From: Octopus sinensis | Taxonomy: Eukaryota | DNA length: 64,000 bases | Assembly: GCF_006345805.1 (NCBI RefSeq) | Contig: NC_043000.1 | Location: forward strand, 154,628,001-154,692,000 | Direction: 5' to 3' | Part shown: one piece after another, positions 1 through 64,000 of the stretch | Layout of the letters: every line of letters starts with the position of its first letter | How positions within the stretch are numbered: the first letter of the stretch is position 1 | Notes under the pieces: model-generated | The model's database searches: none | Seen by the model: the letters and a program-made list of their open reading frames with translations, nothing else | Told to the model about the DNA's origin: nothing | Translations under genes and position numbers: made by a program

Positions 1-185
1 GACAGAAACCTGTTCTGAAGATGGCTCTGTTACATACAAAAATGATTATAATAATATATATATATATATATCTATATTATATATATTATATATATATATA
101 TACATATATATATACATATATATATATATACATATATACATATATTTACATATATATACATATACATATATATATATACATACTC

Positions 186-506
186 TGTGTCTAGGGAGAG
201 TCATTTTCTTTTTGTGCCTTATAATTTAACACACTCACTGGTAAAATTCCACATTATTTCTTATTTTTATTTTCCTAAAATTTTCGTTGCATCTTGCAAC
301 CTTTTCAAGAGTCAAAACTATTGAAAAAGTTTCAAGAAGCAACAAAAATTTTAGGAAAATAAAAATAAGAAATAAGTGGAAATTTTATGAGTGAGTGACT
401 TAAATTATAAGGCACAAAAAGAAAATGACTCTCCCCAGACACAACAGAATATATGCTTCAACACACGACTCACATAAAGAATCTTGCAAACCAAATCCCA
501 AAACGT
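186..506. mobile_element. (TA)n-flanked foldback cassette (~125-bp inverted arms), probable Penelope-like pLTR remnant
   Basis: 186-310 is the imperfect reverse complement of ~318-443 (e.g. gagagtcattttctttttgtgccttataatttaa / ttaaattataaggcacaaaaagaaaatgactctc). The right arm extends to ~506. (TA)n lies on both sides and a hammerhead-like motif lies near the centre. Confidence 0.7.
274..313 (-). ncRNA. minimal hammerhead ribozyme-like motif, U3-A8 core variant
   Basis: Minus strand reads TTGAAAA-G-GTTGC-AAGAT-GCAAC-GAA-AATT-T-TAG. The plus-strand arm (318-355) supplies CTA before TTGAAAA for a 3-bp stem I but has a mutated GAAA. Confidence 0.45.
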
Positions 507-508
507 AA

Positions 509-571
<63 letters not shown>

Positions 572-680
572 TAAATGTATACACACATATTTACAAATGT
601 GTATATATATGTATATATATATACACATGCACACACATATATCATATACATGTATATATGTATACATATATATATGTGTG

Positions 681-727
<47 letters not shown>

Positions 728-730
728 GAC

Positions 731-823
731 AGGTAGACCCTGAAGAAATTGCACCGGTATTATAGTAGGGTTGCAATTGCAATGGTTACTAATCAATGCA
801 TAGAAACATGTGTAGGTCTATTT
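731..823 (+). ncRNA. type I hammerhead ribozyme with long stem II
   Basis: Stem I TAGACC (734-739) / GGTCTA (815-820); core CTGAAGA (740-746); extended stem II hairpin; GAAAC (803-807); stem III ACA/TGT; GUA cleavage triplet (812-814). The base of stem II is imperfect. Confidence 0.75.
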
Positions 824-1659
824 GAGGCTATATATATATATAAAGGAATTAAGGGTACTATACAACTTTGTAATAATTATAATAATAATAATTATATATA
901 TATATATATAATAATATATAGATATATTATTATATATATATATAGTATATATATATATATGTATGTATGTATAGATATGCATCATATATGCATACATATA
1001 ATGTATATACACACACGCACACATATATCTATGTACATATATGTATGTATATATATTTACCTGTATATATGTAAAAGAGGATCTCTACCAAATCAATGGT
1101 AGAAAATTTAGTAGTCATATTGTAATACTAAAATGTAATTTGTTTGCTGCTTACCCACTCTTTGATAATGCATGTCAACACCCGTGTTCCCTACCCCAAG
1201 ATATATTATCCAAAGTGTAGGTTATAAAGCATTATACAAGTGTTAATTATATTGGATATTTCAAAGGGTGAAAGAATGAAACCAAACAATGTTTTCACAA
1301 ATGATGCAATCTCTTAATGTCTCTTAAAAATGGCATATCAACGTTGGAAGGAAAACAACACGCTTGGCAAATAACTATTATTGTTGCTTACCAAAGGGGA
1401 AAGCATTCCCCAAACAATATATGAAGAGCCTTAGTGGTATAACTGCAAGACAATACCCACAACCAGGAACAGTAGCAACAGCAACAGTATCTATTATGAT
1501 AATGATGAGGTGTGTAACAAAAATGGTAGCTACTATCATCAATAATAACCACAGATTGCTATATATGTGTGTGGTAGTTGACTATAGAAAAAAATCATAG
1601 TATGTCGGGGGCTGACCTTAATCTAAGTTTTTGATACCAACCCACCTGAAATGTAGAGA

Positions 1660-1850
1660 CATGTGGCTTTGGTTGTTAAACTCATGATTTTAAGATTGTG
1701 GTTTCAATTCCTGGACTGGGTGATACATATTCTTGAGCAAAACACTTCATTTCACATTGCTCCAGTTCACTCACCTAACAAGAATTTATATGCCATGGAA
1801 AGTGGGAAACCGGCCCTTATTAGTCAGCATGACTTGAGAAGGTAACTTTT
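1660..1850 (+). mobile_element. degraded tRNA-derived SINE, family B
   Basis: Similar to 14771-15035 (ttcttgagcaaaacacttcatttcacattgctccag). A further decayed copy lies at ~2160-2320. Confidence 0.7.
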
Positions 1851-3308
1851 TTTTAACCCACCTGAAACAACCTCTGATTCTAAGATACAAAACTGTCTAC
1901 TTTAAAATGATCATACATAGATTAATAGCTTTCATAATTATTTTATTTATCTAGTAGATCAACAGCAGTAGTTTGCAGTAAGAATAACTATTAAATTCTT
2001 TTAAATGCTCAGAGGGCTTTTATTTCCATATAAGGCCTTCTATCTCCTGGGATAGTTGAAGTACTCAGAGAAAACACCTGTATTATATACAATTGCTTAT
2101 TCAACTAACCATCAGATTTTAAAAATTACTTTTATATTTATTGTATGTATTTATATGTGTGCGAGCAAGTGGCTAAGTTGTTACGATGTTGGATTCATGG
2201 TCATATGGTCATGGGTTTGGTTCTTGTACAGGGCAATGCATTGTGTCCTTGAGCAAGGCACTTCATTTTATATAGCTCCAGTCCTCTCAGCTGAAAACTG
2301 AGTACCTGTCTAGAACTGTTGCAGCCTTCTGTCTCCACCAGCTGGCACATCATGGATATTGCACAGGCAAGATTGAGTCTGCTCAGAACTACATGGGAAA
2401 GTTAAAAATCTAGTGAAACTATAGTATGTATTACTAAGTTATACTTATTTGAGGGTGATGGCTGAGGTAGTTTTGCTTTTATGTATATAAATAATGAAAT
2501 GTGTGTATGAATGTATATGTGTTAATTTTGTATGTGTGTACTTCAATAACCATCATCAGAAAAACTATTTTGATGCCATAAAATGATAGATCCTTCCCTG
2601 TACACCTGTCTCCTAAGCAGTGGCTTAGTGTGGGTGTATGTGTGAACAGCACAAAGTGGTCACTTTATATATGTTTGCTGTAGTCACAGATATGTTACAC
2701 TTATAGAAAGAATCAGTTCCCAATGGTTCTATCACTAATTTGAGCTAAGGTAGGATTGGTCAAATACTGAATTAACATCAAAGCAAATTGCTGAAGACTG
2801 CTTTATAGATATAATTAAACGATAAAAGAGGACCCTTTGTTAAAGATATTATGACACCAGTGAAAAGATAATTAGGGCCATATATATGAAAATCTAAATA
2901 TTACTGAAATAGTTGTATGGCAATAATTTAAGCTGTAAACTAAAGTAGTATTGCATACATAAAGGGTCTTTATTTTTAGGGTGGATAACATAAAAGGGAT
3001 TCTGTGACATTCATATTTTTCTCAAGGACATTTGTTGTATACATGAAGTAAGATTTTATAGGTCATAGTCTTAGGTTTACTTGGAGCTTATTTACTTTTT
3101 GCTCTACGGTGCCTTTTAAAAATATCTGGAATAGCACATCTAAACAAGCACGCAACATGCACGCATGCACACACACACACACAAACACAAGCAAACACAC
3201 TAACACACACATACAGAAACACTCTAATTTCAACCTTTATCTTAAATTAGATGATCTATTTTATGAAAATATATTCTAGTTATGAAACATTATTATTATG
3301 CTTTAGAA

Positions 3309-3526
3309 CAGTGCTTTTCAAACTTTTTGCTGGAGCGGAACCCCAAGGAAACATTCCACTGGCTCGAGGAACCCCTGTGCAATAATTTAATAGTCTTATG
3401 CACACATATCTGCACAGGAGAATTAAAAATTACTGCCGATTTTAGCAGTTTTGTAACTTCTTGCGGAACCCCTAGACTGTACTGGCGGACCCTAAGGTTC
3501 CGGGGAACCCTGGTTGAAAACCACTG
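3309..3526. mobile_element. non-autonomous hAT (Charlie-like) MITE
   Basis: TIRs CAGTGCTTTTCAAAC / GGTTGAAAACCACTG, a perfect 8-bp TSD CTTTAGAA (3301-3308 and 3527-3534), and subterminal GGAACCC repeats. Confidence 0.92.
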
Positions 3527-3860
3527 CTTTAGAAAATGACCTCAGAATAAGCACTTCATAAATAATAATAATAATAATATGCTTTGGGATGCTTAGGAGG
3601 ATGAAAATGGAATGTAACCACTGACATGAATCGTGTATGTAATTCTTGGAAATAATTCCGTGTATTGACTTATGCTTTCAGCAGAGGCACGAAGCCACAC
3701 GTTTTTGTGGAGATTAGATATGGCTACATATATAAGCTTTAATAGCTGACAAGTACTTCATTTTATTTATTGCCACAGGAATTAGTCAACTCCAGCAGGA
3801 TTTGAACTCAGAATGTGAAGGGACTTGAACAATGGAGTTTTCTTGTTTGCGTTATACAAA

Positions 3861-4231
3861 TCTCTCTATATATAAACGGCAGTTTGTCTGTGTGTGTTTC
3901 TGTGTGTCTGTTTTCTCGTACCCTCACCCTGACCACGGCTTTCAACCGATTCTGATGAAACTTGACACACACATAGCCCAATGTCATAATTCAAAACTAA
4001 CGCAGCGAAAATTTTGAAAAGTTCCCCCAGTTCTGAAAAAATCGATAAATTCGACATGGGGTCGAGAATCAGAAACACAAACCACAGACTGTCTAGGGGA
4101 CGCAACTCGACCTTTTTAACTAAAAAAAAAATTTACCATCATTTTTTTTCCATTTTTTGGCTATAACTCTCTAAAAATGCTTTATAGTTATTTCCCTTAC
4201 AAACCCGAGCAACGCCGGGCGATACTGCTAG
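3861..4231 (+). mobile_element. non-autonomous Helitron
   Basis: 5' TC(TCTCTATATATAA) start, 3' GC-rich hairpin CCCGAGCAACGCCGGG followed by CTAG. Inserted between A and T with no TSD. Confidence 0.85.
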
Positions 4232-4383
4232 TAAGGTAATAAAATGCTACTAGAGAAAAATAATAATTTGCTACATAGGCACTTAGCCACAGGTTTATAA
4301 GAAGAATGAGATTATAGGTCCTCATGCCTTTCTCAATGACATTTGAGAAAAGACTAATATATATATATATATCAAAGTGAGAT

Positions 4384-4690
4384 GTTGGCCAATTTCTATG
4401 CAGAACTTATAACTTGGTTGGCATCATGGGTGTCAATAAGCAGAATGCCATCAAATTGGCTGTGGAGGCACCAGAGGTTGTCTCAAGGTGACTGTGGATC
4501 AAGAGGTGCAAGTCCTAAAAGGTGTAGTGCAACCAAGAGTAGTGTTGACTGGACACAGGCTAAGGGTTGTCCAACCCAGGCTGGGTTGCATGGGTGATGG
4601 TATCTGATACTGAAAGTCCCCAAATCCCTAACGACTCCCAGGAAAAATCGCTGGTGATGTGTTAAGGGGCATCACAGGATAATGCCAAGA
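4384..4690 (+). pseudogene. 3' remnant of a HERO-like RLE non-LTR retrotransposon (C-terminus plus 3' UTR)
   Basis: Translates VGQFLCRTYNLVGIMGVNKQNAIKLAVEAPEVVSR*LWIKR, which resembles the HERO-clade end (..GxSLxR..LGIxG..AI..EAAExASRWLWxKR). One internal stop. Confidence 0.65.
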
Positions 4691-4740
4691 AAAAAAACTA
4701 TACACATACATTTATATATATATCTGAAACATACACACAG

Positions 4741-4767
<27 letters not shown>

Positions 4768-4771
<4 letters not shown>

Positions 4772-4831
4772 CACTCACACGCACACATATATGCATTTAT
4801 ATACCTATACATACATACATACATATATATA

Positions 4832-4870
<39 letters not shown>

Positions 4871-4925
4871 CACTCACACGCACACATATATGCATTTATA
4901 TACCTATACATACATACATACATAT

Positions 4926-4973
<48 letters not shown>

Positions 4974-4975
4974 CA
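4768..4975. repeat. ~100-bp direct tandem duplication of a compound microsatellite
   Basis: acactcacacgcacacatatatgcatttatatacctatacatacatacatac occurs at ~4771 and ~4871. Confidence 0.85.
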
Positions 4976-5166
4976 CACATACAAGAAAGAAGAATTGTTA
5001 GCACTTTTGGGCAATCCTTATTCAGTTTCTTACATCAATGAAACTAAAAAATATTTAAAAAATTATGAAAACACACAAGTCCCAACATCTTTCCACTAAA
5101 CAACAACAGCAACAGCATCAGGATCATTGTCATAATCAATCTCATCATCATCATCATCAACATCAT

Positions 5167-5203
<37 letters not shown>

Positions 5204-6013
5204 GTCATCATCATCATCGTCATCATCATCATCAATGACAACAACAACAACAAACCTTTCTGATTTGCGATCTCTTAAGAGAAAAAAAAAAAAAGAAAAG
5301 AAGAAAGAAAATCTCAGTATCATTGGAGTTTCCATTGCAGGCTGACCCATTCATGGTGGGGGGTCACACTTGGTTGGTGAGACATGCTAGCATTTTTACA
5401 ATAGAAAAAAAAAAATAAAAAGCATCTCAGAATTTTTGACAGAAACTTCTGCAGAATGCTTTAGAATTAAACAAGTTCCTTTTTTTTCATTTTCCAAGTC
5501 ATATCACGTGAAAAATTTGTGCGAAAAAATGAATTTTGGATTCAGTGAAAGAATGAAATTTGTATTTTTTTGAAATTATGTTTAGTTAATATGTGATTAT
5601 ATTTGAGCATGTGCAGGTATGTATATGTGTGTGTTTGTTATTTATATGTGAATGTTTGTGTATAAGTGAGTCATTCATATTCTTGTTTTTTTAGTCCTTT
5701 ATAATATATCTATATTTCTGTGTATATCTGAATATGTATGTTTGCATATAGGAAATGTATATTGGTACATGAATCCACATAGACAAATACACACATTTAG
5801 ATACTTGTATAGACAAGCAGATATACACAGATACACAAACAACACATATCTGTATTAACTGTATGTCTATAGGTGTTTAGATCATTAAGTGTTTTCCAGT
5901 TTCACACAGTCATCTTCTTTAATATTCACTTCTGAAACCATGCTATGGATTTAATGTTCTAGAGCCTATGTATGCATGTGTGTGTGTGTGTGTGATGGAT
6001 GTATATTAATATA

Positions 6014-6045
<32 letters not shown>

Positions 6046-6049
6046 ATTG

Positions 6050-6192
6050 ATATAGGATAAAATTTTTTTCGGGAAAAAAATTTTATCAATGGCCAGCATA
6101 TCAAAAAATGCCTTTAAAGGGTAAAATTATACATAATTTACAAGATAAGGGCAGAAGAAAAAAACAACACACAGTATATATATATATATATA

Positions 6193-6255
<63 letters not shown>

Positions 6256-6350
6256 AGGTATAAAATGTATATATGTGTGCATGTGAGTGTTATTTATATA
6301 TATAATATACTGTGTGTATGTGTTCTTCTGCCCTTATCTTGTAAATTATA
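6050..6350. mobile_element. (TA)n-embedded cassette (same family as 41049-41350) with a short inverted copy
   Basis: ggataaaatttttttcgggaaaaaaattttatcaatggccagcat...ataatttacaagataagggcagaagaa (6054-6159). Its last ~27 bp recur inverted at 6323-6349. Confidence 0.7.
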
Positions 6351-6753
6351 TAATATATATATATATATATATGTATAAATATATGCATGTATATATATAT
6401 TTTTATATGCATATATAAACATAAATATATAGTCACACAGATATATACACACATACACATATATCTAAATGCACATACAAACACAGCTGCATGCACACAC
6501 ACACACACAAACATACACACGCACACACACATACACACACACACACGCACCCACACATTTCATAGATTTTATTTTCTTCCTTCCACATGTGAACGTTAAA
6601 TATCTGAATGACTTTGAATATAGTATAAATTATATATGCATGTGTGTGTGTACATATGTTATATTACATAAATACATATATGTATTTATGTATGTGTTTG
6701 CATGTATATATAAAAAAATATATATAAATAAATATATATTATATATTTATAAT

Positions 6754-6795
<42 letters not shown>

Positions 6796-7764
6796 TATAT
6801 ATATATATGTATATAGATGTATATGTGTGTGTGTGTGTTGTGTTTGTGTGTGTATTTGTGATATTTACATGCCTTCCATTAATATACATGCACAGACCCA
6901 AGAATTTGCATACACACACTTTTATGTACCCTGTTAGTTTTGAGTGAATGGTCTGGGCAACGTTGTACACATCACCACTGATTATTATGCTTGGATGAAT
7001 GGTAAGAGAGATTCAAATTTGTTGTTAGCGCATCAGCATTCATAGTATGCGAGTATATAATATATAAGTAGCTGCATGTGTGTGTGTGTGTGTGTGTGTG
7101 TGAGTGTGTGTGAGTGTGTGTAATATGTATATTTAATATATACAGAAAATGCATTCATAATTTTCATTCATAATAATAAGCTGTTGGGAGAAAACCAAGC
7201 AGTGTAGATGTGTGTTTGTATATATATATGTATGTATATATATAGATGCATTTGTGTGTGTATATATATATGTATGTATATATATAGATGCATGTGTATA
7301 TATATATATATATATACATATATACAAATATATATATATGTATTTATATATATGTATGTATACATGCATATATATGTGTGTGTATATATGTATATGTAAG
7401 TATGTGTGTTTGTGTGTGTGTGTATTTATATGCACACAAAACATGTATATACATATATATAAATATATGTATAAACATATATACAAATTAATTTAGTATA
7501 AGAATTACAAATTTTTTTCGCCTTGCTTTCAAAAATTTCATTTTTAACCCCGAGGGGGAACATACAGGTCTGACAGTCAAAATGATCATGGTTTCAAAGA
7601 ATTTGGATCTATTTATTTAGTTTTGATATGGTTAATAACACATGATTCTCACATAATTCTTGTGATACACATCTATATAATTTCTTTGATCGTGGTTTAA
7701 TATATATATATATATAATATATATATCTGTTTATGCATATACATACATCATACAGTATATATAC

Positions 7765-7802
<38 letters not shown>

Positions 7803-7869
7803 TATTATATATATATATATATATGTATATATATGCATATATATATATGCATATATATATGTATATATA

Positions 7870-7908
<39 letters not shown>

Positions 7909-7919
7909 ACACATAATAT

Positions 7920-7952
<33 letters not shown>

Positions 7953-8276
7953 CTATATATATATAATAATATATACATAAATATATATATGCATACATAT
8001 ATGTGTTGAGTATATTTGTATTTAAAGCGGATTAAAGAAAAATTTTAGTAATGAAAAAGAATTTGGTAAGAATTGAACCCAAATTCTATGGTCATAGCCC
8101 AAGGTATGTTAATATGTTGCTAGTTATTCACATACTTATAGTCTTATAATACATATATGTATGTGTAAATGGTGTCTTTGGTGCATGCATGCATGCATAT
8201 GTATGTGTATGCATGTTTGTGTGTGTATGTGTGTATGTGTTTTTATGTGTGTATGCATTTGTATGTGTGTGTGTGT

Positions 8277-8307
<31 letters not shown>

Positions 8308-8595
8308 TGTGTGTGCCTTGTATTACTGTATCTCACTTGATTGTCTTACTTTAATGCACTCTGTTTCATCAACAATTAAATATTGTTGATCGTTTAAACG
8401 AACAATTTAATTAGAACATCATTTAAAATGAAGACGTTCAATTCCAACCGTCTTCAAGAACAATTTAATTCGATTTAAAGGTCCATTTTATTAAAGGACC
8501 AATGTAAATGGCACTGACAATATCAGGATGTTGCTAAAAGGGTTTTAGCATTTTTGGATCTACTTGTGGCGATGGTACTGGTAGTGGCAGCAGTG

Positions 8596-8653
<58 letters not shown>

Positions 8654-8921
8654 TGTTTATGTGTGTGTGTATTTATGTGTGTGTATATTTATGTGTGCTT
8701 CTTTATCTGAAATGTTTTCATTTTCTATCCGAGTTTTAAATGTCTCCAAATACAGCAAAAAATACAATATGGTATGACATTTATATATTATATATATTAC
8801 ATACACACACACACACATGCACACACATGCACACACACACACATACACACTCACGCACACACACTTTATATGGATATACATAGTTTACACATTATATGCT
8901 TATATATATATATATATATAT

Positions 8922-9029
8922 ATTTCATTACTACCCACAAGGGGCTAAATACAGAGGGGACAAACAAGGACAGACAAAGGGATTAAGTCGATTACATCGA
9001 CCCCAGTGCGCAACTGGTACTTAATTTAT
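8922..9029 (-). mobile_element. 3' half of a family A SINE
   Basis: Matches the corresponding half of 36214-36443. Confidence 0.85.
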
Positions 9030-9087
9030 CTATTTATATATATATATTTACATACATGTTACACATGCATATATTTGATAAACACTG

Positions 9088-9123
<36 letters not shown>

Positions 9124-9573
9124 GCTTTTATGTGGTGTGTGTGTGTGTGTGTGCATTGTATCCATATGTGAAGAAGCACACACACACATATATTACTTTT
9201 CCATCATTCCAAGTTGTATTTTAAGAGGAAAGTTCTGGAGGTTAGTGTGAAGTTAAATGAGAGGCAATGACCAAAATCACATTAATAAAACAACAGCAAC
9301 ATCAACAACAGCAGCAGCAGCAGCAGCAACAGTAACAGACTGAGGCACATATCTATGCTGTTTCAGTTCTTTTTACTGTTCAGTGTCAGTATTTAGTGGA
9401 ATCTTGTGAGTTTTAATATTTTTTCTTTGATTTGTAGATGGTAAGATGGGAAGGGCTGAAGGTTATCTTTGTGGAAGTGATTTGTAAATGATTTGTACTG
9501 GTTGTGAATCAGTATGAAGACTGACAGATCAATAGATAGATAATTAGCTAGATCGATAGAGAAATAGAGTAAG

Positions 9574-9604
<31 letters not shown>

Positions 9605-10490
9605 AGAGAGAAAGAGAGAAAGAGAGAGGAGAGAGAAAGAGAGAAAGAAGATTGATTTTCAAGGGGATGATAAGGAACAACAACAACAACAACAAAATAA
9701 TAATAATAAAAACACTCTCCATTCTTGTTTTCTTTTGAAAGTTATGAAAATATTAAACAAACAAAAATTTGGGTAAAAAGTCCCCTAAAATGTTGAGCAA
9801 CAACAAGAAAGTTAACAAAACAGGAAAAAAAAAAGGTTAAGAATAATTAAATGAAAATAAACACAGCTCCCAACATTTCAGAGATTTGACATACAATTGA
9901 TATAAAAAAAAAATTATAATTAATAAAACAAACAAACGAACGAACAAAACAAACAAGAATTTAAATAAATGATTAAACACTCAATTATATTTTGTTTCGT
10001 CTTTTCTTTTCTACACAGAAATATCAGTTCAATTTGGGTTGACTGTACATTATCATAATTATGATATTATCAATAACAGTTACCTTTATAATTGTTAAAA
10101 CAAATTATTATAATTGTTATTAATATAACAGAGTGTCTCAGAAGTCTGGAATCAAAGTCTAAAATTCAGAGAAGTCTTTTTAACTCGATCATTCACAGAT
10201 TGTCTTCAGTATGTTTTGCCTCATCCTCACATTCAATGCACATAAATAATAGCAGGCTCGGCCTATAGTGAGACACCTTGTTTAGAAATAAAATCTCTGA
10301 AACACACATTTACATTTTGCTGGAAATATTGTAGGAGGTTCAGTTCAAACATAGGTCGTCTCATGCAAAGAGACATTTTTTTCAATTGAAATACATTTGC
10401 TTATACATACAACAAATCCCTGAAACACATATATATATACCTATGTATATGTATATATACATATATATATATATACATCATACATATTTA

Positions 10491-10523
<33 letters not shown>

Positions 10524-10738
10524 ATATTAGTATATATATATATTATATATATATGTATATATATATATATATATATAATATATATGTTATGCACATGTCC
10601 ACATATATATATATATATATATATATAATAATTATATATATATAATTATATATATAGACATTATAATATATTCTTACATATCCACATGTACATGTCAAAC
10701 ATGTTTCATACAACAAACCATCGTATACCATATATATA

Positions 10739-10776
<38 letters not shown>

Positions 10777-11265
10777 GCACCACATATATCTTATATATTT
10801 GCATGCTTATGTAAATAACTCAAATATATGTAGATATGAATCTATGTAATATATATTCCATTGGCATACATGTGCAGGTATACATAAAAGATATCACCCT
10901 TTTAATATCAACACTGATAACAAAATTTACAACCATTAGTAAAAAAGAAGTCATGGATACATACATACATACATACATACAAATAAGGAAACAGAATATG
11001 TGTGTATGCATGTGCGCTCATGTATATGTGTATATGTATGTACGTGTATATATGTATATGTGAGCATGTAAACATATATACATGCATAAGCGTGTGTGTG
11101 TGTGTGTGTGTTGGTATGTGATTAGGAATAGCTCATAAGTAAAAATAGGAGTACTCAATATACAAAGAAAAAGTGACTAGTTCTATATAATGATCAAATG
11201 AATAAATTACATAGCCTTGCTTTCAGTCAAGTCTCTGAGAGCTTACAACTGTGAGATGAATCTGT

Positions 11266-11324
11266 TTGGATCTAGAAAAGCCTCTGTGAATTGGCACATT
11301 TTGCAGCAGCCATTCCAGATCCAA
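11266..11324. ncRNA. pre-miRNA-like hairpin (candidate)
   Basis: TTGGATCTAGAAAAGCCTCTGTGAA...TTGCAGCAGCCATTCCAGATCCAA, 59 nt, with ~20-21 of 25 positions paired on either strand. No known mature miRNA recognised. Confidence 0.35.
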
Positions 11325-11371
11325 TCTGACACAGCTGATGATCATAAGCCAATAGAAGTGTGCATGAAATA

Positions 11372-11603
11372 TATTTCTTTACTACCCACAAGGGGCTAAA
11401 CATAGAGGGGACAAACAAGGACAGACGAACGGATTAAGTCGATTATATCGACCCCAGAGCGTAACTGGTACTTAATTTATCGACCCCAAAAGGATGGAAG
11501 GCAAAGTCGACCTCGGTGGAATTTGAACCCAGAACGTAACGGCAGACAAAATACGGCTACGCATTTCGCCCGGCATGCTAACGATTCTGCCAGCTCACCG
11601 CCT
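11372..11603 (-). mobile_element. tRNA-derived SINE, family A (Nin/Deu-like central domain)
   Basis: The minus strand has a tRNA-like head (box A TGGCAGAATCGTTAG, box B GTTCAAATTCC) and a GCCTT(C/T)CATCCTTT.GGGGTCGATAAATTAAGTACCAG domain. Flanked by a ~26-bp direct repeat. Confidence 0.9.
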
Positions 11604-13944
11604 GAAATAGATCATAAGCCAATAGATGTGTGCATACTATTGTCATATTAGGTTGTCAGATAAACCCATTAATTCTTTTTTTCATTTATTTTGATCCTTT
11701 CCATTGTTATTTGAATTAACATGAAAAATATTTTCGTCATTATGTTTTGCAGGTTTTTTGTTTTTTGTAGATCTATTCTTTCCCTACAACTTTTGTTTAT
11801 CATTTTTGAAATTAAAATAAATTTTGCCTCTTTTCCAATGGAGTGCCAAGTAGAAAAAAAAATTCCAAAAGATAATTGAATTTATCTGACAACTTAATAT
11901 AAAAACTCTGTGTCTGTGTGTGTTGGGTGTATACATGTCTAATTTCATTTTGATATATGTAAAGATCATATATGTTTATAATTATACACGTATAAACATA
12001 TTTTAGGGTTGTTCATTTGGATGCTGTAAGTATAGTTCAATGCTTATAAGCATATGCCACCGAATATGTTTACATAGCAATACCAATGAAAATGGTATGG
12101 AAAGGGTTCAGAGGAGGCAGAGAGTTCAATTTCTACCCATAATGGGCAATGTTGCATAATCTTTCTATTATCTGGTTTTCAGCTCTAATTATTGGTTCTT
12201 TTATTTCTAAACATATGGCATAATTCTTGGATCTATAACTCAATATAATGTTGATCCTGGGTGCTAGCAAATTTTTACTTTTTCTATAGTGATTAACAAG
12301 ATGATGGATGTAGTATGAAAGTCTTTAGGTACTTTCTAGAAGTCTATAGAAGAATTACATCATATTAGAAGTTAAAACACTTGCTAATTGCATGCAACAC
12401 CTGGTTTATAGTTTTAGTGAGTGGCATCTATATATGCCATTTATTTAACATTAAATAGAATAAACCATGATCACAGTCTAGTGCCAGTGGTAAGACATAT
12501 CATCACTTCACTGGCCAGTTGTTCCTTGCTTGTTCCCTTTCTGTTTTGACTCTGTTAGGATTAAGATGCTAGAGTAAAGGAAAAGTATTGTTCTTCTGAG
12601 ATTGAAAAAGTTAAAAATAGCAAGTAAAATGAAAAATTAAATTAATTAGAAATAAAAGGAAAAGCTGAGCCTATACCATACTACTTTTTTCAGACATTTC
12701 TGATGATTGCTGGAGTTGGTTCTCAACCTCTGGTGTGAAACCAATTGGTAATCTGGCTATTATGGGACTACAATACTGTATTTTATTATTACTATTACTA
12801 TTATTATTAATAATATATTTATATATATGTATAATACACATAAACACATGTAAATACAATATATATTATAAATATATTATAAATTGTAGGTGTGGTTAAA
12901 TACTTATAAGGTTATTGTATTTATAATCAACTCATGATTTCATATTTCATATCCCCCTCCCACCAAATATCAGCAATCATCAGATGGCAATGGAAATGAA
13001 ATCTAAGCACTGCTGGTGAAGGCAAAAGTTTTTTTTTTAATATTTTTCAGTCAGTGCTAACATCTGTTATTGCTGCATATTCCTTCTGCAGTATAAAACT
13101 GTGAGTCATAGACAGAGTCAACCAGGAAGCCTATAGTTTAATATACACATATATATTACACACATTATTTTCTGTTGTGTGTTGCAAAGACGATGTCCTA
13201 CAGGTGGTTGTAACTAAATTTGTCTAGCTTGAGACATTTTCATCTTGTACTTTGGTCAGTTCTGACTGTATTCCCAGTGTGGGAATGTGATAGCGCTTCC
13301 CAGACATTCATTAATTTCCTATGTTCTTTGAAATTAACCAACAAGTAACTATTCAATCAACCAACTAACCAGTTGACCAGCCATCAAAAGTTCTATTTAT
13401 CGATTGTCGTACAGAGTCATTGATATTTTCTGCAGGGTTGCTATGGTGTTCAGTTAGGTGGTTGCACTTTGTAATCAATGAAAAGCCAGTGTGAAGAAGA
13501 CAAATAAATAGAAAATAAAATATGGAATCACGTGACATATTTCTTTGAGTTGACAAAATTGAACAAAAAAATTAAAATCTGTCTAAAACAAAACAAAATA
13601 TATAAAAGAAATCTGTTTCTCTGAAATCAATTATTTCTAACCTTCATCCTAACTTTAGTACAAGGCTACAGATTTTAGGAAAGAGATAACTCAGTTCAAT
13701 AGATCTCTAGTACTTTACAGTTACTGCTTTTTTGTTTTTAGCACTATCAAAATTGTTAGAGCATTGGATAAAAATGCTATATAGCATTTGTCCTTCACAA
13801 TTTTCATTTTGTAAATTTGACTCATAAGATATTGGCTAACCTGGATTTATAGTAGAAGACATGTACCCAAGGTGCTACACAACAGTATTGAACTTGGAAC
13901 CATAGAACAAACTTCTTATTTGCACAGCTATACCTGCACCTACT

Positions 13945-14262
13945 CTCTCTCTTTTACTCATTTACTTGTTTCAGTCATTTGACTGCGGCTATGCTGGTCT
14001 CTTTTGCCGAACCGCTAAGTGACGGGGACGTAAACACACCAGCATTGGTTGTCAAGCAATGTTAGCGGGACAAACACAGACACACAAACACACACACAAA
14101 CACACACACATACATATATATATATACATATATACGACAGGCTTCTTTCAGTTTCCGTCTACCAAATCCACTCACAAGGCATTGGTCGGCCCAGGGCTAT
14201 AGCAGAAGACCTTTGCCCAAGGTGCCATGCAGTGGGACTGAACCCGGAACCATGTGGTTGGT
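13945..14262 (-). mobile_element. tRNA-derived CORE-like SINE, family C
   Basis: The minus strand has GGTTCAGTCCC (box B) and GGCACCTTGGGCAA (CORE-like). Homologous to 27250-27642 with an internal deletion. Confidence 0.85.
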
Positions 14263-14770
14263 TAGCATGTGATTTGTGAGATTTTAATACTGACGGTAAA
14301 TAATTTTTTTCCCAGAATGGAAAATTTCCTGTGTATTTTCAAAATTATAGGTATCCTAGAAGACCTGGTGGCTCTTCTTGGCAGTGAGTATATATTATGA
14401 AATTTACTAAGCAAAATTACTTCTATGGATGAGTTGAGTTTGATTTTAACATCTTATGCAATATTCACTCAGCTATTTTATTTCTGCTCTTAATAAGGGT
14501 TAGGCAATCATAAAGTGACCTTATTGTTTGACTATGACTGTCGATGGGGTGGGAGCTGTTGTGTATAATTGGAAAATAATTGAGTTATGATTTGCTTCTA
14601 ACGTGTAGCCTTTTAATTTCATGTACTTTACTACAATCCTTAAAAATATGCATGACTGTCACATTACTCCCCGTAGTGCATAAAGCCTTAACATATATTC
14701 AGAATAATAAACAAAACAAACATTTCAGTATTTTACAATTTAATTGTTTTGTAAATTTACTATTTAATTT

Positions 14771-15035
14771 GGAGGTGCTTGGCTTAGTGGTTAGGGTGTC
14801 AGCATCATGATCGTAAGATTGTGGTTTTGATATCTTGACCGGGCAACGCGTTGTGTTCTTGAGCAAAACATTTCATTTCACGTTGCTCCAATCCACTCAG
14901 CTGGCAAAAATGAGTAACGCTGCCATGGATTGGCGTCCCATCCAGCTGGGGAACACATACGCCATTGAAACCGGGAAACTGGGCCCATGAGCCTGGCTAG
15001 GCTTTAAAAAAAGCATGCATTTATTTTTTTTTTAC
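14771..15035 (+). mobile_element. tRNA-derived SINE, family B (near full length)
   Basis: Box A TGGCTTAGTGGTTAG, body with gccatggattggcgtcccatccag, T-rich tail. Homologous to 28502-28730. Confidence 0.85.
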
Positions 15036-15059
15036 TATATAATAGTATGTGGATCCATT

Positions 15060-15420
15060 CAATCTTAGCCACATGGTCTGGGACAGTCCCACTACACATG
15101 GCACCTTGGGCAATATAACTCCATAGAAACCACTGTGTATGTGTATGTGTAAATGTATGTATGTATATATGGATGGATGGAGGTTTATGTGTGTATGTGA
15201 CTTTGTCTTGACATCGTCTGTCAGTTGTAAATGAGGCTTGCCATACAAGCAGCATTGCTGATTTCCAATCCTCCATGAAAACATGTCTGGCCAAGGGGAA
15301 ATTTCACCTTCCCTGGGAACAGATGAGGATTGGCAACAAGTATCTAGCTATAGAAAATCTGTGTCAACAATTTCTATTTGACCCATGGAAACATGGAAAA
15401 GTGGACATTAAAACTGTGGT
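15060..15420. mobile_element. old degraded SINE pieces (family C/D related)
   Basis: ggcaccttgggcaa and ..atggaaaagtggacattaaa.. segments. A similar composite lies at ~59395-59790. Confidence 0.5.
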
Positions 15421-16028
15421 GAGAAGTGAAATAAAAAATAATTGAAAATATCTGAAATCCTCTGTTTTGGTCATTTTGTTTCCATACAAAAATAAATGGG
15501 AAGGTTTTTATTGTAGCAAATGTTCCTATAGCTTGATGCTCTTGGCCATTCTCTTACAGAGTGCAGTTGCATACATTAAACATGTGGCATTTTTCATAGC
15601 TTCATGCTATTGTCCAAACTGAATTCCATTACCTCTTTCAACTATCTATCTTTCTTCAAAGAACGCCCACCTTCACAGACTGTAGGTTTAAGAAAATAAC
15701 CATATGCTAAAAAGAGCAGGAACACTTAAACCACAGTAGAATATTCAGTTACAAAGCCATGGGTATATGTCCATGTTCATGTAGGACTGGTAATGATAAA
15801 AGTTCAGCAGTGCAAGCCATAATAAAATTAGATATAAATACACACACATCTATATATATATGTGTGTGTGTATGTATGTATACATATATATATATATATC
15901 TATATGTATATATAATATATATACATACACACACACACACACGCACACATACATATATATATATATATGTATGTGTGTGTGCATGTATATATATATATGT
16001 GTATGTAAGTATATATACATATATATAT

Positions 16029-16118
<90 letters not shown>

Positions 16119-16160
16119 CACACAAACACACACATACACACATATATATATATATTTATA

Positions 16161-16471
16161 AATAAGGATAATATCGATCTTTAAATATCGATCTTATCAA
16201 GTGGCCAGCATGGGAATAAATACCATACAAAAGTAATAACTGCTATTTCAGCATGGTGGTATCGCTCAGATACCCTAATTTATAACGGGAAGGTTTACGA
16301 AAATAAACAAAAGACGAAGGCAGGTGGAGTACAAACAAACAATGTATTAGTATGGCGCTCAGGAATAGAAATAAAACAAGTCTTTTACGTTTCGAGCCTA
16401 TGCTCTTCGACAGAAAGATACACAGAAAAGAAACAAGGAGAGGAAAAAATTGTGTGTAGGGGCTAATGATC

Positions 16472-16475
<4 letters not shown>
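16161..16475 (-). mobile_element. (TA)n-embedded Penelope-like terminal cassette with a hammerhead-like motif
   Basis: The minus strand at 16387-16413 reads CTGTCGA-A-GAGC-ATAG-GCTC-GAAACGT. The end shares a hairpin plus TGGCCAGCAT with the 6050 and 41300 cassettes. Confidence 0.6.
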
Positions 16476-16517
<42 letters not shown>

Positions 16518-17083
16518 CACACACACATATATATGTTAATAGTTGGTTATATATGTATATAAGGATGCTTGCATGCACCTATAATGTACTGACTCATGTC
16601 GGTACACTTGTTTTCATAAATAAATGACTTAAAACATGAAATTGTTTATTTAATTGATAGATATATCAATACATATTGATACGGAAATATACTGATAATG
16701 TCTATTGATGGCAAAGCGAATTGACCAAGTAACAATTTCTAGATGTGAAATGGCGGCTGCTGTTAGATAGCATTGGTGCATGCTTTCTGGAACATTTGAC
16801 ATATCAATAATTGATAGTTAGAGATTGTCGCACCATATTTCTGATAATTTAGTCTCTCGCTGAATGCTAATTGTGATAGTAATGATGATGATGATGATGA
16901 TGGTGGTGATGATGGTGATGGCATTGATGACCGTTGTAATGATATACTTCCTTATGTTGTCATGCAAAACCAAAAATATGGCACCCTAGTATTAACACCA
17001 ACTTGAACTTCTAACTTGTTGTCCCTTGAAGTCCCTGGATGAAACTTGGAGTCAACTTGTACAAATACAATGCAAAAGCCAAA

Positions 17084-17155
<72 letters not shown>

Positions 17156-17157
<2 letters not shown>

Positions 17158-17310
17158 TGCACTACTAGGCACTGCACACATCTTACGCAGAACACTTTCC
17201 ATACAATAATCATCAGAGCATCACAACAAATCACAGCACATACCCAAGATGCACAAAGCTGCACTCGGTAGTGAAGTGAAAGCACACTATAAAAAATATA
17301 CTACTGAATA
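17156..17310 (+). pseudogene. 3' end of an R4/Dong-like RLE LINE in (TAA)n
   Basis: Translates IALLGTAHILRRTLSIQ* followed by a short 3' UTR. (TAA)n on both sides. Confidence 0.8.
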
Positions 17311-17356
17311 ATAATAATAATCATAATAATAATAATAATACAAGTTGTAATAATAA

Positions 17357-17651
17357 CGAGAATAGAGCATGCTTTGGAATGACACGAGGGCAGAGCATGC
17401 TCCAAAAGCTGGTCTGTTGGGGACAGAGAGGATTTTGAGATTGTTACTTGGGTGCTGAATATCTTCCAAGATCGAGGTACCAGGTCTTATAATTCGTGAG
17501 ATCTTTGGCAACAGGTTACTACCTGTTTTCACAAAATTAACTGGAGCAAGTGTGATTGAAAGCTTGCAAGTACCTGTAATGTACCATCTCACATTGATAC
17601 ACTTGCTTTCATAAATAAATGACATGAAAGATTGAGAGCCTTGAGAAGTAA

Positions 17652-17652
<1 letters not shown>
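17357..17652 (+). pseudogene. 3' end of a second R4/Dong-like RLE LINE family in (TAA)n
   Basis: Translates AEHAPKAGLLGTERILRLLLGC* (stop 17456-17458). (TAA)n on both sides. Confidence 0.7.
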
Positions 17653-17721
<69 letters not shown>

Positions 17722-17779
17722 GCAACAATAATAATAATAATAATAATATTAATTGTTGTTATTGTTGTTACTAAAGACT

Positions 17780-17970
17780 AAGCAACAGCCTGGTAGAATC
17801 ATTAGAGCATTCGACAAAATGACTTCTGGGTCTTTATCTTCAAATCCTGATGAGATTAACTTTGCCTTTGTTCCTTAAGGGGGTTGATAGATTAAAGTCT
17901 CATTCAAGAACTGAAAGTAGTTTTTAATCAACCAACTTCCTTCCCTCAAATTTCTGGCTTTGTGCCTGCC
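17780..17970 (+). mobile_element. degraded family A-related SINE
   Basis: Contains aactttgcctttgttccttaagggggttgatagattaaagt. Other decayed copies lie at ~3760-3830 and ~18340-18510. Confidence 0.55.
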
Positions 17971-18632
17971 TACATGACAAACAGTTTTTAAATAACCCCT
18001 AATAAATGAAAACAACAGTGATAAAAACAACAACAACAACTTCTAACAAAGTTACAAAACTACAAATTTTTAGAAGGAGGTAGGTATAGTTGATTTAATC
18101 GATCACTCAGAATATAAAAACTTTCACTAAATATCACTATATCACTAATAATCACTAAGTACCACTATATCACTAGTAACCACTTCGCACAAATACACCC
18201 ATATATTATAACAAAATCACTTCATACACACATACATATATTTATACACACACGCACACAAATATATATATATATATAAATATACACACATATATATACA
18301 TGCATACACACACATACATATATATTGATTGTAAGCGTAGGTCATAATAAAGAAGTAGGGGTTATGTTGATTAAATTACATCTAGCACTTGAGTATTACT
18401 TTACCCTAAAGGATGAAAAGCAATGTTGATTCCAAGAGGATTTGAAATCAGAACATAAAGAGCTATAACTAAATACCACAAGGCATTTTGTCTACCTTTA
18501 TCAATTTTGCTATCAATTACCCATGTATGTGTGTGTATGTGTGTATGTGTGTGTGCATTATCAACAAATTATGTGTACATAGATATTATTTACAAATAAT
18601 GGACATATATATAATATATATGTATATATGTA

Positions 18633-18688
<56 letters not shown>

Positions 18689-18760
18689 TATATACATATG
18701 TATATGTACATATATATATCTGCATGTATATATATACTATATTATATTATATATAATATA

Positions 18761-18802
<42 letters not shown>

Positions 18803-19951
18803 CAAACACACACACACATAATATGTATACGTTCATGAATGTATATACCCACGTGTCAACATATTCCTTATTATGTGTGTATGTACAAATGTGATTTACG
18901 CATAAACTCATATACAAATAGTGAAATTGGCATTCGGCAAAATCATTTAATCTTTTAACAACGATATTTTGTTCCAATTGACCTTTAATTAAAAATGTCA
19001 CCGAATGAAGTTGATTTATATTCCACTCATTTAATTTCAGCTGTTCTTTGAAAATTTCAGGAACGTGATATCTCAAATGTTCACTATGAGTATTGATTAT
19101 TTTTCTTCCTAGTTTATCATTCATTGTAAATTATGAAGTGTTTATTAAGAAATACATTATTGAATCTAAATCTTTACCAGATCTTATCATTCACAGAGTG
19201 AATTTTTGTAAATTGAGATGGGATGGTATGGAGGAGGGTTTATATAATTACTTCTGTTTTCTTTCTTTGATGAAAAACTGCTAAACAGTGTAATTAATAA
19301 GTTTATTAATGATTACTTTATATTTTATTTTTTTAAAAATAATGACTTATTACATCTTTTCTTACATGCATGTATATATTTGCATATGCACACACAAATT
19401 TGTATCACACACACACATGCACACACACACACACACAAGATTATTTCAAGGTTTCTTCAGCATAGGAAGCAAAATTGTGTACTAAATCATTCATGCTATA
19501 TTACTAGACCTTATTTTATTAATCTTGGCTTTTTTTTTAATGATAGAAAAATACAAAACAAGATTGTCAAATGGATAACGCTGGCACACACCTTTATCTC
19601 TCTTTCTCTCTTTGTGAGTGCCCCTCTCATACATGCACACAGATATACATATATAATTGATTGGATACATGGTAAAGAAGATATGTTCCAACTGTGAAGT
19701 CAGATGGTGTAATATCGTAATATTTAAGGTGCAGCTTAGAAAATGACATTCTCTCTTTTAATTACATATCTCATCCCTGCATTATATCATATAACATAAA
19801 ATAATCACATATCACTTGACTATAGACATTTCTTCTGTTAGAAGGAAGCATTAGGGTTTTAGGAAGGAAAAAGTACCATCAACAACTATCAAACCCTTTC
19901 CAGAGGTATTAGTTACACTAAAAAATCAAATTAAATTAATGATGTCTTTAA

Positions 19952-20171
19952 CCCTTTCATTACCAACCCGGCTGAAACCAGCTCTGGCTCTGAGTACAAA
20001 TGTCTTGTTTTCATAAGTTTTGAATTAAAACCTTCCACCAAACCTTAGTCGCAATTTATGTTCCTAACACTAGCTTAATGATAACTAAGTTATTTTACTA
20101 AATTCTTTGTTATATTTAAAATAATTGAAAGAAACATGGAGCATCACAAAATAAGTATGGTAACTAAAGGG
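19952..20171. mobile_element. piggyBac-like MITE
   Basis: CCCTTTCATTACC...GGTAACTAAAGGG ends with TTAA on both sides. A second copy lies inverted at 39647-39868. Confidence 0.85.
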
Positions 20172-21712
20172 TTAATGCCATTCTATGAACCGAGCTAAGG
20201 TTAAAACTCAGAAGTGATTCACCTATAGTTTTAGTATTTAGGTTATATCAAAATGTTAAGAAACATATTTATGTCATACACAAATTTATAAGCCATGTAG
20301 ATAGTATTGTTATCATATAGTTTGCACATGTAAAATATCTTTAATTTCTTACTATCATAATTAAGAATAAATAATCAGCTGGTGAAAGAGTTTCTAAGTT
20401 GTCTAATGCAGTTTTGTACATTCTTAATATATCTCTGATTTTTGTTTTTAGAATGAAGATTACATGTTTTAACTCCTGAATCTCAGGTCAGCATGTTTTG
20501 TAATAAGGACAACATCACCATAACCAGAAATATCAGATGAATATCTTATTTGATTGCAACTGGTTTGCTTTATGAAGAACTGTTCAGGCTACCCTGCAAA
20601 ACAACTATAAAACAAATATAAGAAAAATATCTAAGTTCATTTTAAGTGTATAGTTATATTGAAAGTTACATATTGTACTAATACAGAACATTTACAGTTC
20701 CGTATCGTAAGTTAGTTTGTTAACAAATGATAGTCATTATATTTTAGTATATTGGAAATATCAAGTAAACGAAGAAGACATTCACTTAATGAAAAGAAAA
20801 GATGGTTTGTTACAGAAGACAAAATATATCAGTATGTGGAGAACTTGTGACACAACTGTGACATAGTTTGATGTCTTCGAACAAACAATATGTTACATTA
20901 TAAATATTTTGAGTGTGGAGAACATGTAACAATATTGTTTCACAGTTTAGTATACTAAGAAAGATTATTAGTATGTTATAACACACTGTGGATACTAGTG
21001 TGTGGAGAACTTATAACAATACCATATCATAATTTAGTATACTGTCACAGACATGCTGATATGTAGCCTTGAAGTGTTATGTCATAACATATCTCAGATG
21101 ATTGACGTGTTATTATGGACATTTGTGAAGAACTTGTGACAGAGTTTAGTATATTAACCAGAAACAGCCATTGTTATATAAGAATATATCTATTGCTATA
21201 TGGGAGAACTTGTAACAGAACTGTGTTATAGTTTTGTATACTACCAGCAGCAATCATGTTACTAGAAATAAAATTGTATGTGGAGAATTTGTAACAGTAC
21301 CATGTGGAGATTTAGTATATCAGCAAAAGCGGCCAACATAGTAGCAAATTAATTGATATTAGGGTCTGGAGAATTTAAAATAATACCATGTCATAGCTTA
21401 GTACATGAATAAATTGTAGACTACAAAATTCTTCACCAAAATATATAAATAAATATAATAATAATAATAATTTAACCTCTAGAGTCAAGTCCTCGAGGTT
21501 CTGTTCCTTAGAATGCAAGGAGAGGGAGAGAGAGAGAGTGAGAGAGAGAGAAAGAGAGAGTGAAAGGGAGAGTGCATTTAGAAGAGAGTAAAGAACCAAA
21601 TTTTGATATACAACATTGAGATGGGAATAAAGTGTCAAGTGCCAGTGCTCTTACGAATTAACAATTGATTACAATACTACACCACCTGCTTATTTCTTTA
21701 CTGAGAAAATAA

Positions 21713-21793
21713 CTAAAGACTGTAGTAATGGCTTCTGCTGAAAGTTTTAAACAACCCTTGGATAAGTTTCTCTTCTATGACCCAGATCAATCA
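21713..21793 (+). pseudogene. CR1/L2-like LINE C-terminal remnant (duplicated at ~24871-24945)
   Basis: Translates LKTVVMASAESFKQPLDKFLFYDPDQS, which matches the ..VVxA..SFKxxLDKFL..PDQ end typical of CR1-group ORF2. Confidence 0.55.
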
Positions 21794-22088
21794 TCTTTAT
21801 TTACAAACCACATTACAACCAATAAAGAGTGACCTACAGCAACTAACTAATGCATTGACTATAACTATACACACACAGTCACTGACAAAGAAAATACAAT
21901 CCAACATACACTGTTAAAACTAAATAAAACCATTTATAGTACTCAAAAGAGGCAGTATTATAACATATCCAAAATACACAATGGTTCAAAGCATCTAAAG
22001 ATCTAAAGGACAAAATAAAGTCACTTTTTCAATTTATTAAATATATTAGTGAAGTATATGACTTAGCTTTAGTCAGAGTGTTACAGAA

Positions 22089-22265
22089 TATTGGTTTCAA
22101 ATTTTGGCACAAGGCCAGCAAGTTCGACCTCAGTACTCAGCAGGTACCTATTTTATTGACCCTAAAGGGATGGAAGGCAAAGTTGACCTCAGTCGATTTG
22201 AACTCAGAACATAAAGACAGATGAAATGGTGCTAAGCATTTTGCCTGCCTGGCATGCTAATAATT
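22089..22265 (-). mobile_element. degraded family A-related SINE
   Basis: Contains ggatggaaggcaaagttgacctcagtcgatttgaactcagaac. Confidence 0.75.
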
Positions 22266-22643
22266 TTTCACAATTCTCCATCTGTTACATAATATTAGCT
22301 ATAATAATATATAGAGAACATGCAACTTTAATATTCCGTAGTTTTGTGGTGGATGTGGTAAAGTACTCTAACATAACTTGGTATACTAAGTATTGGTATG
22401 TTATAATACATTACATATATTGGTATGTGGAGAAATGTTGTTGCTGTATTGTAATATATTATAGGTTAGTGGGGAACATTACAAATACTGCACAATAATT
22501 TAGTATACTAATTGTTGGTATGTTACAGTTCAGTACATATGTTAGTAAGTGGAGAACTGTTGCTGTACTGTAATACATTACAATTTAGTATATTAATACA
22601 GGAAGTTAGTATGTGAAGAACATGACAAAGAAGTGTATGATAA

Positions 22644-22723
22644 TTTAGTATACTAATAGTTTAGTATACTAATAGTTTAGTATACTAATAGTTTAGTATA
22701 CTAATAGTTTAGTATACTAATAG
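22644..22723. repeat. 5 x 16-bp perfect tandem repeat TTTAGTATACTAATAG
   Basis: Five exact copies, each containing the 12-bp palindrome TTAGTATACTAA. Confidence 0.95.
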
Positions 22724-23222
22724 TTAGTACATAAGTTTGAAACATTGGAAATGATATCTAAAAGTTTAGTAGACTAAAAAAAGAAGACATCTGGTATGTT
22801 ACTGAACATGAAACATATCATTATATGGAGAACTTGTGACATAACTGTGACATAGTGTGATATAGTCAAACAAACAATATGTTACATTACAAATATTTTG
22901 AGTGTGGAGAACATGTAACAATATTGTCTCACAGTTTAGTATACTAAGAAAGATTATTAGTATGTTATAACACACTGTGGATACTAGCGTGTGGAGAACT
23001 TATAACAATACCATATCATAATTTAGTATACTATCACAGACAGGTTGATATATTGCTTGGATGTGTTATGTTATAACATATCTTAGATGGTTGATATGTT
23101 ATTATAGATATATGTATATGAAGAATATATAATAGTACCATATTAGGAATTAGTGTACTAATAGAAACAGAAAACAAAAACAACAAACAGACAAGCAAAA
23201 ACAAAATGCTACTATTATGTAA

Positions 23223-23433
23223 GGCGGCAGGCTGGCAGAACCGTTAGCACGCCGGGCGAAAAGCGTAGCCATATTTCATCTGCCGTTACGTTCTGAGTTC
23301 AAATTCCGCTGAGGTCGACTTTGCCTTTCATCCTTTCGGGGTCGATAAATTAAGTACCAGTTACGCACTGGGGTCGATATCTGTCCTTGTTTGTCCCCTC
23401 TGTGTTTAGACCCTTGTGGGTAATAAAGGAACA
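23223..23433 (+). mobile_element. SINE family A
   Basis: GGCGGCAGGCTGGCAGAACCGTTAGC head, GTTCAAATTCC box B and Nin/Deu-like domain. Small internal deletion. Flanked by TATGTAA(GG) repeats. Confidence 0.9.
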
Positions 23434-26400
23434 TATGTAAGGAGGGCATATGATATATTTGTATATGGAGAAGCTGTAACAGGACTGTGTCACAATTTGG
23501 TATACTAACAGCAGCATATTACAAAACATGTATCAGTATACAGAGAATTTGTAATACTAATTTGTGCTATATCATAGCTGGGAAACACAATCATCCAAAT
23601 CAACTCAAGGAGAAAATGAAGTGTTTCAATCCATTAAATATATTAGGAGAGTATATGATTAATTATATACTTAATTATATTAATTATATGTTACAGAATA
23701 TTATGCATAATGGCAAGTGGGGAACATTACTATAATATACTACAGTTTAGTGCAATGTAGTGGAAACATGACAAAGTACTGAATCATATTTTAGTATACT
23801 ATCGGTATGTTACAGTACATTACATATATTTGTATGTGGAGAACTGTTGGTGTACTATAACATATCACAATTTAATATAGGACATGACAAAAGACTACTA
23901 TTTAGCATACTAACTGTTGGTATATTGCAGTACATTTTTTGTATGTGGAGAACTGCTGTTGTACTGCAATATATCATAGTTTAGTGGTGAACATGACAAA
24001 TACAATATAATAATATAGTATACTATCGGTTGAATTAGAAATTGAAGAAGTAACATATTTCTTTAATGATGTCTAAAAGTTCACTATATTAGATAAAAGA
24101 AGACAGTTGGTACATTACAGAACAAAAACGTATCATTATATGGAGAACTTGTCATATAACTGTGACATAGTTTAATATATTCAAACAAACAATATGTTAT
24201 GTTACAAATATTTTGTATGTGGAGAACATGTAACAGTGTTGTCTCACAGTTCAGTATACTAAGAAAGATTATTAGTATGTTATAACACACTGTGGATATC
24301 AGTGTGTGGAGAACTTATAACAATACCATATCATAATTTAGTATACTATCACAGACAGGCTGATATATTGCAGTGATGTGATATGTTATCACACAGCTAA
24401 GATATCAATATTTATGTGTAGAGAACTTGTGACAATACCACGATAGAATGTTGTATACTCTCAAACTCCCTGCATCTCCACTGAAAAACAAACAAAAAAT
24501 GATGTTATAAAAAAAAGACCATGTGATATATTTGTATGGTGAGAACTTGTAACAGGCCTGTTTAATAGTTTCGTATGCTATCTGCAGCTAACAGCATGTT
24601 ACAAAAGATGTAATATATCAACGTGTAGATAATTTGCAATTATACCGTGTGGTAGTTTAGTACATAAAAATATTCTGAACGAATAACTTTTCACTGAAAA
24701 GACCAGAAAATCATAACACCTCTGCTCTCCACAAATATCTATAAGTAATTGTTTAGAACCATGGCCCTTAGCTGTTTTGCCTAGAATGTGAAAGAAAGAG
24801 AAAGAAGAGAGAGAGAAAGAGAGAAAGAAAGAGAGAGAGAGAAAGAGAGAGAGAGAAAAAGAGAGAGAGGATTGTAACAAAGGCTTCTGCTAAAAATTTT
24901 AAACAAATCCTTGGATAAGTTTCTCCCCTGTCACAGATCAGTTATCTTTATCAGGCTATAACCAATAAAAGTAGTCTAGTGTAACTACTAAATGATACAT
25001 TAACTAAAAATATACACACAGTCATTGATAAAGAAAATACAATCCAAGATACAATCATCATCCTCCTCCTCCTCCTCCTCATCATCATCGTTTAACGTCC
25101 GTTTTCCATGCTAGTATGGGTTGGATGGATATGTTAAAACTAAATAAAGCCATATACAATACTCAATGGAGGAAGAATTACAGCATGTCCAGAATGCACA
25201 ATGGTTCAAACCAACAATAGAACAAAATAAATACATTATGTTTTGGTCTACTAAATATACTAATAAGGTAATTGGATTTAGTTTTAGAAAATGGCACATA
25301 ATGATAAGCGGAGAGTATATAACTATAATATACTGTAGTTTAGTAGCGTTAGTATGTAGCGAACTGTTGATGCTACAGTGCATGTGTATGTGGAGAACTG
25401 CTATTGTACAGTAATATATTATAGTTTAGTGGAGAACATGATTGCATAATAATTTAGTGTACTAATAGTTTGTAAGTAGATTTGAGATATAAGAAATTGA
25501 AGAAGTAACATATTTGTCCAATGATGTCTAAAAGTTCAGTAAACTAAAAAAAGAAGACAGTATGTATAAAACATATCAGTATGTGGAGAACTTGTGACAT
25601 AGTTTGATATATTCAAAAAATATGTTACATTACAAATATTTTGAGTGTGGAGAACATGTAACAATATTATCTCACAGTTTAGTATACTAAGGAAGATTAT
25701 TAGTATGTTATAACACACTGTGGATACTAGTGTGTGGAGAACTTATAACAATACCATATTATAATTTAGTATACTGTTACAGACATGCTGATATGTTGCC
25801 TTGAGTGTGTTATGTCATAGCATATCTCATGATTAGTATGTTATTATAGATTATAGATAAAAATACTATAGATATTTTTATCCAGAGAACATGTAGCACT
25901 ACCATGTCAAAGTTTAGTGTACTACAAAACAGATTGCCATTATTATATAACGATATATCTATTGTTGAATGGGAAAACTTGTAACAGGATTGTGTTACTG
26001 TTTTATATACTAACGTTTTCTACATCTAGAAAATTTTGGTGGGTAAAGCACCAAAATTTGGTATACAGCATTGATATAAGAATAAAATGTTAAGTGCCAA
26101 AGAATATATAACAGAATTGTAGCATATCATATATTACTAATTCATTTGCTATTTTAACACATATAGGTCAATTTGGGGAGAACACGACAGTCTTGTATGA
26201 TAATTTTATATACTCATAGTTGATTTGTTACAGTACATTACATATAGTATAATATGGAGAATATGTAAGAGTATTGTACCGTAATTTAGTATTTGGTAAA
26301 TTTGTATTTGTACAATATCATGGTTACAGCACATAAGTGATGGCTATATATGGAAAGGTATGTCACAATTTGGTATCACAGCAATTTGATATTCTAATAA

Positions 26401-27249
26401 AATTAGTATATAACAGTATGATACATTTATCAACATGTAGTGAACGTATAACAGTATAATTTAACAACTTGTATTGGCACAAAATGATATATTGGTAACA
26501 AAAGAGCATGATTAATTGAATTGACCTCAGTGTCTAACTGGTACTAGTTTCTACTGATCTGGGGAAATATGATCTTGGAACACACTAGGAGGAATTAAAT
26601 ACTTCAAGGCATTTAATATAGTGCTCTATCATTTTCTGCTATTACATCACCTCCAATAATCTATTATATTTGACAATAACAGATGGCATGATATAATACA
26701 TAACTCACAACATATAATAGAATTATGCCAAAATTTAGTATGTTCCTATTATAAGTTGAACAATGTTTATATTAGTAGATTTGCAATATATTTCAGTACA
26801 ATGTCACAACATAATTTACTAACAGGGGAAAATATGTACATTACATATGTTACTATGTAGAAAAACATGTGTATCTCTGCTTCAAAATTTTGCATAACGA
26901 AAAGACTAAAGGCATGTTCAAATGTTGTATATATTATAGTATATGGTTGCATCGTAAGCTGTTGTTTCATATTGTAACTTAGTATAATAACAGATTTGTA
27001 TGTACAAGTCTATTGCATATATTTGTGAAAAGTGTGACTGTATCACAGTTTAATATAGAAAGTTTATGTTACAGTATATTGCATAAGGAGTAGTATATTG
27101 TGACAAGTTTGTGACATTACTTTAGCAGATTAAAAACCTATGTCACATTTTTGGGGAGTCAGAGGTTGCATATGTTACAATACATACAACATGGAGAATA
27201 TGTAATAGTGTTTTAGTTAGTTAAACTGCAGCCATGCTGGGGCACCGCC

Positions 27250-27642
27250 TTACTCTTTTACTTGTTTCAGTCATTTGACTGCGGCCATGCTGGAGTACCA
27301 CCTTTAGTCGAGCAACTCGCCCCCGGGACTTATTCTTTGTAAGCCCAGTACTTATTCTATCAGTCTCTTTTGCCGAACCTCTAAGTGACGGGGACATAAA
27401 CACACCAGCATCGGTTGTCAAGCAATGCTAGGGGGACAAACACAGACACACAAACACACACATATATATATATACATATATATGACGAGCTTCTTTCAGT
27501 TTCCGTCTACCAAATCCACTCACAAGGCTTTGGTCGGCCCGAGGCTATAGTAGAAAGCACTTGCCCAAGATGCCATGCAGTGGGACTGAACCTGGAACCA
27601 TGTGGTTGGTAAACAAGCTACTTACCACACATCCACTCCTGC
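27250..27642 (-). mobile_element. SINE family C (CORE-like), near full length
   Basis: The minus strand has the head GGAGTGGATGTGTGGTAAG, box B GGTTCAGTCCC, GGCATCTTGGGCAAGTG and a tail ending GTAAAAGAGTAA. Confidence 0.9.
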
Positions 27643-28471
27643 ATTTTAATGTATGTGTCATTATGTTACAGTAGAGCTTTACTGTATGTAAAGAAAGATA
27701 TTATGTCAGAGTTTAGTAAGAAATAAAAACCATTATGTTACAGTACATTACAAACATTATTTTGTGGAGAACATGTAATGTTGCTGTATCATATTGTAGT
27801 TTATTCATTAGCAAAGTTATCTAATATAACTATCATAGGGTAGATATAATTAACTTTACTAACCAGAAGTCACCATCCTAAATAGGAATGTCATCAGATA
27901 AGTGATCTTAGATATACTGTATCTGAATAAATAACTAACTAATTATGGGTAGATTACTTCAGAAATGTCCTACATTTGGGTGGCCTGTGGTTAAACAACA
28001 ATTCCCTATTTTTATAACAGATGATAAATGTTGATTTCTTTGGACTAACTTCATGGTTAATTTATTTTGTAAGAGATTAAGTGGATGGGAGGGGACAATC
28101 AATTGACCCAACCTAATCATGTTACCTTATGTTACCTTCAAGGGATGAAAAACAAAGATGGCTGCCAATAGGAATTTAACTCATTCAGATAAGAGAAGCA
28201 TTGGATTGGTTACAATGAAGAGTCCAGATAGGTGCACGTTATTGCTCTGTCAATGTCAACAACCTTCAATACATAATACATGCAAAATGGTATGTTTTTG
28301 ATTCCACATTATTAGGGAAGACTGTGTAAGCAATTGAGTCAACCATGTGATATTACAGGTATTTATTTTAGCTGTTTGATTTGTACTTTAACAGAATTTG
28401 AGTTCATTGCGATTATGGAAAAAAAACCCCAAACAAATGAATAAGTAATGTGTGGGGAGAAACTGAATTCT

Positions 28472-28730
28472 TTAACACTTTCGTTACCAACCCGGCCAAA
28501 ACATGATCATAAGATTGTGGTTTCGATTCCTGGACCGGGCGACGTGTTGTGTTCTTGAGCAAAACACTTCATTTCACATTGCTCCAGTCCACTCAGCTGG
28601 CAAAAATGAGTAACGCTGTGATGGACTGGCGTCCCGTCCAACTTGGGAACACATACACTATAGAAACCAGGAAACTGGGCCCATGAGCCTGGCTAAGCTT
28701 TAAAAGGGCGCATTTATTTATTTTATTATT
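28472..28730 (+). mobile_element. piggyBac-like MITE end fused to a 5'-truncated family B SINE
   Basis: TTAACACTTTCGTTACCAACCCGGCCAAA (MITE end, cf. 19948) is joined directly to CATGATCATAAGATTGTGG (SINE B body, cf. 14806). Confidence 0.75.
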
Positions 28731-30040
28731 AAAATTATAAAAGCAGAGTTAACTCTGACAAAGCATGAACTCAGAAAGCAGACTTGGAAACAGCTTGCTC
28801 ATGCAAGTGAAGTCAGTTGAAAACTCTGCATACCAGGTGTCAGTTGGCTTTAAGGGTCATCAGGAGAGAACATGCTCTGTTACAGAGCCTTCTTCTCAAC
28901 AGCTTTACAGTGCATCAGCCTTGCTCACTGATAAAGTATTGTAGTAATTCCAGTAAAAACATCAAAAGTAGAGTTTTCTATTGTCTTAGCTATGCCTGCC
29001 ATCTCCAATATCTACTTATAATCTTTGATTTTTCATCAGGCACAAAGCAAATTTCTTAACGACCCAGCCTTGTCCATACTATGCATTATCTAATACATTG
29101 CATGTATAATCACATACTGAGCATAACAACAACAATAAAAAAGAAAGAAAGAAAGAACATTGATAATAATAAAGCATCTATTTACATAACAATACTATAA
29201 AACTTCACTTAGCCATAGCCACATATCTGTTTCCTATTATATTACAGCTGCTTGCCTTTCTCATGGTTGAATAATTGTATCAAATTAATGATGGATATCT
29301 GTATATGTATGTGAGTGTGTGAGTGCGTGTGTGTGTGTGAGAGTGTGAGTGTGTGTGTGTGTATGTGAGTGTGTGAGTGTGTATGTGTGTGTGTGTGTGT
29401 GTGAGTGAGTGCATGTGCACTTGTATGATGATTCTACTGTGGGATAGGCAATTATATACTGATCATCACACGAAGTATAGGAGGACAAAATTTAATATAT
29501 CAGCATGATGGTGGTTATATAATATGTGTGTGTGTGCATGTGTGTGTATGTGTGTGTGTATGAGGAATCTAATATAAAATATATCAACTGTCATTGACAA
29601 TACATGACAAAACCATGGTGCAAATATGTTGATCTTCTGAGGTGGAAAAGAGTAATTTTAATGCGGGGATACATAATTAAGCACCTAAACGTCAGCAATT
29701 ATATATGGTACGAGGCAAAATCAGAGCACGAATATATCATCCTGCTGGGACAAATGAAACATTTATACTGATTGAGACAATTGTTAAGACTGATCCTACA
29801 GATACATGTACATACACAGGTACACACAGACACAGACATACACAGATGCATGCACGCATGCACATGCACACACACACACACACAGATGGATCTGCATCAA
29901 ATTTATTGATGAATTATTCAATTGTCCAGTCACCTGAATTGCTTACTCATTGAATTAGATTGTAAATGGCTGAAAATTTCTCGAAAATTTGCACCTTTGA
30001 CATAATTCTCAAGTGAAATTAGATCAGATTGACACTCTGT

Positions 30041-30187
<147 letters not shown>

Positions 30188-30471
30188 GCCATTAATCTGG
30201 TGGGATAATCCATCTGATGGACTTCTGATACCCCTTCTGTCTGCTCAGATACATTCACAAGGATATTTGCTCATGATGTCATGCTACTAAATTGAACCCA
30301 GAACCATACAAATGCAAAGTAGAATTCTCTAACATTTGCCCATGCTATATGTCATCATCATCATCATCATCATCATCATTTGATCTCCATTTTCCATGCT
30401 GGCATGGATTGGAGAAATATTCATATATGTATATGTGTGTGTGTTTGTATGTGTGTATATATATATGTAAA

Positions 30472-30767
30472 GGGTAAAGACCCCCTTCAGTCATGAATGA
30501 CCATGGGATTGTACCTAGAAAGTTAACTTATGAATCCATGCATACCAGCCTCCCCTCTCCATGCCATCGATGTTATCCAAGAGAAAGGCAAAGGGGCCGA
30601 TACAGCTTGACCCCAGTGATGTCACAACTCATTTCTACAGCTGAGTGAACTGGAGCAACGTGAAATAAAGTGTCTTGCTCAAGAACACAACCCACAGCCT
30701 GGTCTGAGAATCAAACTCACTAGCTCATGGTTGTGGGCTTGATGATCTAACCACTGAGCTATGTGCT
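30472..30767 (-). mobile_element. tRNA-derived SINE with a family B-like head and a different tail
   Basis: cagctgagtgaactggagcaacgtgaaataaagtgtcttgctcaagaacacaac is the reverse complement of the family B body. Confidence 0.75.
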
Positions 30768-30834
30768 GTGTATGTGTGTGTGTGTGTGTGAGAGCGCATT
30801 TGTGTGTATAGATATAGGTATATAGACTGAATGC

Positions 30835-30857
30835 TAGATAGCTAGATAGATAGATAG

Positions 30858-30899
<42 letters not shown>

Positions 30900-30988
30900 A
30901 TAGACAGATAGATAGATAGATAGATAAATAGACAGATAGATAGATAGATAGATAGATAGATATATAGATAGGTAGGTAGGTAGGTAGG

Positions 30989-31040
<52 letters not shown>

Positions 31041-31125
31041 CAGATAGATAGATAGACAGATAGATAGACAGATAGATAGATAGATAGATAGATAAATAGA
31101 TAGGTAGATAGATAGACAGATAGGT
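30835..31125. repeat. (GATA)n compound microsatellite
   Basis: Direct reading. A (TATC)n tract also lies at 38670-38855. Confidence 0.98.
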
Positions 31126-31572
31126 AGAAGTATGATAAACACAAGATACAGTTTATGCCGTTTATACCCTTTGCCTATTTTGCATTGTGGCTATTTACAT
31201 GCTCTGCAGTAGGTATTTGTCATGCAATTGGATGCAAATGTACAACAGTTCTTCAGAAGAACACTTCATTACATTATAATGTTACAGACTGTGTCCATAC
31301 AAGAACTAAAAAACTGTCGTAGATCTGTATCCGCTTGCTCCGACAGCAGTTAATGCAAATTGCCACTATGGCAAATTATGCAGAGGGAAGAAATTGCGTA
31401 AAAATTGTATCTTGCGTTTACCATACTTTTGATTACATTTGCTCTGTATATCATAATCGGTAATACTACCAAGTACAGTAGTAACTACACCACTTTGCAA
31501 GAAGTAGACTGGTTGATCATGCTCATCATAGGGCTTTAAATTCATCAGTAGCAGTCATACATCTAACCGTAT

Positions 31573-31608
<36 letters not shown>

Positions 31609-32444
31609 GTACACACACACATATATGTATGTACATATACATAAATACACATATATATATATGCATTTATATATACTCACATGTATATGCCCTCACTCAC
31701 ATGCCCTCATACTCACATGTATATGCCCTCACAAACATATGCACACATACACCAACAAATTATATAATGTATAATATGTGTGTGGGTGGGTGTGTGTATC
31801 ATATATAAAATATTTTAAGTATCAAGTACTTTGAAGTTTTGACATAAATACAGTGTAAATGAGAGAGAGGAAGAGAGAGAGAGCTCTTGTACATGTTATC
31901 TAATGCAATCTAGATGCACATTACAACATCATGTGCAGATTAACATTTTTTTTATATGTGGGTGTATTCTAAAGGTATTTGTGTTATTTTCTAATGGCTG
32001 TAAATGTCATTAAACCTCTGCAGTTAATGGGAATAGTTTTGGTCATATGGTAATTGAGACACTAATTGCAATTTAAACTCTGAACATCATCAAAGAAAGC
32101 TAGTCTTTAAATAAATGGCTGATGATTCTCTTAATGGAGAAACCTCATTTAAGTTGCAACTTGCTAAAATCTCCATTTTTACCTGTTTAGATAATTAAGT
32201 ATAGATTTATTTATAAATAGTGAGTTAGAATCAGAAAGGGTGCTTCTGGTTGTAATTATTGTCAAGTCCCAATTAATTTACCTAAGAGCATGTTAAAAGC
32301 AAACATTGTATTAAGTCAGGATTGAAAAGAGGGGGTGGGGAGAATTTAAGTTACTTAAACCTGGTAAAATAAAATTTGATATTTTAAAATTTTGTTTGTT
32401 TTAAACAAAAGTCATTACCACATGTTACTTAAAGGATGATACAT

Positions 32445-32675
32445 GTTTCTTTATTGCCCACAAGGGGCTAAACATAGAGGGGACAAACAAGGATAGACAA
32501 ACGGATTAAGTCGATTACATCGACCCCAGTGCGTAACTGGTACTTAATTTATCGAACCCGAAAGGATGAAAGGCAAAGTCGACCTCGGCGGAATTTGAAC
32601 TCAGAACGTAATGGCAGACGAAATACAGCTACGCATTTCACCCAGCATGCTAACGTTTCTGCCAGCTCACCACCT
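32445..32675 (-). mobile_element. SINE family A
   Basis: Full-length match to the other copies. TSD AAAGGATGATACA on both sides. Confidence 0.92.
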
Positions 32676-33554
32676 TCAAAGGATGATACACTAGATTTAC
32701 AAAGCAGCAAACTTACTAAGATAAAATGCATGCAAATAGTTACAAAGTGGGGATTACTTAAAAATTTACAATTGAAGTCTGGCTGATGTGTGTCTTGGAT
32801 TGTTCCATATCCTTACAGGGATCAAAGTGGCTGGACACTACCACTCATGGTGGTCTGAGTCTTGTGGAGATACTCTACATGTTGCTCATATAGGAATCCA
32901 TGACATCCTTGTTGATGTAGGTTAGCTGCTGGTGTACTACGCCTTGATCTCAGTCTATTTATGTATGTTCTCTGCTTTTCAGTTAGACAATAGAAGCTGT
33001 GCATTGGTTTAGTGGGGTCCTCAACCACTGAGAGGGTTATTATCTTCATTCATCTCTTCTGGTTTCCTAAACATTGAAGTTTTTAGTTATTTACTGATCC
33101 CTGTAGTCACTGTGTAATGGCAAAAGTAATGTTGACCCTGAAGCCAAAGACTGATCCAGCAGAAAGATAGAAAACTAAGATAGAAAACAATCCTGTGCCT
33201 GGACAAAGATGTCAGTTCTGTTCCCAGACCCATACCTCCATGTAGGAGTTGTTAAGAACAGAGTAACTTCTATGCAGTAGTTCATAATGCTAAAATAAAC
33301 AGCTAAATCTTCCTCATATCAATTACAACCATGGTATAGAACTACGAAAATATTGTTCTCATAGGTACAGCTCATATCCTAAAACACAGTCAATCTGAGA
33401 ATGCTGGATTTTTTTAAAATTGACTATATTAAAACAAGCTTTTAGCATATCTTAATTCTCAGAATTTGGTTCCTTTTCCTTGAAATAAATTATTACTACG
33501 CATCCACAGTAAGACATTGAACCATCTAACTTGCTTTTTCATGAAGCCTTTCCA

Positions 33555-33758
33555 CTATAGGCACAATACCTAAAATTTGGGGAAGTGGGGATAATCAGTT
33601 GCGCTCCAGTGCTCAGGTGGTCACTTATTTTGTTGACCCTGAAAGAATGAAAGGCAAAGTTGACCTTGGCAGAATTTGAACTCAGAACGTAAAGACGGAT
33701 GAAATGATGCAAAGCTTTTTTGCCTGGCATGCCAATGATTCTGGCAGATTGCTGCCTT
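33555..33758 (-). mobile_element. older family A-related SINE
   Basis: Contains gaatgaaaggcaaagttgaccttggcagaatttgaactcagaacg. Same subfamily as 56538-56743. Confidence 0.8.
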
Positions 33759-33813
33759 AATAATAATAATAATAATAATAATGATAATAGTAATAATAAT
33801 AATAATAATAATA

Positions 33814-33844
<31 letters not shown>

Positions 33845-33908
33845 TGATTATAATAATAATGATAATAACAATAATGATTATAATAATAATGGTAATAATA
33901 ATAATAAT

Positions 33909-34380
33909 GGCATCATCGAAAATGCTAATGCAAAGATCCTGTGGGATTTTAGGATTCAGTGTGACCATGAGATAGAGAATAGGAAGCCAGACATAGTCTT
34001 AATTGAGAAAGAAAACAAACTATGTTGGATCATAGATATAGCATGCCCAGTTGACAACAAGGTATATGATAAGGAAGAAAGAAAAGTCGATAGATATGAC
34101 AAGTTAGCTTGGGAGGTTAAGCAGTTGTTGTCGATGGAAAAGGTGGTAGTAGTACCAATAACTGTCTGAGCCCTGGGAACAGTGAGTAAAAATCTTGAGA
34201 TGTACATGGAACAAACAAGGGCTGCAATAAAGGTGGAGCACTTGCAGAAAGCAGCACTGCTTGGAACAGCTCGAATACTCTGGAAGGTGCTCGAAAAATA
34301 AGGGGTGTTACCTTAGTTCACTGGTAGTGAACAGCTGACACTGTAGTACATCTCTAGCTTTAGAAGCTGTGCAAAGGCAA
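33909..34380 (+). pseudogene. 5'-truncated R4/Dong-like LINE: restriction-like endonuclease domain plus 3' UTR
   Basis: One frame reads GIIENANAKILWDFRIQCDHEIENRKPDIV...IIDIACP...KEERKVDRYDKL...VVPITV*ALG...LQKAALLGTARILWKVLEK* (stop 34299-34301). A single internal stop falls in the GALG motif. (TAA)n on both sides. Confidence 0.92.
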
Positions 34381-34474
34381 TAATAATGATAATAATAATA
34401 ATAATAATAATCCTTTCTACTACTACTACTACTACTACTACTACTGCTACTACTGCTACTGATACTACTACTAC

Positions 34475-34510
<36 letters not shown>

Positions 34511-34527
34511 GGATGATGATGATAATA

Positions 34528-34572
<45 letters not shown>

Positions 34573-35287
34573 GTGATGCTGATAATAATAATAATAATAA
34601 TAATAACGATAAGTGTATAGATAAGTAAATAAATAAAACATATAGAACAGAAATGAAAAAAAATAATAAGATAGATAAATAGAATCTATAAATTGTTTAT
34701 TTTTAATTTAAAACAATATAGAGGGTGTATCTCTCTTGCAAGTATAATATAACAGAAAATGAATTCTTTGAAGAACAAAGATTGCGATATATTGTTAATT
34801 ATCAAAAAGCACAGCTTTTTGGATATAAATTTTATAAATCTGTTCCAAAAATGATTCTTTTGTATGAGCCCTCTAATATTATAATGATGGCAGGGAGATA
34901 GACAATTTGAAGTATATTGTTAATTAAAATATGAAATTGAAATTAATAACAAATATGTAGCATTTGCGGTAACTTTCATCTGGATATACAAAAGAAAATA
35001 TTTTGTTTCTTTGGTTTTTATATCCATTTTTCCATGCCGGTTTAAGTTAAAAGAACATGTTATTGAATCATCATTTTATAGCCAAATGTTCTTCTTTCAA
35101 GTAAGGGATCTCTTATTTTACATGCCTTCAGAGACACAAAGCCAAGCCAAGCCATATTTGTGGATAGGAAAAATGAAAGCAACATCTCAGCTTGTAAACT
35201 GGGTGACATTTTTTGAGGGGAACTGTAAACATAAAAAAAAACAAAAAAACAAACTCAGACACATGCACACACACACAGACACACACA

Positions 35288-35322
<35 letters not shown>

Positions 35323-35399
35323 GACAGACACACAACATAGACACACAACACATACACACAAAGAAGCATATATATATGCATGTATATATGTGTGTGTAA

Positions 35400-35433
<34 letters not shown>

Positions 35434-35473
35434 CTACATATATATATATATATATACACATGCATATATATAC

Positions 35474-35516
<43 letters not shown>

Positions 35517-35628
35517 ATTTAGTTGAATTAGTTACTTAAATTGAGGTACCTTGTTAGGTTGTGATGAATTTATTACCTTAATGAATTGACACCTGTACAT
35601 CTGTTACTCATTTATATATATATATAAT

Positions 35629-35659
<31 letters not shown>

Positions 35660-35922
35660 TTAATAAGAAAATATTAGGGAATAAATCCAAACTTACAGGG
35701 AAAAATCAGATTTAGGATTTAATCCAATTTTATAGTATAAATATATTATATTATATTATATTAAATTAGAGATTATACACACATATATATATATGTGTGT
35801 GTGTGTATGTGTATGTAATGGGTTTCTTGTCATTTTATCTACTTAATTCTCTTAATTCTACCATAGCCCTGGTAGAATTAATCACACCGCCATGCTTGCA
35901 CCTATCAAGGGGGTATATATAT

Positions 35923-35959
<37 letters not shown>

Positions 35960-36213
35960 AAATATGTGTGAAGGCTGTAGCTTTGCAGTTAGGGATTTGC
36001 ACTTGTAAAAATTATGAGGGCCTGGGATTTTGATTCCTGGAGCAGGCAGTGTGTTGTATCTTTTAAGTAAAATATTTCATTTTATGCTCTGTGATCACTT
36101 TGACATCTGATTTGTGGCACACCATACACTTGTACGAGCATTAACGATTTAATGGAGGGAGCAAGCTAATGTGCAATGCAAGCGTTTGATTGCTATACAT
36201 ATATCATATATAT

Positions 36214-36443
36214 ATTTCTTTACTACCCACAAGGGGCTAAACACAGAGAGGACAAACAAGGACAGACAAAGGGATTAAGTCGACTACATCGACCCCAGTG
36301 CGTAACTGGTACTTAATTTATCGACCCCGAAAGGATGAAAGGCAAAGTCGACCTCGGCGGAATTTGAACTCGGAACGTAACGACAGACGAAATACGGCTA
36401 CGAATTTCGCCCGGCGTGCTAACGTTTCTACCAGCTCGCCGCC
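36214..36443 (-). mobile_element. SINE family A
   Basis: Full length, with TSD CATATATCATATATA. Confidence 0.92.
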
Positions 36444-36615
36444 ATATATCATATATAAGCAGGTTGTACAGCAAGTAGATGCAGAACCCCACTCTGTCAT
36501 TTACTGCACATGCACACACACACACACACACAAATACAGACACAGACACACACAAATACAGACACACATAAACACAGACACACACATAAATTGAGAGAAA
36601 GAGAGAGAGAGAGAA

Positions 36616-36646
<31 letters not shown>

Positions 36647-36712
36647 AAGAAAAGCATTAATTGACAGTAAAGCCATTCTATAATGAATTCTGTTAAATAT
36701 GTGAAGTTAAGA

Positions 36713-36770
<58 letters not shown>

Positions 36771-36817
36771 TGTATGTATGTATGCATGCATGCATGTAAG
36801 TATATAAATATGTATAT

Positions 36818-36863
<46 letters not shown>

Positions 36864-37060
36864 CATCATCATCATCATCATCATCGTTTAACGTCCGTTC
36901 TCCATGCTAGCATGGGTTGGACGGTTCGACCGGGGTTCTGGGAAGCCAGAAGGCTGCACCAGGCTCCAGTCTAATCTGGCAATGTTTCTACAGCTGGATG
37001 CCCTTCCTAACGCCAACCACTCCGTGAGTGTAGTGGGTGCTTTTTACGTGCCACCTGCAC
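36864..37060 (-). mobile_element. SINE family D 3' part (Meta-like domain, (GAT)n tail)
   Basis: The minus strand has GGTTGGCGTTAGGAAGGGCATCCAGCTGTAGAAAC and ends GGACGTTAAACGATGATGAT. Confidence 0.88.
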
Positions 37061-37081
37061 ATTATATATGTATATATATAT

Positions 37082-37223
<142 letters not shown>

Positions 37224-37939
37224 ACACCACACCAGAGGTGAAAACACCTCTGAAAGTGGGGGCCCCGCCACATCAAAACGGTAGAGGAGTAGGGGCCGAA
37301 ATCGGATGTAGTTCCTCCTGATGATTTCTTGAGCTAACTGGATCCTATAAAAGAGCTGTTGTGGTAGTGGACCACGGTTGAAATTCCTGTATATATATGT
37401 TTGTATATGCATACATACATACATTCATACATACATGTTCATACATACACACACATAAATATATCATAATATAAAGTGCAGATATGGCTGCATGATTAAG
37501 AAGTTTACTTCCCAACCATATACTTATTTTCGAAATGTTGAAGGAGTTGATCTAACTCTGAGGTCAGAATACTTTTTCAAAAATGTAGTTACATATGGAT
37601 CAAAGATGGTGATGTGCAGACCAAGGAGACTGAGCTTCTGAGCAGCTTCAACAAGGACTTTGGTCTTCTGGACATCCACTGTGAAGATGATGTGCACTGA
37701 AGAAATTGTTGACTGATTTCCGGAGTTCTGATGACAAAGATCAGCATTGTCACATTGTCATCTGTATTCTGAAGCATTGAAGCTCTGAGATGTGCTGGAT
37801 GCTGTTAAATTGATGAGATTGAAGAATGGCCATTTGAAGTAGCTTATATATATATAAATATATATATATAAATATTGATAAAAACGGTAAGACAACAAAA
37901 GAAAGAAAGAGACCTCGATATTATGTAAAGAGAGGAATT

Positions 37940-38192
37940 TATCTGTAAATGTAATATGTAACAATTATTTGGTAGCCATGATAAAACTCCGAGTTCCGGA
38001 TGATGAGGTGGAAATCCACTCCACCATCACTCCACCATCTCTCCAGTTATCCAGCCATCAGTCATTTTCCATTGCATTTTTCCGATGGCCAGATAACTGA
38101 AGAGATGGTGGCATGGATTTCCACCTCGGCATCCGAAACTCGGAGTTTTATCATGGCTACTGAATAATTGTCACATATTACATTTACAGATA
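37940..38192. mobile_element. (TA)n-embedded foldback cassette with ~115-bp arms
   Basis: tatctgtaaatgtaatatg...gccatc is mirrored by gatggc...catattacatttacagata. The left side extends to ~37870. Confidence 0.85.
38086..38159 (+). ncRNA. type I hammerhead ribozyme
   Basis: Stem I GCCA-GATAA / TTATC-A-TGGC; core CTGAAGA (38097-38103); stem II GATG..CATC with GTGG/CCAC and one extra C; GAAAC (38135-38139); stem III ACTC-G-GAGT; GUU triplet ending at 38147. Confidence 0.7.
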
Positions 38193-38697
38193 TATATACA
38201 TATATATATATATATACATGCATACATATATATTTTCATATATTGATATATATATGTGTGTGTGTGTGTCTACACATCATCATCATCATCATCATCATCA
38301 TCGTTTAACGTCTGCCTGTGTTTGCATGAATGATTTCATGTTACCCTTGCTGGCTTTTTTAAAAAAATGGTTTTCTGACAGTGCCATTTGCTTGCAGTCC
38401 ACCACGAAAGTATTTCCAGGCTTCTTGACATGTCTTGACATGTTGCACGACATTTGTAAATGAGCAGCTCATTCAACTAGTGTCATTTGTTTCCAGTTCT
38501 CTGCATAAAACATGTCTGGATTGTTTATTGTTTGATGACAGACTGGGAAATCATTACCTTGCTTAGAAACCAGTGGGTTTGATCTCAGGAAGGGCAATCA
38601 GCTGGAAAAAAATATACTCCCATCTGACCGATGGAAGCATGGTAAAGTATTTGTTATAACGATGACAATATCTCTCTATCTATCTATCTATCTATCC

Positions 38698-38813
<116 letters not shown>

Positions 38814-39199
38814 GTCTATCTATCTATCTATCTATCTGTCTATCTATCTATCTATTATATGTGTATGTGTGTGTGTGTGCATATGTGTGTGTGTGTGTGT
38901 GCGTGTGTGTGTTTTTATATATATTTATGTATGTGCTTTTTCAAGTGGATACTTTCAGTGTCCTTGAACTAAATCTGCTTTGATGTCTTTTGTAGGCTAA
39001 GAGCTATTGTAGAGAATGCATGCTAAAAGTGTCACAGAGAGGGACAGTGCCCATGCTCCTTTACAGATCTTCATGACTGGTGAGGAGGAAGAAGGAATCA
39101 TTAAACCAGAAACTTAGCCTGAATCTTTGCAATAGAACAGACTCCACTAAAGGTGTAGAAGGTGCTGAATGTGCCACAGGGTGGTGTAAAACTGGGTGT

Positions 39200-39635
39200 A
39201 AAATTAAGCAACCCATGCATTTTACAATGCGTTTTTCACTGTGGAAGGGAAACCCTTTGTTGACATCAGAGGTAATAGCTTCCTGAACTCTATCTGCATT
39301 AATTTTATTCTGGCTACTATGCTTTTAAAGAAGATACTTTCATTGCTCATTAAGTTATTTAGTTAAGAGAAGCTATCAAAATTTTCTATGAAACCCTCTA
39401 AATACTAAATAAAATTCATATCCAGCTGCTAAATGCACCAGTGCATTCGTTACTTATGTTATGCATCTTCTCTGCAATTTCACAACACCTCTGTATTTAA
39501 AGTGGAGTACAGTGTATACATATAGAGAGACCAGTCACATCCTTGTGTCTGTTTACTGGTTCTGTTATTCTCAACTAATGTCTTTGCTAGACTAGAAGTT
39601 TTTAAATCATAGGCTTTGCTTCCACATTTGGACTT
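39200..39635 (-). pseudogene. decayed RTE-clade LINE fragment (region C-terminal to RT)
   Basis: The minus strand translates ENFDSFS*LNNLMSNESIFFKSIVARIKLMQIEFRKLLPLMSTKGF, resembling RTE EVVDSFxYLG..SIVARI..KFRELLPLL.TKG. Confidence 0.6.
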
Positions 39636-39646
39636 TTTACTCTTAA

Positions 39647-39868
39647 CCCTTTTGTTACTGTATTTATTTTGAGATGCTATGTGTTTCTTTCAGTTATTTT
39701 AAATATAACAAAGAATTTAGTAAAAATAACTTAGTTATCATTAAGCTAGTGTTAGGAATATAAATTGCAACTAAGGTTTGGTGGTATATTTTGATGCAAA
39801 ACCTATGAAAACAAGACATTTGTACTACAGAGCCAGTGCCGGTTTTGGCCGGGTTAGTAATGAAAGGG
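39647..39868. mobile_element. piggyBac-like MITE (inverted relative to 19952)
   Basis: TTAA-CCCTTTTGTTAC...GTAATGAAAGGG. The body is the reverse complement of 19952-20171. Confidence 0.85.
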
Positions 39869-40410
39869 TTCCTCAACAAATTCAGCTATGTGAACTGTCA
39901 TTGGACAACAGGTGATCCTACAGATTGCCAGGTTTAAACTTATCTGATTTGGTCTAAACAACTATAATAACAAGACAATGACAACTGAGCTATGATGGTT
40001 AGATATCTTCATATCAAATTTTATGATGAACTTATTGCCAAGTTTTATCTCATTCACATCATTTATGTATATGGTTTGCACAGCTCTCGTAAGATCTAGT
40101 AGTTATTTTTTTTTAACTACAGGGCTTTGGAATCTAGTGCATATATATTGTAAATAGAATCTTAAGTTATCACTGTATATTGGCTATAGAAAATAGTCTA
40201 ATACAAGGGTATATTAGCCCTTGTAACAGAAAAAAATGGGCATTAGTATGCATGGGAAATGAAGGTAGCTTATATACACTGATATTAGACTATTTTCTAT
40301 AGTTAATATATATAGTTAATATGTTGCAGTCTCAATTATATTTACAAAATATCACTTACCACCATTTCCTAATTGAGGCAGTATTTTCACATGTTTTTAT
40401 ATAAATATAT

Positions 40411-40965
40411 CATCATCATCATCATCATCATCATCGTTTAACGTCCGTTCTCCATGCTAGCATGGGTTGGACGGTTCGACCGGGGTTCTGGGAAGCCAGA
40501 AGGCTGCACCAGGCTCCAGTCTAATCTGGCAATGTTTCTACAGCTGGATGCCCTTCCTAACGCCAACCACTCCGTGAGTGTAGTGGCTGCTTTTTACGTG
40601 CCACCTGCACAGGTGCCAGGCGAGGCTGGCAACGGCCACGGTCAGATTGGTGTATTTTATGTGCCACCGGTACGGAAGCCAGTGGTGCTGGCATCGGCCA
40701 CGAGTCGGATAGTGCCTTTTACGTACCACCAGACCAGGGATCCTGGCTGGTTCAATTCGATTTCGATTTCGCTTGCCCCAACATGTCTTCACAAGCAAAG
40801 GGGGTTGGCATGGGTGCCTGTCGTACGGTCGCATTGGAGTATTTTACATGCCACGGCCACGAGTCGGATAGTGCTTTTTACGTACCACCAGACCAGGGAT
40901 CCTGGCTGGTTCAATTCTATTTCGATTTCGCTTGCCCCAACATGTCTTCACAAGCAAAGGGGGTT
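40411..40965 (-). mobile_element. SINE family D, long copy with an internal ~110-bp duplication
   Basis: Same 3' end as 36864. ggccacgagtcggatagtgc...caagcaaagggggtt occurs at ~40697 and ~40855. Confidence 0.88.
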
Positions 40966-40978
40966 ATATATATATATA

Positions 40979-41031
<53 letters not shown>

Positions 41032-41048
41032 ATATATATATATATATA

Positions 41049-41347
41049 TAATTTACAATATAAGGGCAAAAGAAAAAATTCTAATGCCAAATATGCCAAA
41101 AAAGACAAAAATTGTCAATTAACCATTATAATATATAATTAACCATTATAATATAATAAGTTATAATGATCCACACATATTATAATGGTTAATCGACAAT
41201 TTTTTGTGTTTCGGCGTATCTGGCATTAGAATTTTTCTTCTGCCCTTATCTTGTAAATTATTTATAAATTTAACCTTCAAAGGTATTTTTTGATATGCTG
41301 GCCATTGATGAAATTTTTTTCCCGAAAAAAATGTTATCCTACATTAG

Positions 41348-41350
<3 letters not shown>
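41049..41350. mobile_element. (TA)n-embedded foldback cassette
   Basis: 41049-41135 is inverted at 41177-41260. The remainder matches the reverse complement of 6050-6160. Confidence 0.8.
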
Positions 41351-41393
<43 letters not shown>

Positions 41394-41816
41394 ACATACA
41401 CACACACACACACACATGTATGTGTGTATCTATATCTATACATCACAGAACTTCCCTAAACTAGATACCAGTATCTAAGCATAATCTGAGCCTAATTAGA
41501 TTGCCTATGAAGAAAACAATGCAATACCAACGTAAGTGTTCTCCACAAACTATGAATCCACAAACACTTTTAACTTTACAAGAATGAAGGGCAACTCAGA
41601 ATAATGAGACTATAAGCATAACAAATGTGTGTTCCCATCATCAGCTGCCATTATGGTTTTGACACCTGGGCAGTACAATTCAATCTGGCAGTGTTAATAG
41701 TGTTATATATATGTATATATATATATATATTATATATATATATACACATATATATATATATACACATATATATACACATATACACAGACACATACATACA
41801 TATATATACATATATA

Positions 41817-41953
41817 TGATGGGCTTCTTTCGGTTTCTATCTACCAAATCCACTCACAAGGCTTTGGTCGGCCCAAGGCTATAGTAGAAGACACTTGCCC
41901 GGAACCATGTGGTTGGTAAGCAAGGTATTTACCACACAGCCACTCCTGCGCCT
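41817..41953 (-). mobile_element. SINE family C 5' part (internal deletion)
   Basis: Contains ...ggaaccatgtggttggtaagcaaggtatttaccacacagccactcctgcgcct. Confidence 0.85.
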
Positions 41954-41996
41954 ATGTAATATAATATGTAATATAATATAAAATAGAGTGTGTATG

Positions 41997-42055
<59 letters not shown>

Positions 42056-42101
42056 AAGTAGACGGAAACTGAAAGAAGCCCATATATATATATATTATAT
42101 A

Positions 42102-42151
<50 letters not shown>

Positions 42152-42154
42152 TAT

Positions 42155-42253
<99 letters not shown>

Positions 42254-43248
42254 TTTAGACATATGTATGTATATAGACATATGTATGTGTGAGTATGAAT
42301 GTGTGTATGTTTGTGTTACCTTTTGTTGACATTGTGTGTCATTCATTTCAAATAAGGTGGATGGAATTTATTGGAGAGAGAAACGCAGGAAGATGCTGTA
42401 AAAAGTATATGTCTTGACATGTCATCTTTACCACCCTTTCTCTTTTTCCTTCTAGTGAAGCCATATATACCAAAACAACTGTGTCTGTCTCTCTATCATA
42501 TATTTAACCTTGAAACAGCTGGTAAAAAAATCACTTTTTTAATATTGTGCTCCCTCCTCATTGAGAGGGCTCGCCTTGCAATTTACTTGCTGACCTCAAT
42601 AGTATGGGTGTCATGTGCAAAGTACCCAGTACAGTGAAGTAGTTGGTACTTGAAAGGGCATTCTGTCATAGAAATCATGGTTCACTGGATCCTGTCAAGA
42701 AGTCCAACCAATGTCAGCATGATGATGTATTGCTGGCCCCATGAAAAAAAGAACCTGTACATTCTCTAAAGTGATGGGCAATAGGAAGGACATTTAGCTA
42801 TAGAAATAATGCTGAAGCAGACATTGGAGCTCAACACAGTCCTCTGGCTTACTGGATCCTATCAGACTATCCATCCTGCACCAGTATATCCTGTAAAGTT
42901 GTTGGTATTAGGAAGTGTGTCCAGCTATAGAAATCATGCCAAAATATATATTGAAGCTCAATGTTGTCCCTTTGGCCTGTCAGAAATTGTTGAACCGTTC
43001 ATTCCTGGCAAACATGGAACCATGGCATTAAATAAAGATGATGATGATAATGATTTCATGGATTTCATATATATATATATATATATAAGTAGTTGAATGG
43101 ATTATCCTAGTATGGATAATTCGGTTAACCGATACCCGGGTAGCAAATTCACGTCAGAAAACACTTCGGAATTAGGAATATGCAGTCTTCGAAACATATG
43201 TCGAGAATAAAGGAATTTTGTTAAATCGTCATTCAACTCCATTCTTTC

Positions 43249-43298
<50 letters not shown>

Positions 43299-43608
43299 TT
43301 TAATTAAGTCTGTTCATGTGAAACGTTTTGAGTGCAACATTTGCTTGAGGAAATGAACATTTCCCTTAAAATCCATGGATTTTGCAAATCATATTTGTAA
43401 TATCCTATGGATCATGACTTCAACAACTAAAACATAGAGACTGTGGAAACATACATAGCAATGCCTTAAAGGATTTATGAAGTTCCATCCAAAATTTCTT
43501 ATTACTATATATATATATATATAAAATTAATTAAGAGTAGAAATTGATATTAGTCAATTAAAACCAGTGGTCTAGCATATTAAAAAGAATCCGAAGATTA
43601 AAATATTT

Positions 43609-43806
43609 ATATATACCAATTAAGGACTGAACACGAAAAGTGGACAGTCAACATGCTAGATATAGACGTCAAATCGCCATTCTCCACAAAGATTATGTGC
43701 TGAGTTTCATTTGAGAACATAATCTTTGTGGAGAATGGCGATTTGACGTCTATATCTAGCATGTTGACTGTCCACTTTCGTGTTCAGTCCTTAATTGGTA
43801 TATATA
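43609..43806. repeat. near-perfect ~90-bp-arm palindrome in a (TA)n-embedded cassette
   Basis: taccaattaaggactgaacacg...caaagattatgt / acataatctttg...cgtgttcagtccttaattggta. One 1-bp indel and an ~18-nt spacer. Confidence 0.95.
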
Positions 43807-43896
43807 TATATATACACACAAGGTTCCACCGGTTATGACACATATGTAGCCTGGATTTTATCTACTCCGTTCTTTAACTCTTGGATTATAATCCAT

Positions 43897-43937
<41 letters not shown>

Positions 43938-44356
43938 GTAGTAGATAAAGTCCAGACTACATATGATTCATAGGAAGTGGTTATATTCCAAGAGTTAAGG
44001 AATGGAGTGGCTATAATTCATAAAATCAGGCTGCATAAGTCTCATAGCAAGTGGAACCTTGGCAGTGGGAAATATCTGAGAGCTAGGTGTATACTACAGC
44101 TTACGCATTCCTTAATTCTTGGATTTTTATTCACATACCAGGCAAACCTGGCTGTGAACCATGAAATATGAGATAATTTTTTTCAGCTTATTGTATTTTG
44201 ATAGGCAAAAAATCCACAACCTTCCATCCCATCCCAATAAACCACTATTGTTCCTGAAAGTTGTTTTTTTTAATATTTTCTATGGATTGCTTGAAGCTCA
44301 CTTTCTTCCTGCACCTTGATCCTTGGATCTTACATTTATATATATATATATATATA

Positions 44357-44658
44357 TCATCATCATCGTTTAGCGTCCGCTTTCCATGCTGGCATGGGTT
44401 GGACGGTGCAACTGGGGTCTGGGAAGCCAGAAGGCTGCACCAGGCCCAGTCTGATCTGGCAATGTTTCTACGGCTGGATGCCCTTCCTAACGCCAACCAC
44501 TCCATGAGTGTAGTGGGTGCTTTTTATGTGCCACCGGCACAGGTGCCAGACGAGGCTGGCAAACGGCCACGGTTGGATGGTGCGTTTTACATGCCACCGG
44601 CACGGAGGCCAGGCGAGGCTGGCAACAGCCACAATCGGATGGTGCTTTTTACGTGCCA
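44357..44658 (-). mobile_element. SINE family D
   Basis: Homologous to 40411-40690. Confidence 0.88.
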
Positions 44659-44984
44659 TATATATATACATGTACACATTCATATCTCTCTGTATTCTCT
44701 TTTACACATCCATGTTTTGCTATTTTTAGTCACTGGACTTTGGTCATGGTGGGGAACCACCACTAAGAATTTTAGTGAATCATATCAACCCCAGTACTTA
44801 TAATTTTAAATCTGGTGCTTCTTTGAATTCATTTTGTCATCTCACCAAAATACTGGATATCAACTGAATTTTTTGTAGTGTTAATACAGACATAAGTAGA
44901 AAGTAAGATAGATAGATAGATAGAAACATACACACATGCACACATACATACATACATACATACATACATACATACATACATACA

Positions 44985-45015
<31 letters not shown>

Positions 45016-45546
45016 GTTACAAATTCACTATAATGTAATTATGTAATTACTTGCAAACATCTAACTCCATGAATCCAGGAACCACTAAATTCCTGACAGA
45101 AAAAAAAATGTAAAAGAATAAACCATGAAAGAGGATTGTATGAAAATAGACCAGTGTACAAAAATAAAAACAATTTACAGACAGCCACCTAAACATCACC
45201 ACAGTAACAATCTAAATAAACATTGATACCCATCATCAGCTACTGGATTGGAAATCATTATGGTTTTGACAATAAGTAATACCATTCAATCCAATGATGT
45301 CATCTGTATCAAAAATATACATATTTAGATGCTGTTCAAAAATTACTAGATATAACGACAAAAAACCAAAACACAAGCATGCTGCCGTGATTTCCCACAA
45401 CACACAAGACAACAAAACCATCTAAGCTTAAAAATAAGCTCATATAACCAACCCAGAAGAAAAAATAATTTAATGAGCTAATAATTTTAATGAATTAAGT
45501 ATAGCATAGGTGTGATGCTTACTGTATACCTATTTTTGCACCCCAC

Positions 45547-45574
<28 letters not shown>

Positions 45575-45603
<29 letters not shown>

Positions 45604-45852
45604 GTATATATACCAAATATATACGTTATATTTATTATTTGCACATTACTTAATCATCGTTATATGTTTTATCTTATACTAAATCTCTCTATAATGTGTA
45701 ATTTATCTAAATGGTATAATTTAATTTTTCATTATTGAATTGATGAAAGGTGTTTTTTTTTCTAATTTATATATATATATTATATTTTGTGAAATTTGAT
45801 TTAGTTTTCTAAATTGAATTTTTCCCTGTAAGTCTGGAATAATATTCCCTCA

Positions 45853-45894
<42 letters not shown>

Positions 45895-46700
45895 TACGCA
45901 GGGAAAGAGAGAGAGAGAGAGTGAGAGAGAAAGAGAGAGAAATGTACCAACACTTGATCGGTACTAATTTTCCTCAATAGATTCAAGCTACTCAAAATGT
46001 AGCAGTAACTTGAAAATGAGCATGAATTAGTCTCTTGTACCATACTTCTGCTACTTTTTTAGGTGTCTTTGTAGTTATGAGCAGACCTTCTTGGACTTGC
46101 CATCCTTAAGCCAGCAGAACAGTGAAGATATGAGAATTGGAGGGCTTGCCCCACCACTTGTCTTGTAATCATTTTTAGCTAAGTAGATTAACATGAAATG
46201 ATGTGCCTTGCTTAAGAACACTAAATATAACATACATCTATATATATATCACAGTATTAACCAGATTATAGGATGTTATGGTACATTGCTGGTCACAATG
46301 CGCTTTCCATTGTCTTAGCTTCACAATAATGCTGTCACGCTGGCTAGGCAAGCAGGCCACTGTACTTCCAATCAGTTGACTATACAGCTGAGTGGACTGG
46401 AAATGAAGTGTTTTGCTCGTCTAGTAATTGGACCCATGGTTGTGAGTGCAACACCCTAACCATTAGGCCATACACTTCATATATGTATATATATATACAC
46501 ACATAGACGTATATATATATTCACCTCCAACAATAGAGAGCAGCTGCCTTATTCCTTTCTATATTGGCTAACTCTGATGAGCATAAGGTTATATAATCAA
46601 ATTGTTACCTAACACTCCATGTATTCCTACCATGAAACCAGTTGGTAAGATCAATTGTGATGGATATATACTGTACATTTTGGATAATAAATAAATATAT

Positions 46701-46753
<53 letters not shown>

Positions 46754-47001
46754 GTATATATACCAATATATACGTTATATTTATTATTTGCACATTACTT
46801 AATCATCGTTATATGTTTTATCTTATACTAAATCTCTCTATAATGTGTAATTTATCTAAATGGTATAATTTAATTTTTCATTATTGAATTGATGAAAGGT
46901 GTTTTTTTTTCTAATTTATATATATATATTATATTTTGTGAAATTTGATTTAGTTTTCTAAATTGAATTTTTCCCTGTAAGTCTGGAATAATATTCCCTC
47001 A

Positions 47002-47053
<52 letters not shown>

Positions 47054-47880
47054 GCAGGGAAGAGAGAGAGAGAGAGAGTGAGAGAGAAGAGAGAGAAATG
47101 TACCAACACTTGATCGGTACTAATTTTCCTCAATAGATTCAAGCTACTCAAAATGTAGCAGTAACTTGAAAATGAGCATGAATTAGTCTCTTGTACCATA
47201 CTTCTGCTACTTTTTTAGGTGTCTTTGTAGTTATGAGCAGACCTTCTTGGACTTGCCATCCTTAAGCCAGCAGAACAGTGAAGATATGAGAATTGGAGGG
47301 CTTGCCCCACCACTTGTCTTGTAATCATTTTTAGCTAAGTAGATTAACATGAAATGATGTGCCTTGCTTAAGAACACTAAATATAACATACATCTATATA
47401 TATATCACAGTATTAACCAGATTATAGGATGTTATGGTACATTGCTGGTCACAATGCGCTTTCCATTGTCTTAGCTTCACAATAATGCTGTCACGCTGGC
47501 TAGGCAAGCAGGCCACTGTACTTCCAATCAGTTGACTATACAGCTGAGTGGACTGGAAATGAAGTGTTTTGCTCGTCTAGTAATTGGACCCATGGTTGTG
47601 AGTGCAACACCCTAACCATTAGGCCATACACTTCATATATGTATATATATATACACACATAGACGTATATATATATATTCACCTCCAACAATAGAGAGCA
47701 GCTGCCTTATTCCTTTCTATATTGGCTAACTCTGATGAGCATAAGGTTATATAATCAAATTGTTACCTAACACTCCATCGTATTCCTACCATGAAACCAG
47801 TTGGTAAGATCAATTGTGATGGATATATACTGTACATTTTGGATAATAAATAAATATATATATATATATATATATATATT
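45575..47880. repeat. near-identical ~1.16-kb direct tandem duplication bounded by (TA)n
   Basis: 45575-46740 vs 46741-47880. The differences I can see are microsatellite length changes and 1-bp indels. Confidence 0.95.
46563..46655 (+). ncRNA. decayed long-stem-II hammerhead-like motif (second copy 47721-47814)
   Basis: CTGATGA (46574-46580)...GAAA-CCA-GT-TGGT-A, with stem III ACCA/TGGT and a GUA triplet. Stems I and II are weak. Confidence 0.45.
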
Positions 47881-48271
47881 TATGTATACGTGCATTTAGA
47901 TGTTGCTTCCTGTCCAGTGAATGCTTATCATGTACAGAGAGCTTCATTTTGCTATGATCATCAGGTAACAGCTGTTACAACTCAGAATCCCTTTTCACAA
48001 TATTTTTCTGGATGTGGTTTTCTTGCTCGTGTCTATTTTTGACTGTTATTTTTGTCTCCCCTAAATGGTTACTTTTTAATGCTTAATATTTACTTTCTTT
48101 GAATCTATTGGTGATGTTACTTGTTTTCCTTAATTATTTTTGCCATTGCTTGTTTGTTGAAATTTTATGTTAATCAAACAAATTCAGCTTGCTTGTTGGT
48201 CAAGTTTGTTTCTTTGATTACAAGGAAGTCTGTGTTTCATAATATTTCCTAAATGTTGATTCTTGTGATAG

Positions 48272-48490
48272 ATTGGCGCTAGGAAGGGCATTTGGTGTTA
48301 GGAAGGGCATCTTGGCATTAGGAAGGGCATCCAGCTGTAGAAACTCTGCCAGATCAGATTGGAGTCTGGTGCAGCCCATCTGGTTCGCCAGACCTCGGTC
48401 AAATCGTCCAACCCATGCTAGCATGGAAAGCAGATGTTAAATGATGATGATGATGGTGATGATGATGATGATGATGATGACGATGATGAT
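48272..48490 (+). mobile_element. SINE family D 3' part
   Basis: TTGGCRYTAGGAAGGGCAT-like segment present three times, then ...GATGTTAAATGATGATG. Confidence 0.85.
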
Positions 48491-49809
48491 TTCTTTTTCA
48501 AGTGTATTTCAAATTTTTGTTTCCATCAAAGGCTTAAAGGATTTTTTGTATGCATATATCTTTTTTTGGTGAGAGATATGTTTGGTTGTTTGTATTGCTT
48601 TATCTAGTTTCATTGAGCTACAGCTATAAATATGAATTTATCTGTTCAACTAATGAAAGTAGTTTGTTTTCTGGTCAAATCTATTTCATTAGGTGGAATA
48701 AGAAGAGCTTGGGAGTGTCTCATATTGTAGTATTATTAATATTCATGGTTGGGATATTATTGCTAATATCCATTTTGAATTTTTTCTTTCATCAGAGACT
48801 GAAGGGTTTGAAAACTTCTTTTTGGGAAGAAAAATGATGTTGCTTTGTGCTTTTGTTAAACTAAATGCTTGTCAAGTCACTTTGTTTCCTCAAAAAGCAG
48901 TATGATATAATGGAAGAAATTGAGAGTATCACATATTGATATTAATATTCATGGTGATTGATCTTTGCAGGTGACATTGCTAATGTATTTTTTAACCTTT
49001 TGTTGTGATCAATATTAAATATCGCTAGAACACTTGTGTCTGTATCGGTTTTGTTTTTCATTTGGCTTGTCAATTGATTATAAATTGTTTGGCATTATTG
49101 TCTATGTTATTTTTGTCAATGCTTGCTCTTATCTGTTGTATTAATACATTACACATACACACATGTATGTATATATATGTGTATGCCAGGCATTAAATGA
49201 TGATGTATATAGTTTGGTATGTTTTGATCAAGTTACATTTTATTGTCTTTGTGTACGTATGCATTAGGTGTACTACATGTTTAACTTGAGTTAGCAGTTT
49301 GGGGTTTGATTCTTCCAGCTATCAATTTTTTGGAAACTGGGGATGAAGGACTGTTGCTTTATTCTGTTTTGAATTTGGACAATTTGTTAAAAGTGAATTT
49401 ATTATGGTATCTGACTTGCAATAAAACTTAATTTTGGTTGTTTAGTGAATATGTATTTTTGTTTGATTATGTTGTATCTTTCTTAAGGAGAAATACAAGA
49501 ACCAGTTATGTAATGGTGACGTACAATCAATTATTATTATGGTTGTGATTATACTGTTTTCATTTAACTCCCAGATGTATTTAGACAGAGATGTAGTTTT
49601 CCTTCTGTTTATATTCCAAAATGTGTATGTTTGTTGTTTCTATCTGTCTTTGAATATTTAGTTTGTCCTCTTTGTGATACTGTTGCTAATTAGACTGTAT
49701 TTGAAGGCAGTTATTTTGTAATGGGTGTGTTCTTGTTTTGTGAAGTTGCATGAGTTTGCACTATGAATTGTATGTCCTTTATACATTGTTGTTCAATGAC
49801 TGTCTGCTC

Positions 49810-50190
49810 TAACTTCAGTATTGTTTCTGTAAATAGTTTATGATATTTTCTGTTGTAAAATATTTCTTGATTAATACTACGAAGTCGTAAGCTACATTTG
49901 ATGCTATAATTAGGCTGAAGAATGAATCAAACCAGCTGATTCTTCTTTTACTCTTTCTCCTTGTTTACTGTGTATTTGTGAGGATTTTATGCATACACTT
50001 GAATCCACCAGCTTTCAGGCTTTGTGGTAAAATGGTGCTGCTTGATTGAATATGCCTTTGTTGGAAGAAGTTATTAAGGTTCTCTGGCTTATGTTGTTGT
50101 TTGGTTATCGATGGTGGTGGTAGTAGGGGTTTAGAAATATCTATCCATATTTAGAAAGATAGTTAGGATATCATCTAGGTACAGGCCTAT
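49810..50190 (-). pseudogene. decayed Penelope-like element reverse transcriptase/linker region
   Basis: Frameshifted minus-strand segments IGLYLDDIL (cf. GLYRDDGL), SSNKGIFNQAAPFYHKA and RISWFDSFFSLIIASNVAYDFVVLIKKYF..YHKLF (cf. IIWFNPPYS..TNIGKxFL.LIDKHF..HKIF). T-rich related sequence may extend to ~47900. Confidence 0.7.
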
Positions 50191-50448
50191 AATGCACATT
50201 GTGGATGTTTTTGTATGTTGTTCTTATAACGTATATATATGTGTGTGTGTATACACACACATATGTATATGTATATAGATATATATTTATATATTACATA
50301 TTATATATATTTACATACATGCATACATACACACACTCACTCACACACACAGACACAAATGCACAGACACAGTCAGACATGCACACAAACACACGGACAC
50401 AGACTCACACCACACATACACACACACACTCACACACACACTCACACG

Positions 50449-50497
<49 letters not shown>

Positions 50498-50637
50498 TTT
50501 TTAGTATCATTTGCAAGAATTTTGATGTGGAGTTATGTATTGGAACAGAATTGTTTGCACTTTAGGAAGTACAATTTACTGAAAATAAAAAGAACAGACA
50601 TATTGACTGTATTGTACATTTTAAATGAAATTAATTT

Positions 50638-50885
50638 TTTGATCTATTGATGGATCAGCCAATCACCACATTAATCATAATACTTTCAACACAAATGATT
50701 CATCAAATGGTTGCTTAGTTAATTAGTTAACTAGTGGAATGAAAAATCAAATAACGGTATGTATATTTCATATATTTTATGATTTTCATTCCACTAGTTA
50801 ATTAACTAATCAATTATTCAATGAGTCTTTTCCGTCAAAAATATTCTGATAAAATACCTGATTGGTTGATCCAGTAATTGATCCA
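50638..50885. repeat. old foldback (~100-bp imperfect arms)
   Basis: ttaactagtggaatgaaaa / ttttcattccactagttaa and tggatcagccaatca / tgattggttgatcca. Confidence 0.75.
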
Positions 50886-51730
50886 ATGATTGATTGACAT
50901 GAAAAAGTAAGAACCAAATCAATGCATGAAAATGTTTTTAACAAAATGAATTCTTTGGAGTGCAAGAACTTCTGTTTGAATACACAATTTCTCCACCTAC
51001 CACACACACACACACACACCACACACACACACACACATGCATAAGTATAAATAGGCTGACCCATCTCATTGCTGGGTCCACCTTCTCAACCCACTCCATA
51101 ACAATTACTACTTAGTTCCCACTCTCCTTCACAGTAAAGCTTCACGTCACTCTTCCCATTCCCCTTTCCTCTCCTCTGACTTAGCTATTATACCCACCCA
51201 GCATTGGTCCCACTTTTATTTTCTCCACTACCATCCTCTCATAACAATAAATCTGTTCTGGCCATCATTGAGATGTCCTTTCACCACACAAGCTACAATG
51301 TGACCCTATCAATGCTGGTGACACAAAAAACACCTTGGATATCCTGTAAGTGGTTGGTAGCTTCTGTTGAGCCATGACAATATAAGGGCTAAGAATGTGT
51401 TCTTTTGTCTTGTGAGTGGCAAAGTAACCTCTTTAGAGCTGGTGCCATGATAAAATGCATGCAATGCTCTTAGCACAGGGGTTGAAGTTATGAAGGGCAT
51501 CCAGCAGTAGAAACCATGTCCAAATTGAGACATTGCAGGAAGTTATGATCATCTAACCCACTGAATCCTGTTGAGCTGTTAAACTCATGCCAACATAGCC
51601 CATGGATCTATAACGGTATTGATGATGATGATGATACAGATATATATATATATATACGTTTGTGTCATTTGATCTATTTATCTATCTATATATGTATATA
51701 TATATATAAACATATATATAAACATATATA

Positions 51731-51778
<48 letters not shown>

Positions 51779-51799
51779 TGTATGTATTTTATACATGTA

Positions 51800-52090
51800 T
51801 TTAGATATACTTTGGTTTTGCATTTGACTTTCAAGATTCTTGATGGGAATTTGTATCTTGAAACAAATGTTGTATCATGGAAGGGTCAAGAGGCATTGAT
51901 GAGGTTGCAAATAGTAATGAAAGGACTTTGACAAACAAACAGCTGTTTGATTGTTTAATCAACACATTAAACAAAGTATCAGTTAGTTTGTTGGTTAGGT
52001 TTTTAACCAAATGACTAACAATAAAGAAGTGATATTGACCGTGTCTGTGTATTTACTATAATGGCATAATGACCCTTCCAAGGCATAAGA
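51800..52090. mobile_element. decayed relative of the 186-506 cassette
   Basis: tttggttttgcatttgactttcaagattcttgatg resembles the reverse complement of 455-505. Contains TTGATGA-G-GTTGC-AAATA-GTAAT-GAAA at 51896-51922. Confidence 0.5.
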
Positions 52091-52360
52091 TATATATATA
52101 TATATATTATATATATTATATATAGCCAGGTGGTGCTATTAAGTTAGACATAACCTGGGCCAATACTGGCCAAAACCTTTCTAAGTTATTCTAAGTTATA
52201 TATATATATATACATATATAGGTATGTTGATGTAAACAGGAAAATATAACTCAAAATATGAGTATATGTAGATGTTATTAATATTATATATGATATATTA
52301 TGTATATAACATATTATATATATTATATATAATTATATATTATATATATATATGTATGTA

Positions 52361-52395
<35 letters not shown>

Positions 52396-52402
52396 ATATA
52401 TG

Positions 52403-52452
<50 letters not shown>

Positions 52453-53239
52453 GTATATATATATATATATATATCCTCAGTGCAGCTTCTGGCTTGCCAG
52501 CCCTCAGTCAAACCAGCCAACCCATGGCAGCATGAAAAACGGGTGTTAAACAACGACGATGAAGATGATGATGATGTATATATCTATATATATGTACATA
52601 TATATATACACACACACATACTCATACATACACATATACACACACGCATATATATATATATATATATTTGTAGATGAGTATTTGGTTAGATTTATGCTCA
52701 AATGTATGATTATGTTCAGGCATATTACATATAAACATATGTGTGTGTGTGTGTGAGTGTTTATGTGTGTGTGTATGTATGTGTATATAAATCTTAGCAT
52801 GTATATGTCCATTTAAATTGTCAGTTGTATATCTTAATTTGTGCATTTGTATGTAAATGTTGCAGTATATGAGCATCTAAAAAAATAATGCATTATATAT
52901 GCACAAGCGTGTATATATGTTTATATATTTGTGTGTGAATGTGTGTATAGAGTACACCAGATATTTGCAAACACAATAGGGAGCTATAAATGGAAGACAC
53001 CCTAAGGTATGCAGGTGTGCTGAAATTTTAATTTCCTCATTTCTGTTTCAATTTTACATACAGAAGGAATATGGCAGATTCCCGTCTGACACAGGAAATG
53101 AAAAGGTTCAATATACTTATGGTTGTGGACACCAAGAACAGTGACTCAGAGATTGTTTTCCTCCTGTCTGTAACTGTTTCTTTTTCCTTTTAGCGTTTGA
53201 AAAAAGCTGGAAACATATGATGGGTAACTGTTATCTGTA

Positions 53240-53850
53240 ACTAAAGGAAAGCCACTCCAAGATGGTAGATAGAATCAGGATGATCAAATTCACCCATCAT
53301 GTCAAGGATATGGTCAATGACAGTCTCAGCAGATCTAGACATCCTGTCACCAAGCAAATTCTGATGGTGGAATCCATTATAATAGAAGACATGTGGTGCA
53401 TGAGAATATCCTACAAGAGAAAGAGAGTGGAGTTCAAATCTAGCAAGGCACAAGAGAATCCTATGATTGGGTCAAAGCATTTAAGGAACAACTTTAAGCA
53501 TTCTGAGAAAGCCACCTTGCTCAGATGCTTCTGCAGTTTGAAGATCTTCACCCAGGGCCGGCCAGAAGGCAAACAGGAGGAGTGACACATGGCTCTCTGC
53601 TAATGCCAAAGAAGATGTATTCATGATGATGCACAAGCAAACTCCCATCGTCCCGATGGTTATGAGTAGTAAGTGCTATGTTATGATGCTTCACTTCTTT
53701 CTGCAGGGACTTAGGACCAATGCCGAAAATCTACTTCAAGATGCTGGGCATGGTGATCAAGCTGTGGATTTAGTGGATTGCCAGTGAGGAGAGAAGTCGT
53801 GTTCAAATAGATTCACCTCTCTACTCTCTCTCTATCTCTCTCTCATAGCC
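53240..53850 (+). pseudogene. decayed Tc1/mariner (maT/DD37D-like) transposase
   Basis: Frameshifted segments KIFTQ, QKANRRSDTWL, VMSSKCYVMMLHFFLQGLRTNA and YFKMLGMVIKLWI (cf. EKxFTQD..NRRNDRWL..VSSEGDVMPPHFF..GLRVNA..Y..VL..VVKPWI). Confidence 0.7.
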
Positions 53851-54082
53851 CTTACAATCCAGAAGTACCCAGCTAAGAATTTTCACAATAATTTGAAACC
53901 TGACAGGAAGTCATTTCTTTGCCCATATTGAGGGTATCCTGAGGTTGATGATGGTCACTACACGCACACACACACCACACACACACACACATGCACACAC
54001 ACAAATTTATACATATATTTATGTATGGTGATTGATATAGCTGTACACATACACACACACATACATTTGCACATGTAGTACC

Positions 54083-54314
54083 TATTTCTTTACAACCCAC
54101 AAGGGGCTAAACACAGAGGGGACAAACAAGGACAGACAAATGGACTAAGTCGATTAGATCGACCCCAGTGCGTAAATGGTACTTAATTTATCGACCCCGA
54201 AAGGATGAAAGGCAAAGTCGACCTCGGCAGAATTTGAACTCAGAACGTAGCGGCAGACGTAATACGGCTACGCATTTCACCTGGCGTGCTAACGATTCTG
54301 CCAGATCGCCGCCT
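54083..54314 (-). mobile_element. SINE family A
   Basis: Full length, with 16-bp TSD TTGCACATGTAGTACC. Confidence 0.92.
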
Positions 54315-55157
54315 TCTTGCACATGTAGTACCAACAGATGGGGGCCTTCATTAAAAGATTCTTAGAATGGACTTTGCTTCTTAGCATTTTCTGGGTTTCA
54401 TACTTTTCCTATTAAAAAACTACACACCGTTTCACATCTCCTTCAAATTCATTTCATTTGATACAAATATGTTACATCTGTCAAATCTGTCTGCATTTGG
54501 CCATTTCTCCTTATGTTGTAAATGAAAACAACATGCTACATGCTACCTTACAAAGAACTACAACACAACAGTGTAGCCTTTGACCCAATATTCCTGTCTT
54601 TCTGTCTATATATTTTATTCATTCATTCATGAATTCTCATCAGATACCATCAAAATTTCACAACTTCCCACAATAGCCAAAGAGGCGATTGTGGATTGCC
54701 CTTCATGTTGGGATCAAAAAAAAAACATCAAAATAATAAAAAGAAAAAATTTTGGTATAAATTTAAATTTTTATACAAGGCAGTTTGAAGATTTATTTTT
54801 AGAATTCTTGCACACATACAAACTGTATGTAGATATACTTATGCATATTTGTTGTTATATATGTATATAGACTCACTGTCTTCCACAAAATAGACAAATA
54901 TTTCATTTACTCATAAATAGTTTGACAGCCTGTAGTAATACAGTCACAAAGAAATCATATTTGAGGGACATATTTCGCCCAAAAACAGTTATATTTTATG
55001 AATCATAATATCTGATTAAAATATTGTCATGTGTCACTAGAATACTATGTCGCATCATATTAATGATGAAACTCTTGAGAAACGGTAAATCAATATGAAA
55101 CAAAACGTAACAAATGGGCATAAGTTCAGTGTCAGCTATTGAAGACAAATATTGTAT

Positions 55158-55500
55158 AGGTGCAAGCATGGTTGTGTGGTAAGAAGCTTGCTTTCCAACC
55201 ATATGGTCCTGGGTTCAGTCCCACTGTGTCGCACCTTGGGCAAGCGTCTTCTATAATCCCAGGCTGACCAAAGCCTTGTGAGTAGATTTTGGTAGATGAA
55301 AACTGAAAAAGAAAAGCCCTACTTGTGTGTGTGTGTGTGTGTGTGTGTATGTCTGTGTGTGCGTATGTGTGTGTGTTTGTGGCATTGGTTTGTTTATGTC
55401 CTCTGGGGTTGATTCATTTGACTAAAAAAAAAAAAATTCTGCAAGGCAAGTGCTCCAGTATTGTTGTAGTCTAATGACTGAAATAGATAAAAATATATGT
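55158..55500 (+). mobile_element. SINE family C (older copy)
   Basis: aggtgcaagcatggttgtgtggtaag...gggttcagtcccactgtgtcgcaccttgggcaag, with a decayed tail after (TG)n. Confidence 0.8.
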
Positions 55501-55542
55501 ATATAATATAATATATATATATATTATATATATATATTATAT

Positions 55543-55574
<32 letters not shown>

Positions 55575-55629
55575 GTATATATATATACATATATATATAT
55601 ATACATATATATATTATATATATATATAC

Positions 55630-55684
<55 letters not shown>

Positions 55685-55711
55685 CATATATAATATATAT
55701 ACATATTATAC

Positions 55712-55753
<42 letters not shown>

Positions 55754-55754
55754 G

Positions 55755-55787
<33 letters not shown>

Positions 55788-55812
55788 ACTATATACATAC
55801 ATATATATATAG

Positions 55813-55850
<38 letters not shown>

Positions 55851-56062
55851 GATATATATGTGTGTGTGTGTGTGTGCATATGTATGTAGAAATATGGGTG
55901 AGTGGACAAATGAAAGACGAGGCATTCAACACATTTCGTAGGAGTTATAATATGTTGTTATCTAAAACAGTTTGATTCAGTACCATGTGATATAAAGTCA
56001 CATAGGCTCCATACAGAAACATAGCTCACTTAAGTTGCTTGCAGCTGAGTCAAACCATCTTG

Positions 56063-56078
56063 AATAATAATAATAATG

Positions 56079-56139
<61 letters not shown>

Positions 56140-56280
56140 TAATAATAGTAATAATATTAATAATAATAATGATGATGATGATGATAATAATAAATAATAA
56201 TAATAATAATAATAATAATAGTAATAATATTAATAATAATAATGATGATGATGATGATAATAATAATGATGATAATAATG

Positions 56281-56316
<36 letters not shown>
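56063..56316. repeat. (TAA/TGA)n compound microsatellite
   Basis: Direct reading. Confidence 0.97.
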
Positions 56317-56317
<1 letters not shown>

Positions 56318-56470
56318 CCAAGTATTTTAATTTAACTTTAAAAAAAAATGAACGAACTAGTGAGTTTAGTTTAATGGCCTACCAATGTATACTATGAGTT
56401 TCTTTGCCCTAGGAGTCGGGAAGACACTCGGCAAGTATGGAAACAAATTTGAAAGAAGAGGGAAAAAAAG

Positions 56471-56504
<34 letters not shown>

Positions 56505-56537
56505 TGATGATGATGATGATGATGATGATAATATTTT

Positions 56538-56741
56538 TATCATGGGCACAAGGCCTGAAATTTTGGGGGAGGGTTAGTCGAATAGATTGACCCCAGTATG
56601 CAACTGGTACTTAATTTATTGACTCAGAAAGAATGAAAGGCAATGTCAACCTCAACGGAATTTGAACTCAGAACATAGTGATGGGTGAAAAGCTGCTAAG
56701 CAATTTGCCTGGTGTGCTAAAAATCCTACCAGCTCACCACC

Positions 56742-56743
<2 letters not shown>
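56538..56743 (-). mobile_element. older family A-related SINE
   Basis: Contains gaccccagtatgcaactggtacttaatttattgac...gaatttgaactcagaac. Confidence 0.8.
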
Positions 56744-56810
<67 letters not shown>

Positions 56811-57163
56811 TATAAATACACACACACACATATGGTGTGTATATGTGAAAGCGCTGTATGGCTGAATGGCCAAGAATCTCCCTGGTTTGATATGACAGGG
56901 TGATATTTATGGAAAATACAATTTTCATGTGGGTGAAACTGGGATGATCGAAACTGCATAAAATCACATTGGCCGGATTGTGCCTGCCACTAAATGAATA
57001 AAGCCTTGCCACAAAAAATATGTCATGCTGATTGTACCTGATATTTGTACCAATGATACATGTGTCTGTGAAATATTCAGCCATTTATATGCAAATTTAG
57101 GAGCAGGTAATTCAGAGCAGATCAAACAATTGAATTCTTAGTGAATGACAAAAACACACCACT

Positions 57164-57191
57164 ATACTACACTTGGATCTTAGCCAAATGG

Positions 57192-57193
<2 letters not shown>
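57164..57193 (-). pseudogene. U2: U2 snRNA 5' fragment
   Basis: Minus strand GGCCATTTGGCTAAGATCCAAGTGTAGTAT vs U2 GGCCTTTTGGCTAAGATC-AAGTGTAGTAT: one substitution and one insertion. Includes the branch-point recognition sequence GTAGTA. Confidence 0.75.
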
Positions 57194-57228
<35 letters not shown>

Positions 57229-57407
57229 TATATGTATGTATATATATATATATTATATTATATTATATTATATTATTTTATATCATATTATATTATATTA
57301 TTATAAGATAGTAAATAAAATGCGAAAATCAAATTTGGAATTTCTTTCAGTAATATATTCTTCTATACACAATCATACACACCCGTGTGTGTATATATAT
57401 ATATATA

Positions 57408-57580
57408 TCATCATCATCGTCGTCGTCGTCATTTAACGTTCGCTTTCCATGCTGGCATGGGTTGGACTGGTGAGCCAGGGGCTGCACCAGGCTCAATCTG
57501 ATCTGGCAAAGTTTCTACAGCTGGATGCCCTTCCTAACACCAACCACTCTGAGAGTGTAGTGGGTGCTTTTATGTGCCAT
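57408..57580 (-). mobile_element. SINE family D 3' part
   Basis: Contains tttctacagctggatgcccttcctaacaccaaccac. Confidence 0.85.
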
Positions 57581-59055
57581 AGAATGATGATGTTGATGAG
57601 CTATACATACATACATATGTACATACATACATACATACATACATAATACATACACACATACATACATACATACATACACACACACATACATACATACATA
57701 CATACCTACATACATACATACATACATACATACCTACATACATACATACATACGTACATACATACATACATACATACGTACGTACATACATACATACATA
57801 CATACATACATACAACACACATACACACACACACATACATACATACATACATAACTTTATAATCATGACTTTATAGAACTACATATGTACTAGCCAAAAA
57901 ACTGTGCTCCAGACAGTCTTGCATCTACGTCCTACGTAGGGCTAAAGTAAGACAGTAAAATTGAAGAACCTATAAAAAAGAAGACATGAGATAATGTCAA
58001 TAATTCTTTATTTGCATAAATATAATTTATCATGTGAAAATTTGTCAAGTCAAAACTTCACCCGATTTTTTGGAGCCTTATCAATAATTAGTGTTGATTT
58101 TTTAGTGATTAGTCCAGTCTCAAACTTAACTTGATCATATCAAATCAAAACTTCACTGGATTTTTTTTCTCATCTTTGTGCTGAAATCCACAGGTGTATA
58201 ACTATTCTGTCTTTTGATTTATTTTTCTGATTATAATTTTTCCTCGCTTCTGATCTTGTTTTGTCACCTTTCTGTTTCCATAACAGTATGTACAGCTTTT
58301 TCTAATGTTTCAGTGAAAAAGAAATTGAAATTGAAACCATTTGCAAAATTCTGAACAGCTTGAAAGTAAAAATTGAGTTGGTTCATGATGCAAACGAACT
58401 TTTTTTCTCTTTGGAGAATGGCCTCAATATGAGAAAACTGGCAATCACTTCATGTTCCACGGATTTCATCTGGAGGGAAAGGATTTGATCAATAAAAAAA
58501 AAAAATTGCTACACAAAGACATTTTATCCAAAACCAACATAAAGAGTGCTTAAACTGTGAAAGCAAATGTAAAAATTTAAAGGGGTTCCAAACACCACTG
58601 GTTATTCTCACTGCTTGCCATTCAATTCCTGGATAGGTAAAATATTATTCTCCCAACAATATTCAGTTGGTTTGTTCTCTATACTTCTGTTTCCATTGTA
58701 TTACTTCTTTGTCTACATTTTACTGGCTGTAGGAACTAAAGTTGGGCTGAATTTATTATACTGGAGTCTGGTGGCTCAAAGGAGAAGAGGGATGAGGCCA
58801 CAAACCATGAAACCATGCAGAAACAGAAAAATTTGAATTTATGAGTACAAGAAAATATATGCAAGTGTGTATATACATTGTCTGTACATCAATTTTTTTT
58901 TTTACCTCTTTTGTTTATAAGCCAAGAAATCATGCAGACACATGCAGTCCATTTAGTTTGTATAAATATATTTATATGTGAGTAGGTTTACAATATATGT
59001 CTATATCTATCTATCTATATATGTCTATATTGTATGCATGTATTTATATATATAT

Positions 59056-59093
<38 letters not shown>

Positions 59094-60169
59094 TATGTAT
59101 GTATATGTATGTATGTATAGCTCATCAACATCATCATTCTATGACTGCTTCCAAACCAGCATGGGTTGGACAGGTTGTCACAATTTAATTTGTTTCTAAT
59201 TGGGATTTATGGCGCCCAATGACTGGCAATCATACTTTTCTTTTGGCTAGGTTTCTACAGCTGTATACCTTTATACATATGTATATATGTGTGTATATAT
59301 GTATATATGTCTATATATTTATGTATATATGTCTATATTGTATGAATATATTTATATATATATATGTGTGTGTGTGTGTGTAAATGCATAAGGGGCATGG
59401 TTGCGTATAGGAACAGACATGCTTAAGTGGCTAAGAAGTTTCACTTTCAGTACCACTGTATGGCATCTTGGGTAAATGTCTTCTTTGGCCGACCAAAATA
59501 AGCTTTGGTTGTAGAATTGGTTGACGGAAACTGAAACGAAACTGTTTTGCATGTGTGTTTTTGTGTTTCTCATCTCTTGTCTTGACATCATGTGATGGTT
59601 GTAAGCTAGTGTCACAAGTCTGTCAGAAAAAGTGGTGCCCTTCATTTCCAATCTGCTCAGAAAATATGCTTGGCCATGGGGAAATATTATGTTGCTTGGA
59701 AGCAGGTGAGGTATCCAGCCATAGAAAAATCTGTCACAAAACATTTCATCTGACACATGCAAGCAAAGAAAAGAGGGAGTTCAAATAATGATACATATAT
59801 ATTTATAAACAAATATATCCTCTCATATATCAGTCATCATCCTTTTTCTCTTGTTCACCATTCACTACTTCCTCACCTCATCTCTACCCAACCTGTCATC
59901 AGCTATTTTCCATTACTTTCCCTCTATGTATTTATCATCAATCGTACCTTAAATCTTATTCTTCATTGTATTTTCCCCTCATCTATTTCCCCACCTCTAA
60001 CATCCCCTGTTTCCTCATACACACTTGCAATCTTTACCAGCTATAGAAACCATGCCAAAACACATATTAGAGCAAAATGCAGTCCTCAAACTGATTAGAT
60101 CCTATTGAGCCATCCAATCCAGGCTAACATGAAAAATGGACAGGAATAACTTCCAATGAGTTAAATAGA

Positions 60170-60800
60170 AGCTTGAAAGGGACTCCCACACTACTTCAGG
60201 TGCAGAGATGGTGCAATGCCCACCTCTTTTGCCGCCCCATCTGGAGAATCAGAGACCAAAGAAATAACTTCCCAAGTATCAAATGGAGCAGTTTTTACAA
60301 GGTTTCTCCTTATTCAACTGACGTTCATAACTTCCAGCTCTACCTCTGCGAGAAACTGCTTGTATTCTTGCAGTATGTAGTATTAACAATGGCAAAACCA
60401 TCACATCTTATTGTTGTCCCTAGAAATATACCCTATTATAGAAATTCAAGCCTGCTGCTGGTAACTCAGATATAACACCTTAAGTCTGACTGGCCCACAG
60501 AAAACTGCACTGTACATAATTCTCTGCAGCTTGTAGTACGCTTATTGTTCACCCAGTGTACTATATATGTGTGGACTCCTGTCATTTAGCTATGTTTAAA
60601 CTACACATCCATGCAAACTGATATGCAACATATAACTGCCAAACGGTTTCTTCCACATGTAGGAATGCCTAACCCTACCAAACACTGATTAGCTATCTGT
60701 TCTACCACATGGTGCATGTATTGTAAAACCTTTTGTCGATGGCTAGTTGAAATAACCTTATGATCTGTACTGAGCAATAAAGGCCACAGTATTCTCACCT
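60170..60800 (-). pseudogene. possible heavily decayed RTE LINE fragment
   Basis: Scattered minus-strand echoes of CxVC..WVH and FxYLGS..S.DG..KEV, with many stops and frameshifts. Confidence 0.3.
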
Positions 60801-61537
60801 TGAAAGCATTTAAAAATTTCTTTTAAATTCTATTCACTCTAATTCCAAAAATCTCATGATGTGGATATGATCTGTGCTCATGATACTTTGAGTAATGTGG
60901 AGCTAAGTCAACCTGTTATTAAATATTTAAAACTTCAAACTATGCTGAGTGCTACTTCAAGTTTCCTATTTTCTTAAATTGTTTACCTACTTGTACATAT
61001 GCATGAATATATATATAATATATATATATATGGTTGTATGTATGTATTTGTGTATATATGTATATGTATGTGTATGTCTCTTTCTCTCTACTTCCTCACC
61101 ACATGTTATTAATTTGTTTAAGATTTACCGATCAGTTGGTGATGGGGCTTTTTACATGTGTATGTATGTGTGCACACATGTAGGACAGTTTCTTTAAGCA
61201 TTTTTTTTTGTATGCCTGACATTTATTTAAGGAAATATTTCTTTTTATGAAAGTTTGACAGAGTATAGTCTTCAGGCTTTGGTATGCTGTTGTGTAAATC
61301 TGGGATAGGTGTTTGTTATTTTATCAGTGAATGTAGAATGCAGATATACAAATATGTACATATGTATGTATGTATGTATACATATATAAATAATGTGGAT
61401 AGGGTTAAAATCCAAACTATCATTTTGAAGCACATCTGCTTATTCCAGAATTCCAATTCTGTATGTGGTTGTTATATTTATGTGAGGCATGCATAAGAGT
61501 TGAAAATTTTGGGAATATTGTTTGCAGAGCAATTTTA

Positions 61538-61816
61538 AATCAACATAGGAAATTGGAAAAGATTTTAGTTTAATATATTCACCATTACATATGTTTCATT
61601 TGCTAATAGGAGTTACAAAACTGTACATCTAGAATAAATATGTTAGAAAAGTCTTCCAACAGAGGATCAAATAATATCATTTGATTCTCTGACTGAAAAA
61701 TTTCCAATAAGAAATTTCTTACATGTTTATCCTACATGTACAGTTTTGTAATTCCTATTAGCAAATGTCTAATGATGAATAAATAACGCCCAAAAGTTCT
61801 CCAATCTCATGTTTTG

Positions 61817-61818
<2 letters not shown>
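61538..61818. repeat. old foldback (~130-bp imperfect arms), MITE-like
   Basis: catttgctaataggagttacaaaactgtacat / atgtacagttttgtaattcctattagcaaatg, with central hairpin cagaggatcaaat/atttgattctctg. Confidence 0.8.
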
Positions 61819-61848
<30 letters not shown>

Positions 61849-62046
61849 GTACTGTATATGATATACTAGAGAAGCCCATCCAATTACTGCACTATCTAGC
61901 ATGAAACTTGAAGTGGGTCATGTATAACTCCTCTATTCATTAAATGCATTAAATGATATTTCTCTCTCACTGCATTGAGTACTTTTTTGCTGTTGCCACC
62001 AACCGGTAATTGGTGCACTGTGCATGCTGATATATATATATATATG

Positions 62047-62079
<33 letters not shown>

Positions 62080-63537
62080 ACGCATGCAAATGTGTTCCTC
62101 AAGTGGCTGCAGCAGAAATGTTGGGAATATCTGTCCCCATTATCTTTAGTAAATCCTCAATTTCATGTGTTTCTTTGCTAATAAAATCATTGGTGTTGAA
62201 CAGTCTACATCCTCTATTCGGATGTGGAAGTTCCCAAAATTGAATTACTGATATGGCCTGTTGACCAGCACAATATCAGTGCACAGAAAAGCATTGTCTC
62301 CCTGCCCTTGACTATATACTGATGGTCTTGCCTCTAACATACCTCAACTGTTTGATGTGCTAAACTTATTAGCATCCTACAAGAATGCTGCTACTTTTGT
62401 TCCTCAAAACAATGAAGACTGAATATAAGATCTTTAATGTACATGAATGCCACCTACAAATTTTGTTCCAACTATGGCACACAGTGCAAGGGGGTCAGTG
62501 TCTTCATGTCCCTTGGCTTCTATATTACTGAGAGCAAAATGGACTTCCAAACATGCAAGTAAGTAGCCTGTAGTGCTGGACAGAAACTTCATAAAATCTG
62601 GTGGTCAAGTATTTCAAAGCCCACAAAGCTAACCCTTTTTAGGGCATGTGCAGAAAGCATTCTTATATACATATATTTGTTTAATATTCAACCAACAAAA
62701 CACTACGAGTATGTCATGACTTTTGACTGATTGGCAGATGTAAACTGACACACGGATACATACATACACATGCTCATACATTTACATACGTACACATAAC
62801 TCCATGTCCCCTACATGGCCTTGCTTTTGCTTTTTGAGCCAAAAAAAATTAAATTAAATTAAATTAAATTAAAATTAAATACACATGCACACACAATATG
62901 GTCCTTTTTAAAATTTTCCACCTACCAGAACCAATCAGAAATCTTTGGTCAGTCCGGAGCTATAACTGAAGACACTTATCTAAATGGAATCAAAACCAAA
63001 ATTTCATGGCTGCATAGTTGCAAAGCAAAGCTCTTCACTACACAAGCATTTAAATATATGGCTCACACACAAACACACATATAAATGTGTACAGATATAT
63101 ATATACATACGCTCACATACATACGTTATATTTATAGTGCCCCCTTTTAATTGCATGACATATTACCCTTGAGTTAGAACTCCATAAATTCCATTGCACT
63201 AAAAAAAGAGAATGCCTGGCAATGAGAAGTCGTGTTGCTACACAGATAATTTGTATTATAAGTTTGTCGGCTATAATGGTCATTGAATGTGGAGAAGAAG
63301 TACAAGTTAGAAGAAAATAGTGTTAAATCATTTATTTATAACAGGTTTTATTATATTTTGGTTTGCATTTACCCAATGATTACATAAGATTAATCTTACG
63401 TAACTTTTCTGCAGATGTAATTTTTATCTCGTGTAATCATAGTGTATGTCTTACTGAAACACGTGTAAAGATGTTATAAATAAATAATTCAATGCCTTCT
63501 TCTCTTGTCTTGTACCTTTTTCTGTGTGTGTGTATAC

Positions 63538-63584
<47 letters not shown>

Positions 63585-63844
63585 TATGTATGTACATTAT
63601 ATATATATATATATATGTGTGTGTGTACATTATATATATATGTATGTATATATATATATATATGTATGTATGTACATTATATATATATATATATGTGTGT
63701 GTATGTGTGTGTGTGTGTATGCTTGTTGTCATATATATATATATATGTATGTATGTGTATATATATATATGACCACAAGCATACGCACACACACACACAT
63801 ACTCACACACACACACATACACATACACAAATTGTTGAGTTGAG

Positions 63845-64000
63845 TTTGGCTTTATGTCTGAGAGAGTTACTACACAAGAAATCTTCAAAGAAATCTGCAA
63901 AGGAAATATTTAGCTAACAGTAAATGATTACAGTTGGCATTTGTAGACTTGGAGAAGACCTTTGGCAGGGTTCCACTGTCAATACTTTTGCTGTCATTAA
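63845..64000 (+). pseudogene. RTE-clade LINE reverse transcriptase fragment (runs off the window)
   Basis: [14 protein letters not shown], then after a frameshift [26 protein letters not shown] (cf. QFGFMPGRSTTDAIF..AFVDLEKAFDRVP). Confidence 0.8.

Follow-up and report, generated by a model that had tools for sequence, protein, structure and literature searches.

Penelope-like elements (PLEs) of the Hydra clade, for example Hydra-1_Obim (Craig et al. 2021, PMC8557442), are described as carrying an endonuclease of the GIY-YIG type at the C-terminus, a CxCX5C linker, CxxC and CxH motifs around a conserved E and N, an RWK motif near the N-terminus and no CCHH motif, as inserting at (TA)n targets and as bearing a hammerhead ribozyme near the 3′ end. 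The ribozymes combine a stem III of 3–4 bp around a centre of 1–3 nt with a GUA, GUU or GUC triplet and, frequently, a mismatch at the base of stem II. The octopus element described here shares these features (RWK in one decayed copy) and differs in the length of stem II, which is 56–57 nt against 12–26 nt between A9 and G12, by our own count, in the 25 Hydra families that the paper's supplement lists. It differs also in the mismatch, which is of purines (A·A, A·G) and not U·U; 15 of the 25 listed families have a pyrimidine mismatch at this place. The published octopus Hydra family, Hydra-1_oBim, has another ribozyme sequence and a 23-nt arm (PMC8557442), and the copy studied here therefore belongs to a different family.

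The minimal type I hammerheads known from PLEs in metazoans (Cervera and de la Pena 2014, PMC4209133) likewise have a stem I of 4–5 bp, an enlarged stem II and a palindromic stem III, and occur mostly as single motifs from truncated elements, with activity predicted for dimers. Their helix II is given as 6–8 bp with a highly conserved G10.1-C11.1 pair, whereas the arm here is about 20 bp in three segments and does not have G10.1-C11.1. According to the same work and a review, metazoan PLE hammerheads cleave poorly and as dimers. For one PLE hammerhead, protein is reported to be needed for cleavage, cleavage to be dispensable for insertion in vitro and uncut RNA to be the main template (PMC11167929). 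The axolotl hammerhead HHR_Amex2 of non-LTR retrozymes (PMC7229834) shares the type I form and the mismatched stem II base, U·U in that case, and is described as cleaving (22% in 1 h as a monomer and much more as a dimer); it sits in non-coding tandem repeats of about 350 bp and yields circular RNA, whereas the copies here are dispersed and linked to an ORF for reverse transcriptase (RT) and endonuclease. Long spacing has precedents in other PLE clades, where, in the parts of PMC8557442 that list them, it is not analysed as a conserved multi-segment arm: PLE-X1_sMoe has a 54-nt stem-loop II, alike in length and listed as deviating from the canonical structure, and the core halves lie 35–50 nt apart in eight Naiads labelled ‘HHR_half_core’, one of them from octopus. 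PLE hammerheads, solo truncated copies, TA targeting, basal mismatches and long-spacing precedents are thus already in print, and the present locus is ordinary in that truncated single copies are the commonest form of PLE hammerheads.

The window analysed is a 64,000-nt stretch of the Octopus sinensis genome, which is 2.72 Gb in size, AT-rich and dense in microsatellites. Positions 735–883 very probably represent the tail of a 5′-truncated Hydra-clade Penelope-like retrotransposon with a type I hammerhead, in a copy predicted to be misfolded and likely not to cut. The features, all on the + strand, are as follows.

735..883, + strand: very probably the 5′-truncated 3′ end (pLTR remnant) of a Hydra-clade Penelope-like retrotransposon, from the family match at −5 to +143 relative to C740
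730..734, + strand: flanking DNA outside the element, a chance extension of stem I against 820–824 (sisters differ; pairs predicted)
735..739, + strand: stem I, 5′ strand, inherited 5-bp part, partner 815–819 (family comparison, folding)
740..746, + strand: catalytic core C3–A9 (CUGAAGA), intact (sequence; 20 of 30 subfamily-A copies)
747..802, + strand: stem II arm, 56 nt (57 in the family), with an A·A base, a basal helix, a middle helix 763–768/786–791 and an apical hairpin 770–783 (family comparison, folding)
803..805, + strand: core G12 A13 A14, intact in the assembly (sequence)
806..813, + strand: stem III, an 8-nt self-complementary stretch, 3 bp around a 2-nt centre (family comparison, folding)
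812..814, + strand: GUA triplet, with a predicted cut between 814 and 815 (sequence; H17)
815..819, + strand: stem I, 3′ strand (family comparison, folding)
820..883, + strand: element tail 3′ of the ribozyme, with an internal TA run (829–842) and an AT-rich junction with the flanking microsatellite (common to sisters)

An initial annotation had placed CTGAAGA, GAA(A), the GUA triplet (812–814) and a stem I of 731–739/815–823 at this locus, and all are found there (740–746, 803–805 and A806, for the core parts); its description of a type I hammerhead with an unusually long stem II in TA-rich surroundings was confirmed by the sequence and by family comparison. The hammerhead elements CUGANGA, GAA, A15.1-U16.1 and H17 are all present (740–746, 803–806, 813 and 814) and conserved across sisters, CUGAAGA being identical in 20 of the 30 subfamily-A copies and H17 being A in all 30, and the motif is, as judged from sequence, a type I hammerhead. 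A loose hammerhead core pattern matched the window five times against 0.22 expected. The folding proposed as a check gave a z-score of −2.76 for the motif region, which was more stable than 199 of 200 shuffled sequences, the remaining one being equally stable. The Rfam hammerhead models gave no match to the window at the gathering score or at E ≤ 10, where only microsatellite-driven miRNA noise appeared; this miss is likely an effect of the long arm. In the assembled contigs of four sequencing runs, a kind of data that does not reveal RNA ends, no position stood out as the start or stop of many molecules; one low-depth contig of run X1 carries differing letters at 801 and 803, possibly by error.

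Stem I pairs with probabilities of 0.92–1.0 in the window copy. The nine base pairs first proposed are real as complementarity, of which five are inherited; 731–734 is flank, family homology beginning only at 735. Positions 730–734 probably belong to a degenerate TAGA-type microsatellite flank, and their derivation from an inverted copy of the element tail was rejected, since about five changes in 7 nt would be needed. Beyond 4–5 bp stem I differs between subfamilies, and inspection showed no conserved contact between loops I and II. In the majority sequences of families A, B and F, stem I, which is open-ended, and the basal part of stem II fold with probabilities of 0.5–1.0.

The extent of the element follows from its sisters. 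A genome search returned 347 candidates, of which 40 were scored (84–95% identity, self match excluded) and 30 loci taken; in blastn, window 735–877 matched five long sisters at 84–86%, and in run X5 20 contigs leave the window sequence before 735 and enter the upstream sequence of the family. In sisters the homology runs for up to 756 nt on the upstream side and for about 365 nt on the downstream side. The solo island of about 105 bp, consisting of little but the ribozyme, that had been proposed gives way to a 149-nt remnant ending at about 883, with the TA run at 829–842 lying inside the element. Among 31 copies the 5′ ends are spread from +6 to −756 relative to C740, 15 copies extending to the ORF and nine beginning within 50 nt of the core, and the 3′ ends cluster at three TA-rich sites (13, 15 and 3 copies). 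TA-rich repeats flank the window copy, and among the 31 copies not every flank is TA. A second family copy was found neither in the rest of the window nor in the 30 kb upstream, which rules out a partner copy near the locus. A contig of run X6, which bears a second organism code, spans the same junction (723–838) with five differing letters, so that the insertion is not brand new.

In sisters, the region upstream of the ribozyme codes for an endonuclease of the GIY-YIG type (PF01541, E 3.9e-5; 24.3 bits, cut-off 22.6); six of the seven family ORF fragments gave no Pfam match above the cut-off. CxCX5C precedes the endonuclease and CxxC..E..N..CxH follows it, as read in L061, L062, L065, L068, L069, L075 and L077, and inspection found no CCHH. 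Family loci align across both RT and endonuclease (L193, E 1e-46; L201, E 5e-45) to an intact 717-aa ORF in a relative, L183, which carries RWK and DKT. With Pfam, two long ORFs of relatives gave nothing above the cut-off, and no RT family was detected even in L183. The order RT, endonuclease, ribozyme is seen in L194, L195, L199 and L061. In L201 a family ribozyme is followed by an ORF start with MRWK, a pseudo-LTR layout in which RWK rests on this one decayed copy; the position at which the Hydra clade has DKG changed to DKT reads DKM in the same copy, the only one of the family to cover it. L199 has an inverted ribozyme copy upstream and a direct copy downstream, and L004 has an inverted tail. 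Among the loci examined there was no intact full-length member of the window copy's family. In a protein atlas the matches were unnamed clusters at 0.96 and, as a lead only, a cluster with 31% GIY-YIG at 0.95. By these sequence features the parent appears to be a Hydra-clade Penelope-like element; the tree built covers endonucleases from within this genome.

Several further loci were recorded. A decayed Hydra-type PLE of another family (L203:1221–2615, tblastn E 7e-50) lies about 17–19 kb upstream of the window start. A young family (L182, L184, L185, L187 and L190) has near-identical PLE ORFs of up to 688 aa with RWR and DKT, and a relaxed scan of up to 900 nt downstream of the ORF (short in L184) found no hammerhead. 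At L010, L035, L048, L060, L146, L159 and L199, ribozymes of the family under study occur in pairs that face opposite ways, with a few hundred to 2000 nt between them, the typical layout of inverted 5′-truncated PLEs.

Stem II was compared in 63 of 75 rows from subfamilies A–D, 12 partial or misaligned rows having been dropped, together with 34 rows of family E and 33 of family F, both of which were reached through more distant endonuclease matches (46–55% identical to the query fragment). The insert between the core halves measures 56 nt in the window copy (747–802) and in the D majority, and 57 nt in the A, B, E and F majorities. The families align across stem II almost without gaps (111 of 130 rows aligned), while the adjacent flanks are 14–45% identical between families and the ribozyme follows the stop codon at about 180, 380 or 450 nt, depending on the family. 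The long stem II is thus an inherited family trait and not a peculiarity of the window copy. The within-genome endonuclease tree sets the three long-arm families apart from L183, which has a 31-nt arm, with moderate support (87/92).

The structure of the arm is best seen in its basal helix, in which 82.9% of the alignment cells are paired and six of the 11 pairs show double changes. Between B and E, seven of the 22 positions differ and all 11 pairs are kept (simulated P 0.0006–0.014), the compensatory swaps including C-G to G-C and U-A to C-G; the comparison of B with F is uninformative (P 0.28–0.67). Sister copies had been suggested as a check of covariation; they were found, and changes in the basal helix are compensatory, but two of five measures in the alignment test fell under the shuffles and the covariation score was nearly equal for a slide of +3 (0.167 against 0.168), so that the covariation rests on few between-family events. 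RNAalifold run on the 111-row alignment A1 predicted no consensus structure and no pairs, which we read as reflecting decayed copies and family-specific arm middles. Between families the arm middle shares 31–56% identity, and in E it adopts a different fold. Most individual copies are decayed; among the 30 of subfamily A, four combine an undamaged core with a probability above 0.5 for the basal helix.

Family E (L079:4740–4865, L102–L131) departs further: its core is UUGAUGA in 25 of 34 copies, to be taken either as U3 with G8 or as an extra nucleotide after C3, and its stem I is shifted, while the arm stays at 57 nt.

Within the window copy, the complementarities first proposed for stem II are partly there, TGCA 750–753/797–800 and TAGTAG 763–768/TTACTA 786–791 being present without forming the predicted fold: the TGCA pairs have probabilities below 0.01, and the middle and apical helices about 0.14. 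The TTGCA/TGCAA helix would enclose a loop of 2 nt and has to be replaced by a workable apical helix at 770–774/779–783.

The base of stem II had been singled out as the reason why this copy may be impaired. The usual R10.1-Y11.1 pair, which is common and not obligatory, is indeed absent from the window copy, A·A standing in its place. At this base subfamily A has A·A in 20 of 30 copies, B has A-U in 21 of 24 and D has G·U in seven of nine, while family E has A·A in 28 of 34 and family F has A·G in 31 of 33; private damage was rejected as the source of A·A. Since the mismatch is inherited in the families and has published precedents, the absence of an R-Y pair does not reflect damage in this copy, and the non-Watson-Crick base is the inherited state. 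That the copy is impaired is nonetheless probably right, for another reason. Inside the ribozyme it differs from its subfamily majority at three places, two C-to-T changes (749 and 783) and a 1-nt deletion after 800. The predicted probability of the basal helix is 0.94 in the majority sequence, 0.01 with the deletion alone and 0.008 with all three changes. The window copy is thus predicted to misfold, chiefly through the deletion after 800, and is likely inactive in cleavage.

Stem III (806–813), absent from the initial annotation, bears on how the ribozyme may work. Its self-duplex is predicted at −6.0 kcal/mol, against +2.4 kcal/mol for the monomer hairpin, and because 3 bp around a 2-nt centre cannot be closed within one strand, cleavage likely needs a dimer. 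The two central nucleotides are UG or UA in A and UG in B, while E has UA in 31 of 34 copies and F has CG in 15 of 33, and each of these agrees with a dimer; CG, UG and UA are also the expected products of CpG decay, which weakens this signal. The double-hammerhead form of the A, B and F majorities lies 0–3 kcal/mol from the cofold minimum, and that of the window copy 5 kcal/mol above the minimum.

From the known biochemistry of PLEs, the copies may be taken to arise by target-primed insertion: in an active parent, TA-rich DNA would be nicked by the GIY-YIG endonuclease, and the RT would begin to copy the RNA at a point downstream of the ribozyme; at the window locus, copying likely broke off after some 150 nt. 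The ribozyme of the family, whose core is intact and whose 57-nt stem II stacks on a non-Watson-Crick base, would likely cut after GUA only as a dimer, in which a second RNA would complete the 8-nt self-complementary stem III, or with help from the element protein. Among 50 loci chosen by the endonuclease, not all of them independent, 42 hold the ribozyme region; 38 of these pass the cut site by alignment and L035 does so by eye, three stop short of it, and the cut site is the end point of none. As the copies examined run through the cut site, they were made from uncut RNA, and the absence of ends at the cut site in the 42 loci fits the uncut-template result of PMC11167929.

Other readings of the locus were weighed against a decayed copy of a Hydra-clade element. 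The nine sisters that start close to the core, together with a 2026 preprint that, in the part consulted, derives animal retrozymes from PLEs, would suit a short non-autonomous element, SINE-like or retrozyme-like, with little beyond the ribozyme and mobilised in trans. We consider this very unlikely, for the 5′ ends share no common position, 15 of the 31 copies reach the endonuclease ORF, and no head-to-tail array was found at the locus, where the copy is single in the window and the 30 kb upstream. Non-LTR retrozymes, built of head-to-tail non-coding repeats of about 300 bp with a single hammerhead in each unit, likewise differ from this single copy and from its sisters, which are joined to a coding ORF. 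Less credible still is an active monomeric ribozyme retained by the host and stabilised by an extended stem I of 9–10 bp, a reading that we hold to be extremely unlikely. The intact core, GUA site and stem III, the predicted stem I (p > 0.9) and the X6 contig over the same junction would agree with it, but the basal helix of stem II is predicted at p < 0.01 in this copy, a monomer cannot close stem III, the private changes resemble ordinary decay, and PMC4209133 describes single metazoan PLE hammerheads that do not cleave.

It is also conceivable, if quite unlikely, that in this lineage the motif never cut and survives as a vestige, with the long arm as tolerated filler. An A·A or A·G base in three groups, the U3 or extra nucleotide in the core of 25 of 34 family-E copies, the divergent and differently folded arm middle, and the finding that cleavage is dispensable for insertion of another PLE in vitro (PMC11167929) all point that way. 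What speaks against it is that the core, the 57-nt arm, the basal helix, a stem III that is palindromic and a permitted H17 (A or U) have been kept across families, and that this conservation persists despite the divergence of the adjacent flanks and of the stop-to-ribozyme distances. We accordingly retain the reading of a truncated Hydra-clade tail whose family carries a conserved long-arm hammerhead.

A bolder suggestion, which we put forward tentatively and think rather unlikely to be correct, is that selection maintains the 57-nt stem II as a functional module in this PLE lineage and that it is not filler, since three families whose neighbouring sequences can no longer be aligned share one fixed arm length. 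Stem II carries four to five UGCA palindromes, which allow alternative or intermolecular pairing. The arm could serve as a docking site for the RT-endonuclease of the element, or as a switch that keeps the ribozyme off until the protein binds or two RNAs pair. If true, this would be a natural allosteric hammerhead and a direct handle on what PLE hammerheads do. The three fixed-arm families and their natural base variants (A·A, A-U, G·U and A·G) make up a ready series for studying dimer and protein-assisted cleavage.

We found no description of a fixed 57-nt arm in Hydra-clade elements in the literature, of which the Craig supplement was covered in part and the work on dimeric PLE hammerheads through a review. 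The description of the Hydra clade used a core-spacing filter of 7–17 nt (PMC8557442), and as the arm lies outside this filter and has no Rfam match, long-arm ribozymes are likely undercounted. The window holds further hammerhead-like motifs. Window 37845–38195 contains a hammerhead with a 31-nt stem II at 38097–38139, preceded by an inverted 5′-truncated copy, and matches the 3′ end of the intact Hydra-type ORF locus L183 at 80–86%. Another hammerhead-like core, whose stem II is 30 nt long and whose palindromic stem III has 10 nt, lies at 12700–12751. Two more cores (46574–46638 and 47732–47797), with spacings of 53–54 nt and weakly paired inserts, lie within a tandem duplication, near-exact and of about 1.16 kb (about 45580–47860), which is either real or an assembly artefact. 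Dimeric PLE hammerheads have reportedly been treated by Lunse et al., whose supplements may list long-arm variants.

Apart from these motifs, window 186–443 is an inverted repeat with 127-nt arms that are 89% complementary and 4 nt apart, set between TA runs; it is foldback or MITE-like and possibly represents head-to-head retroelement ends. Finally, an ORF at 33708–34169 (+), between (TAA)n arrays and with no Pfam match, looks like the end of an R4/Dong-type non-LTR element that carries the restriction-like endonuclease.

Follow-up and report, generated by a model that had tools for sequence, protein, structure and literature searches.

A single-locus array of hairpin repeats in Octopus sinensis: a tentative candidate for a let-7-loop-mimicking Lin28 decoy

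NORAD-type lncRNAs are multivalent Pumilio decoys that act through UGUANAUA. The locus described here, found in a 64-kb stretch of Octopus sinensis DNA (the window), shares with them repeated hairpin-bearing units and many copies of one putative protein-binding word, whereas the motif and the clade differ. Lin28 and let-7 form a conserved developmental timer of animals. The zinc knuckles of Lin28 bind GGAG at the 3' bulge of the let-7 loop (PMC3759924; PMC12790862), with G1 and G4 being the letters read by the protein (PMC3759924). In C. elegans, the structured lncRNA lep-5 is proposed to bind LIN-28 and to time let-7 production (PMC6606027). It is described as one compact LEP-2/LIN-28 scaffold, whereas the octopus locus strings let-7-like loops in tandem, and the passages on lep-5 carry no mention of GGAG, unlike the array motif (PMC6606027). 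An artificial RNA sponge sequesters LIN28, with a rise in let-7, according to one report (PMC8670721). Engineered sponges and mRNA competitor sites described there share the principle that let-7 rises when RNA bearing LIN28 sites titrates the protein away, but those sites are artificial or dispersed in mRNA, whereas the array is a dedicated candidate locus (PMC8670721). No natural array dedicated to let-7-loop mimicry was found in the literature searched. The Octopus Z-linked lncRNAs Zmast and Zfest are, like the array, long non-coding loci; the passages on them mention neither hairpins nor structure, whereas the array consists of hairpin repeats, and Zmast (~19.6 Mb on Z) is set apart from the array (154.65 Mb) by position and description only (10.1101/2024.12.09.627507). 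The miR-2 cluster of this genome also places several same-strand hairpins at one locus, yet in its copies variation falls in the loop, and the mature arm and 18-19 pairs are preserved; in the array, the loop end is best kept and pairing is lost.

A covariance model placed 43 units on the + strand at 20713-27805 (E<=1; 30 of the 43 are training sequences), in agreement with the 35-45 estimated by eye in the original prediction. A unit opens with a palindrome, continues through TGTTACA, an inner hairpin, GGAGAAC and a 22-nt arm, and closes with a palindrome again. The same-strand units are organised in four higher-order blocks over 7 kb, of which ~2 kb consists of spacers and dispersed-repeat insertions. 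The locus lies at 154.65 Mb on a 164.8-Mb contig and comprises the following features.

20713..27805, + strand: whole array, 43 units of ~80-95 nt each, plus spacers and insertions
20788..21407, + strand: higher-order block 1, units A-G
20788-21043, + strand: units A, B and C of block 1, the best conserved between blocks
20949..21043, + strand: model unit C, with GGAGAAC at 21004-21010
21420..22263, no strand assigned: spacer 1, with a GA repeat, an A-rich stretch and a fragment of a dispersed repeat
22264..22654, + strand: long-type units, with 26-29 nt beyond GGAGAAC and the best-paired hairpins (example, 22501-22594)
22640..22729, + strand: 16-nt palindrome unit ATAGTTTAGTATACTA, 5.7 tandem copies
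22781..23573, + strand: higher-order block 2, split by a dispersed repeat
23215..23440, no strand assigned: SINE-like dispersed repeat inside block 2, sharing ~83% identity with the window's other copies
23673..24024, + strand: second set of long-type units, at 23792-23881 and 23903-23990
24087..24661, + strand: higher-order block 3
24680..25255, no strand assigned: spacer 3, a paralogue of spacer 1
25256..26011, + strand: decayed long-type units, then block 4 at 25537-26011
26127..27232, + strand: tail of mostly decayed units, with 26216-26287 intact
27225..27650, no strand assigned: second SINE-like dispersed insertion, 86-91% identical to nearby copies
27721..27805, + strand: final unit, which pairs well

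All 20 plus-strand copies of GGAGAAC in the window lie within the array, as do none of the four on the minus strand. The palindrome TTTAGTATACTAA occurs 44 times at <=3 mismatches (6.3 in shuffles) and 30 times at <=2 mismatches (0.7 in shuffles), and its spacing from GGAGAAC is fixed at 22 nt in 17 of 29 anchors. This spacing, the four blocks, the spacers and the dispersed-repeat insertions had escaped the original prediction. Spacers 1 and 3 are homologous and 22% divergent. The array showed no clear 11-nt periodicity, and the distance from the first dyad half to GGAG varies from 13 to 30 nt. Although the first reading had allowed for the internal minisatellite of a known transposon, 35 of 38 genome matches to array queries fell inside the array, leaving three lone ones with no array context. 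The array HMM and covariance model found no units in the flanking 10-kb stretches, and a metagenome scan returned 21 single matches, none in array context. As that reading, which did not recognise the repeat, would lead one to expect, it belongs to no described family that Rfam holds at gathering score (0 matches; ARAGORN found no tRNA), and no ORF of at least 100 aa with a Pfam match lies within it. Known motifs of the hairpin ribozyme, p53, DMRT, RBPJ, Quaking, Puf and mirtron types were also considered; none suits most units, and Rfam was blank. Six array unit strings were absent from the main texts of published papers; the PMC9699675 supplements (24,410 characters) contained none of six strings, and its PDF supplement none of six words.

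The motif GGAGAAC-W-TGTRACA is under constraint despite weak covariation. Between the four blocks, 2 of its 45 columns vary, compared with 39 of 201 elsewhere (p=0.008). Among 30 units, each of G2, A3, G4, A5 and A6 is retained in 28-30 (G4 in 28), even though the mean column identity of the subtypes is 52%; GAAGAA variants are tolerated. G1, kept in 24 of 30, is the lowest of GGAGAA and no better conserved than a consensus G in the background. Divergence of units A-C between blocks is 2/65 at arm positions 1-8, 9/122 at positions 9-22, 14/128 in the loop and 20/112 in the distal 5' arm.

Unit C, composed of the palindrome AGTATACT, a 5' arm with a TGTTATAA end, an inner stem-loop, GGAGAAC, a 22-nt 3' arm and TTTAGTATACT, is predicted to fold into a single 95-nt hairpin whose two palindromes form a basal stem of 11 bp (z -4.6). 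GAGAA is the unit's most unpaired stretch (P 0.65-0.72) and the best conserved, which bears out the earlier claim of an unpaired, maximally conserved loop motif. When units are folded singly, 16 of 22 leave GAG unpaired; long-context folding gives the complete GGAG a mean unpaired P of 0.27, compared with 0.75 for let-7. The original prediction also described covarying stems. Its five quoted stem pairs proved exact at their coordinates, but the covariation itself proved weaker than described: RNAalifold found 0 consensus pairs among 30 aligned units, 111 of 500 shuffles matched the covariation score of the named structure, and the 7-bp stem, examined in hand-set registers, contained only three distinct two-sided changes while pairing 186 of 210 cells (181 in shuffles, p=0.015). 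None of 500 shuffles reached the covariation score of a model-fitted alignment, a result we discounted because of that fitting and the inclusion of six minus-strand hits. Since G-U pairs are no commoner in own arms (0.57) than in mismatched-arm controls (0.59), the accompanying caveat that quasi-palindromes can mimic covariation stands. Own-partner arm pairing is specific to the unit only in B and the long-type units; types A, D, E, F and G pair with their own partner no better than with other arms. In the A and E types, a local GAAC...GTTT hairpin competes with the unit fold, and competing alternative folds are present in many units. An apex-palindrome hairpin performed overall no better than own-arm pairing.

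The let-7 gene found in the same genome reads inner stem-AA-GGAGAAC-TGTACAAC. Its precursor has a long loop that ends with GGAGAAC, and the basal stem strand lies 21 nt on (22 in the array); the pre-let-7 loop (RF00027) and the array thereby share a GGAGAAC that ends a long loop past an inner stem, then (W)TGTA, 21-22 nt and a basal strand. Counted from the sequence, the loop is 25 nt in let-7 and 27 nt in unit C, compared with a microRNA median of 15-16 nt (PMC11701709). None of nine other microRNA hairpins of this genome carries GGAG in its loop; a mir-10 family hit (L077), being a perfect inverted repeat, had been dropped from the microRNA controls. With an array-motif profile, the score of let-7 was reached at 44 of 230,064 background positions, a match that is partly post hoc because GGAG was what had led to let-7. 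Unlike pre-let-7, the array is seedless (the let-7 seed/mature 5'-arm sequence occurs in no unit), its lower arms are mostly ill-paired, and it holds ~43 tandem copies with common palindromic bases. Pairwise likeness to let-7 reached p<0.05 in only 4 of 10 units, neither the array HMM nor the covariance model detected let-7, and a comparison of the array with Rfam gave no let-7 match at E<=5, so that detection is mutual by none of these routes.

The identity of the array motif with the seven letters closing the let-7 precursor loop suggests a Lin28-decoy RNA, and the reading we favour, though only tentatively, is that these single-locus repeats are a multivalent pre-let-7 mimic. The + strand would be transcribed into an RNA whose units are predicted to fold like pre-let-7, with a short upper stem, an inner stem-loop and a 3' purine bulge. 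The array RNA would bind Lin28 through the zinc knuckles, and titration of Lin28 would free let-7 from repression. Most units would remain unprocessed because their lower arms pair too poorly for microRNA precursors and they carry no let-7 seed. Several results count against such a decoy: G1, which Lin28 reads, is conserved only at the background rate; GGAG is far less accessible in long context than in let-7; consensus structure, G-U excess and covariation beyond shuffles are lacking; and the array models miss let-7, with few units alike pairwise. The cold-shock site GAU, sought as (U)GAU 5-30 nt upstream of the motif, is present in 12 of 28 units against a 27% background, and is missing from the let-7 loop of this genome. 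Contig C10901 carries a Lin28 cold-shock exon whose AG/GT ends are intact; its best PDB match is Lin28A (E 1.8e-12). It was the only Lin28 exon recovered; a search of the genome for the zinc-knuckle exon found none, and a published table marks LIN28 as absent in Octopus.

Absent consensus folds, weak covariation, competing folds and many decayed units are also what one would expect of an old, functionless minisatellite of palindromic words in which unequal crossing-over, template switching and gene conversion across A-C have been at work. The 16-nt array and 11-nt deletions, among other slippage products, fit the same account. We nevertheless regard it as unlikely: conversion homogenises tracts rather than motifs, and A-C variation avoids the motif at the p value given above; GAGAA persists in nearly every unit despite the divergence of the subtypes; and the array is older than its insertions, themselves 17% diverged by now. 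Constraint on the box is real and needs no RNA, which also suits a DNA-binding satellite whose protein box, GGAGAAC-W-TGTRACA, is phased two helical turns from the palindrome. The dyads would be TGTNACA and AGTATACT, 22 nt is about two DNA turns, and the lack of G-U excess agrees. This proposal appears improbable, as the variable distance between the TGTTACA-TGTAACA dyad halves speaks against it, p53 and DMRT cores are broken in unit C, the best conserved unit, the + strand is G-rich in units and C-rich in spacers, and long arm pairing is unit-specific in several units. A transcribed array for purine-rich splicing factors of the SRSF1/Tra2 type, either a nuclear scaffold or an intronic element in which splice-like signals recur, strikes us as quite unlikely. 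The SRSF1 consensus is RGAAGAAC and the Tra2 site AGAA, both suited by the invariant GAGAA core with its tolerated GAAGAA variants; 5'-splice-like GTATGT/GTAAGT words number 28 on the + strand and three on the minus strand, and many of the arms have YAG at their end or TTTAG after it. These counts are not independent because such words belong to the repeated unit, and chance matches to many known motifs are expected in an AT-rich 85-nt unit. No host exon emerged from the 118 of 253 candidate ORFs scanned in the window and flanks (0 over the Pfam cut-off), a scan that short exons may escape, and the let-7-like geometry would be left unexplained.

A tandem microRNA gene cluster, with a 3'-arm mature product, gating by the loop motif and many decayed paralogues, seems to us rather unlikely. 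Seeds would be UGUAACA, UGUGACA and UAUAACA, and each palindrome would be shared by adjacent hairpins, closing the first as its 3' basal strand and opening the second as its 5' basal strand. Much of the geometry agrees: fixed motifs bound a 22-nt arm in 17 of 29 anchors, U or A starts the arm in 21 of 22 canonical units, G lies at +5 past the arm in 22 of 28, as microRNA criteria list (PMC11701709), the basal stem of unit C has 11 bp, and A-C divergence is lowest at arm positions 1-8, then rises through positions 9-22 and the loop to the distal 5' arm. MirGeneDB-type criteria give arms of 20-27 nt and mollusc precursors of <80 nt (PMC11701709); the 22-nt arm and a 71-nt unit C precursor, both on assumed cut sites, fall within these sizes. 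Pairing argues otherwise, with at least 16 pairs in only 9 of 28 arms, compared with an average of 19 +/- 1.6 in true microRNAs (PMC11701709) and 17-19 for let-7 and four miR-2 hairpins scored by the same method. As noted, five arm types (A, D, E, F and G) do not favour their own partner, CNNC occurs in 4 of 28 (6% background), position +3 is not G, and the supposed seed is less conserved than the loop motif. The octopus small-RNA survey has 94 novel genes in 90 families, none on a common scaffold, although it lists no ovary and no embryo earlier than stage XI. Were the cluster real, a large clustered family would have been overlooked by a survey without clustered novel families.

For the scaffold-RNA and small-RNA-precursor readings of the original prediction, our analysis supplies a concrete candidate mechanism through the let-7 loop and Lin28, while the covariation argument behind them is weak. 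A fuller version of the Lin28 decoy, which we consider doubtful, would have a lncRNA of ~40 seedless let-7 loops titrate Lin28, and possibly its docking uridylating enzyme, so as to set the timing of the cephalopod let-7 switch; shared palindromic bases would let neighbouring hairpins take turns in folding, and a fall in Lin28 may allow the best-paired units to yield new microRNAs. If true, the decoy would do endogenously what engineered LIN28 sponges do, and would offer a testable way into cephalopod developmental timing.

The array is real, old, confined to a single locus and constrained in its motif. It lies in an AT-rich window with many microsatellites and dispersed repeats (contig C4, 154,628,001-154,692,000, of a 2.72-Gb genome), where no host exon was found among the 118 of 253 candidate ORFs scanned. 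An HMM and a covariance model identified 43 units, and 20 of the window's 20 plus-strand GGAGAAC occurrences fall inside the array. In each unit the palindrome TTAGTATACTAA is followed after 6-19 nt by TGTTAYA, next by a loop that measures 23 nt in 15 of the 30 units aligned, and then by GGAGAAC and a 22-nt arm beginning W-TGTRACA, which leads to the next palindrome. The spacing from GGAGAAC to the palindrome is 22 nt at 17 of 29 anchors, with 26-29 nt instead in a long subtype. The five example stem pairs quoted in the original prediction are exact. The features discussed here are as follows.

Window 20713-27805, plus strand: the array of 43 units.
Window 22428-22510, 23946-24024 and 25391-25464: a recurrent fused junction, TTAGT-GGAGAAC, in which a long-type unit end abuts the next motif; the arm after the junction at 22470 folds back to pair with the one before it.
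Window 22640-22729: the palindrome amplified by itself, 5.7 tandem 16-nt copies with TACTAAT in each.
Window 33708-34169: a fragment that looks, by eye, like the C-terminal region of a protein from a non-LTR retroelement (no Pfam match above cut-off).
Window 45850-47900: a microsatellite order recurring every ~1.15 kb, which suggests local tandem duplication.
Contig C18, 29,753,040-29,754,489 (L076; L014:1501-1579): let-7, with a hairpin of the mir-10 family ~1.3 kb upstream of it.
Contig C10901 (unplaced, 52 kb), L021:1428-1605, minus strand: a Lin28 cold-shock exon.

The units fall into four higher-order blocks, and the spacers that separate these are paralogous. Because these spacers diverge from each other by 22% and a repeat inserted in the array by ~17% from its relatives, the array is old. 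Genome searches returned matches inside the array in at least 4 of 4, 7 of 9, 8 of 8, 11 of 12 and 5 of 5 cases. Identity with a transposon's internal minisatellite, which the original prediction named as a refuting condition, is not supported: nearly all genome matches lie inside the array, and it is no part of a dispersed transposon. The array belongs to no Rfam family. Between blocks, units A-C diverge by 8-13% and units D-G by 22-33%. Within A-C, GGAGAAC shows no differences at 63 compared sites, and the 15-nt motif has 2 variable columns of 45 versus 39 of 201 elsewhere (p=0.008), a test only partly independent, as the array itself supplied the definition of the motif.

Structural evidence for the units is mixed. 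C-type and long-type units form long hairpins far below shuffles (folding z -3.6 to -5.2, nine units), and in the predicted C-type fold the upstream and downstream palindromes make an 11-bp base. Pairing with a unit's own arm beats pairing with other units' arms in types B, L, L2, L3, N and P, only slightly in C, and not in A, D, E, F or G. The 7-bp stem comprises 168 Watson-Crick, 18 G-U, 7 A-C, 15 other and 2 gap cells. Of the covarying stems originally proposed, three distinct two-sided changes in this stem stand, but RNAalifold found no consensus structure among the aligned units and the named structure was not better than shuffles. Palindrome variants favor G-U-type changes by 22 to 14; since a strand-neutral count (39:29, 0.57 versus 0.59 in controls) gives no G-U excess, RNA-level selection is not demonstrated. 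In local folding, no stretch of the unit is less paired than GAGAA.

GGAG on the 3′ side within a structured loop is reminiscent of the site that Lin28 binds in pre-let-7, and for this reason we retrieved let-7 from this genome. It reads GGAGAAC-TGTACAAC, 21 nt ahead of the basal strand, and its predicted fold has an inner stem and a 3′ bulge; its loop contains GGAG and lacks GAU. None of nine further microRNA hairpins has GGAG in its loop: these are one member of the mir-10 family and eight of the miR-2 family, the latter within 1.7 kb (L078-L085, contig C1, 111,033,291-111,034,941) and serving as controls. A further mir-10 candidate (L077, contig C19, 45,847,335-45,847,409) scored below cut-off and, as a perfect inverted repeat of ~52 bp per arm, is probably no microRNA. 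The array motif profile scores on let-7 at a level matched by 44 of 230,064 background positions, which would be suggestive for a pre-chosen site and is weaker here, since GGAG prompted the look. Whole-unit models (HMM and covariance) did not detect let-7, so the likeness is limited to the end of the loop, the top of the stem and the general geometry: the array shares the shape of the let-7 loop and is not a family member. The C10901 exon, which emerged from a search for cold-shock sequences and has intact, canonical splice ends, has Lin28A and Lin28B as its best structural relatives (E 1.8e-12), in contrast to the LIN28 count of 0 for Octopus in table S2 of PMC9699675. Neither that contig nor searches by family and by pattern yielded any further Lin28 exon. 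Two Y-box-like cold-shock sequences (L022, contig C10363; L023, contig C9733) are intronless and frameshifted, apparently processed copies.

A microRNA cluster with its mature product on the 3′ arm is unlikely: the 22-nt arm, which starts with U/A, the G at +5 and a gradient of conservation speak for it, but only 9 of 28 arms have at least 16 pairs, and duplex energies are -4 to -14 kcal/mol (22-nt type) versus -19 to -26 for controls. The array mostly fails the pairing criteria for microRNAs (PMC11701709). PMC9699675, a survey sampled without ovary or early embryo, reports no clustered novel families, and the supplement parts searched contain no array unit strings. Neither wobble bias nor transcription speaks against two further readings: a neutral satellite without function, which is rather doubtful, and a DNA-level binding array, which is improbable. 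A splicing-factor array of the SR/Tra2 type, also unlikely, would account for the invariant GAGAA no less well than a Lin28 decoy does, judged by the purine-rich motifs of these factors.

We tentatively predict, as a possibility short of an even chance, that the array is a multivalent, let-7-loop-like RNA decoy for Lin28. Against this decoy role count the state of G1, which at 24 of 30 units is the least conserved letter of GGAGAA, the unclear enrichment of GAU upstream of the motif and the modest exposure of whole GGAG in context folding; in human let-7, too, 6 of 11 folds bury GGAG (review PMC3759924). Literature searches of freely accessible papers turned up neither this array nor a natural let-7-mimic array. 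The Lin28 zinc knuckles bind the GGAG that lies in the bulge of the loop, while TUT4, which uridylates, holds the adjoining stem (PMC3759924, PMC12790862); RNA with such sites can titrate LIN28, whereupon let-7 rises (PMC8670721). An array transcript would carry dozens of GGAG loops, no let-7 seed and lower stems mostly unprocessable, the expected look of a decoy, and such a role would keep the loop end and stem top while the lower arms drift.

Follow-up and report, generated by a model that had tools for sequence, protein, structure and literature searches.

Why should about 100 bp of DNA remain nearly invariant in four tandem copies at one Octopus sinensis locus while the sequence around each copy decays? 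In the 64,000-nucleotide stretch analyzed here (the window), the four cores start at 20941, 22930, 24245 and 25673 (copies A to D), and over 103 bases copies B, C and D differ from A at 1, 3 and 2 positions, just as a preliminary description of the locus had it, versus 80-88% identity in the flanks of the repeat units. Identity varies along the duplicated blocks: in 40-column sliding windows it is 92-100% over the core and falls to about 70-90% within 60-100 bases on both sides. Substitutions are correspondingly rarer in the core than in the adjacent alignable flanks for B versus A (1/103 vs 30/164, Fisher P = 2e-6), C versus A (3/103 vs 32/164, P = 3e-5) and D versus A (2/103 vs 21/164, P = 1e-3). 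The right edge of conservation, which is the 5' side on the minus strand, is abrupt and lies at the last paired base of a predicted hairpin, 21043/21044; to the left of the core the fall-off is gradual, and it is the same interval that is kept in all four copies. The near-invariance first described stands, but the ~100-bp limits then given to it do not, the constrained stretch continuing leftward, in three of the four copies, for another 60 bases or so (20884-20940).

Each core is a single monomer from a minisatellite that decayed and was then re-amplified as four units of 1.3-2 kb. The array (20685-27807, assigned to neither strand) is confined to a single locus and has a monomer of ~82 nt made up of two ~41-nt halves; 46 whole or partial monomers, all in the same orientation, were detected with a motif-blind HMM at E <= 0.05, no further array was found in the 664 kb around the locus, and genome searches gave matches at the array locus only. 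A palindrome-rich 82-nt repeat decayed, and duplication of a 1.3-2 kb block then produced the four units before a second species, here called organism D, diverged; conservation persisted only in the 95-nt interval from palindrome to palindrome and in the monomer 3' of it. The basal stem of the core is two neighboring copies of the palindrome and arises automatically where these adjoin, while the bulged TGGAGAAC and the stems are ancestral features of every array monomer rather than of the core alone. As to the LINE-derived block said to be co-duplicated with the core, a non-array spacer at 21718-22072 (no strand assigned) is indeed co-duplicated with 24870-25287 (75% and 73% identity), though it is whole in only two of the four units, and its possible origin as a very old LINE 3' remnant is weakly suggested by 9/18 residues identical to a nearby ORF remnant (pairwise E 0.002); no other genomic copy of this block was found. 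Also unstranded are a recent, near-perfect 16-nt tandem expansion of the array palindrome at 22640-22729 (5.7 copies, 97%, folding at -30.6 kcal/mol) and a dispersed repeat, presumably SINE-like, inserted in unit B at 23210-23439 and with many matches elsewhere in the window. The array contains no credible protein-coding ORF, and decayed zinc-finger repeats, suggested by a period of ~84 nt, were rejected by eye on motif spacing.

Purifying selection and local gene conversion had both been offered as the cause of the invariance, and the orthologous locus of organism D bears on the choice between them. That species, ~7% divergent in flank sequence, has all four units, unit D with its 11-nt deletion among them, and the DNA contig from it shows 0/91 differences in the copy A core versus 23/341 in the orthologous flank (P 0.002-0.004). 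Selection is therefore favored over conversion of a recent, species-specific kind, which is not needed. It might also be supposed that the core has no function, and that gene conversion homogenized it before the species split and left it little time to diverge; the gradual fall-off on the left, the mosaic relationships among the flanks of the units and the use of one species as the outgroup speak for this, but the core-to-flank contrast between species, the abrupt right boundary and the preservation of the same interval in all four copies make it improbable. One minisatellite monomer has thus barely changed, whether among its four tandem copies or between two species.

The ~95-nt hairpin of the preliminary description is also predicted here, on either strand (z -2.4 to -3.5 across the four copies on the plus strand, -2.8 to -4.1 on the minus), but the RNA evidence points to the minus strand and not to the plus strand on which it had been drawn. 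On the minus strand, copy A (20949-21043) is predicted to form a 10-bp basal stem, a 5x4 loop, helices of 3+6+6/7 bp, an 8-nt bulge and an apical stem of 7-9 bp. Copies B (22938-23032) and C (24253-24347) fold as A does, and the lower part of copy D (25681-25775) re-pairs. Within the array, the 104-nt windows holding the four cores rank among the most stable (-24.8 to -29.2 vs a mean of -15.2 +/- 5.1 over 609 windows). None of the 22 pairs in helices 1 and 3 varies across the copies, and compensatory base changes were found at 0/50 pairs. Next to the core on the same strand lies a second predicted monomer hairpin (20883-20940), with a 16-bp stem and a 25-nt loop, which is near-invariant in copies A, B and D and eroded in C; five of its 16 pairs are broken, each in one copy.

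The RNA evidence concerns position 20956 in the predicted basal stem (22945, 24260 and 25688 in the other copies). Reads were compared on copy A coordinates, using contigs of three runs guessed to be RNA (X7, X12 and X20, under three species labels) and one DNA run, X14, the DNA control coming from organism D only. On the plus strand, C is read in place of T in 39.1/39.1 for X20 (4 contigs), 176.2/256 for X7 (2 contigs) and 4.1/4.1 for X12 (1 contig, depth 4), versus 0/120.4 for X14, and all four copies in the window have T. This T>C change in all three RNA-guessed runs and not in the DNA run is the signature of A-to-I editing and likely reflects editing of a minus-strand RNA, since T>C on the plus strand implies transcription of the minus. 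The position thus behaves as a site-selective ADAR substrate would, with A in DNA, G in the RNA-guessed runs, a predicted duplex in which the A pairs with U, and a UAG context; a UAG with both neighbors in Watson-Crick pairs is reported as the preferred context of pri-microRNA editing (PMC2532740). Editing screens limited to uniquely mapping reads are described as missing repeated sites (PMC9699675).

What, then, is being conserved? The reading ranked first here, held tentatively and at somewhat below an even chance, is that the cores encode a set of four pri-microRNA hairpins, paralogues of one another, carried by a non-coding RNA from the minus strand that likely undergoes A-to-I editing immediately beneath the predicted Drosha cut. 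The transcript would come from the strand of the Shaw/Kv3 channel gene that ends 47 kb upstream, and its basal stem would, judging from the T>C change, fold in vivo sufficiently for ADAR editing of the UAG; the Microprocessor is predicted to cut 13/11 nt above the hairpin base and Dicer below the 27-nt loop, yielding a 22/23-nt duplex with a 3p product starting with U. By analogy, the edit at +3 may tune cropping and the four copies may raise the dose. Under the 13/11-nt Drosha rule (register 1), the predicted 5p (star) arm of copy A is the 22 nt at 21009-21030 and the predicted 3p (mature) arm the 23 nt at 20959-20981, both on the minus strand, the latter being invariant in the four copies except for the last-but-one base in D. 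These arms, the loop and the predicted 72-nt precursor fall within the MirGeneDB limits (arm 20-27 nt, loop at least 8 nt, precursor below 80 nt in molluscs), and the identity with organism D supplies the conservation in two or more species that is expected of a microRNA. MirGeneDB further looks for 20-27-nt reads from both arms with homogeneous 5' ends and 2-nt offsets, of which the 2-nt overhangs are predicted here.

The pairing of the arms is borderline, with 16 pairs by duplexfold and 15.3 expected in copies A-C, and 13 and 13.4 in copy D, the MirGeneDB threshold being at least 16; the duplex energy is -10.9 kcal/mol vs -19.2 for the mir-184 of the same genome (expected pairs 15.3 vs 17.0). 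MirGeneDB arms are reported to have 19 +/- 1.6 pairs, and 3p matures with U at 1 and 9 and a star starting with A are described in MirGeneDB 3.0 (PMC11701709). The predicted 3p arm does have U at 1 and 9 and the predicted star does start with A, which is weak evidence in sequence that is 70% A+T. Read from the sequence, register 1 has none of the optional basal UG, apical UGUG, CNNC and CmR/GHG motifs, and a C:G pair at -5/+3 is seen in register 2 alone, where the duplex is weaker at 14 pairs. A loose scan for pre-miRNA geometry did not discriminate, giving 51 matches in the 7.4-kb array and 62 in a 14.95-kb control, and among the cores it found only copy D, in another register.

Rfam gave no match at gathering score in the 64 kb and, on the cores, none at E <= 10 except a 23-bit snoZ165 match lying mostly on flank; no protein family was found for the core. 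H/ACA snoRNAs are built as hairpin-ANANNA-hairpin-ACA, with pockets 14-16 nt from the boxes; here an ANANNA hexamer does lie between the hairpins in all four copies, but it is ~22 nt from the nearest internal loop and there is no conserved ACA, and this class was rejected. Also rejected were a guide for another genomic target, the 17-mer concerned being present in the four cores only, and a plus-strand mirtron, which the direction of the edit contradicts. Of the 13 bases at positions 6-18 in the 3' arm of the genome's mir-184 hairpin, an arm that we take to be the mature one, 12 recur in the plus strand of the core; a relation to miR-184 was dismissed, the minus-strand RNA being without a seed match. 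Six 15-16-mers from the arms or loop had no match in the main text of the literature, a literature search on cephalopod lncRNAs gave no paper, and the Zolotarov supplements other than Data S1-S4 gave no sequence match. A large expansion of novel microRNA families has been reported for octopus (PMC9699675), and MirGeneDB may already list the hairpin.

A single microRNA does not explain why the second monomer is conserved as well. Conservation of both adjacent monomers would be accounted for by a structured RNA module of another kind, in which two tandem stem-loops, present four times in a lncRNA or in Shaw read-through RNA, each present the same pyrimidine-rich 9-mer unpaired as a platform for a protein or ADAR (a retention, decay or localization signal). 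The stem-end and loop motif is invariant in both monomers and is predicted to be unpaired on the minus strand (0.75-0.88 across 35 monomers), the RNA-guessed contigs are collinear with DNA across the unit, and the short edited stem, internal loop and longer stem resemble editing-inducer elements as described in PMC5654063. Over the whole array, however, the motif columns (kept at 52-85%) are no better conserved than others in a motif-blind alignment, the strong conservation of the loop motif over all monomers in a motif-anchored model vanishing with the motif-blind one. RNAalifold finds no consensus structure over 21 monomers, and no duplex of the core with Shaw exons, as an editing-complementary sequence would form, rises clearly above the opposite-strand control. 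Such a module is a possibility to which we give about a quarter of our belief.

The surroundings of the array suggest two further explanations. It lies 47-54 kb past the stop codon of the minus-strand Shaw/Kv3 gene, all seven mapped coding exons of which lie past the end of the window, with the stop at ~74.57 kb on window numbering, and this places the array outside any known coding intron; ORF scoring found no other gene in the 664 kb around it, small exons being easily missed by this method. A non-coding stretch at this distance from a neural channel gene, rich in short palindromes, could be an enhancer or factor-binding cluster for Shaw that is selected as DNA, with RNA and editing as by-products of read-through across palindromic DNA; introns and UTRs are reported to hold most octopus editing, which does not have to be functional (PMC9699675). 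Against a DNA element of this kind, which we regard as unlikely, stand the near-invariance of every base, a boundary exactly at the stem base, and the fact that the conserved monomer is also the best-folding one.

The other explanation is an editing-gated splice acceptor, the edited A belonging to an AG downstream of a branch-point-like heptamer and a brief pyrimidine tract; editing would then switch off an alternative last exon or microexon that truncates the Shaw tail. This order of motifs is present, the change in copy D keeps a pyrimidine, a splice from any Shaw phase-1 C-terminal donor would meet a stop after two residues, and one O. vulgaris gene model extends Shaw into the window, to 53244. 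The acceptor nevertheless scores only -1.3 to -1.5 (rank 78-87 of 307 array AGs) versus 2.9-10.8 in five real Shaw acceptors, no spliced joint or loose end occurs at the site among the matches listed for three runs, 0/200 proteins end with the predicted tail, and octopus splice sites are reported to be very rarely altered by editing (PMC9699675); we consider it very improbable. A bolder combination, somewhat less doubtful than that but still unlikely, is an ADAR-gated switch derived from a decayed minisatellite downstream of Kv3/Shaw, in which the single near-complete edit of four identical hairpins would determine whether read-through RNA is cropped to a microRNA (or spliced to a truncated channel tail), coupling editing to a non-coding regulatory output.

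Known systems offer partial parallels to a pri-microRNA cluster. The rodent Sfmbt2/C2MC and primate C19MC clusters, reportedly of repeat origin, are alike in their tandem near-identical hairpins, decaying flanks and local duplication; the octopus array differs in having only four constrained copies among 46 monomers, a weak duplex, a long loop and processing that is a candidate one. Drosophila hp-CG4068 hairpin RNAs, said to be tandem palindromic repeats, also resemble this edited, palindrome-rich tandem array, but no long perfect duplex forms in octopus. Molluscs appear to be without a dedicated siRNA pathway (PMC12479628). The miR-376 cluster, pri-let-7g and pri-miR-379/411 are likewise reported to be edited site-selectively and at a high level, at a paired UAG distant from the loop (PMC2532740). 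The octopus site, unlike theirs, is on the 3' strand beneath the predicted Drosha cut and would leave the mature sequence unchanged, and its A pairs with U, not with the most favored C. The GluA2 Q/R and Gabra3 editing-inducer substrates share the short edited duplex, internal loop and longer stem, with apparently high editing (PMC5654063), whereas the octopus element is non-coding and affects no codon, and an inducer role for it is putative.

If the cores are a microRNA cluster, they would represent a traceable birth of genes from junk, with the 46 sister monomers as a neutral background for one hairpin that was picked and then copied. The cluster would also provide a counter-example to the published conclusion that, in octopus, editing and microRNA function are decoupled, a conclusion drawn from mature sequences and target sites and not from precursors (PMC9699675). 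Should small-RNA reads prove to be absent, a 160-nt non-coding RNA element under strong constraint and likely edited in three species remains worth explaining.

The near-invariant core of about 100 bp occurs in four copies, A to D, starting at 20941, 22930, 24245 and 25673, where the preliminary description had placed it; compared with the first, the later copies carry 1, 3 and 2 substitutions in 103 bases, as against 30, 32 and 21 over 164 bases of adjacent alignable flank (Fisher P 2e-6, 3e-5 and 1e-3). Identity along the duplicated blocks, which that description had proposed to scan in sliding windows, is not uniform and has its maximum on the core: it drops immediately to the right of 21043 in the A-B and A-C comparisons and declines gradually to the left, across about 60-140 bases. 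Searches of the genome with the core, a two-motif pattern, a 17-mer and a neighbouring block matched only the present locus.

The core is a single monomer within a larger array. Using a profile blind to the 10-mer motif, 46 whole or partial monomers of ~82 nt each were identified between 20.7 and 27.8 kb, with a consensus of two alike ~41-nt halves that ends with a 10-12-nt palindrome. The majority show decay, with column identity averaging 56% across 21 monomers, and no common fold was found among the decayed ones. The 10-mer itself, allowing up to 2 mismatches, is found 39 times on the plus strand and 3 times on the minus strand in 9 kb, versus 25 times in the remaining 55 kb of the window; its columns are kept no better than the others (52-85%) once ascertainment is removed by the motif-blind profile. 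Superimposed on the array are the four units of 1.3-2 kb, which carry a non-array spacer as well as insertions of dispersed repeats. Since the basal stem consists of the palindromes of two adjoining monomers, the hairpin fold (20949-21043 in copy A) is expected by construction; the invariance of the core interval alone is not. On folding, the four cores rank among the array's most stable windows, the other top places going to dispersed repeats, a perfect 16-nt tandem of recent origin and one more stretch near 26.6 kb. At 22640-22729 a recent re-expansion of the basal-stem palindrome has produced a 16-nt tandem (5.7 copies, 97%); its predicted fold is a long, seemingly perfect stem that would contain several UAG sites.

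The stretch is present in public runs under four organism labels, and four runs were compared with copy A. In organism D, the orthologous left flank shows 23 differences in 341 positions and the 91-nt core contig, at about twice single-copy depth, shows none (P 0.002-0.004 versus flank); the cross-species conservation predicted under selection is thus seen, and that the core has no function appears quite improbable. The organism D contigs have loose ends that correspond to flanking sequence of units B, C and D, and unit D's 11-nt deletion is common to organism D, so the four-unit layout is older than the species split. Copy A's differences at 20901 and 20939, in the second monomer hairpin (20883-20940), are missing from the organism D contigs; this monomer is therefore more conserved than the window alone implies.

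Position 20956 is C in three runs whose RNA origin is a guess -- at 39.1 of 39.1 for organism D (X20), 176.2 of 256 for organism A (X7) and 4.1 of 4.1 in the one low-depth contig of organism B (X12) -- while it is T in all four window copies and in the organism D DNA run X14 (C in 0 of 120.4), a single control from another individual. T to C on the plus strand corresponds to A to G on the minus strand, which is the signature left when minus-strand RNA undergoes A-to-I editing, and the element is probably so edited, with level and strand taken from contigs rather than reads. The A in question sits in a UAG, both of its neighbours being paired in the predicted fold; this is the preferred editing context in pri-microRNAs (PMC2532740). 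A second T-to-C change, at 20938, appears in 2 of 2 X20 contigs and in a single contig of the DNA run; it reflects either a minor editing site or a copy-C variant together with a polymorphism. Contigs of the RNA-guessed runs are collinear with DNA, with no spliced joint among the contig rows listed. That editing gates a splice acceptor is very improbable: the site is weak, and no matching isoform was found among 200 proteins.

The favoured reading, held tentatively, is that the four cores form a pri-microRNA cluster. The predicted minus-strand stem measures 33 and 34 nt from its base to a 27-nt loop. Drosha cuts 13 and 11 nt above the stem base; such cuts would give a 72-nt precursor with 22- and 23-nt arms (5p star 21009-21030, 3p mature 20959-20981) and 2-nt overhangs, and the edited A would lie three bases below the predicted cut. 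The predicted 3p arm, identical across copies except for its last-but-one base, has U at 1 and 9, and the predicted star begins with A; these features, with the arm lengths, overhangs and precursor, match the MirGeneDB 3.0 description (PMC11701709). Against this, about 15 pairs are predicted in the duplex (13 in copy D), whose energy is half that of mir-184 in this genome, no processing motif is present with the cuts so placed, compensatory changes were not found, and similar loose geometry is frequent in A+T-rich DNA (51 matches in the 7.4 kb of array and 62 in 14.95 kb of control sequence). The adjoining monomer, moreover, is conserved as well. An RNA module other than a microRNA is a more doubtful reading, and a DNA element is unlikely.

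Some other likenesses were noted. Of the 13 bases at positions 6-18 in the mir-184 3' arm (L012:1550-1571), 12 are complementary to the bulged motif with its flank (20989-21011, minus), and there is no seed match; this is probably chance. The start of 48574-48600 (plus) resembles a miR-190-family mature sequence, but the stretch is no more stable on folding than shuffled sequence (z -1.25), has no Rfam support and is probably also a chance match. An ORF remnant at 33708-34169 (plus), similar to the end of an RT ORF at L031:4768-6510, resembles the endonuclease region at the C-terminal end of a non-LTR retroelement; it has no informative Pfam match.

Among protein genes found in 664 kb, the nearest encodes a Shaw/Kv3 channel on the minus strand (Pfam BTB_2 and Ion_trans). 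Its exons match Octopus Shaw proteins at 97-100% identity, and the seven coding exons that were mapped extend from 258.2 to 74.6 kb in window coordinates. The channel's C-terminal tail has optional exons of 39-42, 27 and 129 nt (minus strand, beyond the window at 168557-168516, 160144-160118 and 144135-144007; L053, L032 and L031) in introns tens of kb long. Also within a Shaw intron lies an intronless histone H3-like ORF (L054:4674-5090, minus; Pfam Histone E 7e-46); it has a number of unusual residues and may be a pseudogene copy. An automated O. vulgaris Shaw model (P0181) has two extra 3' exons matching inside the window at 58469-58401 and 53408-53244 (minus). The second has a good acceptor and an open frame and is single-copy; we give the extension little weight because it occurs in 1 of 34 Shaw isoforms inspected, and in no other, and because the first exon, where its mapped end falls, has neither a GT nor a GC donor. 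The array begins 47 kb beyond the Shaw stop on the same strand, and therefore outside any known coding intron; it may be carried on Shaw read-through RNA or on a separate non-coding transcript.

No Rfam family matched the element, and six arm or loop 15-16-mers were not found in the main text of any paper. The supplements of the octopus microRNA paper (PMC9699675) gave no sequence match in term searches of the PDF or in parts 1-2 of 3 of tables S1-S5; the locus may be one of that paper's novel families. The element is real and is probably both selected and transcribed.
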